This document shows positions 1-64,000 of a stretch of 64,000 nt of DNA, in pieces. The translations under genes and the position numbers were made by a program. Source of the DNA: a candidate division CPR3 bacterium GWF2_35_18 (GTDB taxonomy: Bacteria; Patescibacteriota; CPR3; GWF2-35-18); the NCBI GenBank assembly GCA_001771135.1, contig MESW01000002.1, positions 5,315 through 69,314 on the forward strand, written 5' to 3'. Each line of letters opens with the position of its first letter. Positions within the stretch are counted from its first letter, which is position 1. The notes below the pieces were generated by a model. It made no database searches and was not told the DNA's origin. It worked only from the letters and a program-made list of their open reading frames with translations.

Positions 1-707
1 TACTTATTTGAAATAGAGTAGATGTGTCGTGCCCACTCTAAAGAACTCCAATCGAATTGAAGCGATTGGAGAAGTTGAAATCTTTCTTCCATGGACAGGT
101 TATAATATCCCAGGTCACGAAATTCTGCATACACAATTGTTTCCCAGGCATAAGCCTGCATTTCCGCGCAGAGATCGAAATTATTCTTTGGATCATACCC
201 GTTTAGGGCATTTATGTAATGAACAGTATCATGTGCCCAGACTATAGCAATTTCTACATCGTCTGTTTTGGTTTCTAAGAATTGAAGGCCTACTTCAAGG
301 TTGATGCCATCATCTCCCTGAGTTGTTGCCATGGCTGCACCATTTATTAGTCCTTCCCAGATTCGGATATTCATTGGATTTTGATATATCCAATCACCCG
401 TTGCAACAGTTGCAATTCCACCTGATGATTGTTGCATCTGGTACATGATTCGGTCCATGCGCATTCTTTGGTCTTCGACTGAGGACGCGGGATTCATCCA
501 ATTTCCCTTGTTTTGAATCGATTGATAGTTTGGATAGATAGAGAAAAGGGGATTGTCTATGAGACTAGAACAATCAGGTTTGAAAATGGGTTTTGGTACT
601 AATGACCAGCTTCCAAATCCCAAGATTAAAACGATGAAGAGAAAAAGAAACATTCTCTTGATCATTTTATTTCTATTGCGCTGAGCTTGATATTTTTTCT
701 TACTCAT
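1..707 (-). CDS. Hypothetical secreted or membrane-anchored protein. Partial: the reading frame stays open to the window edge, so the 3' end lies outside the window.
   Basis: ATG at 707-705 preceded by AGGAG (reverse complement of 713-717). I translated it by hand with no stop through position 1. N-terminal hydrophobic segment MIKRMFLFLFIVLILGF. The ORF track omitted it because it runs off the edge. Confidence 0.55.
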   Translation of the reverse strand, partial: MSKKKYQAQRNRNKMIKRMFLFLFIVLILGFGSWSLVPKPIFKPDCSSLIDNPLFSIYPNYQSIQNKGNWMNPASSVEDQRMRMDRIMYQMQQSSGGIATVATGDWIYQNPMNIRIWEGLINGAAMATTQGDDGINLEVGLQFLETKTDDVEIAIVWAHDTVHYINALNGYDPKNNFDLCAEMQAYAWETIVYAEFRDLGYYNLSMEERFQLLQSLQFDWSSLEWARHIYSISNK

Positions 708-952
708 AGTTACTCCTTCGTAATCGGTTAATTTATAGGTTTTGAGAAGTTATACGAGTATAAAATATTTGTGAAGCCTCCTTATTCTTATTCTGTTGTT
801 AAAGTATCTGGGGAAATATGGGGAAGAGTAGATATAACATTTTTATTTTAGAATATCAAATTTAATAGGTATTTCTTATTTTTCCAAATACAACTATATT
901 CTTTAAGTAATTTAATCTACAATATAAATATATTGGGGATATTTTCATTGTT

Positions 953-1828
953 ATGCAAGAACATCATTCAAAACAAGATAATATTAAAATTGCAGTCTTA
1001 TTGAATGTTTCATTTACCATTTTAGAAGTGATTGGAGGTTTGTGGTCCAATAGTCTCACAATTCTCTCTGATGCCCTGCACGATTTTGGAGATAGTGTTA
1101 CTCTCATAAGCTCTTGGATTCTTGAAAAGAAATCCCAGAAGAAACCAGATGCAAAATACACTTTTGGTTATCAAAGACTCTCTCTTTTGTCGGCGTTACT
1201 TTCTTCTATGATTCTAATTGGAGGTTCTGTATTCATACTTCTTCAGACGATTCCACGTCTTCAAAATCCCGAACATGTCAATTCACAAGGAATGATTTTG
1301 ATGGCAGTTGTCGGTATTATTTTTAATGGAGCGGGATTTTTAAAACTGAAAAAAGGTTCTAATATGAACGAGAAAGTACTTTCCTGGCATCTTTTGGAAG
1401 ATGTTTTGGGGTGGGTAGTAGTCTTGCTGGGAGGGACTCTGATATTTTTCTGGGATAACCATGTTATTGATCCGATAATGACAATTGGGTTTACGATTTT
1501 TATTCTGTGGGGAGTAACAAAAAACCTCAAAGAGGTAATCAATATTTTCTTTCAAGCTACCCCATCAAATATCAGTGTCGATCACATCAAAGAAGGTCTT
1601 TTGGCTATCAAAGGAGTGCTCAGGGTGCACGATGTCCATGTTTGGTCTTTAGAAGGAGAGACCAATATTTTTACAGGACATATTGTTATAGAAGAGAATT
1701 TACTTGATAATTCTGATAGAATGAAGAAGGAGATCAAGGAAGAGTTGAAAAAACATCAGATTAAGCATTCAACTATTGAGTTGGAGAGTAAATATTTTTG
1801 CTCTGGAATTGAGTGTAAACAGGTATAA
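953..1828 (+). CDS. Cation diffusion facilitator (CDF) family divalent metal efflux transporter (CzcD/ZitB-like)
   Basis: 291 aa with six TM segments. TM2 carries an HDxxD metal-binding motif (LSDALHDFGDS). It has a cytoplasmic C-terminal domain with His residues (VHDVHVWSL), which is typical of CDF proteins. Confidence 0.88.
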   Translation: MQEHHSKQDNIKIAVLLNVSFTILEVIGGLWSNSLTILSDALHDFGDSVTLISSWILEKKSQKKPDAKYTFGYQRLSLLSALLSSMILIGGSVFILLQTIPRLQNPEHVNSQGMILMAVVGIIFNGAGFLKLKKGSNMNEKVLSWHLLEDVLGWVVVLLGGTLIFFWDNHVIDPIMTIGFTIFILWGVTKNLKEVINIFFQATPSNISVDHIKEGLLAIKGVLRVHDVHVWSLEGETNIFTGHIVIEENLLDNSDRMKKEIKEELKKHQIKHSTIELESKYFCSGIECKQV

Positions 1829-1886
1829 AAGTCAATGAATCCGCATTTACATAGAGCGTAAATCTTAGTTTAAAAAGGAAAGCTAT

Positions 1887-2174
1887 ATGGATATTGGATA
1901 CAAAGAGCTAATTGACGCTATCATTACGAAACAAGTTAGTATTTTAGGAGAAACTATCGCTCTCAAAAAAGCTGGTAAAGTTGAGGGTATAATCCTTAAT
2001 GATTTGGGCAAAGTCGCTTCTATTCATGGCGACGGTAAGATAGTTTTAGAAAAATTGCTCAAAGAATATGCTTCTTTGACTGGAGAAGCCACAATTCTAT
2101 TTTCCAAAGAAGCCATTGCCCCACTTATAAAAGAAAATTCTAGTCTAATTCTACCGGAGGAATTGAAATTATGA
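1887..2174 (+). CDS. Small conserved hypothetical protein (95 aa); paralog of 38526..38819
   Basis: RBS AAAGGAAAG before the ATG. About 40 % identity to the 38526 ORF (shared IAxKKAxKV...KEY..L.G...I.FSKEAI...LP.EL). Its end overlaps the downstream membrane gene in an ATGA arrangement. Confidence 0.6.
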   Translation: MDIGYKELIDAIITKQVSILGETIALKKAGKVEGIILNDLGKVASIHGDGKIVLEKLLKEYASLTGEATILFSKEAIAPLIKENSSLILPEELKL

Positions 2175-2929
2175 AAAAATTTCTATTATATTTTATCCAT
2201 ATTATTCTATTATTGATCGGATTATCAGCTTCTTACTATCGATCTCTCAGTGATACCTCAACCTCAGAATTGATTGTTTATCTGGCAATTATTGTTCTTT
2301 GTGCTTTAGGTTTTGTTTATAGCATGATGTTAATGAAGAAACTAGGGGGAAGAAAATCAATAATGGGCAAAAGTTTTCTGTATTTAGGATTAGCTTTTTT
2401 TTTTCAAGCAATTACAATTGTTTATGATTATCTCTTCTTTTCACTAGCTGATTACTCTCCTGTTTCGACGCTATTGCTGGCAATTATGAATTTATGTTGG
2501 GCAATTTCTATTTATAACTTTTTTTTGATTACCGGAGTTAGTCAAAAAATCCGACAGGCATGGAAAACTATTCTCATAATAGGAATTGTTATCTGTTGCT
2601 CTTTAGCCGCTTACGGGAATCTTCCTGTTTCATATGCCGATGAATTTTTAAGTATGGCTATCTTATTAGTTAATGTTATCTTAATCTTTGAATCGGCTCT
2701 ATTACTCTTATACAGTTCTCGTTTTCGAGGGGGAGCCTTACTTATGCCGGTATTACTCCTCTGTTTTGGGATTGTTTTTCAACTAGTTGGAGATCTTCTA
2801 AATCGAGGAGTTTTTCAGGTAGGGACAATTACATATATTGCTGATGATGCTTTTTACTGTTTTTCATGGTTTCTCTTATCTATGTCACCGACTATTCTTT
2901 TAGCTTCATCGAAAGAGAACCTGGAATAA
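2171..2929 (+). CDS. Polytopic membrane protein (252 aa); paralog of 37748..38506
   Basis: GGAGG RBS. About 7 TM segments. Shared blocks with the 37748 ORF (KKxGGxxSxxGK ; LLLCFGIVFQLVGDLL vs LLFCLGILVQLIGDLVF). No recognisable output domain. Confidence 0.62.
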   Translation: MKKFLLYFIHIILLLIGLSASYYRSLSDTSTSELIVYLAIIVLCALGFVYSMMLMKKLGGRKSIMGKSFLYLGLAFFFQAITIVYDYLFFSLADYSPVSTLLLAIMNLCWAISIYNFFLITGVSQKIRQAWKTILIIGIVICCSLAAYGNLPVSYADEFLSMAILLVNVILIFESALLLLYSSRFRGGALLMPVLLLCFGIVFQLVGDLLNRGVFQVGTITYIADDAFYCFSWFLLSMSPTILLASSKENLE

Positions 2930-3146
2930 AATCCCTTATTAATTGGATAAGTTGTTATGTTTTGACACTCTCTTATAAATCACTGAATTAAAATGTTCGG
3001 AAAATATTTAAAAAGTGCAACAGGTGACATAAGAAGATTTGATAAATAATTCATATTTTACCTTAATTAAAACGTCTTTAAGTGAAAGGGAAATGTAAAG
3101 AGATATTTATGGTTTTATAAATTAATTTTATGGAAAGGAGCTATTA

Positions 3147-3671
3147 ATGAAAATGAAAAAAGCAGCTATTATATTTTTCTCATCTATATTTTTAGGTCTT
3201 ATAATCCTTTTAGTCAGTAACTCATTAAAAAAGGTAAACGCAGAGGCAAATTCGTGGATTAACTCAGGGATAAATATGTATGCTAATATAAGCGGTAATA
3301 TTGGTATTGGTACAGCAAGCCCCCAGTTTCCATTGCATATAGCAAAAGGGACAGGTAAGGCGGCTGGGTTTTTAAATGAAGCCACCGGAACGAATAACGA
3401 TGCTTTTGTGACTTATAAAGCCGCAATAAATACAAGTGGTAGAAAGGCTTTTAATCTTAATACCGGAGCGAGCTCATTAAATAGGTTAGACTTAAGACTT
3501 CTGAATGATGGTTTAACTAGCTCTATTCGAACCATTATGACCTGGAATTACGATGGTAATGTAGGCATAGGAACCACAGCTCCTGCGCAAAAGTTGGAGG
3601 TTAATGGAAACTTTAAATTAAGTGGAAACATTGTTTCCGACGGTGATATTTGTATAGGTAACTGCCAATAA
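3147..3671 (+). CDS. Secreted protein with two copies of a GN[IV]GIGT[AT][AS]P...L.V.G repeat, which resembles a tail-fibre or collar-type repeat
   Basis: GGAAAGGAG RBS. N-terminal signal or TM segment. Internal repeat GNIGIGTASPQFPLHIAKG / GNVGIGTTAPAQKLEVNGN. C-terminal CIGNC. Confidence 0.5.
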   Translation: MKMKKAAIIFFSSIFLGLIILLVSNSLKKVNAEANSWINSGINMYANISGNIGIGTASPQFPLHIAKGTGKAAGFLNEATGTNNDAFVTYKAAINTSGRKAFNLNTGASSLNRLDLRLLNDGLTSSIRTIMTWNYDGNVGIGTTAPAQKLEVNGNFKLSGNIVSDGDICIGNCQ

Positions 3672-3674
3672 AAT

Positions 3675-4916
3675 ATGATAAATATGCCTAAAATATCAGT
3701 TACTAAAATTCTATTCTTTCTTGTTCCGACAGTATTGCTTTTTATATCTCAAAAAACTATTGCCTATTATGCTCCAACATCTTCTTATGATCCATGTAGT
3801 GTTCCTGAAACCGGAGACTGGACGATTTCATCAAGCTGCACTTTAGAAACAAGTGACACTTTAGAAGGTGATCTGACGGTGAATAATGGATGTGTTTTAG
3901 AAATTGAAAATGGTGTGACTTTGACTGTTGATCTAGAGCACAGCTACATCAGAGTAATTAGCGGCGGTGGAATCTTAATTCGGCAGGGTGGAACTATTAC
4001 TCAATCTACTCCTAGACCGACGCAAGAAAATTTCAAAGTCGCTTTTATTGGCGATTCAGACGCGGGGTTTAACTTTGAGAGCGTACTTAATTTAATTAAA
4101 AACGAAAATGCAGATATGGTATTACATCAGGGAGATTTTGATAATACGGATTCTAAGGATCCCGCTGTCTTTGAAACAATCATAAATAATATCCTGGGTG
4201 TTAATTTCCCTTATTTTGGTTCTGTAGGTAATCATGATAATAATGACGCTGGTGAGTGGAATGCATATGCCAACCAATTTCTTACCCGAATGCAGCGCTT
4301 AGGTCTTACACCTGACTTCAACGATCTCACTGACCAAAAATACTCTTTAACCTATAAGGGTTTAAAGATGGTTTTCGTAGGTGAAAACGGAAATAATACC
4401 GAGTTTGCGAATTTTATTAATTCCGAATTTGCCACAGATGATCATATTTGGAAGATTTGCAGTTGGCATCAGATGCAGAATGCTATGCAAGTAGGATCAA
4501 AGGCTGATGATATGGGATGGGATGTGTATGAAAATTGCCGAACGCACGGCGCAATTATCGTTAACGGTCATGAACACAGTTATCATCGCACCAAAACTCT
4601 GACGGATATGTCTGACCAAACAGTTGATGTTGGTTGTTCCGATCCTAATAATTTGTGTGTAGGAAACGGAAAAACTTTTTCTAATGTTTCTGGCTTAGGA
4701 GGGATAGGAATCCGAAATCAAGATCGTTGTCTTCCCATCTCATATCCTTATGGTTGTAACGGTGAATGGGCTTCAATATATACGACCGATCAATCTGCAC
4801 AATATGGAGCATTATTTATCGAATTTCGTGTTGATGGAGATACTGAAAAAGCTTCTGGTTATTTTAAAAACATCGATGGAGTTGTTGTAGACACTTTTAC
4901 GATTATCAAGCAATAA
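3675..4916 (+). CDS. Secreted calcineurin-like metallophosphoesterase with an N-terminal beta-helix-like region
   Basis: Signal peptide. Metallophosphatase motifs GDxD (FIGDSDAG), GDFDN, GNHDN and VNGHEHSYHR are all in the canonical order. Confidence 0.72.
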   Translation: MINMPKISVTKILFFLVPTVLLFISQKTIAYYAPTSSYDPCSVPETGDWTISSSCTLETSDTLEGDLTVNNGCVLEIENGVTLTVDLEHSYIRVISGGGILIRQGGTITQSTPRPTQENFKVAFIGDSDAGFNFESVLNLIKNENADMVLHQGDFDNTDSKDPAVFETIINNILGVNFPYFGSVGNHDNNDAGEWNAYANQFLTRMQRLGLTPDFNDLTDQKYSLTYKGLKMVFVGENGNNTEFANFINSEFATDDHIWKICSWHQMQNAMQVGSKADDMGWDVYENCRTHGAIIVNGHEHSYHRTKTLTDMSDQTVDVGCSDPNNLCVGNGKTFSNVSGLGGIGIRNQDRCLPISYPYGCNGEWASIYTTDQSAQYGALFIEFRVDGDTEKASGYFKNIDGVVVDTFTIIKQ

Positions 4917-5074
4917 TTGGAAGGTGGTTGGATTGCTACTTTTGCCGATCCGGATGGAAATTATTTTCAACTCATGTCTCCCTGGGAAGTAAGACTTGAT
5001 AAACTTTCAAGAGATAGACAATCCAAATTTCTTAAACAAAAACTCTAATTCAATATTTGAGTTTTTGCTATAAT

Positions 5075-5611
5075 ATGAATATGCAAATTCATATTCGATT
5101 AGCAGAAAAGACTGATCTATTCCAATATACAAATCTTCTCCAAAAAACATATGAAAAAGCTTACGTTAATGAGGCTTTGGGTTTAACTAAAGAGTGTTTT
5201 TCCAAGGCAGTTTTTAATTCCGAAAATACCCAAGATTACCTCAAATCTCGATTGAAGATTACTGAAAAACAGAAAACCTGGTTGGTCTTGATCGAAGAGA
5301 AATTAGTCGGATCTATCACTTACATTTCTACGGATAAAAATCAGGGAGAACTGGCTGGATTTTATGTTGATCCCGATTATCAGGGTCAGGGGATTGGGAA
5401 AAAGTTGTATTCATATTTTATGAAACATATTTCAATCGGAAATTTAGTTCTTGACCTTTATTGTCATAATATAAAGGCGATAGAAATATATAAGAGATGG
5501 GGCTGGAAAATTGATATTAGCCGAGGACAAAAAGGTTATTTTTACCGCCATTGGCCTGAGTGGCCAGAGAATCTTCAGGCAAAATGTATGTATATGCGAT
5601 TGGACCGGTAG
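5075..5611 (+). CDS. GNAT family N-acetyltransferase
   Basis: Acetyl-CoA binding motif VDPDYQGQGIGKKLY (Q/R-x-x-G-x-G/A). The track start at 5057 is a TTG. The ATG at 5075 lies just downstream of a TATAAT box. Confidence 0.78.
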   Translation: MNMQIHIRLAEKTDLFQYTNLLQKTYEKAYVNEALGLTKECFSKAVFNSENTQDYLKSRLKITEKQKTWLVLIEEKLVGSITYISTDKNQGELAGFYVDPDYQGQGIGKKLYSYFMKHISIGNLVLDLYCHNIKAIEIYKRWGWKIDISRGQKGYFYRHWPEWPENLQAKCMYMRLDR

Positions 5612-5615
5612 GAAG

Positions 5616-5795
5616 TTATAGCAAAGCTTCCAGAGCATGGTAGACTAAAAATGCTGGCCAAACGATAGCTTTTAAAAATCCCAACACTCCCATCCAAAAC
5701 GAACTAGCATGACCGATAAAATATACCGCCGCGCCGATAAATCCTAAACCATAAACAGCTCCTGATGTTCCAGCTTCTTGAACTCTTTGATTCAT
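5616..5795 (-). CDS. Small membrane protein (59 aa) with a Gly-zipper-like motif
   Basis: ATG preceded by GGAGG (reverse complement of cctcc at 5799-5803). Sequence MNQRVQEAGTSGAVYGLGFIGAAVYFIGHASSFWMGVLGFLKAIVWPAFLVYHALEALL. Not in the ORF track because it is under 60 aa. Confidence 0.4.
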   Translation of the reverse strand: MNQRVQEAGTSGAVYGLGFIGAAVYFIGHASSFWMGVLGFLKAIVWPAFLVYHALEALL

Positions 5796-5903
5796 AATCC
5801 TCCTTCACGAGATTAAATATGCTTAATTTCTAGGATACACTATTAAAATAGTAGAAAGCAACCGGAAATATCTGTTATAATTTTATGTAAAAGGAGAAAA
5901 ATT

Positions 5904-6206
5904 ATGCCCAAAACTCTTTTTGGTAAATTATCAGTTATTTTTATTACTGCCTTTTTTATCTTTATAGTAGTTTTTTCCTTTTTTGCAGCCTTTGGACAAA
6001 AAGGAGGAGAGGAAAGTTTTTTTGACAATTTATATTTAGCAATTCCTATCTTACTGGCCGGAGTTTCAGGTGTTACCTCTTTTATTACTGGTTTAATCTG
6101 TTTAATTAAAAACAGAGAAGATAGAGGTCCTTTGGTCGCCATATCAACAGCCATTGGATTTGTGGTTACTTTTTTTATGTTAGGAGAGATTCTTTTCCCA
6201 CATTAG
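5904..6206 (+). CDS. Hypothetical membrane protein (100 aa, 3 TM segments)
   Basis: AAAAGGAG RBS. Hydrophobic segments. Confidence 0.5.
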   Translation: MPKTLFGKLSVIFITAFFIFIVVFSFFAAFGQKGGEESFFDNLYLAIPILLAGVSGVTSFITGLICLIKNREDRGPLVAISTAIGFVVTFFMLGEILFPH

Positions 6207-6230
6207 TTTTTTATCTAAAAGGATTTAAAG

Positions 6231-6707
6231 GTGAAAACTTTAATTATTTATGATTCAGTTTTTGGAAATACGGAGAAAGTCGCCAAAGCAATTTCCAAAG
6301 CCTTTGCAAAAGAGGTAGAAATTGCAAAAGTGAGTGAAGTAAAAATCGAACAGCTTTGTGGACTTAATTTACTCATTGTTGGTTCTCCAACACGTGCTTT
6401 TCGTCCCACTAAAGAGCTAACAGCTTTTCTTCGAGAAATTCCGGAAAACAGTTTGAAAAAGGTTAGGATAGCAGCTTTTGATACCCGAGTGGATGTAAAA
6501 GAATTAAATAATAAATTACTGACGAATATGGTTAAATTTCTTGGTTATGCCGCCAAACCGATTGCCAATTTGTTATCCCAAAAAGGAGGAAAGCAGGTTA
6601 TTGATCCCGAAGGATTTATTGTTCTTGGTGAAAAAGGCCCTTTAAAGGAAGGGGAGGTAGAAAGAGTGAAAACATGGGTAGAGAATATTAAAAGTAAGTT
6701 ACTTTAA
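6231..6707 (+). CDS. Flavodoxin-like FMN-binding protein
   Basis: GTG start with an AAAGGA RBS. N-terminus MKTLIIYDSVFGNTEKVAKAI is the flavodoxin phosphate-binding loop. LLIVGSPTRAF. Confidence 0.72.
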   Translation: MKTLIIYDSVFGNTEKVAKAISKAFAKEVEIAKVSEVKIEQLCGLNLLIVGSPTRAFRPTKELTAFLREIPENSLKKVRIAAFDTRVDVKELNNKLLTNMVKFLGYAAKPIANLLSQKGGKQVIDPEGFIVLGEKGPLKEGEVERVKTWVENIKSKLL

Positions 6708-7985
6708 TTCCGCTTCACCTTTTACCTTGGGAAGATTCCTTAAAACATCACATTGTGGGAAACAGTAACCATCATCATTCATCCAATTAAAATTCGTCCA
6801 GGCTTTATGGTTAAAGATGAAAGGAATTATGGCTTTTATGCGGTCGTCTGGTCCCCAGATATTTTTAAAAGCATCATCAAAATAGGTTGCTGTGAGTGTT
6901 GAATCTTTATACTGCCATTTTGGAATATTTCCTTCTTTGTGAACCCATCCAGTTTCGGTGATAAATACTGATAATCCGGTAATATTAAAATGTTTCTGCA
7001 ACAGTTCTAGTTCCCATTCATACGATTTGATTTGATCTCGTTTTTCATACCAAGAAGGGGGATTATAATAGTCTCCAGAAAATTCTGGTTGAGGATAAGC
7101 ATGATTTGCCCATCCGTCTATCTTTTCAAAAATACCAGGGACTTTATTATTCATTCTGATCATAAAATCTTCAGCATCAAGATAGTGGGGACCACTGCGA
7201 GCTGAAGTGTTTAATCCACCATTCATCATATAGAAGTTTTTGTTTTCTTTTTTGAAGATATCAATAATCATATTTAAACCTTCAGCGTATCCTTCAGGAT
7301 CAATACCATTGGGATAGTATTCAAGAGCATTCATTTCATTAAAAACTGTAATAAGACGGCAGGAACTTGGCCAGTAAAAGCTATTTAAGAATTTAGCGGT
7401 TTTAGTAATTCGTGGTTCAAGAAAATCTTTTCCAAACTGATTAGTCTGAAGCTGTATAATGGGAATTAGGTGATACTTTTCTGTTAAATCAAAAAATTGC
7501 TGCCAAACATTTTTATTAAAGCTTGTTTCATAGTTAATCCAAAAAGGAATTAAAACATATCCCCAATCACCACCACTACCATTAACGAGATTAGAAATCT
7601 CAGAAAGCTGTTTGTCTAAAGTGAGATTGGTATGGTCTGTAACCATATACATTCCGTATCTGTTATTTAAAATATCTCTTTCGTAGACAGATTTTCCTCC
7701 TATGAAACAAGGAGTAAGAGGTGTTCTGCTTGGGAAATTTGGCCCGGCGGATTGTGAGGCGTTACGAGCTTCACTATCACTAACTACCGCTGAACTACTG
7801 GATTCATTTTGTGTTTTTGTACTTTGGATTTTTTGATAAACAAATAATCCGATAATTACTGTGAGTAAAATTAGAATAGTAATTGAGGCAACAATCACAA
7901 AGGTTTTATTTTTAGTATAAAATCGCAATAATTTCTCCCGAAGATTATTTTCTTTAGGTATTTTTATTGGTTTTATGTGCTTCAT
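6699..7985 (-). CDS. Membrane-anchored clan GH-A (TIM-barrel) glycoside hydrolase
   Basis: N-terminal TM anchor, then VFNEMN (acid/base NE motif) and FITETGW (nucleophile TE motif), the typical GH5/GH39/GH128-like pair. Confidence 0.68.
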   Translation of the reverse strand: MKHIKPIKIPKENNLREKLLRFYTKNKTFVIVASITILILLTVIIGLFVYQKIQSTKTQNESSSSAVVSDSEARNASQSAGPNFPSRTPLTPCFIGGKSVYERDILNNRYGMYMVTDHTNLTLDKQLSEISNLVNGSGGDWGYVLIPFWINYETSFNKNVWQQFFDLTEKYHLIPIIQLQTNQFGKDFLEPRITKTAKFLNSFYWPSSCRLITVFNEMNALEYYPNGIDPEGYAEGLNMIIDIFKKENKNFYMMNGGLNTSARSGPHYLDAEDFMIRMNNKVPGIFEKIDGWANHAYPQPEFSGDYYNPPSWYEKRDQIKSYEWELELLQKHFNITGLSVFITETGWVHKEGNIPKWQYKDSTLTATYFDDAFKNIWGPDDRIKAIIPFIFNHKAWTNFNWMNDDGYCFPQCDVLRNLPKVKGEAELK

Positions 7986-8118
7986 TGTAACTCAAGAAGT
8001 TTAGATTAATATATTAATACAAATTATCACATTTTAAACTAACAATCGAATTTAATACGTTTAGAATCTTTAAAGTTTAAAAGACTAACTGATTTTTGTG
8101 TGTGATATAATCTCATTT

Positions 8119-8883
8119 ATGGAAAATCCAAATATTATTTTACCATTAATCCTTTCTCTTATAGCCGGTTCATCTACGGTAGTTGGGAGCTTAATTTTTT
8201 TCTTCATTAAAGATTTTAAACATTCTATTTTGAGTTTTCTAATGGGTTTATCTGGAGGGGTGATGATTTACCTCTCCTTTATGGAGTTTTTACCTTATTC
8301 TGTCGAAACTGTAGGATTTGTAACAACCAATATCCTTTTTTTCTTCGGATTTTTAGTAATGGGATTACTGGACTTTTTAATCCCTCATGATTATATTCAA
8401 GAAAAGATTAAGGTTGTAAGTGATGATTCTTCAAAATCGCTTTTAAAGACCGGAATTTTTATTATGATTGGTTTAATGTTGCATAATTTTCCGGAAGGGA
8501 TTGCGGTTGCCATGAGCTCATATAGTAATCTCAAATTAGGTTTATTCCTTACTCTTGCAGTTGCGATGCACAACATTCCCGAAGGGATTGCCGTGGCTGT
8601 TCCCATTTATTATGCAACAAAAAATAAATGGCAGGCATTTAAATTTTCATTTCTATCCGGTATTGCAGAACCAATTGGTGCAATACTAGCACTTACTCTT
8701 TTGGGCCCTTTTTTAAACGATACGATCTTATCTTATATTTTTGCTATAGTAGCCGGGGTAATGGTTTTTATTAGCTTTGATGAACTTTTGCCTTGTTGTT
8801 TTAAAAACGGTTTCGGTCATGTTGCGATCTCCGGGATTGCGATTGGGATGGCTCTTATGGCAATTACAATCTGTTTTTTCTAG
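8119..8883 (+). CDS. zupT: ZIP family zinc/iron transporter (ZupT-like)
   Basis: HNFPEGIAVA and HNIPEGIAVAVP signature motifs in TM4/TM5. The track start at 8098 is a GTG. The ATG at 8119 follows a TATAAT box. Confidence 0.88.
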   Translation: MENPNIILPLILSLIAGSSTVVGSLIFFFIKDFKHSILSFLMGLSGGVMIYLSFMEFLPYSVETVGFVTTNILFFFGFLVMGLLDFLIPHDYIQEKIKVVSDDSSKSLLKTGIFIMIGLMLHNFPEGIAVAMSSYSNLKLGLFLTLAVAMHNIPEGIAVAVPIYYATKNKWQAFKFSFLSGIAEPIGAILALTLLGPFLNDTILSYIFAIVAGVMVFISFDELLPCCFKNGFGHVAISGIAIGMALMAITICFF

Positions 8884-8967
8884 TTAACATTCACCCTTTG
8901 ACAAGTAAATGAGTATTTATTATAATGAATACCTATTCATTAATATAATTACGGGGGGTGATAAATA

Positions 8968-9216
8968 ATGCCGAGACAAGATGGAACAGGTCCTTTTGGA
9001 ATGGGGGCCGGAACAGGAAAAGGTTTTGGTCCTTGTGGCCTTGGAATGGGTTGGAGGCGTAAGTTTGGAGGAAAAAGAGGATTAGGTCGTTACTTTAACT
9101 GGAATTGGGGTCAGAGTAAAGAGGAAGAATTAAAAGCCCTTTCCGAATACAAAGAAGCCTTACAAGAGGAGCTTGAAGATCTGAATAAAGAAGAGATGGA
9201 ATTGAAAAAGAAATGA
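8968..9216 (+). CDS. Gly-rich DUF5320-type small protein with a C-terminal coiled coil
   Basis: MPRQDGTGPFGMGAGTGKGFGPCGLGMGWRR... followed by a KE-rich helix. Characteristically paired with DUF134. Confidence 0.6.
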   Translation: MPRQDGTGPFGMGAGTGKGFGPCGLGMGWRRKFGGKRGLGRYFNWNWGQSKEEELKALSEYKEALQEELEDLNKEEMELKKK

Positions 9217-9288
9217 AAGAGGAGAGCCCAAATCCTCTTTAAGGAGGCGGGCTCTCTCGCAAATATATTTTAATACAAGAAGATCAAT

Positions 9289-9564
9289 ATGCCAAGACCA
9301 AAGATAAAAAGACATCTTCGATTTCAACCAAATTGTTATTATTATAAACCAAGAGGGATTCCTTTATCCGAGCTTGAAGAAATCGCAATACAAAAAGATG
9401 AAATAGAAGCGATTAAGCTTTATGAAGTAGATAACTTAGATCAGACTTTAGCTGCAAGTAGGATGAAAATTTCTCAACCGACATTTGCGAGGATACTTAA
9501 TAATGCTCATAAAAAAATTGCCGAAGCGATTATAAAGGGAAAGGCTATTCGTATAGAGAAATAA
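9289..9564 (+). CDS. DUF134 / UPF0251 family putative DNA-binding protein
   Basis: N-terminal MPRPKIKR...F.P....YKPRGIP, then a sigma-70 region-4-like HTH (EAIKLYEVDNLDQTLAASRMKISQPTFARILNNAHKKIAEAI). Confidence 0.7.
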   Translation: MPRPKIKRHLRFQPNCYYYKPRGIPLSELEEIAIQKDEIEAIKLYEVDNLDQTLAASRMKISQPTFARILNNAHKKIAEAIIKGKAIRIEK

Positions 9565-9606
9565 AAAAGAGTCAAAGATGTCAGTTTTTATATTAAAATT
9601 GAAACT

Positions 9607-10842
9607 ATGAAAAAGATTCAAGTCTTTATTAATTTAATTATTATTTTTGTCATTTTTATGCTTTATCCGTTTTTATTTGCACAACAAGTGAGAGCGGAAG
9701 AGTCAAAAAAGGTGAATATCTATTTATTTTGGGGAGAAGGTTGTCCACATTGTGCTTCAGAGAAAGTTTTTTTGGAGGATTTTGCTAAAGAGAATTCAAA
9801 TGTGAAATTTTATGATTATGAAGTTTGGAAGTCTGAAGAGAACCGAAACCTTCTCATAAAAGTGGGAGATAAGTTGGGAGTATCAGTTTCCGGAGTTCCA
9901 TTTTTAGTTGTAGGAGATAAATATTTTGTCGGTTTCTATTCTGAGGAAACAACAGGAAAAGCCATTAAAGAAACCGTATATTATGCTTCTGTTTATGGCT
10001 GTCGAGACATTATAGCTGAAATTTTAAATTCCGTTGATACTCAAAACGAAGATGAGCAATGTCCTTCTGAAAGCACTCAATCCGCCAATATCCCAGAGAA
10101 GATTACACTGCCTTTAATCGGAGATTTTTCCATTAAAAATCTCTCCTTGCCGGTTTTGACAATTATTCTAGGTATTTTAGATGGTTTTAATCCTTGTGCG
10201 ATGTGGGTTTTATTATTTCTAATCAGTTTACTCTTGGGTATGCAGGACAAAAAAAGAAGGTGGATTTTAGGGACAGCTTTTATCATCGCTTCAGCTTCAG
10301 TTTATTTTGTTTTTATGGCTGCCTGGTTGAATTTATTACTTTTTATTGGATTCATTGTTTGGGTGAGAATTATTATTGGGCTTATTGCATTAGCCGGAGG
10401 AGGTTATAATCTTCGGGAATTTGTTGTAAATAAGGATGGAAGTTGTAAGGTAACCGGAAGCGAAAAGCGCAAAAAGGTTTTTGAGCAGTTAAAAGAGATA
10501 ACCCATCAGAAGCAATTTATTTTAGCTTTTTTAGGAATTATTCTTTTAGCTTTTGTGGTGAATTTAGTCGAACTTGTTTGTTCTGCTGGTCTACCAGTTG
10601 TTTTTACACAGATTTTGACCCTGAGTAAAGTTTCCTCTTGGCAATATTATGCATATATGTTTTTATATATCTTTTTCTTTATGATTGATGATCTCTTTGT
10701 TTTTTTCACGGCTATGATTACTATGGAAATGACTGGTATCAGTGGTAAATATAGTCGATTTTCACATCTTATTGGAGGTTTTTTAATGATTATAATTGGT
10801 TTATTACTTATTTTTAAGCCGGAATTATTGATGTTTAGTTAG
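9607..10842 (+). CDS. Thioredoxin-fold domain fused to a CcdA/DsbD-like thiol-disulfide membrane transporter
   Basis: Signal peptide, then a CxxC thioredoxin motif (WGEGCPHCASEK), then a 6-TM domain with conserved Cys in TM segments (FNPCAMWVLL ; ELVCSAGLPVVF). Confidence 0.6.
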   Translation: MKKIQVFINLIIIFVIFMLYPFLFAQQVRAEESKKVNIYLFWGEGCPHCASEKVFLEDFAKENSNVKFYDYEVWKSEENRNLLIKVGDKLGVSVSGVPFLVVGDKYFVGFYSEETTGKAIKETVYYASVYGCRDIIAEILNSVDTQNEDEQCPSESTQSANIPEKITLPLIGDFSIKNLSLPVLTIILGILDGFNPCAMWVLLFLISLLLGMQDKKRRWILGTAFIIASASVYFVFMAAWLNLLLFIGFIVWVRIIIGLIALAGGGYNLREFVVNKDGSCKVTGSEKRKKVFEQLKEITHQKQFILAFLGIILLAFVVNLVELVCSAGLPVVFTQILTLSKVSSWQYYAYMFLYIFFFMIDDLFVFFTAMITMEMTGISGKYSRFSHLIGGFLMIIIGLLLIFKPELLMFS

Positions 10843-10867
10843 TCTAAAAACTTAGAGTTTCAAATCG

Positions 10868-11995
10868 ATGCGAAAAAAAATATTGTTTTTAATTATCATA
10901 CTTTTAACATTAATAGTTTACCCTAATCCTATTTTTGCCCAATCAGAAGTCGAAAGTAGTTCGAGTTTTCAGACCGAAACTTTAGAAGCAAAAGTTATTA
11001 AAATTTTGGAGGAAAAAGATCATTTTCAAAAATTAGAACTTCAGATAAATATAGGCTCTAGAAAAGGAGAAACTGTAATTGTCGAAAATGGCGGTGGTGA
11101 GGTTGAGTCAGTATACATTCCTATGTACAAAGAAGGGGATCAGGTTGTTTTAATGAGACAGTCTAGCGATAATAATCAAGAGATTTTTTATATCACTGAT
11201 TATGTACGCAGAAGTCCTTTATTTTGGTTAGTATTATTCTTTTTGGTAATAGTATTAGTTGTAGGAAAATGGAGAGGTTTAAGCTCTCTTTTTGGTTTAG
11301 GACTAACTTTTTTTGTTATTTTAATGTTCATCGTTCCCCAAATTGCCAGTGGAAGAGACCCGGTTTTTATTACTATTGTTGGCTCTCTTTTGATTCTTCC
11401 CCTGACTTTTTATCTTTCACATGGAATAAATAAAAAGACTCATATTGCTCTTTTGGGAACCTTTATTGCAGTTATTATGACTGGGATTTTGTCAGGATTG
11501 TTTATCTATTTTGGAAAGCTTACTGGATACTTTTCTGAAGAGGTCGGAATCTTAAGTGCGCTTAAAGCTGGTTCTATCAACATGCAAGGTTTACTTCTGT
11601 CAGGAATTATTATCGGAACTTTAGGAGTTCTTGATGACATTACCATTTCTCAGGCGGCAATTGTAATGCAGCTATATGAAATCTCCGTTGGCAAAGTGAG
11701 GTTTCAAGAGATTTTTAAACGAGCTATGGAAGTGGGGAAAGATCATATCGCGTCGATGATAAACACTTTATTCTTGGTTTATACAGGAGCATCCTTACCG
11801 TTATTACTGCTTTTTACAAATAATCCACGTCCTTTTTTAGAACTCATTAATTATGAACCTATTGCCACAGAAATTATTCGAACCCTAGTAGGAAGTATCG
11901 GCTTAATTATGGCGGTACCGATTACGACTTTAATAAGTATTTATTTTATGAAAAGGAATACTTTATATCTTGATAAAACCAAATACCGTAGTTAG
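10868..11995 (+). CDS. YibE/F-like integral membrane protein
   Basis: Signal sequence plus an extracytoplasmic N-domain, then a multi-TM C-domain with a GVLDDITISQAAIV motif that is typical of the YibE/F family. Confidence 0.5.
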   Translation: MRKKILFLIIILLTLIVYPNPIFAQSEVESSSSFQTETLEAKVIKILEEKDHFQKLELQINIGSRKGETVIVENGGGEVESVYIPMYKEGDQVVLMRQSSDNNQEIFYITDYVRRSPLFWLVLFFLVIVLVVGKWRGLSSLFGLGLTFFVILMFIVPQIASGRDPVFITIVGSLLILPLTFYLSHGINKKTHIALLGTFIAVIMTGILSGLFIYFGKLTGYFSEEVGILSALKAGSINMQGLLLSGIIIGTLGVLDDITISQAAIVMQLYEISVGKVRFQEIFKRAMEVGKDHIASMINTLFLVYTGASLPLLLLFTNNPRPFLELINYEPIATEIIRTLVGSIGLIMAVPITTLISIYFMKRNTLYLDKTKYRS

Positions 11996-13188
11996 TATCT
12001 TAGATCTACTTCATCTCCAATACGCCAATAAGTAACGCCTTTAATTCCATAATCGGCTGCCAGTTTTTTGCGCAGATCAATTGACTCCTGATTTTGAAAA
12101 ACCACAATGTGATTTTCATCATTATCGTTTGTATATTTCCCAATCGCTTCACCCCAATAATCATTAAACTCAACTTCAAAATCATAAGCAGCCGTTACTT
12201 TTTTGATTTCATCGTAGTAATAAGCAGAGGCTTCTTTAAGATTTTCACCTGTTCGCATATATAAAACCGGATAGTACTCAATTTTTGGTAAAGCGGGACG
12301 CTCCGTGAAGTCGAAAGCGTAGGTGGGAATACCAATCACTAGTTTTTCGCGTGGGACACCGACGTAAATAGCATAGCGAATGACATCTTCCACCCAAGCG
12401 ATTGGGGAGACTGGTCCATAATAAATACTGGTTCTGTTGGTATAGTCATAGGTCATGATTCTCAGTTCATCAGTAATTTTAGCAAGACGTTTATAGTCAA
12501 AGGTCTTTCGGGTTTGCGGTAAGGTGGTATAGAGAATATCCTCTTCTCCCCATTTGGAAACAGCTGTAAAGACTAGCTTTTTATTATTTTCATGTAGTAT
12601 TAAGGCGAGCGTTTCTAAAAAGTTATAAAAAAGCTCGTCGTCATCCAGATAAACTGATTCATAATCGAGATCGATGCCGTCATAATTATTTCTAGTTACA
12701 ATCTGAATAATTTCGTTAAGATGTTTTTCACGGTATTCTATGCTATTGAGCATGGAACTTAAGGTATCCGCGTTAAAAGTCGTAATCGTAGGAATAAGTT
12801 CAATATTATTATTCTTTACAAATTGGATGAATTCTTCGTTATTGGTGCTTGCATTTGGTTCTAAAGAACCATCTTCATTCAAGTCGTACCAAAAAGGACT
12901 GATACTAGAGAAGGTATCTTTTTGGGTTCGTAAAGAGTTGAAGCCATCCTGAAAGTCCCAATCGGGAATCCAACCCGTTATTTGGATCTCTTCAATCTTT
13001 TTGGCTTGCTTTTCAATATTTCGGATTTTTTCCAATTCCGATTCTGATTCTGATTGGGAAGAATTTAGATAACAAAAGTTGAGAGGACAACTTCCTTTAT
13101 TTGAAAATAACAGATATCCTTCCCCAATGATTATGGAGAAGAGAAAGATAATAAAAAATATCAGTAGTAATTTCGGTAATGTTTTCAT
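11992..13188 (-). CDS. Secreted glycoside hydrolase family 18 (chitinase-like) protein
   Basis: Signal peptide. GH18 catalytic motif DGIDLDYE (DxxDxDxE). Overlaps the upstream gene by 4 nt. Confidence 0.75.
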   Translation of the reverse strand: MKTLPKLLLIFFIIFLFSIIIGEGYLLFSNKGSCPLNFCYLNSSQSESESELEKIRNIEKQAKKIEEIQITGWIPDWDFQDGFNSLRTQKDTFSSISPFWYDLNEDGSLEPNASTNNEEFIQFVKNNNIELIPTITTFNADTLSSMLNSIEYREKHLNEIIQIVTRNNYDGIDLDYESVYLDDDELFYNFLETLALILHENNKKLVFTAVSKWGEEDILYTTLPQTRKTFDYKRLAKITDELRIMTYDYTNRTSIYYGPVSPIAWVEDVIRYAIYVGVPREKLVIGIPTYAFDFTERPALPKIEYYPVLYMRTGENLKEASAYYYDEIKKVTAAYDFEVEFNDYWGEAIGKYTNDNDENHIVVFQNQESIDLRKKLAADYGIKGVTYWRIGDEVDLRY

Positions 13189-13302
13189 TATTGGTTATCT
13201 TAACATATTAATATCTAAAACTGCATTTTTTTGCCAATACAGGAAAGTTAAGTATATAATAGTTTAGACTTATAACTTCATCCTCTCATAAAGGAGACGT
13301 AT

Positions 13303-14094
13303 ATGAAAAAAGTTCTTTTTTTTCTACTTATAATTTTTCTTTTAATTGTATTTGGAATCATATTTGTGCTTGCTTATTTGGGATATATTCCCGGATTATC
13401 AAAACTCCTTGGAGCAGAAACTCCTCGAGATCTGGGAATTACTTATACAGAGGCAGATAAAACTGCAGCGAGAGCAAAAAGTAAAATAAAATATGAAGAA
13501 TTACCAGCGACTACTTCTGTGGAGAAAAGTTATAAATTCAGCGGAACACGAAAGATAAATAATTCCTGGAGTTCCGCCGAAATGACGGCTTTAATGAATA
13601 ACCGTCCCTGGAAATATTGGCCGATAAAAGATGTGCAGATAAAGTTTAATGCTGATGGAACTGCAGAACTCTCTGGTGTTGTCATAAAAGACAAGCTAAT
13701 TGGTTACGCCCAGGCAATCGGAGTCCCTCAGGAAGTGGTGTCAACTGTTGTCAGCTTTCTTCCTCCCACTCCGACTTTCTATTTAAAAGGTAAAGCTTCC
13801 CTAGAAGAGAACAAGGTGAAAGATTTTGAGCCACAAGCAGTATATCTTGGGAAGATGCCTTTACCCGTTGATACTTTGATGGCTATTCTTGATGATAGAG
13901 GTTTTAATCCGACCTATGCGGCTGATCCAATCTCAGAGCTTTCCAAGTACCAGGGAAAGAGAGAAGCGATTATCAGTTTTATCAATGATAAACTAGCAAG
14001 TTTGACTGGATTCTATGCAAAAGAAGCTTACTTTGGAGATGGTAAACTGTATTTTGACGGTAATTTGTCGGAAAAAGAAGCAACGGTTAGATAA
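13303..14094 (+). CDS. Hypothetical membrane-anchored secreted protein
   Basis: AAGGAGA RBS. N-terminal TM helix. No recognisable motif. Confidence 0.5.
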   Translation: MKKVLFFLLIIFLLIVFGIIFVLAYLGYIPGLSKLLGAETPRDLGITYTEADKTAARAKSKIKYEELPATTSVEKSYKFSGTRKINNSWSSAEMTALMNNRPWKYWPIKDVQIKFNADGTAELSGVVIKDKLIGYAQAIGVPQEVVSTVVSFLPPTPTFYLKGKASLEENKVKDFEPQAVYLGKMPLPVDTLMAILDDRGFNPTYAADPISELSKYQGKREAIISFINDKLASLTGFYAKEAYFGDGKLYFDGNLSEKEATVR

Positions 14095-14233
14095 AGATAA
14101 TTATTCTTAATTTATTATTTCTATCTTTTTAAGGGAGAAATACTTGTAGTCCTTCATAATTTAGGCGTGATTATTTGGTTGTGAGGAATGATTACTTTTA
14201 TTTTTACTTTTGTGCTTTACCAACTTAATTAAT

Positions 14234-14947
14234 ATGAGTAGGATAAAAAAAGAGATTCAAGAATTTTATAAATTTTTACGTTTTTCTCATCATGCTTTAC
14301 TCATTTTAGTTGAGATTATCTCCGGAGCTTTGCTGAGTTTATTGATGTTGATGATTTTTGCGGAGATAACCGAAAAAGTATTATACGAACAGGTTTTATT
14401 TATTGATGTTAATTTTGCCGAATTTATTTACTCGCTTCGAACGCCCTTTTTAACGATACTCATGAATGTTATTACTTATTTCGGTTCTTCGGTTGTGATC
14501 TTCATCACAACCGTATTTATCATTTTAGTATCTTTTAGAAAGCATCGGAAGGAAGCGATCTTTTTTATCTTTACCTTATTTATGGGAATTACGATCAACT
14601 TCTTTTTAAAACTTATTTTTCAAATCCCTCGACCAAATATTGCTCCTCTAATAGTCGAAAATACCTATAGCTATCCATCTGGACATGCCATGAATTCCTT
14701 GGTTCTTTATGGGACAGTTTCTTACCTTACTTATCGTTATTTTCATAACAAAAAACTTGAAGCTATTGTAATCACAGTATCAATGGTTCTAGTTTTTTTA
14801 ATCGGATTTAGCCGGATTTATTTAGGAGTACATTATCTAAGTGACGTCGTAGCTGGATATATCGCCGGATTTTTTTGGTTACTGATGTGTATTCTTATTG
14901 AAAGATCAATCCGCTTTCTAAGATTATTTATCAAATTTGAAGAGTGA
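14234..14947 (+). CDS. PAP2 family phosphatase (undecaprenyl-diphosphatase or phosphatidate phosphatase-like)
   Basis: Three PAP2 motifs: KLIFQIPRPN (KxxxxxxRP), PSGH, and SRIYLGVHYLSDV (SRxxxxxHxxxD). The track start at 14210 is a TTG, so I moved it to the ATG at 14234. Confidence 0.85.
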   Translation: MSRIKKEIQEFYKFLRFSHHALLILVEIISGALLSLLMLMIFAEITEKVLYEQVLFIDVNFAEFIYSLRTPFLTILMNVITYFGSSVVIFITTVFIILVSFRKHRKEAIFFIFTLFMGITINFFLKLIFQIPRPNIAPLIVENTYSYPSGHAMNSLVLYGTVSYLTYRYFHNKKLEAIVITVSMVLVFLIGFSRIYLGVHYLSDVVAGYIAGFFWLLMCILIERSIRFLRLFIKFEE

Positions 14948-14954
14948 GGATTTA

Positions 14955-15461
14955 ATGATGACAAATCTGCAAAAGGTCAAAAAAATTATTAAAGAAACTA
15001 AGTACATGACGATTGCAGTTTCTGATTATTCTTATAACAACTGGATTGCTAATCTCTATTTCGCTGTTGACAAAGACTACAATTTTTACTGGTATTCTTC
15101 AAAAGACTCTCAACATTCAAAATACATCTCTGAGAACGGAAAGATATCTATTTCCATTTTCAATTCAGAGGCTATGATTAATGATGTGGATGCGGTTTAT
15201 ATTGAGGCAAAAGCACATGAAATAAAATCAAAAAAAGAACTTCTAGCAGGATGCCTATGTTATGCTAAGAAAATGTGGGAAACAAAGTTTCTCCTAAAAA
15301 GGGGAGGAATCCAAAAATTTGTAAATGCCTATCATGATTTTCAAGGAGATTCGGTCTTACGCATGTACAAAGCTGTTCCTCAGAAGTTTTGGAAGCTGGC
15401 TCCATCAAAAATTATTAATGGAAAATTTATGGATAGTCGTATCAAAGTTAATATTAGGTAA
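14955..15461 (+). CDS. Pyridoxamine-5'-phosphate-oxidase-like FMN-binding split-barrel protein (general stress protein 26-like)
   Basis: The pattern MTIAV...(aromatic)-rich...ISISIF is consistent with the PNPOx-like fold. RBS GAGTGAGGA before the ATG at 14955 (track start 14937 is a TTG). Confidence 0.42.
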   Translation: MMTNLQKVKKIIKETKYMTIAVSDYSYNNWIANLYFAVDKDYNFYWYSSKDSQHSKYISENGKISISIFNSEAMINDVDAVYIEAKAHEIKSKKELLAGCLCYAKKMWETKFLLKRGGIQKFVNAYHDFQGDSVLRMYKAVPQKFWKLAPSKIINGKFMDSRIKVNIR

Positions 15462-15468
15462 AGTTAAT

Positions 15469-15750
15469 TCATATGATTGCTGATTTTAGATTTAATAGAG
15501 TTCGGTAATAAATCATTTTTATTTTTGACTCTTTTTGTTTCATTATGAACGCAATTTCTGAAAATGTTAAATCTTCCCAAATCTTTAAACGTATAATTTC
15601 AGTTCCTTCATTTAGAATTTTTTCTGTTGTTGTTTCTTTCTCAATTTTTTCAAGAAGGTTTTTTGTAAAAGCGGCTTCTGGTTGGTATTTTGGATAGCTT
15701 TTTTCTTTTAGAATAGTTTCTTTAATTGTATGTAGATTTTTATCTTTCAT
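15469..15750 (-). CDS. Small protein carrying only a sigma-70 region-4-like HTH (stand-alone or a remnant of an ECF sigma factor)
   Basis: C-terminal IIRLKIWEDLTFSEIAFIMKQKESKIKMIYYRTLLNLK matches the sigma70_r4_2 pattern. No region 2 is present. Confidence 0.4.
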   Translation of the reverse strand: MKDKNLHTIKETILKEKSYPKYQPEAAFTKNLLEKIEKETTTEKILNEGTEIIRLKIWEDLTFSEIAFIMKQKESKIKMIYYRTLLNLKSAII

Positions 15751-15853
15751 GTTTAATCCTTATTAATATTTTACTCAACTATAATAAATAAGTCGAAAAA
15801 ATCTAAAAAGTCACAAACTTGTTCGGTTTACATGAAAATGCTACCATATTTAT

Positions 15854-16783
15854 ATGGTTACTCAAGCATTAATTGATTATATTCAGAAAATGATAAAATC
15901 TGGATTATGGTCTGAAACAGTTTTACAGCAACTTATGCAAAAAGGTTGGAAGAAAGAGGATATTGAAGTAACTTTGAAAATGATTCAATCTCATAACGAG
16001 TCGGAGGATTCTTTGCAAGGAAAAGAGCCTTTTATTTCGAAAACTTCAAACATTTCTAATGAAAAACACATTCCAATACCTTTATTCAAAAAAATAACGA
16101 TGATTCTTGTTGATCCGATTTCATTTTTTGAGGAGATTAACTTTGAGAAAAAAATATGGAGAAGTCTTGTTTACTTATTGATTTTGTTTTTATTCTCTTA
16201 TATTCTGCGGATAATTATTTGGTTGACATATACTGTTTTAGCAAATTGGGATAAAAATCCGGATCTTTTTAAGAATGATTGGACACTTTCTATCTTTAAG
16301 TCATTACTTTATTCAGTTTTCATATTTCAGACAAAGAGCTTTTTATTCTTTATTGTGACCGTCATATCTCTAATTTTAATTATCTCTCTATTGGCCTTTA
16401 TTTTAAATAAATTATTTAAAGGACAGGGGAGTTTTTTTGATCTATTAAGAATATGCATTTATGGTTTTAGTCCATTAGTCATTATTCAGATTTTTTCGTG
16501 GCTAGATTTTTTTGATAAGTTAATGATAGTGAATGTGAATATTGGGAACGCATTTGAATACCTATTGCGTCAAAATACAATTTATATCAATTTAAATATT
16601 AACTATATTTTAGTATGGAGTTTAATTCTTATCAGTATTGGTTTTCAAAAGATAACTAAGTTAAATAATTGGAAATCGATCTTCTCAATTGTTATACCTT
16701 TTTCCCTTATATTATTTTACTTTATTATTACTTTTAAAATTATTCTTATTTCAGGCTTTGTTAGTCAAGTTATTCAATTTTAA
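15854..16783 (+). CDS. Yip1-like polytopic membrane protein
   Basis: Soluble N-terminal region, then MILVDPISFFEEIN, then 5-6 TM helices. The architecture is reminiscent of Yip1/DUF1282. Confidence 0.42.
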   Translation: MVTQALIDYIQKMIKSGLWSETVLQQLMQKGWKKEDIEVTLKMIQSHNESEDSLQGKEPFISKTSNISNEKHIPIPLFKKITMILVDPISFFEEINFEKKIWRSLVYLLILFLFSYILRIIIWLTYTVLANWDKNPDLFKNDWTLSIFKSLLYSVFIFQTKSFLFFIVTVISLILIISLLAFILNKLFKGQGSFFDLLRICIYGFSPLVIIQIFSWLDFFDKLMIVNVNIGNAFEYLLRQNTIYINLNINYILVWSLILISIGFQKITKLNNWKSIFSIVIPFSLILFYFIITFKIILISGFVSQVIQF

Positions 16784-17004
16784 TCAATTCAAATTATTTT
16801 GCATAATAAAAGAGAGGGCTAGGGGAGTATGTGGGTGCGAGTGAAAAAAACATACTGCCCTAGGGGGCAAAGAGAGAAAGAAGCATATAGATACGGTTTT
16901 AAATTATAGGGTCAGATGTACGTATCTATCTGAGAAGTTTTTGTCTAAACTATTTTTATTTAGGAAACTTCTTATTAAATGCATGAAGGATAAAAGATCC
17001 ACAA

Positions 17005-17062
17005 AAAGGGGTCTGCGACATTGTGTGTCGTAGATGCGTGGTCAACAGACCCCCTTTTGCGT
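17005..17062 (-). terminator. Rho-independent terminator for the minus-strand operon 18221->17069
   Basis: Read on the minus strand: CAAAAGGGGGTCTG ...loop... CAGACCCCTTTTTG, an 11-12 bp stem followed by a T-run, immediately 3' of the stop at 17069. Confidence 0.6.
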
Positions 17063-17068
17063 GTGTGG

Positions 17069-17362
17069 CTACATTTGATCCAGGTTGAGGATCACCACGA
17101 TGATGCTCGAGAGCGTCTCGCGGAGATACTTTTCCCAGGACAAAGGATACCGATTGGTGTAACCCCAGCACTGAGCAACTTCAACTGGACCGATATATTG
17201 GTCAGCTTGAGCTATCAGTTCGCCAAGGTCTTTCCTGGGGATCCTCTTCACAAGTTGTTTAACCACTTCTTCGGGGTTACCGATTCCATGGTCTTGCGTC
17301 TTGTTGACTTCTTTTGCAACCTTCCGAAGAAGTTTGCATAGAGTCATTTTGTTTGTAGCCAT
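17069..17362 (-). CDS. Hypothetical protein (97 aa) in GC-rich island 1
   Basis: Strong RBS GGAGGTG before the ATG. About 50 % GC, versus about 33 % in the surrounding sequence. No recognisable family. Confidence 0.55.
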   Translation of the reverse strand: MATNKMTLCKLLRKVAKEVNKTQDHGIGNPEEVVKQLVKRIPRKDLGELIAQADQYIGPVEVAQCWGYTNRYPLSWEKYLRETLSSIIVVILNLDQM

Positions 17363-17627
17363 GAGCCACCTCCTTTGGAGCCACTGTTTGGCACAGTGCC
17401 AGATGAGTCCCGGGCCACCGGAAAGGACTCAGCCCTACGAAGCGATTAACAAGGTCAAAGAAATTGGTGATATATGACCTTTCGCTGTCCGGTTTAGAGG
17501 TGGTGGAGAAAAAACCTAGCTCTACGTGGTATCATGGCCGACGGAATTTTTCTACCGCCAGGCTGGTGGTCCGTTTGAGCGTACCCATACTTATCCGCAA
17601 CAGAGCTAGGGATTGGAAAAACAGGAT

Positions 17628-18221
17628 CTAGGTGTTTTCGAATGGATTCTGCCAACCAAGACCTTTGGCATTTAATGAATTTAAAATAGTATCGTAAGCC
17701 TTACGTGTAAGTCCTTGCTTTCCGTCAAGACAACCTTCAGCTTCTCCATCGGTAGCGGCCTCGAGCGTGTGGCAAATAGAAATTGCTTGATTTATGGGTA
17801 GGTGAAGAGTGATTATTTGACCGAAGAATTTTTCGATGTCAGCGGGATTTGAGTAATGCTCATCTTTCAGAGCTAGGTACAAAATCGCGGAACCCGTTTC
17901 GTCGCTCCAGAGAACAATCTCCAACCGAAAATCGTTCCGTCCAGATTCGTTTGTGAAAACCGCGATTCTAGTTGTGTATCCAGTTTTGCGAACGACATCA
18001 AATGCTTCACGTACGACTTGATTGAAAACCATCATCGTAAAATCGTGAATTCCGATGTAGTCGTCGGCGGCTGGGGTGCCGCAAAAGAGTTGGAAGACAA
18101 CCTGACCATGCTCAGTATAGACCGGCAAGAAGTTGCCTTTGATTCCACTTGTTCGCAATCCGTGCATGCCCAGAATTTCTTGGGCTTTAGTTAAAAGGAT
18201 GGTTTTAGGTTTTGTGTTCAT
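17628..18221 (-). CDS. Hypothetical protein (197 aa; 212 aa if the upstream ATG at 18266 is used) in GC-rich island 1
   Basis: GGAGGA RBS before the ATG at 18221. GC-rich codon usage. No recognisable motif. Confidence 0.55.
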   Translation of the reverse strand: MNTKPKTILLTKAQEILGMHGLRTSGIKGNFLPVYTEHGQVVFQLFCGTPAADDYIGIHDFTMMVFNQVVREAFDVVRKTGYTTRIAVFTNESGRNDFRLEIVLWSDETGSAILYLALKDEHYSNPADIEKFFGQIITLHLPINQAISICHTLEAATDGEAEGCLDGKQGLTRKAYDTILNSLNAKGLGWQNPFENT

Positions 18222-18623
18222 AGGTCCTCCTCGAACCTGTCCTGCTTCCTCGGCAGGAGTGAACATTTGAATGGTTGGTTGAATTGAATTGGTTGGTGTT
18301 AAACGAACGAATTCTCGAATTTTTCGATAGACCTTCCTTTCTTTTTCTTTGATTTTGGATAGGCGAGCTTGTGAGCTCGAATCTTTTTGGCTTTATGCCA
18401 ATGGGATTAGTGAAGGAAGAAGAGTAATTTCTTTCCTCGCTATTCCCATTGGGAAAAGCCATTTTCAAGGCAATAACCTTGATGCATTATGCTTCAGTTT
18501 TTAAAGAACAATGATGATTTTTACCACTAAAAAATAAATGGAAAAACCACAAATAATGGCGGGAAGTATATCATATATTGATGTGAATATCAAAACTATG
18601 GGATTGAAGTTGGAATTCTGAAA

Positions 18624-19499
18624 TTATTTGATTCCTTCGGTTAAAGAAACGATTTTATAGCCTTTATTCTCAATATAAGTAAAGACCTCGTCAAGGATTT
18701 CTCCGGTAATATTGTCTCCAATATGCATAAGGTAGATAGCTCCATTTTCGAGATTGTCATAAATTCTTTGTTTTACCTCATTTGCGGTTATCCCTTCACT
18801 TTCCTTCCAGTCTAGGGCGTCAACTGTCCAATAAACCGATCGGTAACCTTCAATAGACGCAATATCAAGAATATGGGCATTTCGCTCTCCGTATGGCGGG
18901 CGGAAATATGGTTTTGTAGTTTTTCCAGTTAATTCCTTTAAAATAACTTCGGTTTTGGCAAATTCGTCTTTGATCTCGGCATCAGTCTTTTCCGTTAAAT
19001 GAGGGTGATCGTAGGTATGGTTAAAGATTTCATGGCCGGCAGTATCAATTTGTTTTATTTCATCTTGATTTTGTTCTGCCCACTTTCCGGTAGTAAAAAA
19101 TGTAGCGGTAATGTTGTGTTTATTTAGAGCAGAAAGAATTTCGTCAATCGATTGGTTTCCAGATCCTCCGTCAAAGGTAAAAATAACCTGTTTTTTGTTT
19201 GTATTACCCCAGACAATTTCTTTAGGGGTTTCGGTCAATTCTTCCAGTTCATTTGGATTTTCCTCTTCTTGTAATTGTTCTGAAGGGGTTGTTTCTGGTA
19301 TTTCTATCGGATTATCCTCTTGAAAAGTATCTTCATTACTGCTTTGACTAGACTCTGTTGTTTTATTAGTTTCAAAATATCTGTTTTCAATGGGTTCAGT
19401 ATTAGTGAGAAAAACTATCAGGATTATGCTGATAATTATTGCCAAAGTAAAAAAGGCGGTTACTAAAACCACAATTTTGTGAGCGAATATATCTTTCAT
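18624..19499 (-). CDS. Secreted polysaccharide deacetylase (NodB / CE4 family)
   Basis: N-terminal TM segment, a Glu/Thr-rich linker, and NodB motifs TFDGG, HEIFNHTYDHPHL and LMH. Confidence 0.8.
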   Translation of the reverse strand: MKDIFAHKIVVLVTAFFTLAIIISIILIVFLTNTEPIENRYFETNKTTESSQSSNEDTFQEDNPIEIPETTPSEQLQEEENPNELEELTETPKEIVWGNTNKKQVIFTFDGGSGNQSIDEILSALNKHNITATFFTTGKWAEQNQDEIKQIDTAGHEIFNHTYDHPHLTEKTDAEIKDEFAKTEVILKELTGKTTKPYFRPPYGERNAHILDIASIEGYRSVYWTVDALDWKESEGITANEVKQRIYDNLENGAIYLMHIGDNITGEILDEVFTYIENKGYKIVSLTEGIK

Positions 19500-19608
19500 A
19501 TGTTCTATATTTTATCTTAAAAATAGATTAAAAGGAAATTTTTTTGTCCTATAGCTTAGTTATGTTATGCTGGAATTATCGTCTTTTATCTTTTTCTAAG
19601 GAGAAATT

Positions 19609-20835
19609 ATGGAAGTTCAAGATCCTATTCCTACAACAGAAGAAACTAAATTACCGCAGAAAGTTCACTCAAAAATTCCTTTAATTTTAATTATTGTCGG
19701 AGTCGTTGTCAGTATGATCGGCATATATCTTATTGCAGTAAATAGTAATAAAGATAATGACGATAATGCTAATTTTCAGAATAATGAATCTCAAACGGTT
19801 TCGAATATAGTGGCAATTCCGGAGAAAGTTTTGAATAATAAATTCGGTTTTCTATCAGGGGGAGAAGAAGAAAATCCTTTTGTGAGTAATACTGGAGGTG
19901 CTTGGGTTCGTCCTCATCCAGGTCCATTTCTGTGGGACGATATGCAGACAGGTAAAAACGAAGAAATTTCTTTTGTAAAGACTGATAAAATTGTGAAAGC
20001 GCAACAAAATCAGGCTTACGGAACCTTGGTTACCATTTGGCCTTTTGCGGAATGGGATCAGCTAAATAACTTAGATGCAGATAGATGTCAGGTAAATAGT
20101 GAAGACGAATTTTTACCGCAAAATGATCAAAAAGGCCACAGTGATTATCTGCCTCTTCATCGATGTAATCCACATAACTGGGAGAGCTACGAAACCTGGA
20201 TTGCCGCTGTGGTCGAGCGTTATGATGGGGATGGTAATGATGATATGCCGGGATTAACAATTCCCATTAAATACTGGGAAATTATGAATGAGCCAGATCT
20301 TTCTTATCAGAATGCCGATCCTTTCTTGGTCTTTTATAAAGAGGGTCCAGAAGAATATGCCACTTTGTTAATTAATACCGCGAGAGTAATTCGCGAGACT
20401 GATTCGGAAGCGCAGATATTAATCGCTGGTGCGGCCGGGGGTGATGAGCGTTTCTTAAATTTTTACAGATTGGTTTTTACTAATACTGCAGCTTTACAAT
20501 CTTTTGATATTGGGAATGTTCATTGTATCAGCAACGATCGAGAGACTCATGATTTCAATGTGGGAGAGTATAAGAAAATGTTATTGAGTTTCAGTCTGGA
20601 TAATCCTATTTGGGTCACAGAGGCAGAAGCATTTTATGGTCAGAACGCAGAAGAAAACTATGAATTTACCAAAAGAAGTACAGAAGGCGCTATCGCAGCA
20701 CAAGCAGAGAAGATTTTTTACACTCGGTATGACTTTGACGACTTTCGAAAAGATATGTCAGTAGCAAATGAGGTTCAGGCAGAATCAATAGAAGACAGCA
20801 CGAATAAGTATCGAACAATTATCGGTGATTTTTAG
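19609..20835 (+). CDS. Membrane-anchored putative clan GH-A glycoside hydrolase
   Basis: AAGGAGA RBS. N-terminal TM segment. YWEIMNEPD (the NEP acid/base motif of GH5-like enzymes) and IWVTEAEAF (a candidate nucleophile). Confidence 0.5.
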   Translation: MEVQDPIPTTEETKLPQKVHSKIPLILIIVGVVVSMIGIYLIAVNSNKDNDDNANFQNNESQTVSNIVAIPEKVLNNKFGFLSGGEEENPFVSNTGGAWVRPHPGPFLWDDMQTGKNEEISFVKTDKIVKAQQNQAYGTLVTIWPFAEWDQLNNLDADRCQVNSEDEFLPQNDQKGHSDYLPLHRCNPHNWESYETWIAAVVERYDGDGNDDMPGLTIPIKYWEIMNEPDLSYQNADPFLVFYKEGPEEYATLLINTARVIRETDSEAQILIAGAAGGDERFLNFYRLVFTNTAALQSFDIGNVHCISNDRETHDFNVGEYKKMLLSFSLDNPIWVTEAEAFYGQNAEENYEFTKRSTEGAIAAQAEKIFYTRYDFDDFRKDMSVANEVQAESIEDSTNKYRTIIGDF

Positions 20836-21020
20836 ATTGTAAAGATCAACAATTGTTTTTACAATAGACATTTCTAGTTCAGAGTCTTCAGTTTTTGAAG
20901 AAACAGACTTTTCCTTTTTTTAAGCATAACAAATAGAAAATTAGTAATAAAAATTAAAATTTGAAAGAAAAAAGTATTTACACTTGTAATAAAAATAGAG
21001 AGATTAAAGGAAGGAGGACG

Positions 21021-21104
21021 ATGATGGAAAATAACATCTATACCATCAAGACTCAGCTTTTAAGGAAACAGCTTATACATCACTTTAAGACTAGGCGGAC
21101 CTAA
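21021..21104 (+). CDS. Candidate small ORF (27 aa, MMENNIYTIKTQLLRKQLIHHFKTRRT)
   Basis: Strong RBS AAGGAAGGAGGA 5 nt upstream. A perfect terminator hairpin follows at 21128-21168. Confidence 0.3.
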   Translation: MMENNIYTIKTQLLRKQLIHHFKTRRT

Positions 21105-21127
21105 TAAAATATAAAACGGCTCTTTGA

Positions 21128-21168
21128 AAAAAAGAAGGAGGCTTATAGCCTCCTTCTTTTTTTCTTTG
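21128..21168 (+). terminator. Rho-independent terminator
   Basis: AGAAGGAGGC-TTAT-AGCCTCCTTCT followed by TTTTTTTC. Confidence 0.65.
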
Positions 21169-21232
21169 TTTGCATTTAAATATCAAGAAATATACAATAC
21201 TAGGTAATAGTTTATTTATTTAAGGATGCGTT

Positions 21233-21688
21233 ATGAATGACAACTCGAATCAAATAAGAATTTTAATTATTGAAGACGAAAACTTCTTTTTAAAACCGCT
21301 TTCCAATGCTTTTAAAAAAGAAGGGTTTAAAGTTTCCGAAGCCATGAATGGAGATGCCGGATTAAAGAAAGCAAAGCATGAAAAACCAGATCTGATTTTC
21401 CTGGATATTATTATGCCGGGTATGGATGGATTAGATGTGCTGATTAACATGCGCCAGAATAAAGGTTCTAAGAATACTCCAGTGGTCATTTTAACCAGTG
21501 TTGAACACAGCATGCGAGAATCAGAAATTGATGTCGACAAAGCTTGTATTCGCATTTTAAAGATTAATGCCGAGATTTCTCAATTAGTCGAATTCATGAA
21601 GCTTTTCCGTGATAAATACTCTCAAAATCAAGAAAAGAATGTCAAAAAGTTTTTAGAGGGATTAAAAAAAGAAGTGAGAATCAAGTAA
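21233..21688 (+). CDS. Stand-alone response regulator receiver domain protein (CheY-like) with a short C-terminal extension
   Basis: ILIIEDE... phospho-acceptor D in DLIFLDIIMPGMDG. Conserved T (LTS) and K. Confidence 0.75.
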   Translation: MNDNSNQIRILIIEDENFFLKPLSNAFKKEGFKVSEAMNGDAGLKKAKHEKPDLIFLDIIMPGMDGLDVLINMRQNKGSKNTPVVILTSVEHSMRESEIDVDKACIRILKINAEISQLVEFMKLFRDKYSQNQEKNVKKFLEGLKKEVRIK

Positions 21689-22487
21689 TCGATTTTTGTG
21701 GTAAAGGTATTAAAATACTCGTTGTTTTCTTATATCTTTGATATTCTAGATTATCTTTGTATATATTATTGTATCTTTTTTCTAAAGGCGGAATTCCGCT
21801 TACAAATATTAGTAAGAAAGTAATATATAGAGGACCAATTACTCCTAAATATGTTAAGCCAGATAAAAGGTTTATGGTATAAATAAAAACTCCCCACCAA
21901 ATTATGATTTCCCCAAAATAATTAGGATGTCTTGAGTATTTCCAGAGTCCAGTTTTAATCCATTTTCCTTTGTTCTTTAATTCATTTTTGAAAACATATT
22001 TTTGATAATCAGCTACTGATTCAATTATTATCCCTATCGTAAAGAGCAAGATCCCTAATAGATTATTTATATTAAGATAATAGTTTTCAGATTCCACACT
22101 TAAACTTATAAAGATACTAGTAGGAATCATAATTATCCAAATAGATAATCCTTGTAATATCCAAAATTGGAGGAATTTTTTGAAGTTTTCTCGCACACCA
22201 TCAAAACGGGTATCCTTTTTAATTTTTAAAATTCTAATAAAAAGATAACTTACTAAACGAATACCCCAAATAATAACACAGATAGCGATCAAAATTTGAG
22301 AAAGGGACGGGTTTGGATGTTTTAATAGTAGATAGATAACGAGAATTATGAATGATACTCCATAAGAAAAATCGGTGAGTTTGTCGGTTTTCATTATTGC
22401 TGCAAATATGAAAAAAAGAAATTGCAGGATTAGCGCTAATAATAGGGTAGTCATTAAATTATATGGGTCAGAAATATTTATGTTCAT
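21681..22487 (-). CDS. DUF1295 / steroid-5-alpha-reductase-like (ICMT-like) membrane protein
   Basis: Multi-TM protein with WKYSRHPNYFGEIIIWWG, the RHPNYxGE motif of the DUF1295 / 3-oxo-5-alpha-steroid 4-dehydrogenase family. Confidence 0.72.
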   Translation of the reverse strand: MNINISDPYNLMTTLLLALILQFLFFIFAAIMKTDKLTDFSYGVSFIILVIYLLLKHPNPSLSQILIAICVIIWGIRLVSYLFIRILKIKKDTRFDGVRENFKKFLQFWILQGLSIWIIMIPTSIFISLSVESENYYLNINNLLGILLFTIGIIIESVADYQKYVFKNELKNKGKWIKTGLWKYSRHPNYFGEIIIWWGVFIYTINLLSGLTYLGVIGPLYITFLLIFVSGIPPLEKRYNNIYKDNLEYQRYKKTTSILIPLPQKSIT

Positions 22488-23119
22488 AATAATCCTTTCA
22501 TGTCTTCTGGTATTTCTGATGTATATTCCACCAATTCTTTTGTCATCGGATGTACAAAAGAAATTTTATAAGAGTGTAGTGCTAACCTCCGGAATTTTAG
22601 ACTAAAATCTTTACGGAAAGCATAGACACTTTCTCCAAGAATAGGATGACTAATCTCTTTAAATTGAATTCGAAGCTGATTAGTTCTTCCAGTTATCGGC
22701 TTTGCTTTAACAACCGTAAATCCAGGTCTCCTCGTTACTACTCTATATTGTGTAATCATTAATCTTTTGTAATTGTCATACTTACTTTTGCCATAACTTT
22801 TTAATACCCCATGGTCTTGACGCAATGATCCATGAATAAAGGCAAGGTATGATTTCTTCACTAGTCTCTCTTCAAACTGTTTCATAATTTCCTGTTGATT
22901 CTTTTTCCCTTTGGCAAATATAATTAATCCCGATGTCTCCCGATCGATCCGATGACAAGGGTAAGCATTTACCTCCTCGCCACGACTATTAAGTTCATCA
23001 TTAATTAAATGAGAGAGGGTGTTTGTTTCTCCTTTGGGAGTGGGAATAACCAGCATTCCACTTGGCTTATCGATCACAATTATGGATTTATCTTCAAAAA
23101 TAATGTGGTATTGCGACAT
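22484..23119 (-). CDS. RluA-family pseudouridine synthase
   Basis: Catalytic motif HRIDRETSGLIIFAKG (HRLDxxTSG). Overlaps the downstream gene by 4 nt (ATGA). Confidence 0.85.
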   Translation of the reverse strand: MSQYHIIFEDKSIIVIDKPSGMLVIPTPKGETNTLSHLINDELNSRGEEVNAYPCHRIDRETSGLIIFAKGKKNQQEIMKQFEERLVKKSYLAFIHGSLRQDHGVLKSYGKSKYDNYKRLMITQYRVVTRRPGFTVVKAKPITGRTNQLRIQFKEISHPILGESVYAFRKDFSLKFRRLALHSYKISFVHPMTKELVEYTSEIPEDMKGLL

Positions 23120-23270
23120 TAAAAGCTCACTTTCTTTTGTTATACCAGAATTAATCTTGGTTATACCCCAACTACAGCTATTTTAGGATAGATCAAGTTG
23201 GGTATATTTTGACAGTTTTATAGTTTCTTGGCAAGCGATTCGGACATTAAGATGTGTTAGAATATGATTT

Positions 23271-24266
23271 ATGGAAGATTTACAATTAATTCTCAAAAAG
23301 GAACCAAAATACCGTTTGAAACAGGTAAAAGAAGCTGTTTATCGTGATTTGATTGGTAATTGGGATTTTGCCCTTACTTTACCTTTGTCTCTCCGAAAAC
23401 AGTTAAACGAAAAATTACCGCTAGAAATTAAAGCCGAGATTTTTGATAGTCGAGATCAAAAAACCACCAAAGCTCTAATAGAGCTTCAGGATGGAAATAA
23501 AATTGAAACCGTTTTGATGCGGTATTCCGAAAAAAGAAATACGGTTTGTGTTTCTTCTCAGGTGGGTTGTCCGCTTTCCTGTACTTTTTGTGCTACCGGT
23601 AAAATGGGACTTATCCGAAATCTAACGGCAGATGAAATTGTAAATCAAGTTCTTCTGTTTGGGAGAATTATGAAAAAAGAAGAAGATAAGGTGACAAATA
23701 TCGTTTTTATGGGTATGGGAGAGCCATTTCTAAATTACGATGAAGTAATTAAAGCCATCAAAATTCTGCATGATCCAGAGGGTATGAATCTGGGAATTCG
23801 TCATTTTTCATTGTCGACTTCAGGAATCACCGAAGGTATTGAAAAGTTCGCGTTAGAAAAAATGGAAGTTAATTTGGCTATTTCTTTACATTCGCCGACT
23901 CAAGAACTTCGGGAAAAGCTGATGCCGATTGCAAAGAAATACCATTTAACAGAGCTTTTTAAGGCCATTCAAAGTTACCAAAAAATAACTAGACGCAAGG
24001 TGATGTTTGAATATTTAATGCTTCAAGATCTCAATGATAGTATGGATCAAGCTCTACAGCTGTCAAAATTACTACGAGGTTTGTCTTGTATGGTTAATCT
24101 GATTCCTTATAATGAAACGGGTGTATATAAAGCTTCCTCAACTCAAGCGATTAACAATTTTCGCCGAATTCTAGAAGATAATTATATTGAAGTAGCTCAA
24201 CGTTATCGTTTTGGAGAAGATATTAAGGCTGCCTGTGGACAGTTGGCAATAAGAAAAAAAGGCTAG
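23271..24266 (+). CDS. rlmN: Radical-SAM 23S rRNA (A2503-C2) / tRNA methyltransferase RlmN
   Basis: CPLSCTFCATG (CxxxCxxC) radical-SAM cluster motif. Conserved C-terminal Cys (AACGQL). Length and order typical of RlmN/Cfr. Confidence 0.88.
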   Translation: MEDLQLILKKEPKYRLKQVKEAVYRDLIGNWDFALTLPLSLRKQLNEKLPLEIKAEIFDSRDQKTTKALIELQDGNKIETVLMRYSEKRNTVCVSSQVGCPLSCTFCATGKMGLIRNLTADEIVNQVLLFGRIMKKEEDKVTNIVFMGMGEPFLNYDEVIKAIKILHDPEGMNLGIRHFSLSTSGITEGIEKFALEKMEVNLAISLHSPTQELREKLMPIAKKYHLTELFKAIQSYQKITRRKVMFEYLMLQDLNDSMDQALQLSKLLRGLSCMVNLIPYNETGVYKASSTQAINNFRRILEDNYIEVAQRYRFGEDIKAACGQLAIRKKG

Positions 24267-24946
24267 CTGAGGTTTTTGTAGAAAAAATCTCCTTAGAGGT
24301 ACTATCTAGAAGATTGATTCTATCAATAATTTCGCAAGACTTGAATCCTTGGATATCATACCATTTATATGGTTCTTTGATGTCTTTATATGAAGAAGTA
24401 AAGACGTATTTATATCCTTTTTTTACAAGGTATTTTTCTTCAATGTACATGTGGATTATAAGTGGTTGACACTTCCAAAGAAATCAAACTTTAATACTCC
24501 AATAATCACTTTTTCTAGTTTTGCAACAATTACCTCTTTTTGGAGTATTTGAAATTTAAGAATTTTTGATTGTAGGTTTTTTGAGTCTGTAGTTTTTTGA
24601 TGCTATCGCAGTTTGTTACTCTTGAAAACCGTGTAATTACGCTTTCCATGAGAGTTAATTATACTATTTTTCCTTAAAGTAAAATCGCGGCAATTTAATT
24701 AGAGAAAAAACGAAAATCGATTCGAAAAATAAGCAGAAAATAAATTCTTTTCTAAAGCATAAAAAAACTTTTTCTATCCTCAGCTTTTATGCTAGAATAC
24801 GCTCATATACGCAACTTTTTCAGAATTATACCCAAGTAATTCCAGGTTACAACTCAAGATGTTATTATTTGGGTAATACGCATCTACATTTATTGCAAAT
24901 TAGAGTAAGATGAGTATATAAGTTGACCTTTAGATAGAGGAAAAAC

Positions 24947-26155
24947 ATGTTATTTTTCAGCATGCTTATCAACGCTAAAGTAATTGATAGCACAAATCAT
25001 AAAATTGGTATACTTACTGACGTTATTGTTCCTCTCAATAATCTCTATCCCAAATTATCTGCATTCAAAGTGAAGTTAAAAAATAAAGAGAATTTAATTC
25101 TTGCTATCTCTTCAGTAGAATCAATTGGTCAGGGTGTTATTACTTTGAATGTTCGTCTTCCGAAGGAGTCAAACTATAAAATTAAATCTCAAGAAGGTTT
25201 TCTTAAAGAGCATGTTTTAGATCGGCAGCTTATCGATACAGAAGGAATCAAGATCGTAAGAGCAAATGACATTGCTTTTGGAAAGATTCATAATCAAATG
25301 GTCGTTACTAGTATTGATATTAGTGCTTCAGGAATATTTAGACGTTTAGGTCTAGGAAATATTCCCTTTATCAATAGACAGCAACCTTTACTCATTCCGT
25401 GGACAGAAGTTACTTTGATTGATTCTCCCAGTTTGCAGTTACAGATAAAAAATAATGATATGTTTATTAAGAATCTTCACCCAGCAGATATTGCGAATTT
25501 GATTGAAGATTTGAATATTAAGAGGGGGGCTGATTTTATTTCCCAGTTTGACCCTGATATTGCTGCTTATATTTTTGAAGAGATGAGTGATGAGCGTATA
25601 GAGGCTTTAATTAAACATCTTGGAGTTAAAAAAACCGGTGATATCTTGGAAAAGATGTCTCCTGATCAGGTAGCAGATATTCTGGAAAATCTTTCTAAAG
25701 ATAAAGTAAAGGAGATTATGGCGGAGTTAAAACCAGAAGAAAGTCAGGAAATTATGCATTTAATCAAATATGGAGAGAGGGAAGCCGGAGGGCTTATGAC
25801 TACTGACTTTTTCATTGCTCGACCTGATTGGACTGTAAAAAAAGTAAAGAAGGAGTTACTAAAAGGAAAAGAAGAAATTAAAAGTGTGAGTTACGTTTAC
25901 ATCACTGATGAAAGAGGTTGTTACGTCGGAGTTCTATCCTTAAGAGAATTACTTCTTTCTAAAGACGATACTAAAATTAGGAGTATTATGGTTACTAATG
26001 TATTTTCAATTCCTCCGAAAGCTTCGATTAAAGAAATTGCTCACAATTTAACTAAATACAATCTTTTCTCCATTGCCGTTACGAATAAAAATGACAAACT
26101 GTTGGGAGTAGTTATGATTGATGATATTATGCGTGAACTATTTCCGGAGGCTTAA
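24947..26155 (+). CDS. Cytoplasmic MgtE-N + CBS-pair domain protein (with a PRC-barrel-like N-terminus) that lacks the MgtE membrane domain
   Basis: GAGG RBS. MgtE_N-like helical repeats (ADIANLIEDL...DIAAYIFEEM...DILEKM...ADILENL), then two CBS domains. No TM segments. Separated from the NRAMP gene by only 3 nt. Confidence 0.68.
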   Translation: MLFFSMLINAKVIDSTNHKIGILTDVIVPLNNLYPKLSAFKVKLKNKENLILAISSVESIGQGVITLNVRLPKESNYKIKSQEGFLKEHVLDRQLIDTEGIKIVRANDIAFGKIHNQMVVTSIDISASGIFRRLGLGNIPFINRQQPLLIPWTEVTLIDSPSLQLQIKNNDMFIKNLHPADIANLIEDLNIKRGADFISQFDPDIAAYIFEEMSDERIEALIKHLGVKKTGDILEKMSPDQVADILENLSKDKVKEIMAELKPEESQEIMHLIKYGEREAGGLMTTDFFIARPDWTVKKVKKELLKGKEEIKSVSYVYITDERGCYVGVLSLRELLLSKDDTKIRSIMVTNVFSIPPKASIKEIAHNLTKYNLFSIAVTNKNDKLLGVVMIDDIMRELFPEA

Positions 26156-26158
26156 AGC

Positions 26159-27406
26159 ATGGCATCTTTTCAAAAAAGCTCCTCTAATTCTTGGTTTAAA
26201 AAAATAGCTATTTTTCTCTCGGTTCTTGGACCGGGAATAATCGCTGCTAATGCGGATAATGATGCCGCGGGGATTGCTACTTATACAATTTCCGGAGCTC
26301 GTTATGGTTATGGTTTATTATTTTCTTTATTTATCATAACTTTTGTTTTAGCCGTAACTCAGGAAATGGGAACTAGAATTGGAGTTGTTACCGGTAAAGG
26401 TTTGGGAGGAGTTATTAGGGAACGTTTTGGACTCAAATTGACAATGTTAGCAATGTTTTTTATGGCAATTGCTAATGCGGGAGTCATCATTGCCGATATG
26501 GCTGGAATTGCAGAATCTATGGAATTATTCGGTATTTCTAAATATATTGCGGTGCCGATTATTGTATTTATTTTGTGGCTACTTTTATATAAAGGTTCTT
26601 TCAAAAGAGCTGAAAAAATCTTTTTAGCTCTTTCAGGAATATACATTGTATATATTGTTACTGCTTTTTATACCAAACCCGATTGGGGAGAAGCTTTAAC
26701 TGCCTTAGTAAAGCCTCATTTACAATTTGACAGGCAGTATTTACTTACTCTTATTGCTTTGATTGGAACAACCGTGACCCCTTGGGGACAGTTTTTTATA
26801 CAATCATATGTTGTTGATAAAGGAATTCGCTTAAAGCATTATGCTTATGAGCGTTTAGAGATTTTTATTGGTGCTTTTATAACTGATTTTTTCAGCTTTT
26901 TTGTTATTGTAACGGCCGCAAATACTCTATTTAAAAACAATATCTTTGTAGATACAGCTTCTCAAGCAGCTTTATCTTTAACTCCTCTAGCAGGGCATTA
27001 TGCTTCAATACTTTTTGCGGTTGGATTTTTGAATGCTGGGATTATGGGGGCAAGTATCGTTACTTTAGCGACTGCTTATGCTATCTGTGAAGCTTTTGGA
27101 TTTGAATCTGGACTTGATCGTAATCGCAAAGAAGCTCCGATTTTTTATGGGATAATTATCACTTTACTTATTGGAAGTGGATTGATTGTTTTGATCCCGG
27201 GATTACCATTATTTCGTATAATGCTTTTATCTCAAGGGCTTAATGGGATGCTTTTACCGATTATTTTAATCTATGCTTATAAGATTATCAACGACAAAAA
27301 AGTTATGGGAGAGTATAAAAACAGTAGAATCGCAAACATTATTACTTTAACCGCGCTCGGATTATTGGTTTTCGCCTCAATTCTGGTGCTAATCTCGAGC
27401 TTTTAA
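26159..27406 (+). CDS. mntH: NRAMP family Mn2+/Fe2+ transporter (MntH-like)
   Basis: GPG...ANADNDAAGIATY (the DPGN-type motif), 11 TM segments, and MPH-region equivalents. A terminator hairpin follows at 27493-27522. Confidence 0.85.
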   Translation: MASFQKSSSNSWFKKIAIFLSVLGPGIIAANADNDAAGIATYTISGARYGYGLLFSLFIITFVLAVTQEMGTRIGVVTGKGLGGVIRERFGLKLTMLAMFFMAIANAGVIIADMAGIAESMELFGISKYIAVPIIVFILWLLLYKGSFKRAEKIFLALSGIYIVYIVTAFYTKPDWGEALTALVKPHLQFDRQYLLTLIALIGTTVTPWGQFFIQSYVVDKGIRLKHYAYERLEIFIGAFITDFFSFFVIVTAANTLFKNNIFVDTASQAALSLTPLAGHYASILFAVGFLNAGIMGASIVTLATAYAICEAFGFESGLDRNRKEAPIFYGIIITLLIGSGLIVLIPGLPLFRIMLLSQGLNGMLLPIILIYAYKIINDKKVMGEYKNSRIANIITLTALGLLVFASILVLISSF

Positions 27407-27694
27407 TTTATTTTAGGATAAAAAGTTGGAAAATAGTGACAATTCCAGCGGAAATACAGGCGAAATAGAGAATGATAGAAAGGTCGGAGACTTCTTTAAG
27501 AAGTCTTTTTTCCTGTTTAAGGTGTAGGGTGTGATGATTATGATTTCTTTTTACGGTTTTGTTTTTTACTAAATAAGTCATAGATAATCTTTAAAATAAG
27601 AAAATGAAACGAAGTGAGATATTATATAAAAAATTGATTAATAAAACAAGAGGGAAAGATAGTTAAAAAGTAGAATTTTGAAGTATAAATTTAA

Positions 27695-28423
27695 TCATCT
27701 ATTAGAAGAAAATCGAATAATAAAATCTATGATATCAAGATTGCATCTTATTTTTAAATCAGTTTTGGTTTTTCCTGGAATTTCAGTACAAATACTATAA
27801 GGAGTATGTTCAAGATACATCTTGTGTTCAAAAGATCCGTCTTCATGATCCATGAAAATACCTTGTGAAGCAACTTTACCGTACATTTTTTTCATATGTC
27901 GGATTGGAAAAAACTGAGATACTTTATTCACAATTTTTCGGTAAATTGCTTCATTATTTTTATTATATGCATATAGATAAAAATATTTTTCATCACAATC
28001 ATCATGTAAAGCATGAAAAAAAAATATTTTTTCGTTATACAAACTTTTTAATAAATATTTATTTTCGGTTAGTAATTTTTGGGGATTACAAAAACATCTA
28101 TTTAAATCTTTTTTCTGATAGTTATATCTACTATTGGTGTTAAACCCATACGGATTGGCTACGGGAAAGATAATTATTTTAAGATATAAGGGAAGATCAT
28201 AACGATTCAAATTATTTATAAATTGAAGAATAGTCAAAGGCCCTGATTTTTCATGACCGTGAATTCCAGAGGAGAAACATATTGTTTTTCGTGCATTGTA
28301 TCCGTTAATTACAATTTTATATAACGGGTAATTTTTGTTAACATTGCCAATTTTAAGAAAATCCAAATTTTTTTTACTACAAGCGATTTTTAATTTAGAA
28401 ATATAATGAAGGTATTCATTCAT
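27695..28423 (-). CDS. AstE/AspA (succinylglutamate desuccinylase / aspartoacylase, M14-like) family zinc deacylase or carboxypeptidase
   Basis: Zn-binding HxxE in SSGIHGHEKSGP and a second His in FFHALHDD. Size about 240 aa. Last gene of a 4-gene minus-strand operon. Confidence 0.62.
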   Translation of the reverse strand: MNEYLHYISKLKIACSKKNLDFLKIGNVNKNYPLYKIVINGYNARKTICFSSGIHGHEKSGPLTILQFINNLNRYDLPLYLKIIIFPVANPYGFNTNSRYNYQKKDLNRCFCNPQKLLTENKYLLKSLYNEKIFFFHALHDDCDEKYFYLYAYNKNNEAIYRKIVNKVSQFFPIRHMKKMYGKVASQGIFMDHEDGSFEHKMYLEHTPYSICTEIPGKTKTDLKIRCNLDIIDFIIRFSSNR

Positions 28424-29765
28424 GAGGGTCGGTTAATACAGAGAATAATTCTTTTTCTATCATTTCAAGACGATTTAAATCTTTTGCTAAAATCATGTAT
28501 CCAATTGTACCAATTGCTAAGAAACTTACAATGCTGGGTATAACTCCTTCACCTTTTTCTTTTGAAAATAGAAGATGTGATATTTTTTCTTTAAATACTG
28601 AGTAGTTATTAATTTCTTTTTTTACTGGAAGATTATCACGTGAGAATACTGAAATTTTATTTTGAAAATTTTTCCCAAAAAGATGAGTCGCCGTTTCAAA
28701 AATATGAGTTCCCCCAGTTCTCCGTAGATTTGATTCGACCGCGTAAACATTGTGTTTTTTGTCAATTATAAGGTCAATGTCGAAATTCCCCCTATATCCC
28801 TGTTCTATAAGTGCTTCTCCAAATCTTTTACAGCTATCAACAACACGATTAATATCAAAATTAAAATAATTTTCAATTTTTTTTGAGATAATTATTCCTT
28901 CAAAATAATTATCTTCTCTCAGTCTTTGAAGGCAATTATATTGATGTTTGAGATCTCCGTTAATTTTAAATTCAATTGAAGGGCTTCTATCATAAACTGA
29001 AGTGTTAGTTTCAATAAATTCTTCAACGACAAAATTTTCTTCAAACCACATCTTATCATTATGTTTTTCTGTTAGGTATTTTTTGAATTCAATTTCATTG
29101 TTAGGAAGGTTAGAGATATTATAAGGAACTATTCCAAATCCACTTGTTCCGCGATTATATTTAAATACAAAATTAGTATTTTTTTGATAAAACCACCAGG
29201 CAGCATCCAGTGCTTCTTTAAGGTCGTTAACAATAAATCCAGGGGGAATTTTTACAAAACTATCTTTATCAGTAGCTCTTTCCCAAAGTTCTCGAAATCC
29301 TACTTTACAGTTATAGTGGTCACGAATAAAACGATTTTTTGGAGAGATGGTTTCGGGTGTAGTAAACTGTAATTTATTTTGTTTTAATATTGTCAGGAGT
29401 TCAAAAAACTCTGAAGTGGCATAGTAGGGAATGATTTCAATATCTGGATTTTCCCTAATTATCTTTTGTATTTGATTTAATAAGGTTTTGTCATCCAGAA
29501 TATCTTTACATATAGATTCTGAATATTTATGGGGATAGAGGTTTATTATTTCATAACTTAAAATTCTACGAACATCTTCTAGAAATTCATGATTTAAAGG
29601 TAGAGAGGTGATTAAAATTTTAGAATTATTAGCATAAAAAACAGCGCGATCAGATTCTAAAATATCTGATTGTATGAGTTTTTCGGCTTCTGTCGGATCT
29701 GACTTACGGTATGTTTGGTAATATGTTTCAGCTAAGTTGGAGATAATTAATGATTTATATTGCAT
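28416..29765 (-). CDS. ATP-grasp fold ligase with an N-terminal pre-ATP-grasp-like domain
   Basis: ATP-grasp elements: K...GTSGFGIV (the Gly-rich flexible loop), VVEEFIE and AVESNLRRTGG (the E-x-N Mg-binding pattern). Confidence 0.55.
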   Translation of the reverse strand: MQYKSLIISNLAETYYQTYRKSDPTEAEKLIQSDILESDRAVFYANNSKILITSLPLNHEFLEDVRRILSYEIINLYPHKYSESICKDILDDKTLLNQIQKIIRENPDIEIIPYYATSEFFELLTILKQNKLQFTTPETISPKNRFIRDHYNCKVGFRELWERATDKDSFVKIPPGFIVNDLKEALDAAWWFYQKNTNFVFKYNRGTSGFGIVPYNISNLPNNEIEFKKYLTEKHNDKMWFEENFVVEEFIETNTSVYDRSPSIEFKINGDLKHQYNCLQRLREDNYFEGIIISKKIENYFNFDINRVVDSCKRFGEALIEQGYRGNFDIDLIIDKKHNVYAVESNLRRTGGTHIFETATHLFGKNFQNKISVFSRDNLPVKKEINNYSVFKEKISHLLFSKEKGEGVIPSIVSFLAIGTIGYMILAKDLNRLEMIEKELFSVLTDPHE

Positions 29766-29775
29766 GAGAAAATAG

Positions 29776-30957
29776 TTATTTTAGTTCTAACTTTCGGAAG
29801 AGATTTTTATATTTAGAAATAAAAAACTTTACCTTATCAAGGGGAATTGCCGGTACATAATGATTATTAATTCCGGTCATATCAGTTGCCATGCATAAAG
29901 CATTCAAAATAGCTTCTTCAGTGGAATCGACAACAGCCTCATAAAGAGGATCAAGTCGTGGATCGTCTAAAGACTGAAAGGTGTTGACCATATTCCGGCT
30001 ACGGCGAGATAATTTATTAGCATTGGAAAACGCAATAATAATTTCTCCGGATCCATTTGCCGCGTATGATCCTACTCTTCCAATTCCTAAAGCAGAGCGT
30101 GTTGCCAGTTTTGAAAGTTGTCCCGGAGTTAAGGGAGCATCAGTTGAGACTACGGAGATAATACTTCCATACAATTCTTGACGTTTTTCAAGAGATTGGT
30201 ATCTTTTTTCTAAAAGTTCTCCTATGGGAATTCCTCCAAAACGAAGATCTCGAATATTTCCAAAATTACTCATCACAAGAACTCCGATTGTGTATCCACC
30301 CATTTTTTGGGGGAGTTTTCGTGAAGAAGTTCCAATTCCACCGGCAAAATCACAGGTAATCATTCCAGTCCCACCACCGACGCAGCCTTCTTCGACTATT
30401 CCACTAGATGCTTTTTCAAGTGCTTCGTAAACATGTTGACTTTTAACGTGACGGCCAGAGATATCATTCAGCCAAGAATCATCACATTCTCCAACTAAAG
30501 GAATAATAACTTCATCTTCGATTCCGATTCGGGGATATTTTCGGACGTAAGACTTGACCATAGCTTCAGAACATGTTCCGACTGAAAAAGTATTTGTGAG
30601 AAGAATTGGAGTTTCAATCGTACCCCATTCCATGACTTGAGTGAGTCCCGAGAATTCTCCAGCTCCATTTAAAATAAATCCACCTCCAAAAATTTGGTTT
30701 TGGTATACATCATCTTTAGAGGGAATAATTGCCGTTACTCCAGTACGTACTGGTCCCATTCCTGGTTTAAGTTCTCCAGATCCTTGAATTAAAGTTACAT
30801 GTCCCACTTTTACGCCTCTAACATCTGTAATCGCATTCAAATCACCAGTACGAAACCTTCCTATTGAAAGGCCAATATCTCGGACACGCATTCTTTTGGT
30901 AGGTTGTTTGGGTTTAAAAAATTCCATAGATATAGATTTAGAAACTACATTTACCAT
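29776..30957 (-). CDS. DmpA / S58 family (L-aminopeptidase D-Ala-esterase/amidase, OAT-fold) peptidase
   Basis: RDIGLSIGRFRTGDLNAITDVRGVKVGH, a self-processing Gly-Ser/Thr-type site region (GGGTGMITCDFAGGIGTSSR), and a family-typical length of about 390 aa. Confidence 0.78.
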   Translation of the reverse strand: MVNVVSKSISMEFFKPKQPTKRMRVRDIGLSIGRFRTGDLNAITDVRGVKVGHVTLIQGSGELKPGMGPVRTGVTAIIPSKDDVYQNQIFGGGFILNGAGEFSGLTQVMEWGTIETPILLTNTFSVGTCSEAMVKSYVRKYPRIGIEDEVIIPLVGECDDSWLNDISGRHVKSQHVYEALEKASSGIVEEGCVGGGTGMITCDFAGGIGTSSRKLPQKMGGYTIGVLVMSNFGNIRDLRFGGIPIGELLEKRYQSLEKRQELYGSIISVVSTDAPLTPGQLSKLATRSALGIGRVGSYAANGSGEIIIAFSNANKLSRRSRNMVNTFQSLDDPRLDPLYEAVVDSTEEAILNALCMATDMTGINNHYVPAIPLDKVKFFISKYKNLFRKLELK

Positions 30958-31003
30958 ATTTTATCATATTTTCAGAAAAACCCCTGTTTATTATGGTAAA
31001 AAC

Positions 31004-31987
31004 CTATATTCCATATCTTTTTTGCGCACTTTCTAGGATTTTCTGAATAACATCTTTAACACTCAGGCCATAAGAAGATGCAGAGATATAAATGGAAGCT
31101 CCTTCCTGAAGACAGGGGAGAGCGTTAATCTCAATGAAATAAAGCTTTCCGTCTTTTGAAAGTCGATAATCAATTCGTCCAATATCCTTGACATTCAATA
31201 TCTCGTAAGTTTTTAATGATGTTTTTTGAATTTCTTTGATAATTTCTGGAGAAAGATCTTCGGCAATATTTACTATTACCTGAGAAGAGAGGTATTGTTT
31301 GAGCTTAAAATCGTATATTTTGTAATTACCTTGTTCGTGTTGTTCAAAGGTATATAGACAAGCTGGTAAGACTCCATGTGTTTCTGGAAATGCAGCTTGT
31401 AAGTAAGGAACAGTTAAATCAACCCCATCAACGAATTCTTCAATGATTATCCCTTCTGGAAACTGTTGGAGAAATTTTTCAAGATGGTCTTTCATCTCTG
31501 TAAGATTTTCATGAATATTTTTCAGAGATATTCCACGAGAGCTCCCTTCAAAATTCGGTTTAATAATGACGGGAAATCTTAGAGGAAATTTCTCAATGTC
31601 CTTCATTTTTTGGACAAAGATCCAGTTTGGAGTTCGAATGCCATTTTTGTGAAGCATCAATTTGGTGACACTTTTATCTAGAGTGACCGTACAGGTGTAC
31701 GCATCTGATCCGGCAAAAGGAATTTCTAAATTATCAAATAATGCGGGACAGAAAGCTTCTCGGAATCTTCCATTTTGCCCTTCCGCGGTATTGAAAATAA
31801 TATCTGGAGAAAATTCTTTTAAATCTCGAATAATCTCTGTAACGTCTTTTTTAACGTCAATCAATTTGACCGTATGACCAAGACCTTGAAGCTCTTTATT
31901 AACTAATTCTATAGTTTCCGGAGTATCAAATTCGGCTTCTTCCGGAATATCATTTTTTTGAATATTATAAGTAAAAGCGACTTTCAT
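31004..31987 (-). CDS. D-alanine--D-alanine ligase-like ATP-grasp enzyme
   Basis: AGGAG RBS. Ddl-like N-domain (MKVAFTY...), PFAGSDAYTCTVTLDKSVTK, an ATP-grasp core (IIKPNFEGSSRGIS ; IIEEFVDG ; FIEINALP). Confidence 0.7.
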   Translation of the reverse strand: MKVAFTYNIQKNDIPEEAEFDTPETIELVNKELQGLGHTVKLIDVKKDVTEIIRDLKEFSPDIIFNTAEGQNGRFREAFCPALFDNLEIPFAGSDAYTCTVTLDKSVTKLMLHKNGIRTPNWIFVQKMKDIEKFPLRFPVIIKPNFEGSSRGISLKNIHENLTEMKDHLEKFLQQFPEGIIIEEFVDGVDLTVPYLQAAFPETHGVLPACLYTFEQHEQGNYKIYDFKLKQYLSSQVIVNIAEDLSPEIIKEIQKTSLKTYEILNVKDIGRIDYRLSKDGKLYFIEINALPCLQEGASIYISASSYGLSVKDVIQKILESAQKRYGI

Positions 31988-32285
31988 TTTAGCTCCTAAA
32001 TAATTTAAATATTCCCATATTTTTGGGTTTTAAAATTAAATATTTTATTTTCATTAAAGGGAGAGAGAGAATATAATCATCGCCACAAGACGATGGAGGC
32101 TTGTCTTCATTATTTTCCATGTATGTGGTATTTAGTTTGACTTTTAAACCAAATACCCCTTTGTCTGTTTATCAAAAAATGATAAAAATAATATCCCAAA
32201 TTATGCCTTTTTTTATAAAAATGTCAATAGAGTTTTCATTATGATAAAATGAAATTCTAAATAAAATATCAAAGAGAATAATTTT

Positions 32286-33506
32286 ATGTTCAAAAAGAAA
32301 CTTTCAATCTCAGAGAGGGGAGAAAAAGCTCCCGCCTCTCCGATTCGCAAACTGGTTCCTTTCTCTGATCAGGCAAAACAAAAAGGAATTAAAGTTTATC
32401 ATCTTAATATTGGTCAACCTGATTTTCATATCCCTCCAGAGATTCAAAAAGAATTATTAGGTCAAAGTGCTAACCTAAAAATTCTTTCGTATGCACATTC
32501 TCAAGGAGAAAAGACGTTAATTGAAGCTTTTGTAAAATATTATGCCGATTGTGAGATAGATATTAAAAGTGAAGATGTTCTCATTGCTTCTGGAGGAAGT
32601 GAAGCAATTATTTTGGCGATGGCGGTAGTTTTAGATCCAAAAGATAATATGATTGTTTTTGAACCTTTTTATGCCAACTATTTGGGTTTCGGATCAATGT
32701 TGGAAACCGAGATTATTCCAGTGAAGTTAGATCCAAATAAAGGTTATCATCTACCTTCAGAATCAGAGATTGCGGCGAAGATAAATAAGAGAACCAAAGC
32801 GATCTTTTTTACAAATCCCAATAATCCTACTGGAACTGTTTTTACGAAAAAAGAGATGGAGATTATTTTGAAGATTGCCCGTGAACATAATCTGTTTATT
32901 ATTTCTGACGAAACATATCGTGGTATCTGTTTTGATGGAGTAAAAAGCTATAGTATGTTAGAGATAGCACAAGAGATAGACAGAGAAAGAATTATTGTTG
33001 TGGACAGCCTTTCTAAAAGAATGAATATTACCGGAGCTAGAATTGGAGTCGTTATTTCAAAAAACAAAGAAGTTATGAGTGGGGTTTTGAAGTACGCACA
33101 GGCGAGGCTTTCTGTTGCCACTCTAGAACAACTGATGGTCGTTCCGATGTTAAAAAATTGTATACCGTATGTTGAAGATTTAGCTAAACATTACAAAAAT
33201 AGAAGAGATGTGTTTTTAAAGGAATTGGAAAAGGGTTTGGAAATAAAAATCCATTATCCGGAAGGAGCTTTTTATACGATGTTAAAGCTTCCGGTTAAAA
33301 GTTCTGAAGACTTTTGTAAATGGTTACTGACCGATTTTTCTTATAAAAATTCTACGGTAATGCTTGCTCCCGGTTCGGGGTTTTATGCTACTAAAGGAGA
33401 AGGTAGTAATGAGGCTCGAGTAGCTTTTGTTTTGAATGAAGAGGAGCTTAAGAAAGCTGCAGAGGTTTTGATTCACGGAATAAAAGAGTATCAAAAATTG
33501 GGTTAG
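32286..33506 (+). CDS. PLP-dependent class I/II aminotransferase
   Basis: SLSKRMNITGARIG (the SxSK...G.R.G lysine motif), NPNNPTG and DETY motifs. Confidence 0.85.
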   Translation: MFKKKLSISERGEKAPASPIRKLVPFSDQAKQKGIKVYHLNIGQPDFHIPPEIQKELLGQSANLKILSYAHSQGEKTLIEAFVKYYADCEIDIKSEDVLIASGGSEAIILAMAVVLDPKDNMIVFEPFYANYLGFGSMLETEIIPVKLDPNKGYHLPSESEIAAKINKRTKAIFFTNPNNPTGTVFTKKEMEIILKIAREHNLFIISDETYRGICFDGVKSYSMLEIAQEIDRERIIVVDSLSKRMNITGARIGVVISKNKEVMSGVLKYAQARLSVATLEQLMVVPMLKNCIPYVEDLAKHYKNRRDVFLKELEKGLEIKIHYPEGAFYTMLKLPVKSSEDFCKWLLTDFSYKNSTVMLAPGSGFYATKGEGSNEARVAFVLNEEELKKAAEVLIHGIKEYQKLG

Positions 33507-33509
33507 CAA

Positions 33510-34034
33510 TTATTCCCAGGTCAAGTGAAAGATTCTTTTAACCCCGATCTGTTCGATTTTAATTTGAGGTATTTTTTGAAAAGAGCGGACGCCTTCTTCT
33601 ATTAGTCCTTGAAAATAAGTTTCCGGATAAGGATCATTTCCAAAAACAAAATCAGCTTTATTTCCCTGCATATTTTCAATATCACAATTTAGTCCGGTGT
33701 AAAAAGTTTCCATGAGTTTCTTAAAGTTTTCAATAGTTTTTTCTAGGGTGGATGAAAAAAGTTTAAAGATTACTTTTCCAATTTGGGTGTCCTGCATCAG
33801 TTTATAGTCCCAGATTCCTAATTTTCTGTACGCTTCGGCGTCAGTTTTGCCATAAATAATTTCGGCTGCAGTTTTTTGGCGGATTAAAGATTCTTCTATC
33901 GGATATAGTTTTGTGGGGAAGTAATGTTTTTTCTCAATTCTTTTATCAAACTCAGCAAGTCCGACTTTTCCTTTAACCTTAGCAACTTTTTCACGGTCAT
34001 TATCAATCATGAAACCTCGTAGAAATACGGACAT
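33510..34034 (-). CDS. Hypothetical protein (174 aa)
   Basis: AAAGGAG RBS before the internal ATG at 34034 (the track ORF started at an upstream ATG at 34070). No motif recognised. Confidence 0.45.
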   Translation of the reverse strand: MSVFLRGFMIDNDREKVAKVKGKVGLAEFDKRIEKKHYFPTKLYPIEESLIRQKTAAEIIYGKTDAEAYRKLGIWDYKLMQDTQIGKVIFKLFSSTLEKTIENFKKLMETFYTGLNCDIENMQGNKADFVFGNDPYPETYFQGLIEEGVRSFQKIPQIKIEQIGVKRIFHLTWE

Positions 34035-34323
34035 GAAATCTCCTTTGGTAAAAAGTCTTAGACAAGACAAATTAATTTTCGCATGAAAAATATAAAATTA
34101 CAATTTTCTATAAAAAGTTTAATTATTTGTATTTAAGATAAAACAATGTTAAAATCACTGTGTTCTCAAGTATTGCGCATGTAAGAGTGAAAGGCTTTAC
34201 TTGGGAGATAACAATTTACGGAAGCTTTTTGAATGATTCCTACTCTTTTGGCGCATCTTTTTTGCTCCCCAAACGGTTTCTTCACAAAGAAGCTCCTTTC
34301 CCTTTAAGGAGGTGAAATAAATA

Positions 34324-34599
34324 GTGAGTACTAAACTTTATGTCGGTAATCTCGATTACGGGATGAATGACGAAGCTTTAAATACGCTTTTCGCACAAGC
34401 AGGAACCGTTACAAGTGCTATGGTTATCATGGATCGATATTCTGGTCGTTCCAAGGGTTTTGGATTTGTAGAAATGGGAACTGAAGATGAAGCGCAAAAA
34501 GCCATTGAAATGTTCAATGGTAAGGAACAAAATGGACGAGCTTTAGTTGTTAACGAAGCGAGACCAAAAAAACCACGTACCAATGATTTCCAACGCTAA
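34324..34599 (+). CDS. RRM-type RNA-binding protein
   Basis: GTG start with a GGAGGTG RBS. RNP-2 LYVGNL and RNP-1 KGFGFVEM. C-terminal basic tail. Confidence 0.85.
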   Translation: MSTKLYVGNLDYGMNDEALNTLFAQAGTVTSAMVIMDRYSGRSKGFGFVEMGTEDEAQKAIEMFNGKEQNGRALVVNEARPKKPRTNDFQR

Positions 34600-34623
34600 A
34601 TAAAATAGCTTTGGATAACAAGA

Positions 34624-34662
34624 AGCCGCCCTCTCAATTTATTGAGCGGGCGGCTTTCTTTG
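34624..34662 (+). terminator. Rho-independent terminator
   Basis: AGCCGCCCTCTCAA-TTTA-TTGAGCGGGCGGCT followed by TTCTTTG. Confidence 0.7.
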
Positions 34663-34732
34663 TGATATCTAGCAAAATTTTCTTTTTAGATTTATTATGA
34701 TAATAATAGTTTTAGATTTAAAAAGGATTTCT

Positions 34733-35167
34733 ATGAAAACAAAAATAGGTAGATACTTAATTGCTGGGATATGGTTATTAGTTGGTTTCGGGAAATTTTT
34801 TATCGTGATTGCAGAGGTAATCTCTCAAAAAGCTTTGATTAGTCCAGTGATGGGAAAATTAGCCGAAGAAACAAACTTGTCTTTTTATCGTCAAATCTGT
34901 AATAACTATTATATTCCATATGCCTTATTTTTTATTTTTATGGCAACAACAATCGAAATTATCTCCGGTTTTCTGATTCTTAAAGGAAAAGTTTTTGCGA
35001 GATTTGGGTTTCTTGGTGTTTCCTTTATATTATTAACCTATTTGCCTTTCCATCATGGGGGAGCCTTAATTGGAAATTCAATTTTGCTTCTATTGCAAAT
35101 AACTCTTGCTTTCCAAAAAAGTGAAGAAGATCTCTTGCAGGGGATTATCAAGAAATTCAAAAAATAA
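34733..35167 (+). CDS. Small 4-TM membrane protein (DoxX-like?)
   Basis: RBS AAAAAGGA before the ATG at 34733 (the track ORF started upstream). Four hydrophobic helices. Confidence 0.42.
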   Translation: MKTKIGRYLIAGIWLLVGFGKFFIVIAEVISQKALISPVMGKLAEETNLSFYRQICNNYYIPYALFFIFMATTIEIISGFLILKGKVFARFGFLGVSFILLTYLPFHHGGALIGNSILLLLQITLAFQKSEEDLLQGIIKKFKK

Positions 35168-35169
35168 TC

Positions 35170-36099
35170 CTAATGAGTGCTGTGTTTTCGTTTATTTATC
35201 ATTGCATTCATGGCTTCCATACGTTCTGATTCTGTTAGTTGCCTGTAGGCTTCTTCAATTATGGTTTTAATACTTTCATTAACGTTTCCAGTTATTATAA
35301 ACTTTTCGGCATCGATATTTCCGTTGGATAGAACATAACATGCGGCCATATTGTCTCGAGTGATATTGATGAGAACCTGTTGTTGTTCGTCTTCACTCAA
35401 ATTTAATTCTGCGGCCATTTCTTTGATTTTCAGATTAAGTAACCCCAAATCCAAAGAGAAGAAAGAATTTTGTGCATTTCCTTCAGGATTTAAAACGCTG
35501 TTAGAATTGACATTAATTAATAATCCACCGTTTTGAGCTACATGTTCACCGTTAAGAGTAATAACTCTAACTCCCAAATCTTGTTCCATTTTTTGGATGT
35601 AACCAGAAACTTTGTTGTCAGAGGATTTTAAGGAAAATCCAAAGACATCTTCCGCTTCATCCATAGCAAGTAGACCTAAATATCCGCAGCCTACTGGGTT
35701 TTCAGTGCTACCATGAACATTATCACGATGGTTAAGAAGATGTAAATTATATTGTTCCGCTGTGTTTAAAATTTTCTGTCGATAGGCAAGATTGATTTCG
35801 CCTTTCACAGCTTCTATAGCATGGATAAGTCCTGCCGCTCCGCCAGGCAAGCGGAAATATTTATCATTTTCAGTTCTTTCAACAATATCTCTTTCGTCAG
35901 TGCAGGTTCCTTTAAGTTGATCAGCAAAATTAATTTCAATAAAAAGTTCTTGATAATTCGATACCGGATCTTCAGTTCCGCGGACTTGATGTTTCCATTT
36001 ATTAACTGTTTTTAAAGTTTGTTCGGGGGTTTGATAGTTTTCCTTTGGAAAAATTACCGGAAATTTTGCTTGTTGTTCGTCGTGTATAGTTTCAGTCAT
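35170..36099 (-). CDS. Hypothetical cytoplasmic protein (309 aa)
   Basis: AAAGGA RBS. No recognisable motif. Confidence 0.5.
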   Translation of the reverse strand: MTETIHDEQQAKFPVIFPKENYQTPEQTLKTVNKWKHQVRGTEDPVSNYQELFIEINFADQLKGTCTDERDIVERTENDKYFRLPGGAAGLIHAIEAVKGEINLAYRQKILNTAEQYNLHLLNHRDNVHGSTENPVGCGYLGLLAMDEAEDVFGFSLKSSDNKVSGYIQKMEQDLGVRVITLNGEHVAQNGGLLINVNSNSVLNPEGNAQNSFFSLDLGLLNLKIKEMAAELNLSEDEQQQVLINITRDNMAACYVLSNGNIDAEKFIITGNVNESIKTIIEEAYRQLTESERMEAMNAMINKRKHSTH

Positions 36100-36322
36100 T
36101 TTTTATCCTTTCATTTAATTGAAACCAAAATATATCATAAAACAGGGGAAACAGTAAACTGTTCCTGACTGCTTGCCTTTTGGGTCGATTTTTAGTACAA
36201 TCGCGTGGTAATAGCCCCCCTTTTGAGGGGTCTTTTTGTATAGATCGCACTTTTAAATCATGAAATTATAATTTCTTCCAAAAAAGTGAATGATTGATTA
36301 GAAAAAACGGAGAAGCTCTTGC

Positions 36323-36366
36323 GGGAGCAAGATGAAAACAATTTTTATTGTTTTCATCTTGCTCCC
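36323..36366. repeat. Perfect 19-bp stem hairpin (GGGAGCAAGATGAAAACAA / TTGTTTTCATCTTGCTCCC) at the left edge of GC-rich island 2
   Basis: Read directly. A 6-nt loop. Lies between divergent genes and is followed by GC-rich sequence. Confidence 0.7.
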
Positions 36367-36522
36367 CCTCAGAGCAGCGCAAAAGCGCATTTTACCCATC
36401 CGTTTTAGTTCCGTTTTGCTAAAGCAAATTCGGAGAAGGAGTTGATCTATCAGAAAATTGAATAAACTGTTTTCAACCATCAATCAATTTAACCAATCCA
36501 ACCAATTTTATGGGAGAAAATT

Positions 36523-37086
36523 ATGAAACCTCAATCGTATCGATTTACTCAACCACGTCAAACCGTGGGTTATGCCGCATGTCAGGACGACCGCGTGCAG
36601 GCCGATGTTCAAGTGATTTTAGCTGAAATGGGCTTAGCCCTTGGACATTACTGTGCGATTAACCTGGCTGGTGGCGCTGGTGTTCCGGATCTTATTGATC
36701 GTTTGCTTCCCGAACTGGAAGTTGATCACGAGCACCACAATCCCCAGGGTTGGTTACTGATCGGCCACGAGGAATGCGCCGCCGGTGCCAATCTAGATAC
36801 TCTGTTTACCAATCTGGGACAGATTAAGCAACTCTTTCCGGATATGGTGGGTAAGCTTGTGATTGTTTGGCAGTTCAAGGTCGTTGGTTACCAGGAGAAG
36901 GAGTTTTGGGGTCATGTGTACCTCAATGTAGACGCCGAAACCTCGGTCACCTGGTACATTGTAGTTGGCGATGCGAAGGAGAGCGCGAAAGCGTTCGTAC
37001 TTACAATGACTGGAAAAGATCTTCCCGGTCCTCATATTCTCTCCCGTGACTATACTGATCATGATGTGACGGTGATCGTCGCCTAA
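36523..37086 (+). CDS. Hypothetical Cys/His-rich protein (187 aa) in GC-rich island 2
   Basis: About 52 % GC with GC-rich third positions. RBS GGGAGA. No family recognised. Confidence 0.55.
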   Translation: MKPQSYRFTQPRQTVGYAACQDDRVQADVQVILAEMGLALGHYCAINLAGGAGVPDLIDRLLPELEVDHEHHNPQGWLLIGHEECAAGANLDTLFTNLGQIKQLFPDMVGKLVIVWQFKVVGYQEKEFWGHVYLNVDAETSVTWYIVVGDAKESAKAFVLTMTGKDLPGPHILSRDYTDHDVTVIVA

Positions 37087-37174
37087 AACAATTTCTCAAT
37101 CATGTGGCGACCGTCTGTCGCAAGACCTGTCCTTCTGGACGGTCGCCACATCAATTTGTATTTTGGAGGAACCT

Positions 37175-37417
37175 ATGGAAACTGAAGTTGTTACCCTTGC
37201 CGGGTATCGGATAACCGTTACGGACAATGGTGAGAAAACCAATCGACTAACCCGCTATACTTGGAAAGTTTACGATCCAAGTGGTGAACCTATTGGTAGA
37301 TTCACTGCAAACTTACAGAGCAATAAATTGCATGAGTTCAAAGAAGTACTTTCTACACGTTTTGAAGATCAACCATCTTTGTTACAGCAGTACGTTTCAC
37401 TGGCGGCCGCTCTGTAA
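37175..37417 (+). CDS. Hypothetical protein (80 aa) in GC-rich island 2
   Basis: RBS TTGGAGGAA before the ATG at 37175 (track start 37163 is a TTG). Confidence 0.5.
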   Translation: METEVVTLAGYRITVTDNGEKTNRLTRYTWKVYDPSGEPIGRFTANLQSNKLHEFKEVLSTRFEDQPSLLQQYVSLAAAL

Positions 37418-37432
37418 ACAGGAAGGAGGATT

Positions 37433-37549
37433 ATGAACGTCGGTTGGGCAATTGGTGTCGGAGCACTAATTTGGGCTATTGCTAGTCAGATGACACAGGT
37501 TTGTTGGGCAATTGCTCAAATTCAAAAGAACAAGAACAATCGTTCGTAA
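37433..37549 (+). CDS. Candidate small hydrophobic peptide (38 aa, MNVGWAIGVGALIWAIASQMTQVCWAIAQIQKNKNNRS)
   Basis: Strong RBS AGGAAGGAGGA 4 nt upstream. Three WAI(G/A) repeats spaced 9-11 residues apart. Third gene of island 2. Confidence 0.4.
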   Translation: MNVGWAIGVGALIWAIASQMTQVCWAIAQIQKNKNNRS

Positions 37550-37747
37550 GACAACAGAAGAAAGGGAGAGAGATTCCAAGGAAGTGAAACATTGATCGTG
37601 CGCCTCTGGTGCATAACATCGCTGCTTCCCTTCCTTTCTTCTTCCTCGGAATAAAATAATTTTTTCCCGAGAAAGAAGAATTTTTTGCAGCGTTTTATAT
37701 AAGCAAGATATTTGAGCTTTGAGTTTTTTTATCATATACTAATCTAT

Positions 37748-38506
37748 ATGTTTAAAAACAAAAAAGCCTTAATCCTTTCTGTATATTTTATCGGTGTTGT
37801 TATCTTCTGGCTTTATGTTTATTTCCTCGACCGTAAAAATCTCAATTTAAATAAGATTTTTTATTTTCTAATGGAGCTGCTTTCTTTTTTTGGTGTTTTT
37901 TACGCCGGGTTAATTGTAAAAAAATGGGGTGGCCTAAACTCTCGTTTAGGAAAAGCGCTATTTTTATTAGCAATAAGTTTTGTCCTAAATTTTATAAGCT
38001 CCATGGTTCTTTTTGTTTTTCCTGAATTTTATAACTCTTATCCGATTGCCACAATCATACTTTTCTTTTTTATGTATATATCCTGGACGTTTTCTGGTTT
38101 AGAATTGCTCTATTTTAGTGGGGTGAAACCAACTTCTTTAAAAAGGTGGAGATATCTGATTATCTCTTTTACCGTTGTGGGAATTATCGCCACTTTTATC
38201 TCCTTTTTTCAGGATGCTGAGATGAGTATGATAATTCTACAATTCGTAACAATTCTTTCGGATGTGATTTTACTAGCTGAATTTTTGACTTTGATGGTTA
38301 ACTTTAGCCGAATTAAACAGGGAACATTATTTAAAGCGATTTTATTATTTTGCTTAGGGATATTAGTACAGCTTATTGGAGATTTGGTTTTTGCTATCCG
38401 CGGTTCATTTAACTTACTCTATTTTGGTGACATTTCATATCTTGTTTACGGTTTATCTTGGTTTATTTTAGGTTTGTGTCCGGCTTTTTTCCCTCACGAG
38501 AAATAG
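37748..38506 (+). CDS. Polytopic membrane protein; paralog of 2171..2929
   Basis: Shared motif blocks with 2171..2929. The track start at 37712 is a TTG, so I used the ATG at 37748. Confidence 0.6.
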   Translation: MFKNKKALILSVYFIGVVIFWLYVYFLDRKNLNLNKIFYFLMELLSFFGVFYAGLIVKKWGGLNSRLGKALFLLAISFVLNFISSMVLFVFPEFYNSYPIATIILFFFMYISWTFSGLELLYFSGVKPTSLKRWRYLIISFTVVGIIATFISFFQDAEMSMIILQFVTILSDVILLAEFLTLMVNFSRIKQGTLFKAILLFCLGILVQLIGDLVFAIRGSFNLLYFGDISYLVYGLSWFILGLCPAFFPHEK

Positions 38507-38525
38507 AAATAAACTATAAAAAATT

Positions 38526-38819
38526 ATGTCGAATCAAAAGGAAATATACAATAAAATTGCGACCGCGATCATTCAAAAACAAGCCGAAATTATCGGGAGT
38601 AAAATTGCGATCAAAAAAGCCGAAAAAGTTCCGCAACTTGTTCTGGATGATCAAGGTGAGGTTTTTAATTTGGGTCTAGATCCTATTGTTACATTGGGGA
38701 ATTTAGTTAAGGAGTATATGCAGTTATCAGGAAGTGTGGCGATAAATTTTTCCAAAGAGGCGATTTCGAATATATTGCTTAACAATCCGGGAATTGAATT
38801 ACCCACGGAATTACAGTAG
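38526..38819 (+). CDS. Small conserved hypothetical protein (97 aa); paralog of 1887..2174
   Basis: About 40 % identity to 1887..2174. Confidence 0.6.
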   Translation: MSNQKEIYNKIATAIIQKQAEIIGSKIAIKKAEKVPQLVLDDQGEVFNLGLDPIVTLGNLVKEYMQLSGSVAINFSKEAISNILLNNPGIELPTELQ

Positions 38820-38847
38820 TGGAGTTTCATAACAAGGTAATAAATGA

Positions 38848-38882
38848 AGAGAGCTCCGACAAAAGTCGGAGCTCTCTTTTTT
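38848..38882. terminator. Bidirectional rho-independent terminator
   Basis: AGAGAGCTCCGAC-AAAA-GTCGGAGCTCTCT followed by TTTTTT. Lies between convergent genes. Confidence 0.7.
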
Positions 38883-38909
38883 AAGATCCTAATAGCTTTT
38901 ATTTTTAAT

Positions 38910-40664
38910 TTACAGGGTTACCTGAATCTGATTGCTATAAGTCCCACATTTTCCAAGCAAATATTCACAAACTCGGACATAATACTTTCCATTCCCGGAA
39001 AAAGCTTCTAAAACATCTGTTGAAGTTTCAGGGTTATTGTAGTAGTGATATTTATCCCCTTGACGGTTTGGATATACTGGATTGGTATTCTTTGACCACA
39101 CGACCTTGAATCCGTATTGTGCTTCACCTGTTGCCACCCAGGAAACATTTTTCCCGGTTCCACTTAAGACAATTGAGGTTACTTGAGAAACTGGTTCCTC
39201 TTTCTCTTCTTCAACCTCTTTGATAGTTGTGATGGTAATCATATTACTATAAACCCCACAGGCGCCATTACCATCGTATTGACAGACTCTGACATTATAA
39301 GTTTTTCCGTCTTTGACACTCCAAGTATAGGTGTAGGGATTTGTTTTAGATTCTCCGGAAAGATATGAATAATCACTTCCAGGGTAGGTTGGTGTTCCGG
39401 TTTCAGACTTTACCACCTTGAATCCTTTAGTAACATCTAAATTCGTAACGGTCCAGCTTAGGTTCATTCCATATTGATTAGCCTTACCGTTTAGACTAAT
39501 TGATCCATTTTGATTCTGATTTTCATTCTCTTCCTGATTTTGTGTTTCTCCATTATTTTCTTCCTGTTCTTGTTCTTGAGCGTTGCGAATGATTTTTAAT
39601 TCTTTAGTTGCAGTATTATAGGCTTGATCTTTTACCATGATCGTAATGATATTTTCTCCTAAGGTCAGAGCAACTTCTTCTTCAAAATTACCTTCCTTAT
39701 TTTCAGTTATTTCACCATTAACTTTTATTAATGCTTCTTTCTCAGTAGTTCCTTTTATGGTGATTGTTTCTTCAGTCGTAGTATTTTCAGTAGGGGAGGT
39801 AATGATAATTTCTGGAGCGGTAATATCATCTAGAATTCCGGTGTCTTCACCATTCTCCTCATCTTTTTCTTTGTTCCAGACCAGGAAATCATCATTTTTA
39901 AGAGAATCTTTGGAGATCTCTTCAATGGCTAATTTTTCAGATTCAATCTCGAAAGTCGCTTTTTCACCTTCACTGATTTCGGTATTATTCTTGTTTAATT
40001 TAACTTTACTTTCAATAACATTAACGGTGATATTTTTTTCCTCTTTTGAAACCGTATAAGCTGTTCCTTGTGCGGTAGCTTCGAGATCTCCCGCTTTGAC
40101 AGTGTATTCGCGGCTTTCTGATTTTGCCACACGATGATACGATTCTCCCGATTCTTCGGTAATGAGTACTTCGTTGGCAGTCATTGAAGTGAGGGTAATT
40201 TCCGTTTCTTCTTGAAGTCTGATAGCTCCACCATCGTCAAGCTCGAGAATTGTTCGTGATGCAGCAGAGGTTTTGACACTATCTCCTTCAGAAAGAACGT
40301 CATCAACTTTAAGTTCTATCCACCGATCGGTTCCGGATGTCTTATAAAGAACATCACCATCAGCCAAAAGCACATTTGCTTTTAACTTGTGTGAAAAGCT
40401 ACTTTTATTTGCGGTTAGATTATAGATAGATAATCCGGCAACAAATAGGACCATAATAAGAGAAGTTGCTAAAGCAGCTGAAAACGGAGCAATTCCGATT
40501 TTTTCTTTTAAGTTCATAAAAAAACCTCCTTTAGGTTTGAGATAAACTTTGATTAATTGATCTTTAAGATCATCTTGAAATTGATCACTAAGCTGATTTT
40601 CTTTGAGATCTGAAAGTTTTGATTTTGCAAATAACCCATGGAGGGTTAAATCTTCTTTATTCAT
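38910..40664 (-). CDS. Membrane-anchored anti-sigma factor-like protein (FecR-like domain plus C-terminal Ig/FN3-like beta domains)
   Basis: Overlaps the ECF sigma gene by 4 nt. One TM helix, then a FecR-like segment (ANVLLADGDVLYKTSG...). An acidic linker and beta-rich C-terminal repeats. Confidence 0.58.
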   Translation of the reverse strand: MNKEDLTLHGLFAKSKLSDLKENQLSDQFQDDLKDQLIKVYLKPKGGFFMNLKEKIGIAPFSAALATSLIMVLFVAGLSIYNLTANKSSFSHKLKANVLLADGDVLYKTSGTDRWIELKVDDVLSEGDSVKTSAASRTILELDDGGAIRLQEETEITLTSMTANEVLITEESGESYHRVAKSESREYTVKAGDLEATAQGTAYTVSKEEKNITVNVIESKVKLNKNNTEISEGEKATFEIESEKLAIEEISKDSLKNDDFLVWNKEKDEENGEDTGILDDITAPEIIITSPTENTTTEETITIKGTTEKEALIKVNGEITENKEGNFEEEVALTLGENIITIMVKDQAYNTATKELKIIRNAQEQEQEENNGETQNQEENENQNQNGSISLNGKANQYGMNLSWTVTNLDVTKGFKVVKSETGTPTYPGSDYSYLSGESKTNPYTYTWSVKDGKTYNVRVCQYDGNGACGVYSNMITITTIKEVEEEKEEPVSQVTSIVLSGTGKNVSWVATGEAQYGFKVVWSKNTNPVYPNRQGDKYHYYNNPETSTDVLEAFSGNGKYYVRVCEYLLGKCGTYSNQIQVTL

Positions 40665-41230
40665 GATAGAATAACCTCCTTTTCTTTTGGGAAAAGGTTA
40701 ACATAGTGTTTTCTAAAAGCTTCAATACTGCGGTGTAGTTTTACATTCAAAGAATTTACGGTGATTCCTAGAATCTCGGCAATTTCGGGATTGCTAAGAT
40801 TTTCAAAAAATTTTAAAGCGAGTATCTGTTGGTAGTCTTCTTTAAGGTATTGTAATACTTGTCGTATTTGGTGATTATTATCAATTTTTTCTAAAATATC
40901 CGGATTTTTTGTTTCGGGAACATTTTTTATCTCGTCTAACGAAATTATCGCTTTATTTTTTTTGTAGTAATCACATAGTGAGTTGTGAGCAATTTTATAT
41001 AACCAGCTTCCAAAAGTGAAACCCTGGTATTTAAATTTATCTATTTTTTTCATGGCTTTCAAAAAAGTTTCCGAAGTGATATCTTCGGCTGTTTTTTTAT
41101 CTCCGACCCGGTTTAAAAGATAGCTGTAGATCTTGGGTAGGTAGTATTCGTACAGTTTAGAAAAAGCACTTAACGACTCTTTTGCCTTTTCTACCAGTAT
41201 TTTTTCTTCTGCGAGGGTAATTTTTTGCAT
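40661..41230 (-). CDS. ECF-type RNA polymerase sigma-70 factor
   Basis: Region 2 (YEYYLPKIYSYLLNRVGDKKTAEDITSETFLKAMKKIDKF) and region 4 (LSNPEIAEILGITVNSLNVKLHRSIEAF). The track start is a TTG, so I used the ATG at 41230. Confidence 0.85.
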   Translation of the reverse strand: MQKITLAEEKILVEKAKESLSAFSKLYEYYLPKIYSYLLNRVGDKKTAEDITSETFLKAMKKIDKFKYQGFTFGSWLYKIAHNSLCDYYKKNKAIISLDEIKNVPETKNPDILEKIDNNHQIRQVLQYLKEDYQQILALKFFENLSNPEIAEILGITVNSLNVKLHRSIEAFRKHYVNLFPKEKEVILS

Positions 41231-41366
41231 ATGTAAAATAATTACTATAAGTAACAACGATATCCTGGGATCTAAATTACAGTGTTTAAAGCTTAAAGTC
41301 AAAAATATAAAAATATATTTAGATACCTATCTTTACGAATGATATTTCATTTGTTAAACTGATATT

Positions 41367-43091
41367 ATGTCAAAAATTGATTTTACCTGGAAAATTGGCG
41401 GAGAAGCAGGTTTTGGAATCGCTTCCGCCGGTTTGATTTTTGCCAAAACTTTAAACCGATTAAACTATTATGTTTACGGTTACTTAGAATATCCTTCTTT
41501 AATTCGCGGTGGACATAATGTTTACGAGGTTCATGTTTCTGGTGAACCCGTTTATTCTCAAGAAAGACAGGTAGATCTTCTTGTCTGTTTAAATACCGAA
41601 ACCTTTAATCTGCATAAAAATGAGCTTAAAAAAGATGCGATTATTATATACGATCCTCTGAAAACTCAGGTAGAAGAGAGTGCTAACTACAAATTATATG
41701 CTGTAGAGGTCTCCAAAATTGTTAAAGAATTAGGCGGTCTCCCGGTTATGGAAAATAATCTTTTTGTCGGGATCTCCTTGGCTTTATTGCAAGCAGATAA
41801 AGAGGCTATTTTTGCAGTTGTTTCTGATATCTTCACTGATAAGGGAGAAGCGGTAATCTCTTTAAATGAAAAAATTATTGAAGCTGGTTACGATTTTGTT
41901 ACCGCTCATCCCTTTTCCTTTTCCCAAAAAATTGAAAAACTTGGAGAAAAGAACTCTTATGTTATGACTGGAAATGAAGCGATTTCTTTGGGAGCAATTG
42001 CTGCCGATTGCCGTTTATATGCTTCTTATCCGATGACTCCGGCTTCTTCAATTTTGCATATTCTAGCCGGTTACTCAAATACATCAAAGATGGTGGTGAA
42101 GCACGTAGGGGATGAAATAGAAGCTATCAATTTACTTGTAGGAGCTTCTTTTTCTGGAGTACGTTGTATGACTGGGACTTCCGGGGGAGGATTCGCACTT
42201 ATGAACGAAGGATTCGGACTAGCTGGAGTGACTGAAAGCGCTATGGTTTTAGTAATTTCACAACGACCTGGTCCAGCAACCGGTCTTCCTACTTGGACAG
42301 GGCAAGCCGACTTACAATTTGTGATTCATGCGGCACAAGACGAATTTCCACGTATCGTTTTAGCTCCAGGAGATGCTGAGGAAGCGTATAATCTGACTCA
42401 AGAAGCTTTTAATCTGGCAGATAAATATCAAACACCGGTTTTTGTACTTTCTGATAAATATTTGAGCGAAGGATTGTATTACTTGCAGAAGGAAAATTTA
42501 CAAAAGTTTCCGATTAATAGAGGGAAGTTGATCCCTAATGAAGAAATTAAGAACCAAACGAACTTCCTTCGTTATGCGGTTACAAAAGATGGTATTTCCC
42601 CTCGGTCTGTAGCCGGACAAGAGAATGGTGAATACCTTGCGAATTCTTATGAACATGATGAAAGAGGTTTTGCCACTGAAGATGCTATTGTTGTCAAAAA
42701 TCAAAAAGACAAACGTCAACAAAAATCTTTAAATTATTTAGATAATGATTTTGTCGGCCCATCTTTTTATGGGAATAAAGAAGCAGAATTAACCATAATT
42801 TCTTGGGGTTCAACCAAAGCTCCAGTTTTGGAGGCGATGAAAAATTTAGGCGATAAAGTTAACTTTATGCATTTTCATCATGTTTATCCTCTCAATTCAC
42901 AGCTTTTGAGTAAAATATTATCTCAAACGAAAAAATCACTGCTTCTGGAGGGAAATGGAACAGGACAATTTGGATTACTACTTCGTGAGCAAACCGGATG
43001 GCAATCCACTCATTTAATGTTGAAATATGATGGCCGACCGTTTTATCCGGAAGAAATTCAAGCTAAAATTAAAGAGATATTGGGAAATTAA
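41367..43091 (+). CDS. korA: 2-oxoacid:ferredoxin oxidoreductase alpha subunit (KorA/VorA-like)
   Basis: 574 aa. Pyruvate-flavodoxin/ferredoxin oxidoreductase domain order, with GEAGFG and conserved core blocks. Immediately followed by a TPP-binding beta subunit. Confidence 0.82.
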   Translation: MSKIDFTWKIGGEAGFGIASAGLIFAKTLNRLNYYVYGYLEYPSLIRGGHNVYEVHVSGEPVYSQERQVDLLVCLNTETFNLHKNELKKDAIIIYDPLKTQVEESANYKLYAVEVSKIVKELGGLPVMENNLFVGISLALLQADKEAIFAVVSDIFTDKGEAVISLNEKIIEAGYDFVTAHPFSFSQKIEKLGEKNSYVMTGNEAISLGAIAADCRLYASYPMTPASSILHILAGYSNTSKMVVKHVGDEIEAINLLVGASFSGVRCMTGTSGGGFALMNEGFGLAGVTESAMVLVISQRPGPATGLPTWTGQADLQFVIHAAQDEFPRIVLAPGDAEEAYNLTQEAFNLADKYQTPVFVLSDKYLSEGLYYLQKENLQKFPINRGKLIPNEEIKNQTNFLRYAVTKDGISPRSVAGQENGEYLANSYEHDERGFATEDAIVVKNQKDKRQQKSLNYLDNDFVGPSFYGNKEAELTIISWGSTKAPVLEAMKNLGDKVNFMHFHHVYPLNSQLLSKILSQTKKSLLLEGNGTGQFGLLLREQTGWQSTHLMLKYDGRPFYPEEIQAKIKEILGN

Positions 43092-43095
43092 TTTT

Positions 43096-43953
43096 ATGGT
43101 CAAACAAGCTAACGATTACAATACAACTATTCGTCCTACCTGGTGTCCAGGATGTGGTAATTTTGGCATCTGGGCGGCAATTAAAAATGTTCTTGCCTCC
43201 AAAAATTGGGAAGGACATAATTACGTGATCGTGTATGGAGTAGGTTGTTCTGGTAACATGGCTGATTTTATCGGTGGATATGGTTTACACTCATTACATG
43301 GACGTTCTCTTCCCAATGCAGAAGGAATTAAGTTGGGAAATCATAATCTCCCGGTTATTTGTGTTGCCGGAGATGGTGACACCTATGGAGAGGCTGGGAA
43401 TCATCTTATTCATGCTGCTCGTGCAAATCATGATATTACTTTAATTGTGCATGATAATCGGATTTATGGACTGACAACCGGACAGGCTTCACCTACATCC
43501 GAACATGGATTCAAAGCAAAATCAACTCCCAATGGTTTGATTGAATATCCCGTAAATGGTTTAGCGCTGGCAATCTCTGAGGGAGCTACTTTTGTGGCTC
43601 AAGGTTTTGCCGGAGAGTTACAACATTTGACCGAAGTTATCAAAAAAGCAGTTGATCATAAAGGGTTTTCGATTGTAAATGTTTTTCAGCCTTGTGTGAC
43701 CTGGAATAAATTAGATACCTTTGCATACTTCAAGGAACATACTTATAAACTTGAAGAGGATAAGCATGATCGTCATAGTAAGATTAAAGCGATTGAGTTA
43801 ACTCTAGATAGAGAGAGATTACCTCTGGGAGTTTTGTATGAAGAAGAAAGGCCTGCTTATCACGAGCAGGAAGCTTCTTTACAGGAAGGAACTCTCATTT
43901 CAAGAAAAGATTATTCAGATTCGGTTACTGAGCTTTTTAAGGATTTCCGATAA
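43096..43953 (+). CDS. korB: 2-oxoacid:ferredoxin oxidoreductase beta subunit (TPP-binding, KorB-like)
   Basis: WCPGCGNFG and a TPP-binding GDG...N motif (VAGDGDTYGEAGNHLIHAARANHDITLIVHDN). I used the ATG at 43096; the track ORF started upstream. Confidence 0.82.
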   Translation: MVKQANDYNTTIRPTWCPGCGNFGIWAAIKNVLASKNWEGHNYVIVYGVGCSGNMADFIGGYGLHSLHGRSLPNAEGIKLGNHNLPVICVAGDGDTYGEAGNHLIHAARANHDITLIVHDNRIYGLTTGQASPTSEHGFKAKSTPNGLIEYPVNGLALAISEGATFVAQGFAGELQHLTEVIKKAVDHKGFSIVNVFQPCVTWNKLDTFAYFKEHTYKLEEDKHDRHSKIKAIELTLDRERLPLGVLYEEERPAYHEQEASLQEGTLISRKDYSDSVTELFKDFR

Positions 43954-44075
43954 CATCTTTTCTTTCATTACCTGCTTTTCAATTCGATAATCAAAGCTGG
44001 ATATCCTGATTCTTCTATATATTTTGTAAGAAAATCTCCAAAAACTATTTTCGAAAGTAATGATTTGAATTTGGG

Positions 44076-45827
44076 CTATTCAAGTTTTAATTCCTTTCCT
44101 TGCTCCATGATAGTAAGAATATTTTTGACCTGTGTATCTGGATATAATTGATAAGTGATTCGGATATATTTTAAGCCTTCTGTAATCTTTCCGGTTTGAT
44201 ATAAAGAAATCGCCAAAGTATAGTTAAGTTTTAAGTTATATGGTCGATATTTGATTTGTTCTTCACAAAAGGTGATTACCTCAGAGTATTTTTTCTGACG
44301 GAAATAGAGGGAAGCAAGATTTTCAACCGCCAGATAGTAATCACCATTTTCAAGGGTCTTTTTATAGAGTTTTTCGGCTTCTTCTTCATCTCCTAATCTT
44401 TCGTAAATCACTCCGAGATTGCTATAGTTTGTAGTCCAGTTTGGAGCCAAAGCAATCGAATTTTCAAAATGGATCTTGGCTTCATCTTTTTTTCCACTAC
44501 GAAAAAGCTCTACTCCGTAGTTGTTTTGAAGATCAAAAGCCTCGGGGTTTAACTGAATATCATTAGTATATAAGGTTAAGCCGTTTTTCCAATTCTGATT
44601 TCTGATAATAGTTCGACCGGTAAGAAGAATGAGGATCGCTCCTAATATAAACGTGAGGAATAGTTTTCCGGATTCCTTTTTAACCTTCATCTTTGTAAAT
44701 ATTGTTGCTATCATTCCGAAGATTCCGATGATTGGGAAATAGAACCATCTTTCTGCTACTGTCATGTCCAGAGGAAACAGATTGAGAACTAAGGATAAAG
44801 AAAAACAGGTCCAGAGTAAAAAGAAAAGAAAAAGCTTGTCTTTTTGCAGTAATTTTATCCAGGTGTAGAGGATAACAATTGTAACGACAACTAGGATTGT
44901 TAGTATTCCCCAAAAATGCGGTTCAGTAATTTGTTTGACGACAAAATGTTGGGAAATAAATAAGTCTTTCGGAAAGAAAAAAAGACGTAGGTATGAAAAT
45001 AGTTCATAAGGTATTGTAATAATTCGTTCAAATAAAGAAGCTTGGGCAATCGGGACCACATGAGAACTTCCTAAGGACACCTTCGCGACAATAAAGCGTA
45101 AAAACAGATAAAAAAGTACGCTCGGAAAAGCCGAGAGAATCGGAAAAAGAATTTTTGGCCGAGCGAAAAGAAAGAAATAAAGAACAATAATCGGAATAAC
45201 GGTAATGGCTGACTCTTTCCCTATTAATCCCAGGAATAGAAAGAGAGAAAAGAGTAACCAATTAGATAGTTTATTATTTTCAAGATATTTTAGGGCAAAA
45301 ATAAAGGTAAGGAGACTAAAAAAAGTATAAATAACCTCTTGCGTGCTAGAAAGATAAGACACCGCTTCAGAGATTCCCGGATGTACGGTAAAAAATAGGG
45401 CAATTATAAAAGCCAGCATTTTACTATTTACTATTCTCTGAGATTCAAAAATCTTTATTAGAAGTTTAAAAAGTAGAATTGCATTAAGAAAGTGGAGGGT
45501 AATTTGAAAAAGATGGAAACCAAAGGCGTTATCACCCCAAATTGCAAAGTTGATCATAAAAGATAAGGGCATTAAAGGTTTGTAGTAGAGGCCAGATAGT
45601 GAGTCAGATCCAGCGGTATTGAACGTACTTCCACCAAAAAGATAGGGGAGATTTTCAATGTTTTGAATCAAAGTGTTATTTACAATTTGTTCTTCATCAT
45701 CCCAAACAAATCCATTTACTAGCGTATTTCCATAAGTAAGAAAACCGATGATAAAGATAATGAGAGAAAGTTTGAAAAAACTTAAGGTTTTTATTTTTGT
45801 AATGACAATTTGCAGGAATCTCGTCAT
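44076..45827 (-). CDS. TMTC/PMT-like membrane glycosyltransferase (DUF1736-type) with C-terminal TPR repeats
   Basis: N-terminal YGNTLVNGFVWDDEEQIVNN (the GNxxxNxFVxDD hallmark). More than 10 TM segments. C-terminal TPR repeats. Confidence 0.68.
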   Translation of the reverse strand: MTRFLQIVITKIKTLSFFKLSLIIFIIGFLTYGNTLVNGFVWDDEEQIVNNTLIQNIENLPYLFGGSTFNTAGSDSLSGLYYKPLMPLSFMINFAIWGDNAFGFHLFQITLHFLNAILLFKLLIKIFESQRIVNSKMLAFIIALFFTVHPGISEAVSYLSSTQEVIYTFFSLLTFIFALKYLENNKLSNWLLFSLFLFLGLIGKESAITVIPIIVLYFFLFARPKILFPILSAFPSVLFYLFLRFIVAKVSLGSSHVVPIAQASLFERIITIPYELFSYLRLFFFPKDLFISQHFVVKQITEPHFWGILTILVVVTIVILYTWIKLLQKDKLFLFFLLWTCFSLSLVLNLFPLDMTVAERWFYFPIIGIFGMIATIFTKMKVKKESGKLFLTFILGAILILLTGRTIIRNQNWKNGLTLYTNDIQLNPEAFDLQNNYGVELFRSGKKDEAKIHFENSIALAPNWTTNYSNLGVIYERLGDEEEAEKLYKKTLENGDYYLAVENLASLYFRQKKYSEVITFCEEQIKYRPYNLKLNYTLAISLYQTGKITEGLKYIRITYQLYPDTQVKNILTIMEQGKELKLE

Positions 45828-45984
45828 GTAAGTTATTATATCCGAACTACTTTGATTTGTAACTGAAGATATTGTTATTTTGGAAAACAGTTATATATAC
45901 GTTATTTATTGACTTCTGAAAAAATAGTTGATACTTTTAATATGGTTTGAAATTTAATATTCTTTTTTCAAAAGGAGCCCCATT

Positions 45985-48900
45985 ATGAAGCTGCCTTCTT
46001 TTTCCAGAATCTCTCTTCGGAGATTATTTTCAGTTATCAGTATTTCATCATTAATAATTGGGACTCTATATTTTGGTAGTGGTCAAAGTAAAGCAGCTTC
46101 CACAATTTCTATTGTTTCTTCTTCAGCGACTAAAGGGGCAACAGTTAATTATGAAATTACGTTAACCTCATCGGTTACTATTCCACAGTTCTCGTATTTG
46201 AATATCTCACTGCGTGGTAATGGTCCTATGGAAGAAGGTTACGCCGCAGATTTCAGCTCTGCAATAATGACCTCTTTTTCTCCAAACGGAAAAGGTGAAT
46301 TTGATGATCAAAATTCACAAAGTGGAAATGTTGGAATAATTATTACTCAAGAGATTACTGCAAACACCGAAATTACCATTAATCTTTCTAATGTGAAAAA
46401 TCCAACTCAATCAGGACTCTATACTCCGGTTTTTGATGTGAACAATCAAGAGAATAAACTTCTTGAAGTTATGGGGCAACCACTTGTAATCGGTAATCTA
46501 AAAGTCCAAGGAAAAATCGAAGATCCTCTTGGTAATCCGGCTGCATATACAGGTTTAGGGTTAACAAATGAAACAAGTAATTACCAGGGAAATACAGGAG
46601 AAGATGGTTCTTTTGGATTTTTTGATATTCCAGCGGGAAATTATCAGCTACAGATTTATCTAGGGCCAGGAAGTCAATATATCTCTCCAGATCCTCAAGA
46701 AATTACGGTGGGTAACGGAGTAACTAATGTCGGAATTATTGCACTTGTTTCTCCTAGTAAACTTGTAACAGGTAAAGTTACTTATCCAGATGGTTCTCCA
46801 GTGACAACTGCTTCTGTAAATGCAAACCGACGTGGTGCTCCAGGGTGGTATGGATCAAATACTAATGCACAAGGTAATTTTAGCCTAGGTCTTCCTGGAG
46901 GCGAATTTGAAATAATGCTTAATCCTCAGTGGGGTCCAGAAGGACAACTTTCTGTTGATTGGGCTTATATGGGTAGACCAGTTACAATAGCTTTTGCCAA
47001 TGATACTATTTCTGAAACAAAATCAGGGGTAAATTTTCAAGTAGTAAATGCTTCTTCGGTTGTAAAGGGAAAAGTGGTTGATCCTGATGGAGTAGCTGTA
47101 TCTCAAGGTGGGGTAGATGTTCGTAATAAAGAAGGTCAAGGTAGCTCCGGTGGCTTTAACAATCAAGGTGTTTTTAGTATCAACGTTCCTGCAGGTAAAT
47201 ATAATATAAATGTTTTTGCAAATGATCAAAGCTTAGCTGTGCCTCCGATGGAATCATTTACAGTTGCTGAAGATCAAACCAAAGATTTAGGAACAATTAC
47301 TCTGGTTAGAAAAACTGCACATATAAAAGGAAAAGTCGTAGATGAAGATAATCAGGGAATTGCTGAAGTACAAATTAATGCTTGGCAATCGAGCACTGGT
47401 GGTGGATGGGGAAATACTCAGACAAATGGACAAGGAACATTTGATCTTTTAGTCTCGAGTGGTACGTGGGAAATAAATGCCATGCCTACTCCTGATCAGG
47501 ATTATGCTATGGCAGGTGGTCCTCCTACTAGAATAACTTTAGGAACAACAGATACCGTTACCGGTGTCAACTTCCATTTAATAACGGCTGACGCTACCAT
47601 TATTGGACAAGTTGTCGATAGTAATAATCAATTATTGGGGAATATCTATGGTTACGCTGAAGCAAGAAGTGCCTCTAAAGAAGAGATGCCAATGCCTGGG
47701 ATGGGAAGTTCTATTCAAAATGGTCAATTTACTCTCAAAGTTCCGGCTGGTACATATGAAGTGAGTGCGATGTTTGAACCGGGATCTCCATATACTTCCT
47801 TAAGTAGTGAAATGGTTACTGTTGCTTCCCAAGAAACTGAAAACGTTTTAGTCGTAGTACGAGAAGACGATGCTACTATTTCCGGATTTGTTTATGACGA
47901 AGAAGGAAATAAAATCACTGGTCAAAGAATAGATGTTTTTGGTTTTAATGATGAGAACTCTCAAAAGATGACGATGGTTGATGAAGAAACAGGGGGATAC
48001 ACTTTGGGTGTTCTTGGTGGATCAACTTGGTTTTTAGGTGTATATATTGATTCACAATCTGGATATGTAATGGTTCCACCAGATAATAATAAAATTACGC
48101 TTGAAGTTGGTGATACCGCAACTAAAGATTTTACTTTACTCACTGCCAATGCAACTCTTTCTGGAACTGTTTTGGATCCTGACGGAAATCCACTTCCAAA
48201 TGTATATGTTTTTATTGATTCAAAAGCAATTGATGATGGGACTGTATTAGGAGCGAGTAGTGTTCGGAGTGGAGAACCAGTTGGCGGTCCAGGTGATGTT
48301 TTAGGAGTTAATGACCATGTTGGAGGACCTGGAGATAATGGTGATGAGGGACCGGGAGTTCATTTTGGAGATCTTACTCGTTCAGACGGGACTTTTATAA
48401 TCTCTATTCCAGCGGGTACTTATGGTCTTGGATCTGGTGCTCCTTCCTCACTAGGATTTATCTCTCCAGGAATTCAAAAAGTCACAATTGAAAAAGATGA
48501 GGAAATTACTGATTTGGTTTTACAATACAAGGAATCGGATGCTCAAATTACAGGTTCAGTTTATTTAAATGGAGAAAAATCTTCCGCTTTTGTTTGGGCC
48601 TGGTCAGAATCAGGTGGTTTCTCTGGTAACTTTACATCAAGCGGGGATTTTACTTTAAATGTTACTCAAGGTGATATATGGCATATTGGTGCTGATTTTG
48701 ATACCAGCGAGCATTTTTACCGTTCAGATGAATATATTGTAGAGGTTGACTCAGAAATAGAAACTCAGGATCTTGTGTTACAAGAAGCTTCGTATACTAT
48801 GCCAGCATCAATTTCTCAGACCTTTGATGCTTCTACTCCCAAGGTTCTTACTTTGGATAATGGAATGACGATCACTATTCCAGCAGGAGCGTTGGCAACT

Positions 48901-49638
48901 GAAGGAAATGTAACTGTAACTGTAACTCCAACAGCAAGATTAGCAAAACAAAAATCTGCTAAACCCCTTGCCTTTGGATATGAACTTAAAGCTTATAATT
49001 CTTCCGGTCAAGAAATAACAACTGCTTTTAACTCAAGCGTTAATATTGTGATGCCTTATACTGAAGAGATGTTGGCAGAGATGGGTATTACCGAAGATGA
49101 TCTATCCGGTGCTTATTGGGATGATACTTCAACCTTATGGCAAGGAATTGAAAGCTATGTTGTTGATCAAGATAATAACAGAATTACTTTAACTGTTGAT
49201 CACTTCACAAGTTTTGCTTTGGTGACTGGAGCCTCTGATACTATCCCAGCAGCAGCGCCAACATCTGTTACAGTAACTGATCCTGAAACTGGTGGAGTGT
49301 TAAACATCGCTTGGGTTAATCCCATAGACACTGACTTTGAGGATATTAGAGTTTATCGCTCTACGGTTTTAGGAACGATTGGTGATTTGGTTACCAACAT
49401 TACCGATAGCAATACAAGTTATTCTGATACAAGTTTAACCAACGGAACAACATACTATTACACTGTTCGTTCTGTTGATGCTGCAGGAAACGAATCGTAT
49501 AACACGGATCAGTATTCAGGTGTTCCAACTCAAGCGCTAACAGAACTTCCAGAAACTGGATTAAGTATGCTAGTTCTAAAAGATTTGATCACAAAGTTAG
49601 TAAATATTATCTGGAATTTAGTTGGATTTGTCTTTTAA
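45985..49638 (+). CDS. Giant (1217 aa) cell-surface protein with repeated CarboxypepD_reg-like beta-sandwich domains, an FN3-like domain and a C-terminal LPXTG sortase sorting signal
   Basis: AAAGGAG RBS. Signal peptide. Repeats of GKV.DPDG...VPAG.Y.. motifs. The C-terminus is LPETG followed by a hydrophobic tail. Confidence 0.75.
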   Translation: MKLPSFSRISLRRLFSVISISSLIIGTLYFGSGQSKAASTISIVSSSATKGATVNYEITLTSSVTIPQFSYLNISLRGNGPMEEGYAADFSSAIMTSFSPNGKGEFDDQNSQSGNVGIIITQEITANTEITINLSNVKNPTQSGLYTPVFDVNNQENKLLEVMGQPLVIGNLKVQGKIEDPLGNPAAYTGLGLTNETSNYQGNTGEDGSFGFFDIPAGNYQLQIYLGPGSQYISPDPQEITVGNGVTNVGIIALVSPSKLVTGKVTYPDGSPVTTASVNANRRGAPGWYGSNTNAQGNFSLGLPGGEFEIMLNPQWGPEGQLSVDWAYMGRPVTIAFANDTISETKSGVNFQVVNASSVVKGKVVDPDGVAVSQGGVDVRNKEGQGSSGGFNNQGVFSINVPAGKYNINVFANDQSLAVPPMESFTVAEDQTKDLGTITLVRKTAHIKGKVVDEDNQGIAEVQINAWQSSTGGGWGNTQTNGQGTFDLLVSSGTWEINAMPTPDQDYAMAGGPPTRITLGTTDTVTGVNFHLITADATIIGQVVDSNNQLLGNIYGYAEARSASKEEMPMPGMGSSIQNGQFTLKVPAGTYEVSAMFEPGSPYTSLSSEMVTVASQETENVLVVVREDDATISGFVYDEEGNKITGQRIDVFGFNDENSQKMTMVDEETGGYTLGVLGGSTWFLGVYIDSQSGYVMVPPDNNKITLEVGDTATKDFTLLTANATLSGTVLDPDGNPLPNVYVFIDSKAIDDGTVLGASSVRSGEPVGGPGDVLGVNDHVGGPGDNGDEGPGVHFGDLTRSDGTFIISIPAGTYGLGSGAPSSLGFISPGIQKVTIEKDEEITDLVLQYKESDAQITGSVYLNGEKSSAFVWAWSESGGFSGNFTSSGDFTLNVTQGDIWHIGADFDTSEHFYRSDEYIVEVDSEIETQDLVLQEASYTMPASISQTFDASTPKVLTLDNGMTITIPAGALATEGNVTVTVTPTARLAKQKSAKPLAFGYELKAYNSSGQEITTAFNSSVNIVMPYTEEMLAEMGITEDDLSGAYWDDTSTLWQGIESYVVDQDNNRITLTVDHFTSFALVTGASDTIPAAAPTSVTVTDPETGGVLNIAWVNPIDTDFEDIRVYRSTVLGTIGDLVTNITDSNTSYSDTSLTNGTTYYYTVRSVDAAGNESYNTDQYSGVPTQALTELPETGLSMLVLKDLITKLVNIIWNLVGFVF

Positions 49639-49670
49639 TTATAAGGGTTAAGAAAATGTTTTTAATTAAA

Positions 49671-49698
49671 GTTCAGACCCCTAAAAAGGGGTCTGAAC
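49671..49698 (+). terminator. Terminator hairpin
   Basis: GTTCAGACCCC-TAAAAA-GGGGTCTGAAC, a perfect 11-bp stem, 30 nt after the stop. The T-run is weak. Confidence 0.5.
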
Positions 49699-49720
49699 TT
49701 GTTCTACCATATAAATCATA

Positions 49721-50362
49721 ATGAAAAGATTGTTTTTTAAGAAGAAAATCATTATTTTAGTATTTCTTATAGCAGTAATCTTGATTACTATCTTTATTGT
49801 TGGAGTTAGTTATCTTTTTATTAAAAATCCTGCTAAATACTACAGCATAAAATCACAGATTTTCCCAATAGAAGATAAAATTCCTGAAAATGTAGACCCG
49901 GTTTCCAAAGATTTTGGTCTGGTAATTCCGAAGATTGGGGTAAATGTTCCAATTATTGCTGATGTAAATGGTTTGAATCCCAATGAATTTTTATGGAAGG
50001 TGACCGAAGGAGTTGCGCATTTTAAACACGTAGAGGCGTATGACGTAATTGTTGATGGAGCTTTTCCAGGGCAAGCGGGAAATATTTTCCTTTTTGGTCA
50101 CAGTCAAATTCCTGGAGGAGATACTTCCAAATATCAAGCGGTTTTTAATGAACTTCCAGTTTTGACCTACGAAGATAAGCTTATCGTATATTATAAAGGA
50201 GAAAAGTATGAATATCGTGTTATTGAGGGAAAAGTGATTGAAAAAACTGAAGTTTACTATTTAGAAAGAACTCCGGAGGAGACTTTACATTTAATGACCT
50301 GTTGGCCTTTAGGTTTTAATAATCAGCGTTATCTAGTTACAGCTTTAAAATCACAGCTTTAA
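49721..50362 (+). CDS. Sortase family transpeptidase
   Basis: N-terminal TM anchor. Catalytic His (LFGHS), the TLxTC-type Cys motif (LHLMTCWP) and a downstream Arg. Sits directly downstream of the LPETG protein. Confidence 0.8.
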   Translation: MKRLFFKKKIIILVFLIAVILITIFIVGVSYLFIKNPAKYYSIKSQIFPIEDKIPENVDPVSKDFGLVIPKIGVNVPIIADVNGLNPNEFLWKVTEGVAHFKHVEAYDVIVDGAFPGQAGNIFLFGHSQIPGGDTSKYQAVFNELPVLTYEDKLIVYYKGEKYEYRVIEGKVIEKTEVYYLERTPEETLHLMTCWPLGFNNQRYLVTALKSQL

Positions 50363-50513
50363 TTCCTTTTTTCTCTTACTATACTCAACCTCCCTTGAAT
50401 TTGAAACAAATATAGTTGAATATAACCCGTATAACAACATATTAATCATTTACAAATTGAAGTTATATGGATATAGTACAATAGGTTTTCAATATAAATT
50501 AAAAAGGATATAT

Positions 50514-50747
50514 ATGAATAATAAAACTGACGAACAAAAATTGAAAGAGATTATCGACTCCGTTCGCACTGGATTACAAATGGATGGAGGAGATATGGAG
50601 CTCATATCTTTCTCAGAGGGAATTGTAAAACTAAAATTTGCTGGCGCTTGTGTTGGTTGTCCTATGTCGATAATAACTTTTCAAGAATATATCGAAAAAG
50701 AAATTAAAACCCACCTTCCTAATGTAAAAAAGGTCGAAATATCATAA
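50514..50747 (+). CDS. NifU-like (Nfu-type) Fe-S cluster scaffold domain protein
   Basis: GACVGCPMS (CxxC) in a roughly 75-aa Nfu domain. AAGGA RBS before the ATG at 50514 (track start is a TTG). Confidence 0.72.
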   Translation: MNNKTDEQKLKEIIDSVRTGLQMDGGDMELISFSEGIVKLKFAGACVGCPMSIITFQEYIEKEIKTHLPNVKKVEIS

Positions 50748-50821
50748 TTTGTTGTTGAATTAATGTTTTTACGTTAATAGGGTAATATTGTTATTCAATA
50801 ATCTTATTTTCTAGGAGAAAT

Positions 50822-52234
50822 ATGAAGAAAACCAAAATAGTTGCAACTTTGGGGCCTGCATCTGAAAGCGCAACTAAGATAAAATCTCTAATAAAAGCCG
50901 GTGTTAACGTTTTTCGATTTAATCTTAAACACAATGATAAACAGTGGCACAGTGACAAGATTGAATTAGTGCAAAAATGTGCTAATGAAATGGGGAAGCC
51001 TATTGCTATTTTACTTGATTTAGTTGGACGTGATTTACGTTTGGGCAAAATTCCGAATAAAGGGATGCTTCTTAAAAGAGGACAAGAAGTTATTTTTGCT
51101 GATGAGAATAATTTTAAAGAAGGCGAGATTCCAGTTCGTAACTTTATTGCCTACAAAAATTTAAAAGAAGGTGTTCGTTTCTCGGCGGACTCGGGATCTT
51201 TATTTTTTAAGGTTTTTGAGGTAAAAGAACGTTTTTTCAAAGCTAATGCTTTGAAGGGAGGGTTTTTAAAAGAGAATAAAGGAGTAAATATTCCTCATTT
51301 AAAAGTAAACCTTCCGGCTTTAGTTGAGAGTGATCTAGATCGGTTATCACTAGCTGCAAAGCATGATGTTGATTATGTAGCTCTTTCCTTTGTGCAAACA
51401 AGAGATGATATTAGGATTTTGAAGCGCGAAATGGAAAAATTAAAAGTCAAAGCAAAAACGATGGCAAAAATTGAAGATACATTAGGAATTCAGAACTTTG
51501 ATGAAATATTGGAAGAGGTTGATAGTATTATGGTAGCCCGGGGAGATTTGGGGATAGAAGTTCCAATCGAAAAGGTTCCCATTTTACAGAAAGAGATGAT
51601 TGAAAAGTGTCGTTTAGCGGGAAAACCAGTAATTACGGCGACTCAGATGATGGAATCAATGTTAGATAATCCAATACCTTCAAGAGCTGATGTATCAGAT
51701 GTGGCTAATTCTGTTTATGATTATACTGATGCCGTAATGCTTTCTGGAGAAAGTGCTGCGGGTAATTATCCGGTAGAGACTGTGAGACAGATGAGTAAAA
51801 TACTTTTTCAAGCAGAGCGAAAATACTTACCGCCAAGCTCTCCACATGCTTCGATTAATACTACTGATGCTATGGTGCAATCAGCGCTGGAGCTTACTTA
51901 CTTTAAACCAAAAGAAGGTGCAAAACCTTCTGCAATAGTAGTTTTGACCGAAACAGGAAGATCGGTAAGGTTATTATCACGTTTACGACCGATTTTGCCT
52001 ATTATTGCATTAACCCAAAGTGAAAAAGTTCGTGATGAACTTTGTCTTACTTGGGGAGTAACTCCTTATTATTTAAACTTAGGACACGAAAGGCTTGAAT
52101 TATCAAAGGTTTTTAGGTTTTTAAAAGAGAATCAAATTGTAGGAAAAGGGCAATTACTTATTATTCTTTCTGGAGAAATTACCGGAGAGCCGGGTCGTAC
52201 CAATATGGTAACGCTTAAAGAAGTTTGGGAATAG
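50822..52234 (+). CDS. pyk: Pyruvate kinase
   Basis: IVATLGPAS N-terminal signature and MVARGDLGIEVP. 470 aa. AGGAG RBS. Confidence 0.9.
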   Translation: MKKTKIVATLGPASESATKIKSLIKAGVNVFRFNLKHNDKQWHSDKIELVQKCANEMGKPIAILLDLVGRDLRLGKIPNKGMLLKRGQEVIFADENNFKEGEIPVRNFIAYKNLKEGVRFSADSGSLFFKVFEVKERFFKANALKGGFLKENKGVNIPHLKVNLPALVESDLDRLSLAAKHDVDYVALSFVQTRDDIRILKREMEKLKVKAKTMAKIEDTLGIQNFDEILEEVDSIMVARGDLGIEVPIEKVPILQKEMIEKCRLAGKPVITATQMMESMLDNPIPSRADVSDVANSVYDYTDAVMLSGESAAGNYPVETVRQMSKILFQAERKYLPPSSPHASINTTDAMVQSALELTYFKPKEGAKPSAIVVLTETGRSVRLLSRLRPILPIIALTQSEKVRDELCLTWGVTPYYLNLGHERLELSKVFRFLKENQIVGKGQLLIILSGEITGEPGRTNMVTLKEVWE

Positions 52235-52246
52235 TTTCTCGAAGTA

Positions 52247-52963
52247 TTATTCATTGACTAGATTTTGATTATTTTTCCATCGTTTTTCAAACTCTTCTAA
52301 GATTAAGGCTTTTTCAAGTTGATAATTCCCAATTTTTGTTCGCGTGAGCTTGGAAACATAAGCTCCGCAATTCAGTTTTTGGCCGAGATCATGAATCAAG
52401 GATCGGATGTAAGTTCCCTTTGAACAAAAAACTCGAATTTTAGCTTTTGGTTCGTTTTTCTGTGTTTTTTCTCTAAATTCCAGTAATTCTATCTCAAATA
52501 TATTTATTGTACGTTTTGGAAGGGTTTTGAGGTCTATTTTTTCTTCCCGAGCTTTTTTGTATAATCTTTGTCCATTTACTTTGATAGCGGAAAATGGGGG
52601 AACTGTTTGTTCTTGTTGACCGACAAAATCGACAAGTACTTTTAGGAGTTTGGTCTTATTTAGGGTTTCTATTTTTTCTTGTTCACATCTATGAACAGTC
52701 TTTCCTTCTTTGTCGTACGTATCTGTTTCGGTTCCAAATGTTGCTTCAACAATGTATTCCTTGTTTAGTCCCATGAATTCATCTTGTTTTTTGCATGCTT
52801 TTCCGATTAGAACGATAAGTAATCCTTCTGCAATAGGGTCTAGTGTCCCAGTGTGACCTATCTTTTTTATTCCCGTGATTTTTCTTAATTCCGCAACAAT
52901 ACGGAATGAAGTTGGTCCTACGGGTTTGTGTATAAGTATAGGAGGATATTCTTCTTGATTCAT
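52247..52963 (-). CDS. truB: tRNA pseudouridine(55) synthase TruB
   Basis: GHTGTLDPIAEGLL (the GHxGTLDPxAxGxL catalytic Asp motif). Confidence 0.88.
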   Translation of the reverse strand: MNQEEYPPILIHKPVGPTSFRIVAELRKITGIKKIGHTGTLDPIAEGLLIVLIGKACKKQDEFMGLNKEYIVEATFGTETDTYDKEGKTVHRCEQEKIETLNKTKLLKVLVDFVGQQEQTVPPFSAIKVNGQRLYKKAREEKIDLKTLPKRTINIFEIELLEFREKTQKNEPKAKIRVFCSKGTYIRSLIHDLGQKLNCGAYVSKLTRTKIGNYQLEKALILEEFEKRWKNNQNLVNE

Positions 52964-53548
52964 GTTCGAATTGTAGGAGATTAGATCATAAAAGTCAAAA
53001 AAGTGGAGACAATTTGATTTTTGGGTGATATCAAACTATGGGTTACTATGTGGTTATTGTCACAGCAGTAACATTAATATGTTTAATATAGGACATAAAT
53101 ATAATAAAAATATGGATATTGATTGTTATATAAGGGTAAAACTGTATTTATTGGTAATTATTGCACTTCGTTTGTACTATTATGGGTCTTGACAAATATA
53201 TTTGAATGTGGTAAGGTAATATTGTCCTTTCTAAAAAGGCAATCGTTCATCTCCTAAATTGGGGGGCTGACAAGGTTAATTGGGACGCCGTATGTAGCAA
53301 CAAATGGTGCCGCGATTAGCCCTGATAGCCCCTCAATTGCGTTTCTATAGTAATTTTTCAAAAACTAGAATCCCCCGGAATAGAATATTCTAGAAGTATC
53401 TATCAGCTTTATAGTGTAATTAGTAGGCCTATAAATATTCTGTGTAATTAATTAGGGTATTTTATATTTCCCTTATATATAAATGTATGATTTAAATATA
53501 CTAAAATTTATAGTAAAGTTATGGTATTAAATGTATATCCTATAGTGC

Positions 53549-53577
53549 TTGACAAATACTTAAAAACATGATATACT
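53549..53577 (+). promoter_or_regulatory. Consensus sigma70 promoter P2 (TTGACA-17 nt-TATACT)
   Basis: -35 at 53549-53554, a 17-nt spacer, -10 at 53572-53577. Confidence 0.65.
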
Positions 53578-53583
53578 ATTTTT

Positions 53584-53660
53584 GTTAAGTTGGAGAGAGA
53601 AGAATATATTCCATTTTTTTAAAAGCTCTCTGAATCGATAAGAAGAAGGAGTTTTTTTTG
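53584..53660 (+). ncRNA. Candidate small RNA 1 (about 77 nt): the 5' end reads GUUAAGUUGGAGAGAG, followed by a hairpin and a terminator
   Basis: Starts about 7 nt after the -10 of P2 and ends at the T8 run at 53652-53659. No ATG or RBS-coupled ORF. Paralogous to candidate sRNA 2. Confidence 0.45.
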
Positions 53661-53779
53661 CACTTAAAATATTAGAAAAAATACATTTAAAGATTAGTAG
53701 GTAATCCGAAGTGGAGGAGAGACTCTCCAACAAACAAACTATTTCTCCTCTGCTTCATATTATCTATTAACCCATAGTA

Positions 53780-53808
53780 TTGACATTTATTAAAAATTAT
53801 GCTATACT
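53780..53808 (+). promoter_or_regulatory. Consensus sigma70 promoter P3 (TTGACA-17 nt-TATACT)
   Basis: -35 at 53780-53785 and -10 at 53803-53808. Confidence 0.65.
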
Positions 53809-53814
53809 ATTTAT

Positions 53815-53890
53815 AGTTTGTTGGAGAGAGCAGTAAAAGCAGGAATCTTACTGTATAAAAGAGAGCTCGCCAACGCGCGAGCTTTTTTTG
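53815..53890 (+). ncRNA. Candidate small RNA 2 (about 76 nt): 5' GUUUGUUGGAGAGAG, an internal CAGUAA/UUACUG hairpin, and a terminator GAGCUCGC-CAAC-GCGCGAGCU + U7
   Basis: Promoter-to-terminator unit. No ORF. Shares its 5' motif with sRNA 1. The reverse complement of that motif also occurs at about 53712-53726. Confidence 0.45.
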
Positions 53891-53950
53891 TCGCACCTTA
53901 TAACAAATTACTGAAGTCATGGTTAAAGAATTTATGAGAGGCTTATAACT

Positions 53951-53979
53951 TTGACAAATTATATTATTTGGAGTATATA
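53951..53979 (+). promoter_or_regulatory. Consensus sigma70 promoter P4 (TTGACA-17 nt-TATATA)
   Basis: -35 at 53951-53956 and -10 at 53974-53979. A structured region follows (TTGGGGCT...AGCCCCAA hairpin). Confidence 0.55.
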
Positions 53980-54113
53980 GAAATGTATTTCCCCAAAATA
54001 CTGGAAATATATATGTTGGGGCTTAAAAATTATATAGCCCCAAGCAATGAGAGAGGTGGAATAGCTATCTAAGTAGCTTATTTATAGCTTCTCATATCCA
54101 AAAGCGGTTTTTT

Positions 54114-54171
54114 GTTATTCTGAGCGGTATGTGAAAGATCATTAGAAATTTCTCACTGCGTTCAGAATGAC
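54114..54171. repeat. Palindromic repeat family, copy A (GTTATTCTGAGCG ... CGTTCAGAATGAC)
   Basis: Arms pair with G-U wobbles if transcribed from the + strand. Sits just upstream of the GC-rich block that starts at about 54.4 kb. Confidence 0.6.
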
Positions 54172-54958
54172 AGAAAATAAAAGAATCGGAACTACGAAAA
54201 AGAATTGAAACGACAGAAATAGATGTGGAAGAAGAGGTACGTGTTTAGAACTTTAAAAAAAGAATATTTCGTTAATCTCCGGAAATAATCCGGAAAATTT
54301 TAAATTCTTCTTAATGAAGGAAGATTGCAGTTACTGCAAGGAAGTAAACTGGAAGCTATTGATTTAGTATCTAGTTCGCTTTCTTGCAGGAAGTTGAGGT
54401 CTGTTAGGAAAATCTTTCCGCTTTCATAAGTCGCAAGCGCAGAAAGGATCTGCAGATTTTCAAACCAGAATACTCAGACGGTTGGGTAATAGTCAGGTTG
54501 ACCCTGTGAATCCAAACGAAGTACTGCAAAAAGTGTCGTTCCCGGTTTTTCGGGCCTGAAGGGTTGTACCCCGTAGGCGCCTGGGTAGGACCCAATTATA
54601 GGTCCGCCTAACCGGAAAAAGACCTCTTCCTTTGGAAGGGGCATATCGTGCCTGTCAGGTAATAGGCCTTGCAGTTTTTGTAGAATTTATCCGAAGCTGC
54701 TTTCAGAGCAGTCTTAGATAAGCGGATAGAGGAAGCAAAAATAAAGAGGCTGAAAAACTTGAAGGGCGAAATTGGACAATTTCTTTCAACTCCCCAAACC
54801 GAAAGGGTTAGTAACTTGAGAGGGAACGGTCTCCATTTGTTTTTCTGGTTCCAGTCCAGCTGCCGAATACAGTAGGCAAAAGATGAAAGGACTCAGACTG
54901 AACTTTCAAGAGTGAAACACTCTCTTAGGCAAGGGGTAGTATTCAAGGAGAATGATAT

Positions 54959-56341
54959 ATGGAGACTAAAACCTCCACCCAGAGCCGCAAGGGGCTCTAT
55001 AATATCTTTGCGTCCGTTATCGTAGCCCTGATGCTCGTTGCCGTTTTCTTCGGCTTCGTTGGCACTGCGGCCGCTCAGGAGTCCGTTCCTGACTACCAGC
55101 CCGTGGTTGACCCTTATCCGGTCACCGTGGGCGTTACCACCGCGATCAGCCTCAGCCCGGCACCGACCGCGACGGCCGACATCCACTGGACGATCAACGC
55201 CTCTGATGGTAGTCTCGTGCTGGATACCACCGAGTTCACGGTGACGCATGTGTTCACCAATGCCGGCGATTACACCGTTGGTGTGACGATCAGCGACACG
55301 AATGGCGTGTATGTGAATGCCTGGTTGCTGAACGTGGAAGAGCCGGTTTTGACACCTGCTGCTGCCTTGACCAACCTGTTGACCGCTGTGATGGCGCCTG
55401 CAAGCCCTGATAAAGCCGCTGATGTAGCTGAAGCTGTTGCCGATGTTCAGCGCGCTCTGGGCGTGGTTGTTCGCGGCGCCGTCCAGTCCAATGAAGGCGG
55501 TTCGATCGAACTTCGCCCTGTCCAGCCGATTGCGGCAATGAGTGAAGAAGCTCGCGCTTTGGCTATGGACACTGCTGCTGGCACCGATCTGCACTTCGCA
55601 TGGGGTGCTGGATGGCACAATCATCAGGCCGATTTGGGCGCTGGGACTCAACTGTTGAGCGGCGTCTTCTTCGACTCTGACGATCCGGCCTATTTCGGCA
55701 CCACCGAACCGATCTCTGGCGGCCTCTGGGTGTCTTCGATGTACACCCCCAACGTTAGCCTGGAAACGGCCGAATATACCACGACCTTCACTTCTACCCA
55801 GTGGGTAGACAGCGATGGCAACGGTATGTTTGACCTTCTGGCGGTTGGTAGCCCCTGGGATGGTTCTGTCGTCACCATGAGCCTCGATTACGAAGGCGTA
55901 TACACCGAGACCTGGAGCGTCCAGATCGGTATGGAACCGAAACTGATTAGCACCGAAGGCACCAGCCCTGCACCGGCGACCGCCGATGCTTTCCGCACCA
56001 GCGCTGCTGCTGATACATACCCATTCGTACCCGGTCAGGGTTGGGATGTAGCTGCCAATACGGCTTACACGGACACCGTCTTCTACGGCGCTTACTTCGG
56101 TGGCGCTGATTTTGGCGGCGTCTGCAATGACCACTGCGTGGTTAGCTATGCTGGGCGGAGCTATGAATCGACCGATGCTGATGGCAACGGGACGTACGAT
56201 TTCTTCCTGCCCGGCGCTGGTTCTGCCGAAATCGAAGGCCCTGGGGCTTGGGAATTCACCGTCACCGATGACGATGGCAATACCGAGACCTGGATCTTCA
56301 TCCTGGGCGCCACTCCTCAGATCGTCCCCGCTGGCGAGTAA
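54959..56341 (+). CDS. GC-rich (about 58 % GC) secreted protein with Ig/PKD-like and DxDGNG calcium-binding-like repeats
   Basis: AAGGAGA RBS. Signal anchor with an AAAQE cleavage-like site. DSDGNGMFD and DADGNGTYD motifs. Third codon positions are GC-rich, unlike neighbouring genes. Confidence 0.65.
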   Translation: METKTSTQSRKGLYNIFASVIVALMLVAVFFGFVGTAAAQESVPDYQPVVDPYPVTVGVTTAISLSPAPTATADIHWTINASDGSLVLDTTEFTVTHVFTNAGDYTVGVTISDTNGVYVNAWLLNVEEPVLTPAAALTNLLTAVMAPASPDKAADVAEAVADVQRALGVVVRGAVQSNEGGSIELRPVQPIAAMSEEARALAMDTAAGTDLHFAWGAGWHNHQADLGAGTQLLSGVFFDSDDPAYFGTTEPISGGLWVSSMYTPNVSLETAEYTTTFTSTQWVDSDGNGMFDLLAVGSPWDGSVVTMSLDYEGVYTETWSVQIGMEPKLISTEGTSPAPATADAFRTSAAADTYPFVPGQGWDVAANTAYTDTVFYGAYFGGADFGGVCNDHCVVSYAGRSYESTDADGNGTYDFFLPGAGSAEIEGPGAWEFTVTDDDGNTETWIFILGATPQIVPAGE

Positions 56342-56407
56342 CAATCAAAACTATGCTTCAACCCTGAGGCTGTCTGCAGAAATGCGGATAATAAATAACT
56401 AATGGGT

Positions 56408-56480
56408 GGAAACCTGCCGGCCTCCTGGCCTGCGCGTTTGTACGTCCTGATCTGCGCTCTTTGTGCGCCGGCAGGTTTCC
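56408..56480 (+). terminator. Long GC-rich hairpin downstream of the 460-aa gene (putative terminator)
   Basis: GGAAACCTGCCGGC ... GCCGGCAGGTTTCC, a perfect 14-bp inverted repeat with a 45-nt loop, followed by TTGTCTTTTC. Confidence 0.5.
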
Positions 56481-56890
56481 TTGTCTTTTCATCTTAGTCT
56501 GGTTTTATCTTGACCAGTCCCAAAGCCTATCATTAAGTTGATAGATCCTCAGGAAAACAAGATAAGTGAAGGATTTTTCCTTCCTGGAGTTATAGAGAAA
56601 ATAAAGAATCTATAGCAAGACTCCAAGATGAGGCAATTCCTCATCGAGCTAGTTTGCATGAAAATGCAGTTAAAATTGGTTTGGTCATTGTGAAGGTCTG
56701 TTGTTTTTGTATTGAAGATACATTTATTGTCACCCTAAAAGTGACCTGTCCTTATCATCTTCAAAACACCAACCAACAAAACAACACAATCATCAACCCA
56801 ATCTAGCTTCCCTCTTGTGCTTAGCACCTGATGAAGGCTTGGGAAGATCAAGCCGAAAGAGGAAAGTTAAATTATATATATTAAATCAAA

Positions 56891-56918
56891 AGCCACCCTG
56901 AAAATGGGTGGTTTTTTT
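56891..56918 (+). terminator. Rho-independent terminator that ends an ORF-less transcribed region (about 56540-56918)
   Basis: GCCACCC-TGAAAAT-GGGTGGT followed by TTTTTTT. Confidence 0.65.
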
Positions 56919-56934
56919 GTGCCTTTTTGTATTT

Positions 56935-57038
56935 TGTCATGCTGAACGAAGTGAAGCATCTAGGTCTAAAGACCGCAGTATTGGTAACTGTGCGTTCTGC
57001 CTTTGGCAGAACTAGATCCTTCGTTAAACTCAGGATGA
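56935..57038. repeat. Palindromic repeat family, copy B (GTCATGCTGAACGAAG ... CTTCGTTAAACTCAGGATGAC) with two internal small hairpins
   Basis: Read directly. Sits just downstream of the GC-rich block. Its right arm abuts or overlaps the 3' end of the GIY-YIG gene. Confidence 0.6.
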
Positions 57039-57341
57039 CATAAATAAATTATTAAAATTAGGATTGATAGTCTTTATAAGGCTAATCTTTTTCTCCCTTT
57101 TCCAACCTTTGATTTTCTTTTCTACTTCTATTGCTTCTGTAGGAGAATTAAATTCTTCCATCCAAATTAATTTATATAGTTTGTATTTCTTAGAGAAGGA
57201 ACTTTTTATTATACCTTTTGTATGTTCTTCAATTCTTCTTTCTAAATCATTGGTTATTCCGGTATATAACACAGAATTTGTATGATTAGTAATAATATAA
57301 ACATACCAACTGAAGTTATTCATATTATTTAAGAATATCAT
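57030..57341 (-). CDS. Stand-alone GIY-YIG nuclease domain protein
   Basis: WYVYIITNHTNSVLYTGITNDLERRIEEH (GIY...YIG...R...E motifs). The true start may be the internal ATG at 57323 (MNNFSWYVYII). Confidence 0.72.
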   Translation of the reverse strand: MIFLNNMNNFSWYVYIITNHTNSVLYTGITNDLERRIEEHTKGIIKSSFSKKYKLYKLIWMEEFNSPTEAIEVEKKIKGWKREKKISLIKTINPNFNNLFMSS

Positions 57342-57385
57342 ATATATCGAACAGAAGAATATGATCGTGATATACTTAAAAAAGT

Positions 57386-58867
57386 ATGAAAGTCCTACAG
57401 ATTTGGGGAGCGATTTCCCTGATTATTATTTTTGCTTTCTTATTATCATGGCAACCAATTTTTGCTCTGGCTTTTCTGCTTGGAGTTATTTTTGTAGCTA
57501 TTTCATTTATTAATCCATATTTAGCTACTTACTTGATTGCTATTTTGATTCCTTTTGTTGATCTTATGTCTTCCAAGTGGATGCCTGAAGAATATACAGC
57601 GATAATAAAGTTTGCTTCAGAAATTTCGGTGGGAATTTTACTCCTTACCATTTTTATCAGAAAAGCAGTTCAGAAGGAGAAGTTTTTATTTAACCATGCT
57701 TATCTATATTTTTCTCTCTTTCTTTTATTGTCGGTTTTATCAATTATTGCGAATCAGGTAGACATAGAACACTTTACTTTTGGATTGACTGTGATTATTC
57801 GTTATATCTTTCTTTTTTTTACTGTTTCTCAATTAAAATGGGATAAGAAAAAGTTAAAAACATTCTACGGAGTGATGATTGGAATTGGACTCTTTCAAAT
57901 ACTGATTTCCTTGGGACAGGTAATAATAGGGGATTCCTTCAAGAGTATCTTTGCGGTTGAGGTAAAGAGAGCTATATCTTCAACTACGGTTTATTCGATA
58001 GAAAGACAATCTCTTGATTTGGCTTGGGTTTTTGGAACTTTCTCAAGATATAACTTATTGGGTGGGTTCTTAATGCTTTGGCTAGATTTAGTCTTTGCAG
58101 GACTTTTTATTGTAAGAAGTAAATTCCATAAATTTGGACTTTCTGTTGCTTTGATTTCAGGAATTGTTGTTTTAATTCTTTCCAATTCTCGTAATTCTTG
58201 GATTGGAACATTCTTCGGTTTTATGTCGATTCTGATTCTTCTTAATAAACGTAAAGTGGTAGCTATCGCATCTATTGTCGTTGTTTCTTTGGCTATGCTT
58301 TTGGTTTCTGTGTATGAGCCTGTTTCTTTGTCAATCACGGAAAGCTCTGGGGCTACTCCTGTAGAGCGTTTTTTGGGAGTATTTTCCGGCGAATACATCC
58401 AAAAATCATTACAAAACGATCGGTTATTTCTGATCAGCAAAGCTTCTCAGCAGGTGATTGCATATAAGCCACTACTTGGAGTAGGAATGGGATCAGCTTG
58501 GTCATCTCAAGAAGCAGCCTTTGGAGATTTTAAATATGGAGTCCTTTTAGGTTTGCCTGTTGATGCTTGGTATTACTTAGGAGATGTGGGATGGATTGCC
58601 ATTATGACACAGGTAGGACTTTTGGGTTTAGTGGCATTCTTGGGATTTATCATTAGTCTCTATTCTCAAGCCTCAAAATTGTTAAAAAGATATTTCGGAA
58701 TTGAAAAAGTATTAATCGTGAGTTTCTTGGCCATGATTGTAGCGATGATTATTACCAATATTTGGTCTTTTAACTTTACCTATCGTTCAGTTAGTTTCTA
58801 TTTCTGGCTTGTTGGAGGAGTGGTTTTTAGCTTTTTTGGGAGGTCGAAAAAGGAGCAAATATCATGA
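57386..58867 (+). CDS. O-antigen ligase / Wzy_C domain family polytopic membrane protein
   Basis: About 12 TM segments. Periplasmic loop with LSNSRNSWIG (similar to the O-antigen ligase SRxxxxG motif). Confidence 0.6.
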   Translation: MKVLQIWGAISLIIIFAFLLSWQPIFALAFLLGVIFVAISFINPYLATYLIAILIPFVDLMSSKWMPEEYTAIIKFASEISVGILLLTIFIRKAVQKEKFLFNHAYLYFSLFLLLSVLSIIANQVDIEHFTFGLTVIIRYIFLFFTVSQLKWDKKKLKTFYGVMIGIGLFQILISLGQVIIGDSFKSIFAVEVKRAISSTTVYSIERQSLDLAWVFGTFSRYNLLGGFLMLWLDLVFAGLFIVRSKFHKFGLSVALISGIVVLILSNSRNSWIGTFFGFMSILILLNKRKVVAIASIVVVSLAMLLVSVYEPVSLSITESSGATPVERFLGVFSGEYIQKSLQNDRLFLISKASQQVIAYKPLLGVGMGSAWSSQEAAFGDFKYGVLLGLPVDAWYYLGDVGWIAIMTQVGLLGLVAFLGFIISLYSQASKLLKRYFGIEKVLIVSFLAMIVAMIITNIWSFNFTYRSVSFYFWLVGGVVFSFFGRSKKEQIS

Positions 58868-59919
58868 AAATCTTGATGCTCGTAAATTGGAAAATAAACT
58901 ACTTAGATTCTGAGGATGAACTTATCCAGTCTCCAGACAAAGTAGTGAAAGGGGAACCATACTGGTTTTTTAAATACTTCAAAGAAAAACATGAAGTGGA
59001 TGTCGTGGGAATAAAAACTACTCCCGACTGGATTTATGATTTTGAGAAAAACAAGCTTCATTTTTATCTTCGTCAACCTTTTTCGATGTGGGGAAAAAGC
59101 GAAAAATACGATTTAATTATTTCGCATGGATCACAGTCAAGTCTCTTTCTGTCAATATTAAGAAGAATAAAGAGTAATAAAAATACTCGACATTTACTTA
59201 TCGATGTAGGTTGTATGAATGGAGGAAGAGAAAGTGGTTTAAGTTTAAAACTAGTCAAACTTGCAGGTCATAAACTGGATGGAATTATCTATCATGCTTC
59301 TATTCAAAAAGGATATTACGAAAGATATTTATCTTGGTTAAAGGAGAAATCTTTTTTCATCCCGTTTGGAACGGAAACAGGGTATTATTTTCCTAACTCA
59401 AAAATTAAAGAAGAACCTTTTGTTCTCGCTTATGGAGCTATAAAAAGAGATTATGAGACCTTAATAAAAGCGGCAAAAAGTTTACCACAGATTCAATTTA
59501 AAATTATAGGACTAATTGATTTACCTTTTGAAGTACCGCCCAATGTGGAGTTGATACCTTTTATGGCGGTTGATAAACTGCGTGATTATATTTGGCGTTC
59601 CAGACTGGTAGTGATTCCTTTGCCGGTATTTAATTACGCCTATGGGCAAATGACACTTTTGCAGTCGATGGCCTGTAAAAAGGCGGTTGTGGTGACAAAA
59701 ACACCGAGTACGATTGATTATATTGAAGATAATAAAACCGGGATTTTTGTGAAACCTTATGATGTATCTGATATGAAAGAAAAGATTGAAAGGGTTTGGA
59801 ACGATGAAAAGTTAAGGAAGATGTTAGCGTTGAGTGGAAGTGAATCAGTAAAAGCTCAATTTAATGAAGAATTGATGGGATTGAAAGTAGAAGAGGTGAT
59901 AGAAAAGATTATGAAATAG
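58864..59919 (+). CDS. Glycosyltransferase family 1 (GT4-like, retaining GT-B)
   Basis: C-terminal GT-B nucleotide-sugar binding region (FMAVDKLRDYIWRSRLVVIPL...YGQMTLLQSMACKKAVVVT...). Overlaps the upstream gene by 4 nt (ATGA). Confidence 0.72.
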   Translation: MKILMLVNWKINYLDSEDELIQSPDKVVKGEPYWFFKYFKEKHEVDVVGIKTTPDWIYDFEKNKLHFYLRQPFSMWGKSEKYDLIISHGSQSSLFLSILRRIKSNKNTRHLLIDVGCMNGGRESGLSLKLVKLAGHKLDGIIYHASIQKGYYERYLSWLKEKSFFIPFGTETGYYFPNSKIKEEPFVLAYGAIKRDYETLIKAAKSLPQIQFKIIGLIDLPFEVPPNVELIPFMAVDKLRDYIWRSRLVVIPLPVFNYAYGQMTLLQSMACKKAVVVTKTPSTIDYIEDNKTGIFVKPYDVSDMKEKIERVWNDEKLRKMLALSGSESVKAQFNEELMGLKVEEVIEKIMK

Positions 59920-59948
59920 AGAACTAGATAATAAGTAGATAACAAAAA

Positions 59949-59985
59949 AGCCCCTGGTTTTGATATCAAAACCAGGGGCTTTTTC
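59949..59985. terminator. Bidirectional rho-independent terminator
   Basis: AGCCCCTGGTTTT-GATATC-AAAACCAGGGGCT, flanked by an A-run and a T-run. Confidence 0.75.
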
Positions 59986-60373
59986 TATTTATATTCCTTA
60001 TTCGGCTTGAACTTCCCAAGCCAGCGGTTCAATTACTTGAACGACTTTGTTTAGATGAGTCTAAACAATCTTCAGGTGCTACTTTGCCCCGCCAAAGGCG
60101 GGGGCACATAAGGAAAGGTAGGGAGAGGAGATAGAGTTTGTGAGGTTGGTGTGTGAAGATGTGAAGAAAAGACCAAGATTTGGTCTCACAAATTGTTCTA
60201 TCTCTCTCCCTAGCGGGTTCTTTAATCGCCAAAAGGCGACTTTCGGTGCCCACGGGGTTTATTCCGTGTTACATTGTTCGGGTTTAGACCCGTGGGCACT
60301 TTTTAGCGGGGAACCAAGTCATGCGGTTCAAGGCATGTCTTTTTTAACACTATGCCCGCTTTCGAGCGACTTT

Positions 60374-61687
60374 TTATGGCGCGAGATTAACGTGCCAGCG
60401 CTCGATGATATTTCCGACTTTGATCTCTACCGTCCAGGGGGCGGTGCTTGAGCAACCGGCATCAAAGATGCCGTTGCCATCATCGTCGGTTGCCGTAAGG
60501 CTTTCATCATTGCAAGTGATTTGCATATCGGCGTTATCCACGCTGATTGACAGAAATTCGACATTCAGCGCGAACAAGCCAAAGAGGAAGTCTTCCTGTT
60601 CTGGATTGCTCCAGCCCTGACCGGTGGTGAGAGTGATCGTCCCGCGATCGATGACCGTGGGAGGAGTGTAGTCTTTGTATGCCAGGGGGATAAATATCTG
60701 GTACGTTGTGGGCGCTGGTGAGATGACCGTGACGGTCATGGTGTCACTGACAACATTTCCTGCGACGTTGGTGGCAGCAACCTCAATAACTTTTTCACCC
60801 GGAGTTTCCCAGACGAGGGCTTGTTGTACGCCTAACGACAGTCCGTAAAACTCAATCTCTCCGAGGTCAGTGGCCGTGAAGTGGTAGGTGACGTTGTTAG
60901 TTGCGGTGACGTTCGTCATCGCTGTTAACGTGATTTCTTCACCAATATATCCATTGAGAGGGCCTGCAATTTGCACCCATGTGACGGGCACTATCTGGTC
61001 TGAAATGATTATTTGATTGTAATCCTGGAGACGATACTCAGCCCAAGCAATCATTCCGACGATTTCGGTTTGGCCAGTTTCAGTGAGCACCATAGTGTCT
61101 GTCAGAGTGAAAACTTCATTCGGGATCAGAATTCGATCTCCGCATTGTCCCCACGGAGCCCGTAAGGATACTGTTGCCGTCATGTTGCCGATGTTAGTGA
61201 TGCTGAACTCAACATCGAAGGGTTGATTCACCTGGACTTCTGCAGGGGAATTCACGTACACAGTGAAGAAGGCGTCGTTGCGAACGATTTTAGCCGGAGT
61301 TTCGTTAGTGACGGTGAATGTCCATGTTTCGGTGATGATTCCGTCAGTAATGATGTAGAGATCGTTGATAGGACTCAAGAAAGCCTGGTCGTTATCCATG
61401 CTGAGTGTCCAGGTATAGCCATCAGAGCGGGTTACGATTCCTTCACCATAGGCGTGGATTCCGTCTTGATTGTCCGCATAGAGATGGTTAATTGGGCTGC
61501 CGGCTTCAAAACCTTCGTTTAAAAGATCCATCTCAGGGTTCAGGATGGCTTCTACGGTGATAGTATTTACAGTTTGTGCAGCAGTCGCATTCTGCGTATC
61601 GGCAAAGCTCAATAGAGCAATGACAGCTACGAGCGCGATAAGGATAGAAATTGCCGGGGTTAAGCGGCGGATAGCATAAGCGTTCAC
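60374..61687 (-). CDS. GC-rich secreted protein (437 aa) with a C-terminal DDDGNG Ca-binding-like module; paralogous in part to 54959..56341
   Basis: GTG start with an AAGGAGA RBS 7 nt upstream. Signal peptide ending ATAAQT. The C-terminus (TATDDDGNGIFD...WTVEIKVG...ERWHVNL) resembles TDADGNGTYDFF...WEFTVTDDDGNTETWIFIL of the 460-aa protein. Confidence 0.62.
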   Translation of the reverse strand: MNAYAIRRLTPAISILIALVAVIALLSFADTQNATAAQTVNTITVEAILNPEMDLLNEGFEAGSPINHLYADNQDGIHAYGEGIVTRSDGYTWTLSMDNDQAFLSPINDLYIITDGIITETWTFTVTNETPAKIVRNDAFFTVYVNSPAEVQVNQPFDVEFSITNIGNMTATVSLRAPWGQCGDRILIPNEVFTLTDTMVLTETGQTEIVGMIAWAEYRLQDYNQIIISDQIVPVTWVQIAGPLNGYIGEEITLTAMTNVTATNNVTYHFTATDLGEIEFYGLSLGVQQALVWETPGEKVIEVAATNVAGNVVSDTMTVTVISPAPTTYQIFIPLAYKDYTPPTVIDRGTITLTTGQGWSNPEQEDFLFGLFALNVEFLSISVDNADMQITCNDESLTATDDDGNGIFDAGCSSTAPWTVEIKVGNIIERWHVNLAP

Positions 61688-61999
61688 AGTTTTTCTCCTT
61701 CAGAAAAATTGTATCGGAATTTTTCCGCGAACCAATGGTTGGCGGATTGACTAATAGAGGAAAATAGTTGATTTTTAGCCTGAAGAGAAATAGTTCCTCT
61801 TACTTTACAAGGCTTTTTAGGTTGACTGCTTTTAAGCAGATTGATATTTGAACGCTTCGTGCAATACTCCACTAGGGCTTTCTTTGCGCTAGTGTTGCTC
61901 TTTGATTTAATTCCTAAATCCCAGGTTTCCAATCTGAGAGAGGATCAAAGAGGATTATTTCTTGCAGGAAGAAGTCTTGGGGACAAGGCATTTTCATAT

Positions 62000-62097
62000 G
62001 TCATCCTGAACGAATATTAAGGATCTAGAAACTATTAGTTTCGTAAGAATTCGCTTTGCTAGATTCTTCATTAACATTCAGAATGACAAAAGGGAAA
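62000..62097. repeat. Palindromic repeat family, copy C (GTCATCCTGAACGAATATTAAGGATCTAG ... CTAGATTCTTCATTAACATTCAGAATGAC)
   Basis: Read directly. Has a central AAACTATTAGTTT mini-hairpin. Lies 300 bp beyond the 5' end of the GC-rich minus-strand gene. Confidence 0.6.
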
Positions 62098-62976
62098 ACT
62101 ATTTATTCCCATGATTTCTCCCTGCAAGTATTTGTCTCAATCCTTTTTAAAGTACAAAATCTAAATGTCTTCTTCCGTTTCTTTATTTTCTTACTTTGTT
62201 TTTCTGTAGTTTCGATGGTTTTTAGCTAGAAGAAGGGGAGAGATTTTGTCTGGAGAGATTTTGATCTCTCCACTTCTTTTTAACCAAAAAACCGCCTCTG
62301 GATGGGAGACGGTCAGTGTACCAAAATACTACTTTAAAGCAGTATTTTAAGTCAATTGTCTCTCTCCAGACATATTCAGTTTGTTATTATGTATAATAGC
62401 ACAAATTAAGGGAAAAGTCAATACTATAGGATTAAATATGTGTTTTCTTTAAATTTGGAGAAAGATTAAGAAAAGGGGAAGAGGAGAGGGAAGAGCGAAA
62501 GAAATAAAAGTGGAAACAAGGATAGTTTCAAAAGAGCCAAGGCTCTCCTTTCTATGCCGGACCGTGGTGGTCTTTTGGCTTTTGAAAGTAGCTCCTTGAG
62601 TCTACACTTTTTATCTTTCAGTCTTCCCGTCCACCAAATTGGTGAACTACCGTTTGTATATATTTTAGTTGGATACGGTGGTCCAACCTCCAGAGGGGGG
62701 AGGGAATGGCAAGCTGATCAGGCACACATGGATTTTGTCCACGTTCGCGCGACTGTCATTCTCCTCCCCACTTGGAGTCAAAAATTGTGAGGTGTTTGTG
62801 CCACCAGAATTATCTACAGTCTCCTCAGGCTGTAAAGTTCAAAAGTGACACGAATCCCTATTCGTCCAACAATTTCTTAGACGAATTCGTCTTTCTCTTT
62901 TATCTTCTTTTTCTACCGAGCGGTCCGAGCAGGGTAAATCAATCAGAGAGAAAGGTCTCCCAATCACCTCAAAGCT

Positions 62977-63390
62977 TTACGGCCTTGGCCCGATAGTGGG
63001 CAGAGCAGGTGTTTGGGTGGGGGTGGGGGTCGGTGCGCCAATCAGGGTGTTGCCTGCAGCAGCAACTGTAGCTTTAGCGTTTGTGACGCCATTTGCTGCT
63101 TGTGTTGCCGTCGCCTGAGCGTTGACCAGATTATTGGCCGCTTGTGTAGCAGCATTCTGCTTGTTCTGCAGATTCTGGATAGCGCTTGCCTGATTAGCTT
63201 CAGCGTCTTTGAGTGCGTCAACTGCACCATAAACGCCAGCCGAATCATCTGTCGCGGGGGTCGCGGTCTCTTTGACGGTTATTTCTACTGGAATCCAGTC
63301 CCATGTTTCTGTGGGAAGGTAGTAGTATAACGCCGTCACGAGGACGACTAACCCGAGCAATGCCAATGCATAAAGCCCAAGTTTCTTCAC
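62977..63390 (-). CDS. GC-rich small membrane-anchored Ala/Thr/Gln/Asn-rich protein (137 aa)
   Basis: GTG start with an AAAGGAGA RBS. N-terminal TM helix. Low-complexity AANNLVNAQATATQAANG repeats. Pro/Thr-rich C-terminus. Confidence 0.5.
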   Translation of the reverse strand: MKKLGLYALALLGLVVLVTALYYYLPTETWDWIPVEITVKETATPATDDSAGVYGAVDALKDAEANQASAIQNLQNKQNAATQAANNLVNAQATATQAANGVTNAKATVAAAGNTLIGAPTPTPTQTPALPTIGPRP

Positions 63391-63825
63391 GTTATTCTCC
63401 TTTCTCCATTGTGACGCCTTTAATGCGCGTCAGAATTTGAATTTACTTCCTCTCGGACCAGAGGAAGACGGGGGTTTTCCCCTTGATTTTCCGGTAAGGG
63501 AGAAAGGTTGTAAAAGCAACCCTTTTTCCTTACCAGAAAGAGAAAGGAGGAGGAATTTTTCCATCTTTTGATGGTAAATAATAAGGAACTTCTCCATAAA
63601 GTCGAAGTATAGTGTTGTTATTCTTCGAGCGAAGTCGAGAAGTACCATGATAATAGGTGCTAGATTGTTTTTCCTTTTCAGGCTTAAAGGAGAGGAGAAT
63701 CTGTGATTCGTTGGAGTGAATTTTAAACTCTCCTCACCTTGAGTCAAAAAAGGAATATTTTACTATTATAAATATGGGGAAAAGACTTTAAGACAAGCTT
63801 ATTATCTCTCTCCATATACAAAAAA

Positions 63826-63860
63826 AGCTCTCATTCGTCAGAGAGCTCCATCAAGCTTTT
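63826..63860 (-). terminator. Rho-independent terminator on the minus strand
   Basis: Reverse complement reads AGCTCTC-TGACGAAT-GAGAGCT followed by TTTTTTTTG. Confidence 0.55.
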
Positions 63861-64000
63861 ATATATATTTCTCCAACGAACAGGGCAGTATAGCATAAAA
63901 TGAAAGGAATGTCAATACTATAGGGTAAATGATTATCCCACTCTTGTGGTGACAAAAGAATCAGTTAAAATTGACACTAAATTACGTCATCAAGGAATTC

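Follow-up and report, generated by a model that had tools for sequence, protein, structure and literature searches.

Candidate RNA seed/loop modules and a new candidate small RNA in an ORF-free spacer of a CPR3 bacterium

What does a bacterium keep in two kilobases of DNA that hold no gene? The question is raised by the spacer at positions 52964-54958 of a 64-kb stretch of DNA (the window, 64,000 nucleotides, analysed as a whole) from the groundwater CPR3 bacterium GWF2_35_18. CPR/Patescibacteria are mostly uncultured, and a full-text literature search found no paper on RNA-based regulation or small RNAs (sRNAs) in these organisms. A first-pass annotation had read the spacer as a tandem array of regulatory sRNAs, or of type I toxin-antitoxin-like RNAs. 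Comparison with five related metagenomic populations suggests a composite RNA control region, which would comprise the P1 sRNA, three tandem modules designated U, and a long structured 5' UTR. The general claim behind this reading is that of an RNA-level seed/loop regulatory module, in which a seed-controlled attenuator or sRNA has a matched receptor loop. We consider its chances of being correct to be about even.

The spacer contains no real ORF, as had been claimed. The longest ATG/GTG/TTG ORF has 63 aa, and the longest stop-to-stop stretch covers 94 codons on the strand opposite to the GC-rich gene. UGA recoding (table 4) extends the longest open stretch only to 147 codons, and that stretch lies opposite to the leader strand. 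Spacers of this size had been called rare; this one is not alone in the window, which has a second similar non-coding leader of 1.3 kb at 61688-62976. The type I toxin-antitoxin reading was rejected: no small ORF is conserved, the spacer ORFs do not exceed 63 aa, and indels between orthologs of the leader are not multiples of three, which is a non-coding pattern. A degraded protein-coding gene had been named as the alternative to look for in homologous loci. A 136-aa gene follows the P1 RNA in L080 and L084, and tblastn at E up to 10 found no trace of it in the spacer or the window. The Rfam/Infernal search proposed earlier yielded no family for the window or the orthologous loci. None of the Rfam 15 families (riboswitches, leaders, sRNAs, ribozymes, SRP, 6S, tmRNA) reached its gathering score in the 64-kb window. 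At E up to 10, the region 52800-55100 gave chance-level matches only (<=27 bits), and at E up to 0.1 the loci L062, L063 and L053 gave no match. No tRNA was found by ARAGORN or the Rfam tRNA model in the window or the CPR3 loci. The "empty" spacers of streamlined genomes can hold dense RNA features outside the Rfam library.

The first of these features is the P1 RNA, which adjoins truB in six species. It consists of a single-stranded 5' tail, GGCAAUCGUUCAUCUCC, which is invariant across the relatives, and a hairpin. The long-range stem AATTGGGGGGCT/AGCCCCTCAATT (53257-53268 / 53327-53338) had been noticed in the sequence, and it indeed closes an 82-nt hairpin with a folding energy of -48.9 kcal/mol (z = -4.9). 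Over the six species, the structure has 34 pairs with 6 compensatory changes, and its G-U pairs are consistent with the + strand only. The model of this RNA (R1) scores 99-125 bits on the + strand as against 37-49 on the - strand. The TTATGGGTC-TTGACA context of its promoter is preserved in L080, L081, L084, L085 and L086. A small ORF on the minus strand over the 5' tail (53158-53250) is not kept in L084 or L081, the sequences of which were read. The P1 RNA has no Rfam match. An SRP, 6S or tRNA-like identity was also considered and discarded, the apical part being the least conserved and Rfam giving no match. Judged from its sequence and structure, the P1 RNA is a new, independent candidate sRNA gene. 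It had been counted as part of the array, from which it differs in kind and in its independent conservation. Its tail carries GGAGAUGAACGAUUGC.

All four sigma70-type promoters described on the + strand (P1 to P4) are present in the sequence. P2 and P3 (TTGACA-17-TATACT) match the consensus at 11 of 12 positions, and both have an extended -10 TG. The pattern TTGACA-N14-TGnTATACT with up to two mismatches occurs 6 times in the window, where 0.75 occurrences are expected. The stricter TTGACW-N14-TGnTAnnnW is found at six sites on both strands of the 64 kb, and three of the six lie in the spacer. P2, P3 and P4 are predicted to head the paralogous U modules, each of which has a strong promoter of stable-RNA type with a CCYATAG element, a 5' seed UUGGAGAGAG and an intrinsic terminator. 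The seed and its variants are purine-rich and fall within the first 10-25 nt of the predicted transcript. The units of P2 and P3 are paralogs without ORFs, as had been proposed, and form a 54-nt direct repeat with 76% identity. Both had been thought to end in a strong terminator, which is true of the P3 transcript, U2 (-23.9 kcal/mol, z = -2.4). It is not true of the P2 transcript, U1, where a T8 run (53652-53659) has no stable stem before it (z = +0.47). U5 (z = -2.8) has a weak terminator with a T run at 54108-54113. An own promoter and a Rho-independent terminator with no ORF are found together in U2 and in two further modules, U3 and U4, and the terminators have decayed in U1 and U5. Conservation in relatives, proposed earlier as a check, extends to U-type units and the leader in orthologs, beside the P1 RNA in six species. 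The P4 promoter is orthologous to L062 228-268 (CCCTATAGatTTTGACA-17-TATGAC), and U5 can be aligned with L062 231-353. The U2-type seed GTTTGTTGGAGAG follows a promoter of the same type in L080 and L086. In U2, U3, U4, the U3 ortholog U3' (in L063), L062, L085 and L086, the stems of the terminators show compensatory changes and the U tracts are conserved.

As a rule, a module is followed directly behind its terminator by a long hairpin (Table 1), and the seed finds an exact complement of 9-13 nt in the loop. A reverse complement of the 5' motif had been reported between the P2 and P3 units, and this is borne out by the 13-nt CTCTCCAACAAAC in the loop of hairpin H1, a perfect reverse complement of 53816-53828. 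The loop is complementary to the U2 seed over 13 nt and to the U1 seed over 9 nt. The same arrangement recurs on the - strand in modules U3/H3 (z = -3.5 and -5.0) and U4/H4. Hairpin stems are perfect and about 11 to 27 bp long, and the terminators and hairpins have z from -2.4 to -6.5 against shuffles. In the ortholog H1' of L062, the stem differs and the loop retains CTCCAACAAAC. The ortholog U3'/H3' of L063 has two compensatory changes relative to U3/H3, next to CUGGAGAG. The stems of H1/H1' and H3/H3' have diverged while the loops were retained. Hairpin H2, which follows U5, also has an ortholog in L062 (525-605, z = -6.5) with a different stem sequence; a seed complement was looked for in the H2 loop and not found.

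Table 1. Positions of the predicted features in the window.
Feature	Position	Strand	Description
P1 promoter	53189..53217	+	TTGACA-17-TGgTAAGGT, with TG
P1 RNA (candidate sRNA)	53238..53341	+	~105 nt; single-stranded 5' tail and 82-nt hairpin (53257-53338)
P2 promoter, module U1	53540..53577 (core 53549-53577)	+	CTATAGtgc-TTGACA-17-TGaTATACT
U1 leader RNA (predicted)	53584..53660	+	seed GTTGGAGAGAG 53589-53599; internal partner CTCTCTGA 53626-53633
H1 hairpin	53694..53770	+	~27 bp; loop shows CTCTCCAACAAAC (53723-53735); z = -6.5
P3 promoter, module U2	53772..53808 (core 53780-53808)	+	CCATAGta-TTGACA-17-TGcTATACT
U2 sRNA (predicted)	53815..53890	+	seed GTTTGTTGGAGAG 53816-53828; small hairpin 53839-53854; terminator 53858-53890
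P4 promoter, module U5	53951..53979	+	TTGACA-17-TATATA
U5 leader RNA (predicted)	53986..54115	+	degenerate seed-like TGGAAATATATAT; hairpin TTGGGGCT/AGCCCCAA 54016-54043; GAGAGAGG 54049-54056
H2 hairpin	54107..54179	+	long, after U5; z = -6.1
5' UTR of PKD-domain gene	54180..54958	+	conserved, structured
PKD-domain gene	54959..56341	+	GC-rich (58%, GC3 0.65); N-terminal transmembrane/signal segment
Module U3 and hairpin H3	62224..62429	-	upstream of 437-aa gene
U3 parts		-	promoter 62429-62393; seed TGTCTGGAGAGA 62372-62361; terminator 62313-62285
H3	62285-62224	-	loop TCTCTCCAGACA 62258-62247
Module U4 and hairpin H4	63687..63923	-	upstream of 137-aa gene
U4 parts		-	promoter 63923-63887; seed TTCGTTGGAG 63880-63871; terminator 63847-63820
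H4	63740-63687	-	loop CTCCAACGAA 63716-63707; z = -4.1

The complementarity between seed and loop was compared with chance by matching the first 35 nt of each transcript with the next ~400 nt in 2000 shuffles. For U2 the preceding 167 nt were used, because H1 lies upstream of U2. The match of 13 nt between U2 and H1 was reached in one of 2000 shuffles, as was that of 12 nt between U3 and H3. Matches of 11 nt were reached in 3 of 2000 (U3'/H3' in L063) and 2 of 2000 (L080 with H1' of L062), and the 10-nt match of U4 and H4 in 38 of 2000. The best seed complement is a loop of a hairpin on the same strand within about 100-250 nt. U5 and H2 have no seed-loop match, and H1 at the PKD locus has its best partner, U2, downstream. 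Targets with a GGAGAGAG/CTCTCC complement had been predicted. This complementarity is the key feature of the region: it does recur at both of the loci pointed out near 62.3 kb, and orthologs show it with compensatory changes. The best partner is a local loop and not a distant target. In the target search over the 64 kb, the neighbouring hairpin loops were found and the U2 seed had no good complement elsewhere.

Changes in the seed go together with changes in the loop, among paralogs as well as orthologs, and the stems carry compensatory changes. Seven seed/loop pairs were aligned, anchored by hand on TGGAG/CTCCA. In this alignment 80.6% of the cells are paired, and five pairs (8 cells) are changed on both sides. 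The covariation score of the seven pairs is 0.265, as against 0.126 in shuffles, and none of 500 shuffles reaches it; registers slid by 1-3 columns score at most 0.08. These events are few and non-independent, since the seven pairs come from paralogs and about four related populations. RNAduplex energies on whole RNAs were uninformative, as long forced duplexes formed and non-cognate pairs scored alike.

The U units are real, paralogous and conserved small units without ORFs, as the array reading had it. Their context indicates that they are not a free-standing sRNA array and probably form the promoter end of long conserved 5' leaders, which belong to GC-rich surface-protein genes. In the spacer, the leader serves the PKD-domain gene. 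The UTR of this gene takes up roughly the last 850 nt of the spacer and has near-invariant islands (54329-54395, 54543-54616, 54790-54835 and 54895-54945) that are ~95-100% identical to L062, compared with 66% for the alignment running through coding sequence. Gap lengths between the two UTRs are not multiples of three, and compensatory pairs are present. The distal part of the UTR has a paralog in the leader of the 437-aa gene. The three surface-protein genes use GGAG as their SD, and they have an unusual GC3 and common 3' UTR elements. The idea that the CUGAUGA...GAAA element of the 3' UTRs is a hammerhead was dropped when the hammerhead model gave no match even at E up to 10. The strong terminator of U2 is situated between P2 and the PKD gene. 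In L062 a hicAB cassette lies within the leader, and the distal modules may for this reason not share a transcript with the proximal UTR.

A mechanism can be proposed from these parts, their conservation, the covariation of seed and loop, the compensatory stems and the computed alternative folds. From them we infer transcription itself, the efficiency of termination and the direction of regulation. The seed would have two alternative partners. During transcription, a free seed may act as an antiterminator by pairing with its own terminator, either in the 5' half or in the loop, and the polymerase would then continue through the hairpin and the UTR into the gene. Capture of the seed would let the terminator fold and a short RNA be released. 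The seed might be captured by the matching hairpin loop on a transcript already made, or by some other RNA with a CUCC, for instance the tail of the P1 RNA or the 3' end of 16S rRNA; these three are candidate signals by complementarity only. Short RNAs released with a free seed, of which U2 is the clearest, may themselves bind to the hairpin loop of a full-length leader. The net outcome would be a dosage or feedback control over surface-protein mRNAs. In predicted equilibrium (not co-transcriptional) folds of U1-U4, pairing of the free seed with the 5' half of the terminator is favoured over the terminator fold by 3.5-5.4 kcal/mol. When the seed is blocked in silico, the terminator fold returns in the same four units, again at equilibrium. 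In U3' of L063 and the L086 unit, the terminator forms in equilibrium folds whether the seed is free or not, and the antiterminator step is therefore not universal. This logic of antiterminator capture specifically is a tentative proposal, less certain than the general claim and more probably wrong than right.

Doubtful, though of interest, is the idea that the modules are self-sensing attenuators. The leader loop of a finished mRNA would act in trans on nascent transcripts from its own locus and capture the seed that would otherwise prevent termination, and each surface-protein mRNA would limit its own synthesis by RNA-RNA recognition alone. The seed/loop "addresses" vary by locus (GUUUGUUGGAGAG, GUCUGGAGAGA and UUCGUUGGAG). 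If this idea is true, distinct addresses would let a single small CPR genome keep three or more circuits apart. Self-sensing, combined with the raised GC3 and the 3' UTR element that the genes share, would amount to a dedicated surface-protein expression cassette in CPR3 bacteria.

Several other explanations of the same features have to be weighed. U1 and U2 could be free-standing trans-acting sRNAs with distant mRNA targets, the nearby loop being incidental or one of many. U2 has the classic build of such an RNA, with its own promoter, a single-stranded 5' seed, a small hairpin and a strong terminator; its seed is kept in L080 and L086; and the target search spans 64 kb, one part of the genome. 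However, a complement in a hairpin loop adjoins the unit at all four loci with post-terminator sequence (three populations) and co-varies with the seed, the 64 kb hold no other good match, and the units always head long leaders of one gene class. This explanation is improbable. So, to the same degree, is the view that the leaders stabilise mRNA, which leaves unexplained why canonical terminators with compensatory stems are conserved between seed and hairpin and why U2 ends in a strong terminator and is followed by no gene. The GGAG seed would here resemble a STAB-SD, the hairpins would be 5' stabilisers or RNase III sites for abundant mRNAs, and pairing of seed and loop would lock the 5' end. 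STAB-SD sequences (in Bacillus) and stabilising 5' hairpins exist, the seed is SD-like, GGAG being the SD of the three genes, and the hairpin stems are perfect. The unusual GC3 and the shared 3' UTR elements also suggest selection on the mRNA itself.

Two further explanations are less probable still. The seed and its complement might be inverted repeats at which a site-specific recombinase flips the terminators of U3 and U4, or P3, and so switches surface genes on and off. P3 and the U3 and U4 terminators do lie between perfect inverted repeats of 10-13 bp, and repeats kept identical by recombination would mimic covariation. Against such a switch, the 17 contigs assembled for this population, drawn from many samples, all share one orientation over 52900-55000 with 100% identity, and four to five more assembled contigs are collinear over U3 and U4. 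Contigs do not end at the repeats, and no Pfam recombinase domain was found in the scanned ORFs of >=120 aa across the 64 kb. The right-hand repeat, moreover, lies in the loop of a hairpin kept by compensation, which inversion would destroy. An invertible switch is the most improbable of the explanations considered. Only marginally better placed, and still very unlikely, is decay after tandem copying of a promoter-plus-leader cassette, in which U1, U2 and U5 would be relics beside one working promoter. The degenerate terminators of U1 and U5, the degenerate seed of U5 and the lack of U2 at the corresponding position of L062 would fit decay. Yet U2 has a perfect promoter, seed and terminator and the best H1 match (13/13), the P4 unit is orthologously conserved in L062, and promoters with 11 of 12 consensus matches are unlikely to last without selection in a spacer of 30% GC.

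The RNA-level seed/loop module can be compared with known systems. Some sRNAs that derive from attenuators or riboswitches have a further role in trans, among them Listeria SreA/SreB, Sinorhizobium rnTrpL and Enterococcus EutX. The U modules resemble them in having a promoter-proximal leader that ends at an intrinsic terminator with possible antiterminator pairing, and in that a single-stranded region of the released short RNA can pair with another RNA. In contrast to these systems, the U modules have no known aptamer, leader peptide, T-box or Rfam match, their partner is a hairpin loop of their own downstream leader, and they form a tandem and paralogous family before one gene class. Antisense control by loop-to-single-strand kissing is known from ColE1 RNAI/RNAII, R1 CopA/CopT, hok/sok and other type I toxin-antitoxin systems. 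Here too a short RNA, strongly expressed and terminated, would recognise a sequence in a stable hairpin loop within the 5' leader of a longer transcript. Those antisense RNAs come from the strand opposite their target and match it in full, whereas the CPR3 partners are in tandem on the same strand and match over 9-13 nt, and the CPR3 locus has no toxin ORF or replicon. Long leaders of surface genes include S-layer leaders, the Bacillus cry3A STAB-SD leader and RfaH/LoaP-dependent leaders. They share with the CPR3 leaders long, structured and conserved 5' UTRs, SD-like elements, terminators and a link to abundant or atypical surface genes. Unlike RfaH/LoaP leaders, the CPR3 leader has no ops element, and we know of no counterpart of the seed/loop pair and the tandem short-RNA units in S-layer, STAB-SD or RfaH/LoaP leaders.

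The region offers a comparatively supported set of non-coding elements: a new, conserved candidate sRNA adjacent to truB, modules of a seed and a receptor hairpin, and long structured UTRs. The elements are tied to one class of genes, for GC-rich secreted or membrane-anchored surface proteins that are likely relevant to host attachment. If the seed/loop logic is right, it would provide a compact, address-coded control of several genes by RNA alone.

Further members of the family were sought by pattern. A scan of genome contigs for the promoter plus TGGAGA gave 44 loci, mostly from Clostridia. The only related-looking locus among the 44 (L053, Berkelbacteria) was too short for use. Stable-RNA (tRNA) promoters of Clostridia resemble those of the modules in ATAGT-n-TTGACA, the extended -10 and a GGAGAG 5-35 nt downstream. 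Their GGAGAG is the 5' end of tRNA-Ser, whereas the CPR3 loci have no tRNA (ARAGORN); what the two have in common is a promoter type and not homology. A stricter scan of metagenome contigs for CCTATAG returned 8 distinct non-self loci, in which a CCTATAG promoter is combined with a TGGAGA 5' hairpin. They were rejected as family members and are not counted, since their features were imposed by the search pattern and an unbiased complementarity test was not significant. Half of them (4 of 8) are upstream of small zinc-ribbon genes. Among the 44 loci of the first scan, a tRNA-Ser gene is present in at least 17, and in the loci checked (e.g. L021, L022 and L044) it starts at the matched GGAGA.

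The finding in the spacer between truB and a PKD-domain protein gene is real and richer than first described. A putative new conserved sRNA, a new family of leader modules and long structured UTRs, none of them with a match in Rfam, appear to serve surface-protein genes of high GC content in CPR3 bacteria. Records of the proteins flanking the region give Rifle groundwater metagenomes as the source samples. The spacer is ORF-free, as the first-pass annotation stated, its longest ORF being 63 aa and its longest stop-free stretch 94 codons. The pseudogene reading fails here; the suggested type I toxin-antitoxin reading fails for want of a conserved small ORF. All four proposed plus-strand promoters (P1-P4) were found, and P2 and P3 match the sigma70 consensus at 11 of 12 positions, each with an extended -10 TG. 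Six promoters of the P2/P3 type occur in the low-GC window (~34%), against 0.75 expected by chance, and three of the six strict matches lie inside the spacer. The units behind P2 and P3 are paralogous, forming a 54-nt direct repeat with an exact 13-nt reverse complement between them. The stem described in the P1 transcript closes a very stable 82-nt hairpin. The strong terminator assigned to the P2 transcript was not borne out, a convincing terminator stem being absent.

Coordinates of the features discussed (window positions unless a retrieved locus is named)
Feature	Position	Strand	Remarks
212-aa gene	17628-18266	-	
CCCATAG-type promoter	18565-18601	-	upstream of 212-aa gene
Strict promoter	45909-45937		
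CarboxypepD_reg gene, 1217 aa	45985-49638		
truB	52247-52963	-	bounds spacer on left
Spacer	52964-54958		
P1 RNA tail	53239-53254		
PKD leader	54107 onward		H2 first
Leader islands	54303 onward		
Two-helix element (candidate)	54329-54395		
Invariant block, 74 nt	54543-54616		L062 1658-1728
PKD gene, 460 aa	54959-56341	+	58% GC, hydrophobic N-terminal segment; bounds spacer on right
3' UTR element	56823-56858	+	
GIY-YIG gene	57030-57341		
3' UTR element	~60090-60010	-	
3' UTR element	L063 ~795-870		
437-aa gene	60374-61687	-	
P3 promoter repeat (U3)	62396-62439	-	
137-aa gene	62977-63390	-	
P3 promoter repeat (U4)	63887-63936	-	
GC3-rich orthologs	L062 2078-3439; L063 1070-1489, 3762-4913; L085 2112-2597		
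Toxin-antitoxin cassettes	L062 860-1380, 3995-4472; L063 2101-2663		
Split PKD gene	L001 6612-8005		292 aa + 159 aa

Two further copies of the P3 promoter region, both on the minus strand, came up when the entire window was searched for repeats. These copies belong to two modules paralogous to those behind P2, P3 and P4 (U1, U2 and U5): U4 upstream of a 137-aa gene and U3 upstream of a 437-aa gene, both genes being GC-rich with hydrophobic N-terminal segments. Each has a CCYATAG element 2-3 nt ahead of the -35, a promoter of the form TTGAC(A/T)-17-TGnTAT(ACT/TAT), a purine-rich seed with TGGAGA near the transcript 5' end, a canonical intrinsic terminator and, directly downstream, a long hairpin. 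The U2 seed GTTTGTTGGAGAG has its complement CTCTCCAACAAAC in the loop of hairpin H1, and the U4 seed TTCGTTGGAG has CTCCAACGAA in the loop of H4. The U3 seed TGTCTGGAGAGA is complementary to the H3 loop TCTCTCCAGACA, in the region (62247-62375) where the first-pass annotation had noted GGAGAGA / TCTCTCC hairpins. Each transcript's first 35 nt were compared blind with the next ~400 nt or, for U2, where H1 lies upstream, with the preceding 167 nt. The longest complement always fell in these hairpin loops, at a length reached by 1-38 of 2000 shuffles, depending on the module. The U1/H1 match is weaker (9 nt; 188 of 2000 shuffles). The 64-kb window holds no further good complement of the U2 seed.

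Among 5.8 billion proteins, only one homolog exists for the PKD protein and only one for the 437-aa protein, and a single Logan assembly (SRR22388279) is the source of both. The PKD locus of a relative (L062; the truB side is represented by L080, from the same organism) contains a U unit with seed GTTTGTTGGAGAGAG and a strong terminator, together with a hairpin whose stem sequence has changed while its loop is still CTCCAACAAAC. Orthologs of the P4 unit and of hairpin H2, the latter again with a different stem, are followed there by a leader with near-identical islands. At the relative's 437-aa locus (L063), the orthologous module U3' has the seed ATTCTGGAGAG and H3' the loop CTCTCCAGAAT; compared with the window, two positions beside CUGGAGAG are altered on both sides. 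Further U units are found at two more truB-linked loci, L085 and L086. When seven seed/loop pairs were aligned with TGGAG/CTCCA as the anchor, 5 of 14 pairs had double changes, and none of the 500 shuffles or slid registers attained the observed covariation score. Seed and hairpin loop co-vary. The modules are a new family of seed/receptor-hairpin leaders in a new arrangement, and the kind of element is already known from attenuator-derived sRNAs and loop-seed RNA pairing. Our confidence that they are RNA-pairing modules is moderate.

Two folds were computed for each leader, taken as far as its terminator stem extends: one with a free seed and one with a blocked seed. For U1, U2, U3 and U4, a free seed is computed to pair within its own terminator, at the 5' half or the loop, and this pairing beats the terminator fold by 3.5-5.4 kcal/mol; with the seed blocked, the terminator fold returns. 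The terminators of U3' and of the L086 unit fold in both states. From the seed-free and seed-blocked folds, the module is proposed to be a seed-controlled attenuator. The hairpin loop that matches the seed could also capture it, either in trans or, once read-through has occurred, in cis; short terminated RNAs, U2 in particular, may work as sRNAs on that loop. We infer the transcription, termination efficiency and sign of regulation of the modules, and confidence in their exact regulatory logic is low. An invertible DNA switch is disfavoured, as one orientation is found in all assembled contigs, no recombinase domain turned up in the ORFs of 120 aa or more scanned across the 64 kb, and the right-hand repeat lies in the loop of a hairpin that inversion would destroy. 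Possible but less likely readings are a purely stabilising role of the leaders and distant trans targets for the seeds.

A promoter scan across genomes returned mostly Clostridia tRNA-Ser promoters and gained no homologs. Of the 44 loci hit by the pattern ATAGT-n-TTGACA..TGnTATAAT followed by GGAGA, most of them from Clostridia, at least 17 carry a tRNA-Ser gene, and in those checked that gene begins at the GGAGA of the match. This shared pattern indicates that the CPR3 units have a stable-RNA-type promoter. Metagenome scan matches outside this species were left out of the evidence. In other groundwater contigs (L064-L079), a CCTATAG-type promoter precedes transcripts whose 5' hairpin has TGGAGA as its left arm (in L069, for example, TTGGAGAAAT..ATTTCTCCA and a T run). 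Small CxxC zinc-ribbon proteins lie downstream at 4 of 8 distinct loci of this set, a likeness that the search pattern partly imposed.

The P1 promoter and a ~105-nt core are kept beside truB in six species. The core consists of an invariant tail, (G/A)GCAAUCGUUCAUCUC(C/U), and then a long hairpin; across the six species it has 34 pairs, 6 of them compensatory, and its G-U pairs fit the plus strand only. No Rfam family matches it. Because the downstream gene differs from species to species, P1 RNA is probably an independent sRNA gene; it appears to be a new conserved sRNA, distinct from the U modules. The invariant UCAUCUCC of the tail is anti-SD-like, and in L080 the tail has UCUCCAA, which is complementary to the U seed UUGGAGA. 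P1 RNA itself could thus bind U seeds or Shine-Dalgarno regions. The entire tail has no complement elsewhere in the window.

The PKD gene has a conserved non-coding leader that begins with H2 (z = -6.1) and continues with a stretch paralogous to the leader of the 437-aa gene. Its islands are ~95-100% identical to L062, against 66% for the alignment through the coding sequence, and the alignment gaps do not come in multiples of three. One element has compensatory support, and a third complementary segment sharing the same C/T substitution suggests two alternative helices. A nearly invariant block in this 5' UTR (CCCGGTTTTCGGGCCT..GGGTTGTACCCCG.AGGCGCCTGGGTAGGACCC..GGTCCGCCTAACCGG) is far better conserved than the coding sequence, folds as nested hairpins and has no match in Rfam. 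The block may serve to bind a ligand or a protein.

In the window, the three genes preceded by U/H leaders have a GC content far above that of their neighbours (GC3 0.51-0.65 vs 0.21-0.31). GC3 is raised less, to 0.43, in the 212-aa gene, which lies behind a similar promoter without a seed. The orthologs are also GC3-rich (0.56-0.78), and raised GC3 is therefore a stable feature and not a sign of recent transfer. The promoter of the 212-aa gene, whose family is unknown, reads CCCATAG-TTGATA-17-TGaTATACT, and its ~300-nt leader lacks a GGAGAG seed. The only other strict TTGACW-N14-TGnTAnnnW match in the window lies directly upstream of the CarboxypepD_reg surface protein gene; the gene after that encodes a sortase.

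One element, AGCACCTGA(T/A)GA...GGCTTGGGAAG(A/T)TCAAGCCGAA, is common to the PKD and 437-aa genes, in whose 3' UTRs it stands directly ahead of the terminator. Its CUGAUGA-stem-GAAA likeness to a hammerhead is superficial, with no match to a hammerhead model even at E <=10. Many assemblies of this population end within or just past the PKD gene (55030, 55408, 55736, 56341; contig ends span 55030-57036), and in one contig the gene is broken in two by a single indel. Together these suggest strain heterogeneity in the PKD gene. The relative's counterparts of these intergenic leaders carry inserted toxin-antitoxin cassettes (hicAB, relB/yafQ-like), one of them within the PKD leader; the place of a second hicAB-like pair of L062 is taken in the window by a GIY-YIG gene.

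What the first reader, a model, noticed from the sequence alone, without database searches (positions are those of the whole stretch)
54114..57038. A palindromic repeat family (GTCATYCTGARCG...CGYTCAGRATGAC); copies A and B bracket the 460-aa GC-rich gene block
Three copies were read directly: A 54114-54171, B 56935-57038 and C 62000-62097. A degenerate relative lies at about 63607-63640. Each copy is an imperfect palindrome of 58-104 bp with a variable central hairpin and bulges. Copies A and B flank the GC-rich 54.4-56.5 kb block on both sides. Copy C lies just outside the 60.0-61.99 kb GC-rich block. In shape these resemble MITE/REP elements or integron attC-like recombination sites that delimit mobile cassettes. 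Copy A would pair through G-U wobbles only as + strand RNA, so an RNA-level function is also possible.
Basis: seen in the sequence. Interest (0 to 1): 0.7.

Follow-up and report, generated by a model that had tools for sequence, protein, structure and literature searches.

The report
Hairpin repeats of a GIY-YIG nuclease
The palindromic repeats are real, but they are pairs of a hairpin motif described in 2025 (Ssn-related motifs) that accompany a small single-stranded-DNA nuclease gene encoded right next to one copy, and they do not mark the edges of the GC-rich gene blocks.

Summary
Three palindromic copies exist at 54114-54171, 56936-57039 and 62000-87. The fourth, at 63607-40, is not supported. 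Each copy is two ~28-nt hairpin motifs facing each other, T-GTC-[ATYCT-GA-NN-loop-NN-GA-AGRAT]-C-TAG, with GTCAT at the outer ends.

This has the architecture of the NTS/SRM motif of Chenal et al. 2025: GTCAT, hairpin, ATC-Y-R-G. That motif is the ssDNA binding site of the Ssn family of ~95-aa GIY-YIG nucleases.

A 97/103-aa GIY-YIG gene (57030-57341, minus strand) abuts copy B, and its stop codon lies inside the repeat arm. In 80 loci from many phyla that encode homologues of this protein, the motif occurs 367 times against ~27 expected. It concentrates within 250 nt of the gene, mostly as SRM(+)-gene-SRM(-). Convergent pairs of 60-110 bp are the commonest arrangement.

A covariance model built only from those other genomes finds exactly the arms of B and C in the 64-kb window (E 3e-8 to 9e-5), and one arm of A weakly.

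No integrase, TnpA/RAYT or transposase is present. A syntenic relative keeps the GC-rich gene, leader and trailer but has no repeats or nuclease gene. Copy C lies inside the second block. The cassette-boundary reading therefore fails.

Verdict: a new member (candidate phylum CPR3) of a known kind.

The parts
56936..56963 (+). Copy B, left arm. Intact SRM hairpin motif: TTTT|GTC|ATGCT|GA-AC-GAA-GT-GA|AGCAT|CTAG.
   Evidence: Sequence. CM R1, built from other genomes: 43.2 bits, E 3e-8. The local 5-bp stem is exactly complementary.
56964..57011 (.). Copy B, variable central spacer (48 nt) with its own small hairpins.
   Evidence: Fold of the whole element, -26.2 kcal/mol, z -6.9. No counterpart in copies A or C.
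57012..57039 (-). Copy B, right arm. Intact SRM on the minus strand: TTAT|GTC|ATCCT|GA-GT-TTA-AC-GA|AGGAT|CTAG. It overlaps the last codons and the stop codon of the nuclease gene (ATG TCA TCC TGA).
   Evidence: CM R1: 42.1 bits, E 5.5e-8. ORF end at 57030.
57030..57341 (-). Ssn-type single-domain GIY-YIG nuclease gene. It is 103 aa from the first ATG. The public annotation starts at 57323 and gives 97 aa (P0001). GC content is 25%.
   Evidence: Pfam PF01541, E 1.3e-19. 189 homologues of ~95 aa. Invariant Y9, Y20 and E68 have nearly the spacing of Y6, Y17 and E64 mutated in N. meningitidis SsnA (PMC11893778).
62000..62028 (+). Copy C, left arm. SRM: ATAT|GTC|ATCCT|GAACGAATATTA|AGGAT|CTAG.
   Evidence: CM R1: 29 bits, E 8.6e-5. 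Exact 5-bp stem.
62029..62058 (.). Copy C, variable central spacer (30 nt).
   Evidence: Sequence.
62059..62087 (-). Copy C, right arm. SRM on the minus strand: TTTT|GTC|ATTCT|GA-AT-GTTA-AT-GA|AGAAT|CTAG.
   Evidence: CM R1: 34 bits, E 5.2e-6.
54114..54171 (.). Copy A, a short (58 nt) decayed convergent SRM pair. The right arm (54143-54175, minus strand) is still recognisable. The left arm (54110-54144, plus strand) has GTTAT in place of GTCAT. The local stems are broken in both arms.
   Evidence: CM R1: 17 bits for the right arm and 3.2 bits for the left arm. Fold as a single long hairpin: -13.4 kcal/mol on the + strand.

Best explanation
Each 'palindrome' is a convergent pair of Ssn-related motifs (SRMs). 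An SRM is an oriented ~28-nt unit: a pyrimidine-rich flank ending in T, then GTC, then a hairpin, then C-T-N. The hairpin has a 5-bp stem ATNCT/AGNAT, a tandem GA/GA, a 2-bp inner stem and a 3-4-nt loop.

The two motifs of a pair lie on opposite strands with GTCAT outwards. The pair therefore reads as an imperfect 58-104-bp palindrome with a free central spacer.

The cognate protein is the ~97-aa single-domain GIY-YIG nuclease encoded at 57030-57341, directly against copy B.

Mechanism (inferred by analogy with the characterised family, N. meningitidis SsnA and three homologues, Chenal et al. 2025):
- When the DNA is single-stranded (uptake during transformation, replication or repair), each arm folds on its own strand.
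- The nuclease binds the hairpin plus the C that follows it, and cuts the same strand a few nucleotides 5' of GTC, in the T-rich flank. It leaves dsDNA and RNA alone.
- A convergent pair thus gives one cut site on each strand, at the outer edges of the element.
- Incoming homologous ssDNA that spans copies A, B or C would be cut there. This would shorten recombination tracts around the flanked surface-protein genes.

Copies A and C carry no gene. A is decaying.

Shown here: the identity of the motif, its association with the gene family across phyla, covariation of the hairpin, and the indel status of the [pair + gene] module.

Inferred: ssDNA binding and cleavage by this protein, and its biological role in this organism.
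For: Motif identity:
- The arms have the same architecture as the published NTS, CGTCAT-stem-loop-stem-ATCYRG (PMC11893778). The window has TGTCAT...ATCTAG.

Adjacent gene:
- GIY-YIG, single domain, 97/103 aa.

Association with the gene family:
- In 80 loci from Patescibacteria, Bacteroidota, Proteobacteria, Firmicutes, Chloroflexi, Cyanobacteria and others that encode homologues (42-70% identity), the strict motif GTCAT+N3..loop..rcN3+ATC occurs 367 times. Ten dinucleotide shuffles give 23-33.
- Within 250 nt upstream of the gene there are 71 motifs in + orientation and 25 in -. Within 250 nt downstream there are 33 in + and 77 in -.
- 63 of 80 loci have a motif within 300 nt downstream, and 56 of 80 upstream.
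- 48 of 80 loci have SRM(+) upstream and SRM(-) downstream.

Pairing of motifs:
- There are 75 convergent pairs, mostly 60-110 bp, and 22 of them lie more than 1 kb from the gene.
- Convergent is the commonest orientation of neighbouring motifs: 65, against 37 divergent and 51 tandem.

Covariation:
- Inner pairs that the search did not impose covary. Columns 15-21 read GC 49, AU 30, CG 3, with 2 unpaired.
- The tandem GA/GA is replaced by Watson-Crick GA/TC in 13-16 of the 86 sequences.

Within the window:
- Each arm's stem is self-complementary while the two arms of one element differ. B has ATGCT/AGCAT against ATCCT/AGGAT, and C has ATCCT/AGGAT against ATTCT/AGAAT. Selection therefore acts on the local hairpins.
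- Model R1, built only from other genomes, finds the four arms of B and C, one arm of A, and nothing else in 64 kb.

Filled and empty site:
- The window has about 445 nt (copy B plus the nuclease gene) between a conserved terminator and the conserved Wzy promoter. The relative L087 has 14 nt there.
Against: - The published degenerate SRM search string gives 0 hits in the window and only 15 in the 80 loci. The stems here are shorter and more AT-rich than in Neisseria.
- By nearest-neighbour DNA energies the local hairpins are weak (-1.4 to -2.2 kcal/mol, z about 0). The whole palindromes are far more stable, so free ssDNA would favour one long hairpin in which GTC is paired. These energy tables do not credit sheared G-A pairs or GNA loops (my knowledge).
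- Direct homology to N. meningitidis SsnA and assignment to cd10448 could not be tested. Neither the sequence nor CDD was available.
- The nuclease gene here has a motif pair only on its 3' side.
- Only three elements and one relative were available, so any link with the surface-protein genes is anecdotal.
- No biochemistry exists for any CPR member.
Confidence: 0.82

Rival explanations
1. The pairs are miniature, non-autonomous mobile elements (MITE-like), derived from an SRM-ssn-SRM unit that behaves as an insertion sequence. Under this reading the copies mark insertion events rather than serving the host. This is compatible with the best explanation as to identity, but differs on what the copies are for.
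For: The SRM(+)-gene-SRM(-) architecture occurs in 48 of 80 loci, and gene-less convergent pairs of similar size lie more than 1 kb from the gene in 22 cases. The [pair + gene] module is a discrete ~445-nt indel relative to L087, where a HicA toxin-antitoxin pair occupies the same intergenic region. Copy A looks like a decaying copy. All copies are intergenic with T-rich outer flanks. The authors of the Ssn paper raise the IS analogy.
Against: No target-site duplication flanks A, B or C. A GIY-YIG nuclease has no known strand-transfer activity (my knowledge), and each strand of a pair carries only one cleavable motif. There are no filled/empty polymorphisms among the same-population contigs. 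No homologue was found in phage records, and plasmid records gave only 9 matches (8 near full length), all on large non-mobilizable replicons. The indel could equally be a deletion in L087.
Confidence: 0.3
2. The repeats are integron attC-like or other site-specific recombination sites that delimit mobile gene cassettes (the GC-rich blocks).
For: They are imperfect palindromes with variable centres. A and B lie on either side of the 460-aa gene, and C lies next to the 437-aa gene.
Against: No tyrosine or serine recombinase was found among the scanned ORFs of at least 90 aa in the window. The termini are GTCAT/ATGAC, not GTTRRRY. In L087 the orthologous GC-rich gene keeps its leader (window 54319-54952) and trailer (56413-56822) without any repeat. 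Copy C is internal to the 4.2-kb block that L087 lacks. Other GC-rich ORFs have no copy.
Confidence: 0.02
3. The repeats are REP/BIME elements served by a RAYT (an IS200/IS605-like HUH transposase).
For: They share the general logic: extragenic hairpins, often in inverted pairs, recognised as ssDNA, with the enzyme gene flanked by them (discussion; my knowledge of REP/RAYT).
Against: No Y1 transposase or RAYT is present in the window. There is no GTAG/CTAC tetranucleotide at the hairpin foot. The repeats track a GIY-YIG gene across 80 loci.
Confidence: 0.03
4. The elements act at the RNA level, as terminators, attenuators or a structured sRNA or leader element.
For: A and C lie in 5' leaders downstream of strong promoter-like sites, and B lies after a gene end. 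Copy A pairs better on the + strand through G-T/U wobbles.
Against: The flanks are T-run, hairpin, A-run on both strands, the opposite of an intrinsic terminator. B is already preceded by a canonical terminator at 56893-56920. The oriented motif sits on opposite strands in the two arms, so one transcript carries only one sense motif. There is no Rfam match. The wobble bias is seen only in the decayed copy. SsnA does not bind RNA.
Confidence: 0.05

Closest known systems
NTS / SRM repeats with Ssn (SsnA) single-stranded DNA nucleases (Chenal et al., Nat Commun 2025, PMC11893778)
   Same: An oriented hairpin motif with GTCAT 5' of the stem and ATC-Y-R-G 3' of it. A ~95-aa single-domain GIY-YIG gene flanked by the motifs in inverted orientation. 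Copies are intergenic, multi-copy, and lie next to surface-protein genes. The catalytic Tyr, Tyr and Glu have nearly the same spacing (11 and 48 residues against 11 and 47).
   Different: The stem is 5 bp and AT-rich, followed by a tandem G-A and a 2-bp mini-stem, rather than the 8-bp GC-rich stem of Neisseria, so it fails the published degenerate search string. The motifs occur as tight convergent pairs. The gene has motifs on one side only. The host is a CPR3 (Patescibacteria) organism, a group the paper's main text does not mention. No biochemistry is available.
Neisseria dRS3 repeat (ATTCCC-N8-GGGAAT)
   Same: It is the palindromic core of the NTS. It corresponds in position to ATYCT..AGRAT here, and it flanks variable surface-protein genes.
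   Different: The sequence differs. dRS3 was defined without the oriented flanks.
REP/BIME elements and RAYT transposase-like proteins (IS200/IS605 relatives)
   Same: Extragenic hairpin repeats, often as inverted pairs, recognised as ssDNA by a small nuclease whose gene they flank.
   Different: The enzyme is an HUH/Y1 protein, not GIY-YIG. REPs carry a GTAG foot. None was found in the window.
Integron attC sites
   Same: Imperfect palindromes with variable centres that act as folded single strands.
   Different: They need an IntI tyrosine recombinase and R/L boxes with extrahelical bases, and they bound promoterless cassettes. None of this is seen here.
MITEs (for example Neisseria Correia elements)
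   Same: Short, non-coding, with terminal inverted repeats, intergenic and multi-copy.
   Different: There is no target-site duplication and no transposase. The 'inverted repeats' here are each an autonomous hairpin motif.

Membership tests
Ssn / SRM system (Chenal et al. 2025) | A single-domain GIY-YIG protein of about 90-100 aa encoded next to the repeats | tested here: met
   PF01541, E 1.3e-19, residues 12-85 of 103, no other domain. The gene end overlaps the right arm of copy B.
Ssn / SRM system (Chenal et al. 2025) | The protein belongs to CDD family cd10448 and is homologous to N. meningitidis SsnA (tblastn E < 1e-10) | not testable with these tools
   Neither CDD nor the SsnA sequence was available. 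Indirect evidence: invariant Y9, Y20 and E68 against the mutated Y6, Y17 and E64. Homologues at 41-58% identity occur in alpha- and gamma-proteobacteria, including a Sphingomonadales genome. The relation to the UPF0213 structures 1zg2 and 1ywl is only distant (E 4e-6 and 5e-5).
Ssn / SRM system (Chenal et al. 2025) | An oriented motif: GTC(A/T)Y 5' of a hairpin, and a C directly after the palindrome followed by Y-R-G | tested here: met
   All four arms of B and C read TGTCAT-stem-loop-stem-ATCTAG. CM R1 gives 29-43 bits.
Ssn / SRM system (Chenal et al. 2025) | A match to the published degenerate string HGTCWYN(0-2)YYVSBRHN(0-5)WNVSBRGN(0-2)RNCYNB | tested here: not met
   0 hits in the window. 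Only 15 hits in the 80 homologue loci, where the hairpin scan finds 367. The string requires a GC-rich stem. It is a search device rather than a definition.
Ssn / SRM system (Chenal et al. 2025) | Motifs flank the nuclease gene (NTS-ssnA-NTS) | tested here: inconclusive
   The window has a pair on the 3' side only and nothing in the 44 nt upstream. In the homologue loci, 48 of 80 have SRM(+) upstream and SRM(-) downstream.
Ssn / SRM system (Chenal et al. 2025) | Motif and gene family co-occur across genomes | tested here: met
   367 motifs against about 27 expected in the 80 loci, concentrated within 250 nt of the gene.
Ssn / SRM system (Chenal et al. 2025) | Sequence-specific binding and cleavage of ssDNA only, 5' of the motif | not testable with these tools
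   Needs purified protein and oligonucleotides.
Integron attC / gene cassette | An IntI-type tyrosine recombinase and attC R/L boxes (GTTRRRY) bounding cassettes | tested here: not met
   No recombinase in the window. The termini are GTCAT. The GC-rich gene is conserved without repeats in L087.
REP / RAYT | A Y1 (HUH) transposase-like gene flanked by REPs with a GTAG foot | tested here: not met
   No Y1_Tnp hit in the window. There is no GTAG at the hairpin foot.
MITE | Terminal inverted repeats plus target-site duplication, related to an autonomous transposon | tested here: inconclusive
   Inverted termini are present. No direct repeat flanks A, B or C. A plausible parent unit (SRM-ssn-SRM) exists in other genomes, but transposition has not been demonstrated.
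Intrinsic terminator | A GC-rich hairpin followed by a T-run | tested here: not met
   The T-run precedes the element and an A-run follows it, on both strands. The terminator scan does not call the elements.

The most novel reading that the evidence does not exclude
Convergent SRM pairs, with or without the nuclease gene, may be a mobile element family driven by a GIY-YIG ssDNA nuclease, and the ~445-nt [pair + ssn] indel relative to L087 may be a trace of its movement. In this DNA-scavenging CPR bacterium the copies around the unusual GC-rich surface-protein genes would then partition those genes into separate recombination units for incoming single-stranded DNA.
Probability: 0.25. Interest if true: 0.6.

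Novelty: new member of a known kind. Interest (0 to 1): 0.3.

Why it matters
This places the repeats in a system characterised only in 2025 and extends that system to the candidate phyla radiation. Three points may be useful to people working on Ssn nucleases:

- The commonest cross-phylum form of the motif is GTCATYCTGAGCGAAGCGAAGRATC, with a tandem G-A and a GAA mini-hairpin. The published search string misses it, so the family's repeat census is probably underestimated.
- The usual unit is a tight convergent pair.
- The gene plus one pair behaves as a small indel module.

For genome annotation, it explains a class of palindromes and the spurious short ORFs they generate. It does not reveal a new kind of mechanism.

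Tried and rejected
- **Rfam.** The gathering threshold on the whole window and E-value mode on 52.9-64 kb gave nothing relevant.
- **Published SRM regular expression.** 0 hits in the window.
- **PADLOC and PHROGs for the nuclease.** Only weak homing-endonuclease similarity. NCBIfam gave no family.
- **PDB.** Only distant UPF0213 structures.
- **Phage and plasmid collections.** No phage hit. Plasmids gave 9 matches (8 near full length), all on large non-mobilizable replicons.
- **Empty sites within the same population.** Contigs L081-L086 and L088 are identical at the repeats. The apparent differences in L081 are runs of N.
- **Metagenome scan with a conserved leader sequence.** It returned only the same population.
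- **Paralogous-leader alignment (A against C against the 63.4-63.9 kb leader).** Too diverged to give clean empty sites.
- **Literature search for the repeat sequence itself.** Only unrelated primers.
- **The 63607-63640 'relative'.** Rejected as unsupported.
- **Link with GC-rich blocks in general.** Rejected, because the GC-rich ORFs at 17-18 kb and 36.5-37 kb have no copy.
Full report
**Observation**

The three copies are in the sequence: A at 54114-54171, B at 56936-57039 and C at 62000-62087. The arm pattern with up to two mismatches gives 14 hits against 2.7 expected, and none of 100 shuffles reaches 14. The six best hits are the six arms. As single-stranded DNA the whole elements A and B fold much better than shuffles (z -4.4 and -6.9). 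C does so only marginally.

**Anatomy**

Each end of B and C can also form its own small hairpin, ATNCT..11-12 nt..AGNAT. These local stems are exactly complementary within an arm, while the two arms of one element differ:

- B-left is ATGCT/AGCAT and B-right is ATCCT/AGGAT.
- C-left is ATCCT/AGGAT and C-right is ATTCT/AGAAT.

The long-range pairing of the two arms therefore carries mismatches where the local hairpins do not. This points to selection on the local hairpins. Read this way, every arm is the same oriented unit:

T-rich flank | GTC | ATNCT | GA NN loop NN GA | AGNAT | CTAG

The unit is present on the + strand at the left end and on the - strand at the right end, with GTCAT pointing outwards. 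The centre (48 nt in B, 30 nt in C) is unrelated between copies.

**The neighbouring gene**

The ORF at 57030-57341 (minus strand) is a single-domain GIY-YIG protein (PF01541, E 1.3e-19). Its last codons and its stop codon (ATG TCA TCC TGA) lie inside the right arm of copy B. The identical 97-aa protein is annotated in candidate division CPR3 bacterium GWF2_35_18. It has 189 homologues of about 95 aa, many of them labelled Patescibacteria or CPR groups.

**Link to the literature**

Chenal et al. 2025 (PMC11893778) describe the Ssn family. Its members are ~94-aa single-domain GIY-YIG proteins (CDD cd10448). They bind a hairpin repeat as single-stranded DNA only and cut a few nucleotides 5' of it. 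The repeat is the NTS in Neisseria (CGTCATTCCCGCGMAVGCGGGAATCYRG), and related repeats elsewhere are called SRMs.

- The C directly after the palindrome is the most critical base for binding.
- The three bases 5' of the palindrome are the most critical for cutting.
- The repeats flank the nuclease gene (NTS-ssnA-NTS), are almost always intergenic, and cluster around surface-protein genes.
- In N. meningitidis the system restricts recombination of transforming DNA.

The window arms have the same architecture, and both critical features are present: TGTCAT, hairpin, ATC-T-A-G.

**Test of the association in other genomes**

A profile of 30 homologues retrieved 80 loci from genomes of many phyla: Patescibacteria, Bacteroidota, alpha- and gamma-proteobacteria, Clostridia, Chloroflexi, Cyanobacteria, Planctomycetota, Verrucomicrobia and others. 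Identity ranged from 42 to 70%. Reading the 150 nt downstream of each gene shows the motif almost everywhere.

A strict scan (GTCAT, three free bases, a loop of 5-45 nt, their exact complement, ATC) gave these results:

| Measure | Result |
|---|---|
| Motifs found in 1.17 Mb | 367 |
| Motifs in ten dinucleotide shuffles | 23-33 |
| Within 250 nt upstream of the gene | 71 in + orientation, 25 in - |
| Within 250 nt downstream of the gene | 33 in + orientation, 77 in - |
| Loci with a motif within 300 nt downstream | 63 of 80 |
| Loci with a motif within 300 nt upstream | 56 of 80 |
| Loci with SRM(+) upstream and SRM(-) downstream | 48 of 80 |
| Convergent pairs, mostly 60-110 bp | 75 |
| Convergent pairs more than 1 kb from the gene | 22 |
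| Orientation of neighbouring motifs | 65 convergent, 37 divergent, 51 tandem |

**Structure and covariation**

In 86 distinct motifs with an 11-nt loop, the inner pairs were not imposed by the scan, yet they covary. Columns 15-21 read GC 49, AU 30 and CG 3, with 2 unpaired. Columns 16-20 read CG 55, UA 7 and UG 3. The tandem GA/GA is replaced by Watson-Crick GA/TC in 13-16 sequences. The outer stem takes at least nine different sequences. The 5' flank is T at position -1 in 70% of motifs and is G-poor back to position -8. After ATC come T (78%) and then C (55%).

**Independent detection in the window**

A covariance model built only from those 86 foreign motifs was run over the window with filters off:

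| Arm | Score | E-value |
|---|---|---|
| B-left | 43 bits | 3e-8 |
| B-right | 42 bits | 5.5e-8 |
| C-right | 34 bits | 5e-6 |
| C-left | 29 bits | 9e-5 |
| A-right | 17 bits | 0.07 |

Nothing else in 64 kb reaches a convincing score. A-left scores 3.2 bits (GTTAT in place of GTCAT, stems broken), so copy A is a decayed pair. The proposed relative at 63607-63640 scores 2.3 bits for an internal fragment and lacks both flanks. I do not count it.

**Rival enzymes and RNA**

Pfam scans of the predicted ORFs of at least 90 aa in the window found no tyrosine or serine recombinase, transposase, IS200/IS605 TnpA or RAYT. No Rfam family matches.

The flanks run T-run, hairpin, A-run on both strands, which is the reverse of a terminator. 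Copy B already follows a canonical terminator at 56893-56920. The wobble asymmetry of copy A is what two transitions in one decaying arm produce. It is not seen in B or C.

**Do the copies delimit the GC-rich blocks?**

The 460-aa protein has a single homologue among 5.8 billion proteins (67% identity). Its contig, L087, is syntenic with the window: GC-rich gene, Wzy-like gene, glycosyltransferase, GT4 and radical-SAM gene, with GT4 at 66% and radical-SAM at 69% identity.

- In L087 the GC-rich gene keeps its leader (equivalent to window 54319-54952) and its trailer (window 56413-56822).
- The model finds no SRM anywhere in the 10.6 kb of L087, and no nuclease gene is called on it.
- Between the conserved terminator (GGGTGGTTTTTTTGTRCCTTT) and the conserved Wzy promoter and start (TGATATACTTA..GTATGA), the window has about 445 nt consisting of copy B plus the nuclease gene. 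L087 has 14 nt there.
- L087 instead carries a HicA/DUF7387 pair a little upstream.

The second and third GC-rich genes and copy C lie in a 4.2-kb stretch (59920 to about 64130, using L081 for the part beyond the window). L087 lacks this stretch between two adjacent glycosyltransferase genes. Copy C is in the middle of it, not at an edge. Other GC-rich ORFs in the window (17.0-18.3 kb and 36.5-37.1 kb) have no copy.

The repeats are therefore not cassette boundaries. The [pair + nuclease gene] is itself a small indel module.

**Mechanism**

The following steps are inferred from the characterised family, not shown here.

1. On single-stranded DNA each arm folds on its own strand.
2. The nuclease binds the hairpin and the following C, and nicks in the T-rich flank 5' of GTC.
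3. A convergent pair gives one such site per strand, at the outer edges.
4. In Neisseria this truncates homology tracts of transforming DNA around NTS-flanked surface genes.
5. The same could apply here to the PKD-domain and other secreted GC-rich proteins flanked by A, B and C. It is my knowledge, not tested here, that CPR bacteria generally carry DNA-uptake genes.

Caveats:

- With standard DNA energy parameters the local hairpins are weak (-1.4 to -2.2 kcal/mol, z about 0), while the whole palindromes are stable. The protein may be needed to hold the local fold. These parameters also ignore sheared G-A pairs and GNA loops.
- The published degenerate SRM string does not match.
- Direct comparison with SsnA or cd10448 was not possible.

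**Verdict**

The feature is a new member, in candidate phylum CPR3, of the Ssn/SRM kind described in 2025. Interest is modest.

Noticed in passing
window 53540-53670 (+), 53771-53900 (+), 62280-62430 (-), 63810-63924 (-): There are four copies of a unit CCYATAGTATTGACA-N17-(TG)TATACT, then TTGGAGAGAG, a variable 40-60 nt, and a hairpin plus TTTTTTG. This looks like a near-consensus promoter driving a short terminated transcript (an sRNA or an attenuated leader). The units lie upstream of the three GC-rich genes. There is no Rfam match.
   Followed up: partly
window 54959-56341 (+), 60374-61687 (-), 62977-63390 (-); L087 2078-3439: Three genes for secreted or membrane-anchored proteins have 50-58% GC in a 34% GC genome. 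Their GC3 is 0.51-0.65 against 0.26-0.31 in neighbouring genes. The only homologue of the 460-aa protein (67% identity) is even more extreme (GC3 0.78 against 0.46). The anomaly therefore affects synonymous sites and is kept in two lineages. The 460-aa and 437-aa proteins share a weak C-terminal DDDGNG-FD region (E 7e-5).
   Followed up: partly
window 54319-54952 and L087 1480-2072: The ~600-nt 5' leader of the 460-aa gene is conserved in islands (up to 86% identity), with a compensatory hairpin change (TTGCAGTTACTGCAA against TTGTAGTCACTACAA). This suggests a large structured 5' UTR. No Rfam family matches.
   Followed up: partly
window 59920-64000, continuing to about 64130 via L081: A 4.2-kb stretch carries the 437-aa and 137-aa GC-rich genes, copy C and two of the promoter units. 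It is absent from the syntenic relative L087, where the two glycosyltransferase genes are 8 nt apart.
   Followed up: partly
L087 3995-4472: The relative carries a HicA toxin / DUF7387 pair in the same intergenic region where the window has the nuclease gene plus copy B. This spot appears to collect small selfish modules.
   Followed up: no
window 55392-55428; L088 (Ga0208953_1010283): A metagenome contig is otherwise identical to window 53075-55900 but lacks 37 nt inside the 460-aa ORF, which would shift the frame. This is either a population variant or an assembly error.
   Followed up: no
window 56836-56864 and 59994-60022: A 29-nt sequence (90% complementary) is shared in inverted orientation by the 3' ends of the two GC-rich gene units, next to their terminators.
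   Followed up: no
window 17021-18266 and 36523-37086: Further GC-rich ORFs (45-50% GC) have no Pfam match and no repeat copy nearby.
   Followed up: no
whole window: There is no tRNA gene and no Rfam gathering-threshold hit in 64 kb.
   Followed up: no
L001-L080: The published degenerate SRM search string finds 15 sites in the 80 homologue loci, where a simple GTCAT-hairpin-ATC scan finds 367 (about 27 by chance). The commonest cross-phylum form is GTCATYCTGAGCGAAGCGAAGRATC. It has a tandem G-A and a GCGAAGC-type mini-hairpin, and the published string does not capture it.
   Followed up: yes

Follow-up and report, generated by a model that had tools for sequence, protein, structure and literature searches.

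GC-rich orphan-gene cassettes in the AT-rich chromosome of a CPR3 bacterium

Atypical genomic islets and the ORFans they carry are commonly attributed to horizontal transfer, and laterally acquired DNA and orphan genes are usually AT-richer than their host. Phage "morons" are autonomous units of promoter, gene and terminator that have been inserted between older genes and deviate in composition. Genes of S-layer and other abundant surface proteins of Gram-positive bacteria combine a strong promoter, a long stabilising 5' untranslated region (UTR) and biased codons with an acidic, Thr/Ala-rich product that has few Cys and Met. A hypervariable surface-protein gene with atypical, GAC-rich codon usage has been described in a Gracilibacterium (Sieber et al. 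2019, PMC6851277). Here we analyse a window of 64,000 nucleotides (the whole stretch studied) from the groundwater bacterium GWF2_35_18 of candidate division CPR3, in which five GC-rich blocks, A to E, stand out. We consider it probable, at roughly 0.6, that these blocks are autonomous cassettes of the CPR3 chromosome, and that their GC bias is old in C, D and E and maintained by selection rather than the imprint of recent transfer.

Outside the blocks the window has 34.2% G+C, and background stretches of 500 bp have a mean of 0.342 (sd 0.037) and never exceed 0.438. Blocks A (17001-18300, GC 0.470), B (36501-37600, 0.465), C (54401-56600, 0.534, with 500-bp peaks of 0.56-0.59), D (59951-61750, 0.484) and E (62551-63550, 0.489) exceed this background by +3.4 to +5.2 sd and make up 11.6% of the window. 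An earlier note on this DNA had described GC-rich blocks in a background of about one-third G+C, and the 500-bp values bear this out; its figure of 50-60% GC applies to C only, A, B, D and E reaching 46-49%. Block E is GC-rich as the note said, but its edge lies at 62.55 kb, about 430 bp before the 62.98 kb given there, and the added GC-rich stretch is non-coding structured RNA. The GC transitions at the block edges are sharp (150-300 bp wide), and the rise takes in the untranslated flanks. Third positions in the block ORFs are G/C-rich, as claimed (GC3 0.43-0.65, compared with 0.16-0.38 in all other ORFs of the window), and GC1 exceeds GC2. The view that so many foreign blocks go far beyond ordinary horizontal transfer is overstated, since 11.6% of compositionally atypical DNA is inside the usual bacterial range.

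The blocks are real parts of one continuous chromosomal sequence. Independent contigs from different samples (MEGAHIT, Logan, ANAN16 scaffolds and three NCBI MAGs) cross the junctions of A-D and, for E, the inner edge at 99.6-100% identity, and each block gene looked up is carried by 9-22 contigs. The earlier judgement that the blocks are not assembly junk is thus upheld. Contig breaks concentrate at the block edges.

The blocks are autonomous cassettes. In each, a strong promoter and a structured leader are combined with a Shine-Dalgarno (SD) site, between one and three orphan ORFs restricted to the lineage, and a trailer rich in hairpins. AGGAG-type SD sites and terminators made of a hairpin plus a T-run are legible in the sequence, as had been noted, and together with the promoters and coding-type differences between orthologues they agree with the description of the blocks as functional cassettes. 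The promoters are near-consensus and sigma-70-type; those of A, C, D and E are of the extended -10 type with an upstream CCYATAGT motif, and the same promoter family is also found driving AT-rich small transcripts. The leaders of C, D and E contain a terminator, C and D have a trailer hairpin of 29 nt in common, and their relative synonymous codon usage correlates at r = 0.71, a common codon dialect with which A and B correlate weakly (r = 0.09-0.40). The dinucleotide signatures of the blocks are nearer one another than to the background. With one promoter type in four blocks, a dialect and trailer hairpin common to C and D, and these mutually similar signatures, the independence of the five blocks is doubtful. 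No integrase, transposase, reverse transcriptase or phage gene was found among the larger ORFs of the window, no tRNA genes or flanking direct repeats at the block borders, and no relatives of the block proteins in phage and plasmid collections or viral contigs. Rfam gave no RNA family at gathering thresholds and ARAGORN no tRNA or tmRNA. Folding z averages -0.5 to -1.0 in the block coding regions, compared with -0.3 in the background; the coding regions are not unusually structured, so their GC is not explained by RNA folding.

Block A lies on the minus strand. Pattern matches place its promoter, CATAGTTTTGATA-N-TGATATACT, at 18565..18600, in the extended -10 family of C, D and E; it is followed by a structured 5' leader (18267..18564) that forms a long imperfect hairpin according to folding (z -6.2 to -7.3 in 150-nt windows) and a self-inverted match. 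The orphan ORF A212 (17628..18266, 212 aa, GC 0.45, GC3 0.43) probably starts at the ATG at 18221, preceded by AGGAGG. Its product matched only itself among 5.8 billion proteins and had no Pfam, PHROG, NCBIfam, PADLOC or PDB match. A second orphan, A97 (17069..17362, 97 aa, GC3 0.54), has the SD sequence AAGGAGG; behind the gene comes an intrinsic terminator, at about 16998-17056. Block B, on the plus strand, opens with a structured leader hairpin (36251..36475; folding z -5.8 and -7.5, self-inverted match). Its ORF B187 (36523..37086, 187 aa, GC 0.50, GC1/2/3 of 0.65/0.35/0.49) has a sub-threshold Pro_CA_2 match as its sole domain match and no relative among viral, plasmid or PDB entries. B84 (37163-37417) and a 38-aa hydrophobic small ORF (37433-37549) each have their own AGGAGG-type SD, and a structured trailer with terminator extends to about 37690 (folding z -3.8 at 37526). 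The orphans of both blocks look cytoplasmic, at odds with the surface-protein rationale set out below.

Blocks C, D and E lie in a cell-envelope polysaccharide region. Two tandem plus-strand units precede C (53549..53900), each combining a TTGACA-N-TGnTATACT promoter with a GTTGGAGAGAG leader and an intrinsic terminator. Gene C is also on the plus strand. Its 5' leader (54401..54958, GC 0.47, folding z -3.4) matches the related contig L013 at 86% identity in 54538-54615 and 54895-54952. C460 (54959..56341, 460 aa, GC 0.58, GC3 0.65) is a surface protein with a predicted N-terminal signal/anchor, acidic and Lys-poor (0.9% K), with DxDGNG motifs and a marginal PKD domain. Its syntenic orthologue in L013, P0002, is 67% identical, and the differences per codon position (0.27/0.21/0.52) follow the pattern expected of coding sequence. 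The 3' trailer (56342..56870, folding z -2.4 to -4.3) retains 74% identity to L013 over 56413-56822 and includes the hairpin motif GGCTTGGGAAGATCAAGCCGAA at 56836-56864. Low-GC genes separate C from D as the earlier note had it, and Pfam identifies a GIY-YIG gene (57030-57341, minus strand), a Wzy_C O-antigen-polymerase-like gene (57386-58867, plus) and a GT1/GT4 glycosyltransferase gene (58864-59919, plus), all host-like in GC, with GC3 of 0.25-0.31.

Genes D and E are on the minus strand. The gene D promoter (62393-62428) and long 5' UTR (together 61688..62428) include an attenuator-like leader with terminator (62283-62386); the promoter and TCTGGAGAGAGAC leader are conserved at L024 2768-2900. 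D437 (60374..61687, 437 aa, GC 0.50, GC3 0.55, K 0.9%), a surface protein with predicted signal/anchor, has CARDB/PKD-like beta-sandwich repeats and a conserved C-terminal DDDGNG...GNIIERW domain; homologues occur in L023 (syntenic) and L024. Its 3' trailer (59941..60373) is a series of perfect hairpins (folding z -11.9), among them the motif common with gene C (59994-60022) and a bidirectional terminator (59941-59997). Gene E has a promoter (63887-63922) and structured 5' UTR (together 63391..63922, folding z -2.9 to -4.9) with a short terminated leader (63815-63881). E137 (62977..63390, 137 aa, GC 0.54, GC3 0.51), a low-complexity, Ala/Thr/Gln/Pro-rich surface protein with a predicted N-terminal anchor, has a homologue of 33% amino acid identity and GC 0.61 at L024 1070-1489. 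A fragment of an E-like paralogue occupies L024 1-273. A rod-like non-coding RNA candidate (62470..62660, minus strand), matching no Rfam family, contributes part of the GC-richness assigned to block E. It is 87.7% identical to L024 1801-1986 over 187 nt, with a near-identical core and two compensatory pairs, while the flanking proteins are just 33-45% identical to their L024 counterparts. Taken together, C, D and E are predicted to encode acidic, lysine-poor, signal-anchored surface proteins, with PKD/Ig-like domains in C and D.

Diverged relatives date the composition of these three blocks. In L013 the C homologue has a GC of 0.63 beside neighbours at 0.38-0.42, and in L023 the D homologue has 0.53 beside 0.32-0.36; the same Wzy/GT1 genes adjoin in both. 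In L024 the E and D homologues have 0.61 and 0.53 beside neighbours at 0.36-0.38, in conserved E-to-D order. Divergence at four-fold sites is 1.36 substitutions per site for C, 0.97-1.3 for D (one pair saturated) and 1.4 for E, compared with 1.0-1.7 for the neighbours GT1 and Wzy; these estimates, from three related contigs with 28-176 near-saturated sites each, are imprecise. GC4 is 0.51-0.87 in the block genes and mostly 0.24-0.39 in the neighbours (L013 Wzy 0.53), and under a computed F81 relaxation 0.5 substitutions per site per lineage already demands an ancestral GC4 above 1. Since homologues are equally GC-rich at neighbour-like four-fold divergence, the GC bias appears to be maintained. 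Flanking non-coding DNA, promoter and leader are conserved along with the block gene, which argues for vertical inheritance; D and E are missing from the corresponding site of L013, so genes are gained and lost at the locus. From these comparisons, at least C, D and E seem to have held on to their deviant composition over a long span of vertical descent, and they do not look like the recent imports that the earlier note had proposed. Nor did the closest relatives turn up in high-GC taxa: among 5.8 billion proteins C460 has a single homologue apart from itself, A212 none, and full-length relatives of D437 are confined to CPR3-like contexts. As far as these searches reach, no block protein appears to have relatives outside the CPR3 lineage. 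If the blocks came from a foreign source at all, they would have done so long ago; A and B may be of younger age.

Amino acid composition accounts for about 35-60% of the GC excess and C-ending codons for the rest. TTC, ATC, CGC, GGC, ACC and AGC are up in every lineage, while all homologues still prefer GAA, and most of them AAA and GAT. The codon-choice residual of block genes is +0.03 to +0.125 (background sd 0.013), and on the coding strand C3 greatly exceeds G3 on either chromosome strand. Conserved residues are enriched in C-ending codons (Mantel-Haenszel OR 1.1-1.7, z up to 2.6; OR 1.0 in the GT1 control), a modest Akashi-type signal. Pyruvate kinase, PFOR and an RRM protein, likely well-expressed genes of the window, have no C-ending preference, so general translational selection looks weak in this genome. 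The GC bias is most likely actively maintained by selection.

In the reading we favour, the blocks would be chromosomal autonomous expression cassettes for lineage-restricted orphan ORFs, and C, D and E, within the polysaccharide locus, would yield secreted or anchored, very acidic proteins. GC-richness is a stable property of these genes and, for C, D and E, has persisted in homologues from at least three diverged genomes despite near-saturated synonymous sites. Codon choice is most likely selected for translation efficiency or accuracy in putatively heavily expressed envelope proteins, with message stability a possible further target.

The earlier note saw five separate, still unameliorated recent acquisitions from high-GC donors. 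Atypical composition, codon usage and dinucleotide signature would suit that account, as would cassette-like blocks each with promoter and terminator, orphan genes with a patchy distribution (D and E missing from L013) and, for A and B, a 212-aa protein with no homologue. For C, D and E, however, the equally GC-rich homologues at neighbour-like synonymous divergence appear to contradict it already; the searches gave no homologue in any high-GC taxon, phage or plasmid, mobility genes, border tRNA genes and flanking direct repeats are lacking, and the native-type promoter common to the blocks serves AT-rich small transcripts as well. We regard it as distinctly unlikely. Recurrent replacement from a GC-rich gene pool is unlikely though conceivable. 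Alleles of these surface-protein cassettes would then come repeatedly from a mobile element of moderately high GC, not sampled so far, or from the host of the organism, and homologous recombination at conserved flanks would refresh the GC content. The envelope locus is variable: it includes toxin-antitoxin and GIY-YIG genes, and genes have been gained and lost there; D evolves fast (40-49% amino acid identity between homologues, compared with 71-74% for neighbour genes), and GC-rich untranslated flanks and the common dinucleotide signature would follow. Yet no member of such a pool came to light outside CPR3-like contexts in 5.8 billion or 1.84 billion proteins, or in viral contigs, phage and plasmid collections; C is as diverged at synonymous sites as its neighbours are, and leaders, promoter and trailers are conserved along with the genes.

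GC-biased gene conversion, or another regional non-selective process lifting GC at recombination hot spots, would account for the GC rise in non-coding flanks; fast-evolving surface genes are plausible recombination targets, and contig breaks gather at the block edges. We judge it very unlikely: the bias is codon-specific, with GAA (and mostly AAA and GAT) kept while TTC, ATC, CGC and GGC rise sharply, the excess of C3 over G3 is independent of chromosome strand, the sharp boundaries follow transcription units, and stable hairpins hold much of the flank GC. That the blocks are a chimeric contig, or GC-rich structured RNA genes taken for coding cassettes, is scarcely credible. Non-coding structured RNA does occupy parts of them (62470-62660, 59941-60373 and 54401-54958), and long antisense ORFs are present, as with any GC-rich DNA; but independent assemblers and samples reproduce the junctions of A-D and the inner edge of E, Rfam and ARAGORN gave no matches, and the block ORFs evolve as proteins.

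Set beside the known systems, the blocks resemble atypical islets and ORFans in their sharp boundaries, deviant codon usage, narrow-lineage homologues and variable cell-envelope locus. They differ in being GC-richer than the host, in lacking mobility genes, border tRNA genes and flanking repeats, and in a deviation that, in C, D and E, seems old and maintained rather than transient. Their architecture is that of morons, self-contained with promoter and factor-independent terminator and unlike their neighbours in composition; unlike morons, they lie outside a prophage, match no phage family, have a native promoter family in common and are conserved in relatives. With S-layer-type genes the cassettes have in common a signal/anchor, an acidic composition poor in Lys, Cys and Met, Ig-like beta-sandwich domains, consensus promoters, long structured leaders and trailers, and strongly non-average codon usage. 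The cassette proteins have no SLH or other known anchoring domain and no S-layer family match, and other probably well-expressed genes of the window are without such a codon bias. The Gracilibacterium gene (PMC6851277) is likewise in an AT-rich CPR genome, encodes an N-terminally anchored extracellular protein and has a synonymous shift to C-ending codons. There, the hypervariability is driven by repeats and confined to a region of a single gene, whereas here whole transcription units without such repeats are GC-shifted, and diverged orthologues have conserved the shift.

The GC anomaly in the window is real and statistically strong. G+C is 36.0% for the whole window and 34.2% without the blocks, and background 500-bp windows have a mean of 0.342 (sd 0.037, top value 0.438). 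Block A (17001-18300, G+C 0.470), block B (36501-37600, 0.465), block C (54401-56600, 0.534, with peaks of 0.56-0.59), block D (59951-61750, 0.484) and block E (62551-63550, 0.489) deviate from this background by +3.4 to +5.2 sd in 500-bp windows, and their edges are sharp, 150-300 bp wide. This bears out the GC-rich blocks within AT-rich DNA described in the earlier note, although its figure of 50-60% G+C holds for block C and not for the others, and although block E, taken there for a gene block, contains a coding ORF but is in part non-coding. The difference in third codon positions likewise stands: GC3 is 0.43-0.65 in block ORFs vs 0.16-0.38 in all other ORFs. The RSCU of block ORFs correlates with the background at r = -0.33 to 0.38, compared with 0.78 for ordinary genes.

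Independently assembled contigs from different samples (MEGAHIT, Logan, ANAN16 scaffolds and NCBI MAGs) run across the edges of blocks A-D and the inner edge of block E at 99.6-100% identity, and we therefore rule out a chimeric contig at these boundaries. By exact protein matches, the window belongs to a candidate division CPR3 bacterium of Rifle aquifer groundwater (names obtained: CPR3 bacterium GWF2_35_18 and GWE2_35_7), and contigs matching the window occur in GCA_001772225.1, GCA_000991025.1 and GCA_001772215.1. The few differences between the window and independent contigs are scaffold Ns, and by strain comparison the population is essentially clonal, its differences being scaffold gaps. 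Ends of independent contigs cluster at 53168, 56341-56360, 57020 and 59955-59974, close to block edges, to a GIY-YIG gene and to a terminator that is a perfect palindrome; these clusters are perhaps caused by repeats, palindromes or GC-dependent coverage, and not by genuine variation. Two older NCBI assemblies lack approximately 55 bp of the hairpin leader upstream of block A (18529-18583), through either collapse of the hairpin during assembly or a genuine indel.

Every block is predicted from sequence to be a self-contained transcription unit. Blocks A, C, D and E are each preceded by promoters of one family, CC[CT]ATAGT[AT]TTGA[CT]A - 13-15 nt - TGnTAT(A/T)(C/A)T, present in tandem at C; the -35 module of this family has five perfect matches in the 64-kb window, every one of them at these blocks. 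The Shine-Dalgarno sites of the block ORFs are AGGAG-type. Downstream of the promoter, C, D and E carry the leader (G/T)(T/C)TGGAGA(G/A)AG and, 50-90 nt on, an intrinsic terminator. One terminator arm is complementary to the 5' end of the leader in gene D and in a unit at 53780, which suggests an attenuator in both. The promoter and leader of gene D are conserved in L024, one of three diverged CPR3-like contigs (L013, L023 and L024) with homologues of block genes. A unit composed of the CCYATAGT motif with a consensus extended -10 promoter, the same leader and an intrinsic terminator recurs at 53549-53900 (+), 62283-62428 (-) and 63815-63922 (-), as well as at 2768-2900 of L024, and these repeated units look like a putative family of transcription attenuators or small RNAs. 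The tandem pair located between truB and gene C is predicted to yield short transcripts only. At 52964-54958, 2 kb are devoid of any ORF longer than 63 aa, a coding density unusually low for a streamlined genome, and at least four promoter-like sites (near 53190, 53549, 53780 and 53950) are each followed by a hairpin or terminator.

An excess of predicted RNA structure was obtained for flanks without coding signal (folding z of -3.4 at 54390-54960, -7.0 at 62460-62980 and -11.9 at 59940-60376), and the leaders of blocks A and B gave z of -6 to -7.5. The ORFs have no such excess, and selection on RNA structure as the source of coding GC is rejected because coding-region z-scores are ordinary. 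Known RNA genes are equally ruled out as the cause of the GC islands: in the whole window, Rfam at gathering thresholds and ARAGORN found no rRNA, tRNA or other known RNA, and Rfam by E-value gave nothing credible on 52.9-64 kb and 62.42-62.72 kb. A rod-like RNA candidate of ~170-190 nt lies at 62470-62660 (-), corresponding to 1801-1986 of L024. The two copies are 87.7% identical over 187 nt with a near-identical core of ~150 nt, whereas the adjoining proteins are merely 33-45% identical. The structure of the candidate combines a long imperfect stem with a 5' hairpin in which two pairs are compensatory; the RNA matches no Rfam family, and its loose SRP/6S-like look is unconfirmed. In addition, the 3' trailers of genes C and D have in common a 29-nt hairpin motif (56836-56864, +; 59994-60022, -). 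This motif, GGCTTGGGAAG(A/T)TCAAGCCGAA..AGGAA, is also present in related contigs (L024 842-863; L013 386-419).

Genes C (54959-56341, +) and D (60374-61687, -) encode C460 and D437, named by block and length in amino acids. Both proteins have an N-terminal signal/anchor, namely a hydrophobic N-terminal helix followed by an AxA-like site, and are highly acidic (D+E ~12%), Lys-poor (K 0.9% vs 7.1% in the background) and rich in Ala, Thr, Gly, Val and Asp, with PKD/CARDB-like beta-sandwich repeats and a C-terminal domain with DxDGNG. E137, encoded by gene E (62977-63390, -), is anchored, of low complexity and Ala/Thr/Gln/Pro-rich; A212 and A97 of block A and B187 and B84 of block B are cytoplasmic in appearance. 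Scans of these seven main block ORFs, some of which included two small neighbouring ORFs, against Pfam, PHROG, NCBIfam, PADLOC and PDB sequences gave a marginal PKD match alone. Structure prediction gave an all-beta model of low confidence with CARDB/Ig-like matches; the models of D and C (pLDDT 49 and 37) are too poor to resolve more than an 'Ig-like beta-sandwich'.

Among 5.8 billion proteins, C460 has one non-self match (67% identity) and A212 has no homologue other than itself; among 1.84 billion representatives, D437 has three genuine relatives in addition to generic PKD-repeat matches. The contexts of the C homologue and of two D437 relatives are CPR3-like. In L013 the C homologue adjoins Wzy_C and GT1, the low-GC polysaccharide genes located between blocks C and D in the window (57386-58867, + and 58864-59919, +). 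L023 has the D homologue in convergent orientation to GT1 and Wzy_C, as in the window, and L024 has the E and D homologues in the window's order with AT-rich toxin-antitoxin genes between them; L013 alone is without D and E. All these homologues are GC-rich (0.63 in L013, 0.53 in L023 and 0.61/0.53 in L024), compared with 0.32-0.42 in their neighbours. Differences between the C orthologues at the three codon positions (0.27/0.21/0.52) show that C evolves as a protein. At four-fold sites gene C has diverged by 1.36, gene D by 0.97-1.3 (one pair saturated) and gene E by 1.4, matching the 1.0-1.7 of GT1 and Wzy, and GC4 is 0.51-0.87 in block genes vs mostly 0.24-0.39 in neighbours. Under a simple F81 relaxation model, as little as 0.5 substitutions per site in each lineage, a conservative figure, would cut an inherited excess by half, and the ancestral GC4 would have had to exceed 1; this value and the divergences are rough estimates because the sites are few and close to saturation. 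Non-coding flanks have been kept with the genes, the C leader being 86% and the AT-rich C trailer 74% identical. GC-rich homologues, neighbour-like divergence and kept flanks together indicate that C, D and E are old residents, inherited vertically, whose GC-richness is being maintained.

A synteny search of GTDB species genomes anchored on GT1 returned no CPR3 genome, and the best GTDB matches of this low-GC gene are 36-46% identical and come mostly from Clostridia and Bacteroidales, with Lachnospiraceae and others also represented. The distribution of the polysaccharide genes is therefore patchy and probably laterally shuffled. A small GIY-YIG protein is encoded between gene C and Wzy in the window (57030-57341, -), and relatives have a HicA/DUF7387 toxin-antitoxin pair at the equivalent site beside Wzy (L013 3995-4472; L023 5603-6080); this slot looks like a hot spot for small selfish genes. 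For block A, homologues of the neighbouring glycoside hydrolase in other Patescibacteria are not syntenic, and metagenome scans with a block B neighbour and with the D family found nothing.

The earlier note took the cassettes for functional, recently acquired and independent of one another. Function is supported by a promoter, Shine-Dalgarno site and terminator of its own for each block and by the evolution of C as a protein; the host-like Shine-Dalgarno sites and the terminators of the GC-rich genes are readable in the sequence, as had been claimed. Recency fails for C, D and E, whose relatives in L013, L023 and L024 are GC-rich and as diverged at four-fold sites as the neighbouring genes. 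No high-GC donor emerged from the homology searches: apart from generic PKD-repeat matches there are no homologues outside CPR3-like contexts, and viral contigs, phage and plasmid collections hold no relatives of the block proteins. The larger ORFs of the window include no integrase, transposase, reverse transcriptase or phage protein, no tRNA gene lies at a block border (ARAGORN), and no direct repeats flank blocks C-E. A diversity-generating retroelement finds no support either, with no RT domain among the larger ORFs and no long near-repeat (template/variable pair) in 52.9-64 kb. Recent horizontal transfer, which would mainly concern blocks A and B, is accordingly unlikely, and recurrent replacement from an unsampled pool of GC-rich genes is rather unlikely. 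Nor do the five blocks look independent, given the common promoter family at A, C, D and E and the common codon dialect of C and D (RSCU r = 0.71). Neither a foreign nor a recent origin of the cassettes can be demonstrated.

The GC excess derives to 35-60% from amino-acid composition and otherwise from synonymous codon choice, which contributes +0.03 to +0.125 (background sd 0.013). TTC, ATC, TGC, CGC, GGC, ACC and AGC are dominant in every lineage, as are CAG and CTG in C, with GAA preferred throughout the block homologues and AAA and GAT mostly so. C3 (0.37-0.47) is far above G3 irrespective of the chromosome strand of the gene, and the dialect of C and D is anticorrelated with the background. 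Conserved residues are modestly enriched in C-ending codons (odds ratio 1.1-1.7; GT1 control 1.0). Such a codon-specific, coding-strand-specific and conserved pattern fits selection on codon choice better than residual donor composition or uniform GC-biased conversion, and we consider biased gene conversion very unlikely. General translational selection is not supported by pyruvate kinase and PFOR, which lack the C-ending bias. Against a simple 'high expression' story stand also the ordinary structure of the coding regions and blocks A and B, which lie outside a surface-protein rationale and have merely intermediate codon usage. Weighing the codon evidence against these counterpoints, we place at roughly 0.6 the probability that these are old lineage-specific cassettes whose GC-richness is maintained, mostly through selection.

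An antisense ORF in codon register spans gene C (54893-56344, -, 483 aa) and its homologue (L013 1994-3451, -, 485 aa), open in both because neither orthologue uses TTA, CTA or TCA. Four-fold divergence is not reduced, so that an overlapping gene is unlikely and the ORF probably results from the scarcity of A at third positions (A3 = 0.06-0.08).

A few orphan genes of CPR3 thus have an unusual compositional dialect that appears to be under selection. As a speculative extension of low probability, CPR3 may keep a small cassette regulon of surface proteins and small orphans in a 'foreign' GC-rich, C-ending dialect, with one common promoter type and, at C, D and E, possibly also a terminator/antiterminator leader. 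The dialect might be under selection, for example by coupling translation to particular tRNAs or tRNA modifications, by analogy with bldA/TTA control in Streptomyces; alternatively, it may serve unusually long-lived messages in a slow-growing symbiont. If so, the conserved leader RNAs and the RNA at 62470-62660 would represent new regulatory RNA classes, and several candidate regulatory RNAs have in any case turned up here. A GC anomaly is routinely read as recent horizontal transfer. This shortcut fails for several orphan cassettes that stay 15-25 points above their neighbours in G+C through near-saturating synonymous divergence in an AT-rich, streamlined CPR genome, and GC-based detectors of horizontal transfer will over-call recent transfer in such genomes. 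If selection maintains the bias, gene-class-specific constraints on codons and composition would operate where selected codon bias is thought to be almost absent, and the acidic, Lys-poor, Ig-like envelope proteins affected would probably be central to the cell surface, and hence to symbiosis.

By comparison with known systems, the blocks resemble a recent genomic island in their atypical composition and codon usage only: absence from or discordance with relatives (for C-E), a donor homologue and mobility signatures were not found. With phage morons the cassettes share a promoter and an intrinsic terminator of their own around the gene(s), as sequence-level predictions; they are not in a prophage, however, their neighbours are housekeeping and envelope genes, and there is no PHROG match. 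They are also similar in protein and UTR features to genes for S-layer and other abundant surface proteins, with a secretion signal and acidic, extracellular, beta-rich products (the beta part from a low-confidence model), but domain profile searches of the block ORFs revealed no SLH or S-layer family. Lacking a prophage and an S-layer or anchor domain, the cassettes fit neither definition. A partial precedent for their codon dialect is the hypervariable anchored surface gene of a Gracilibacterium, which has an atypical, GAC-rich codon usage (PMC6851277).
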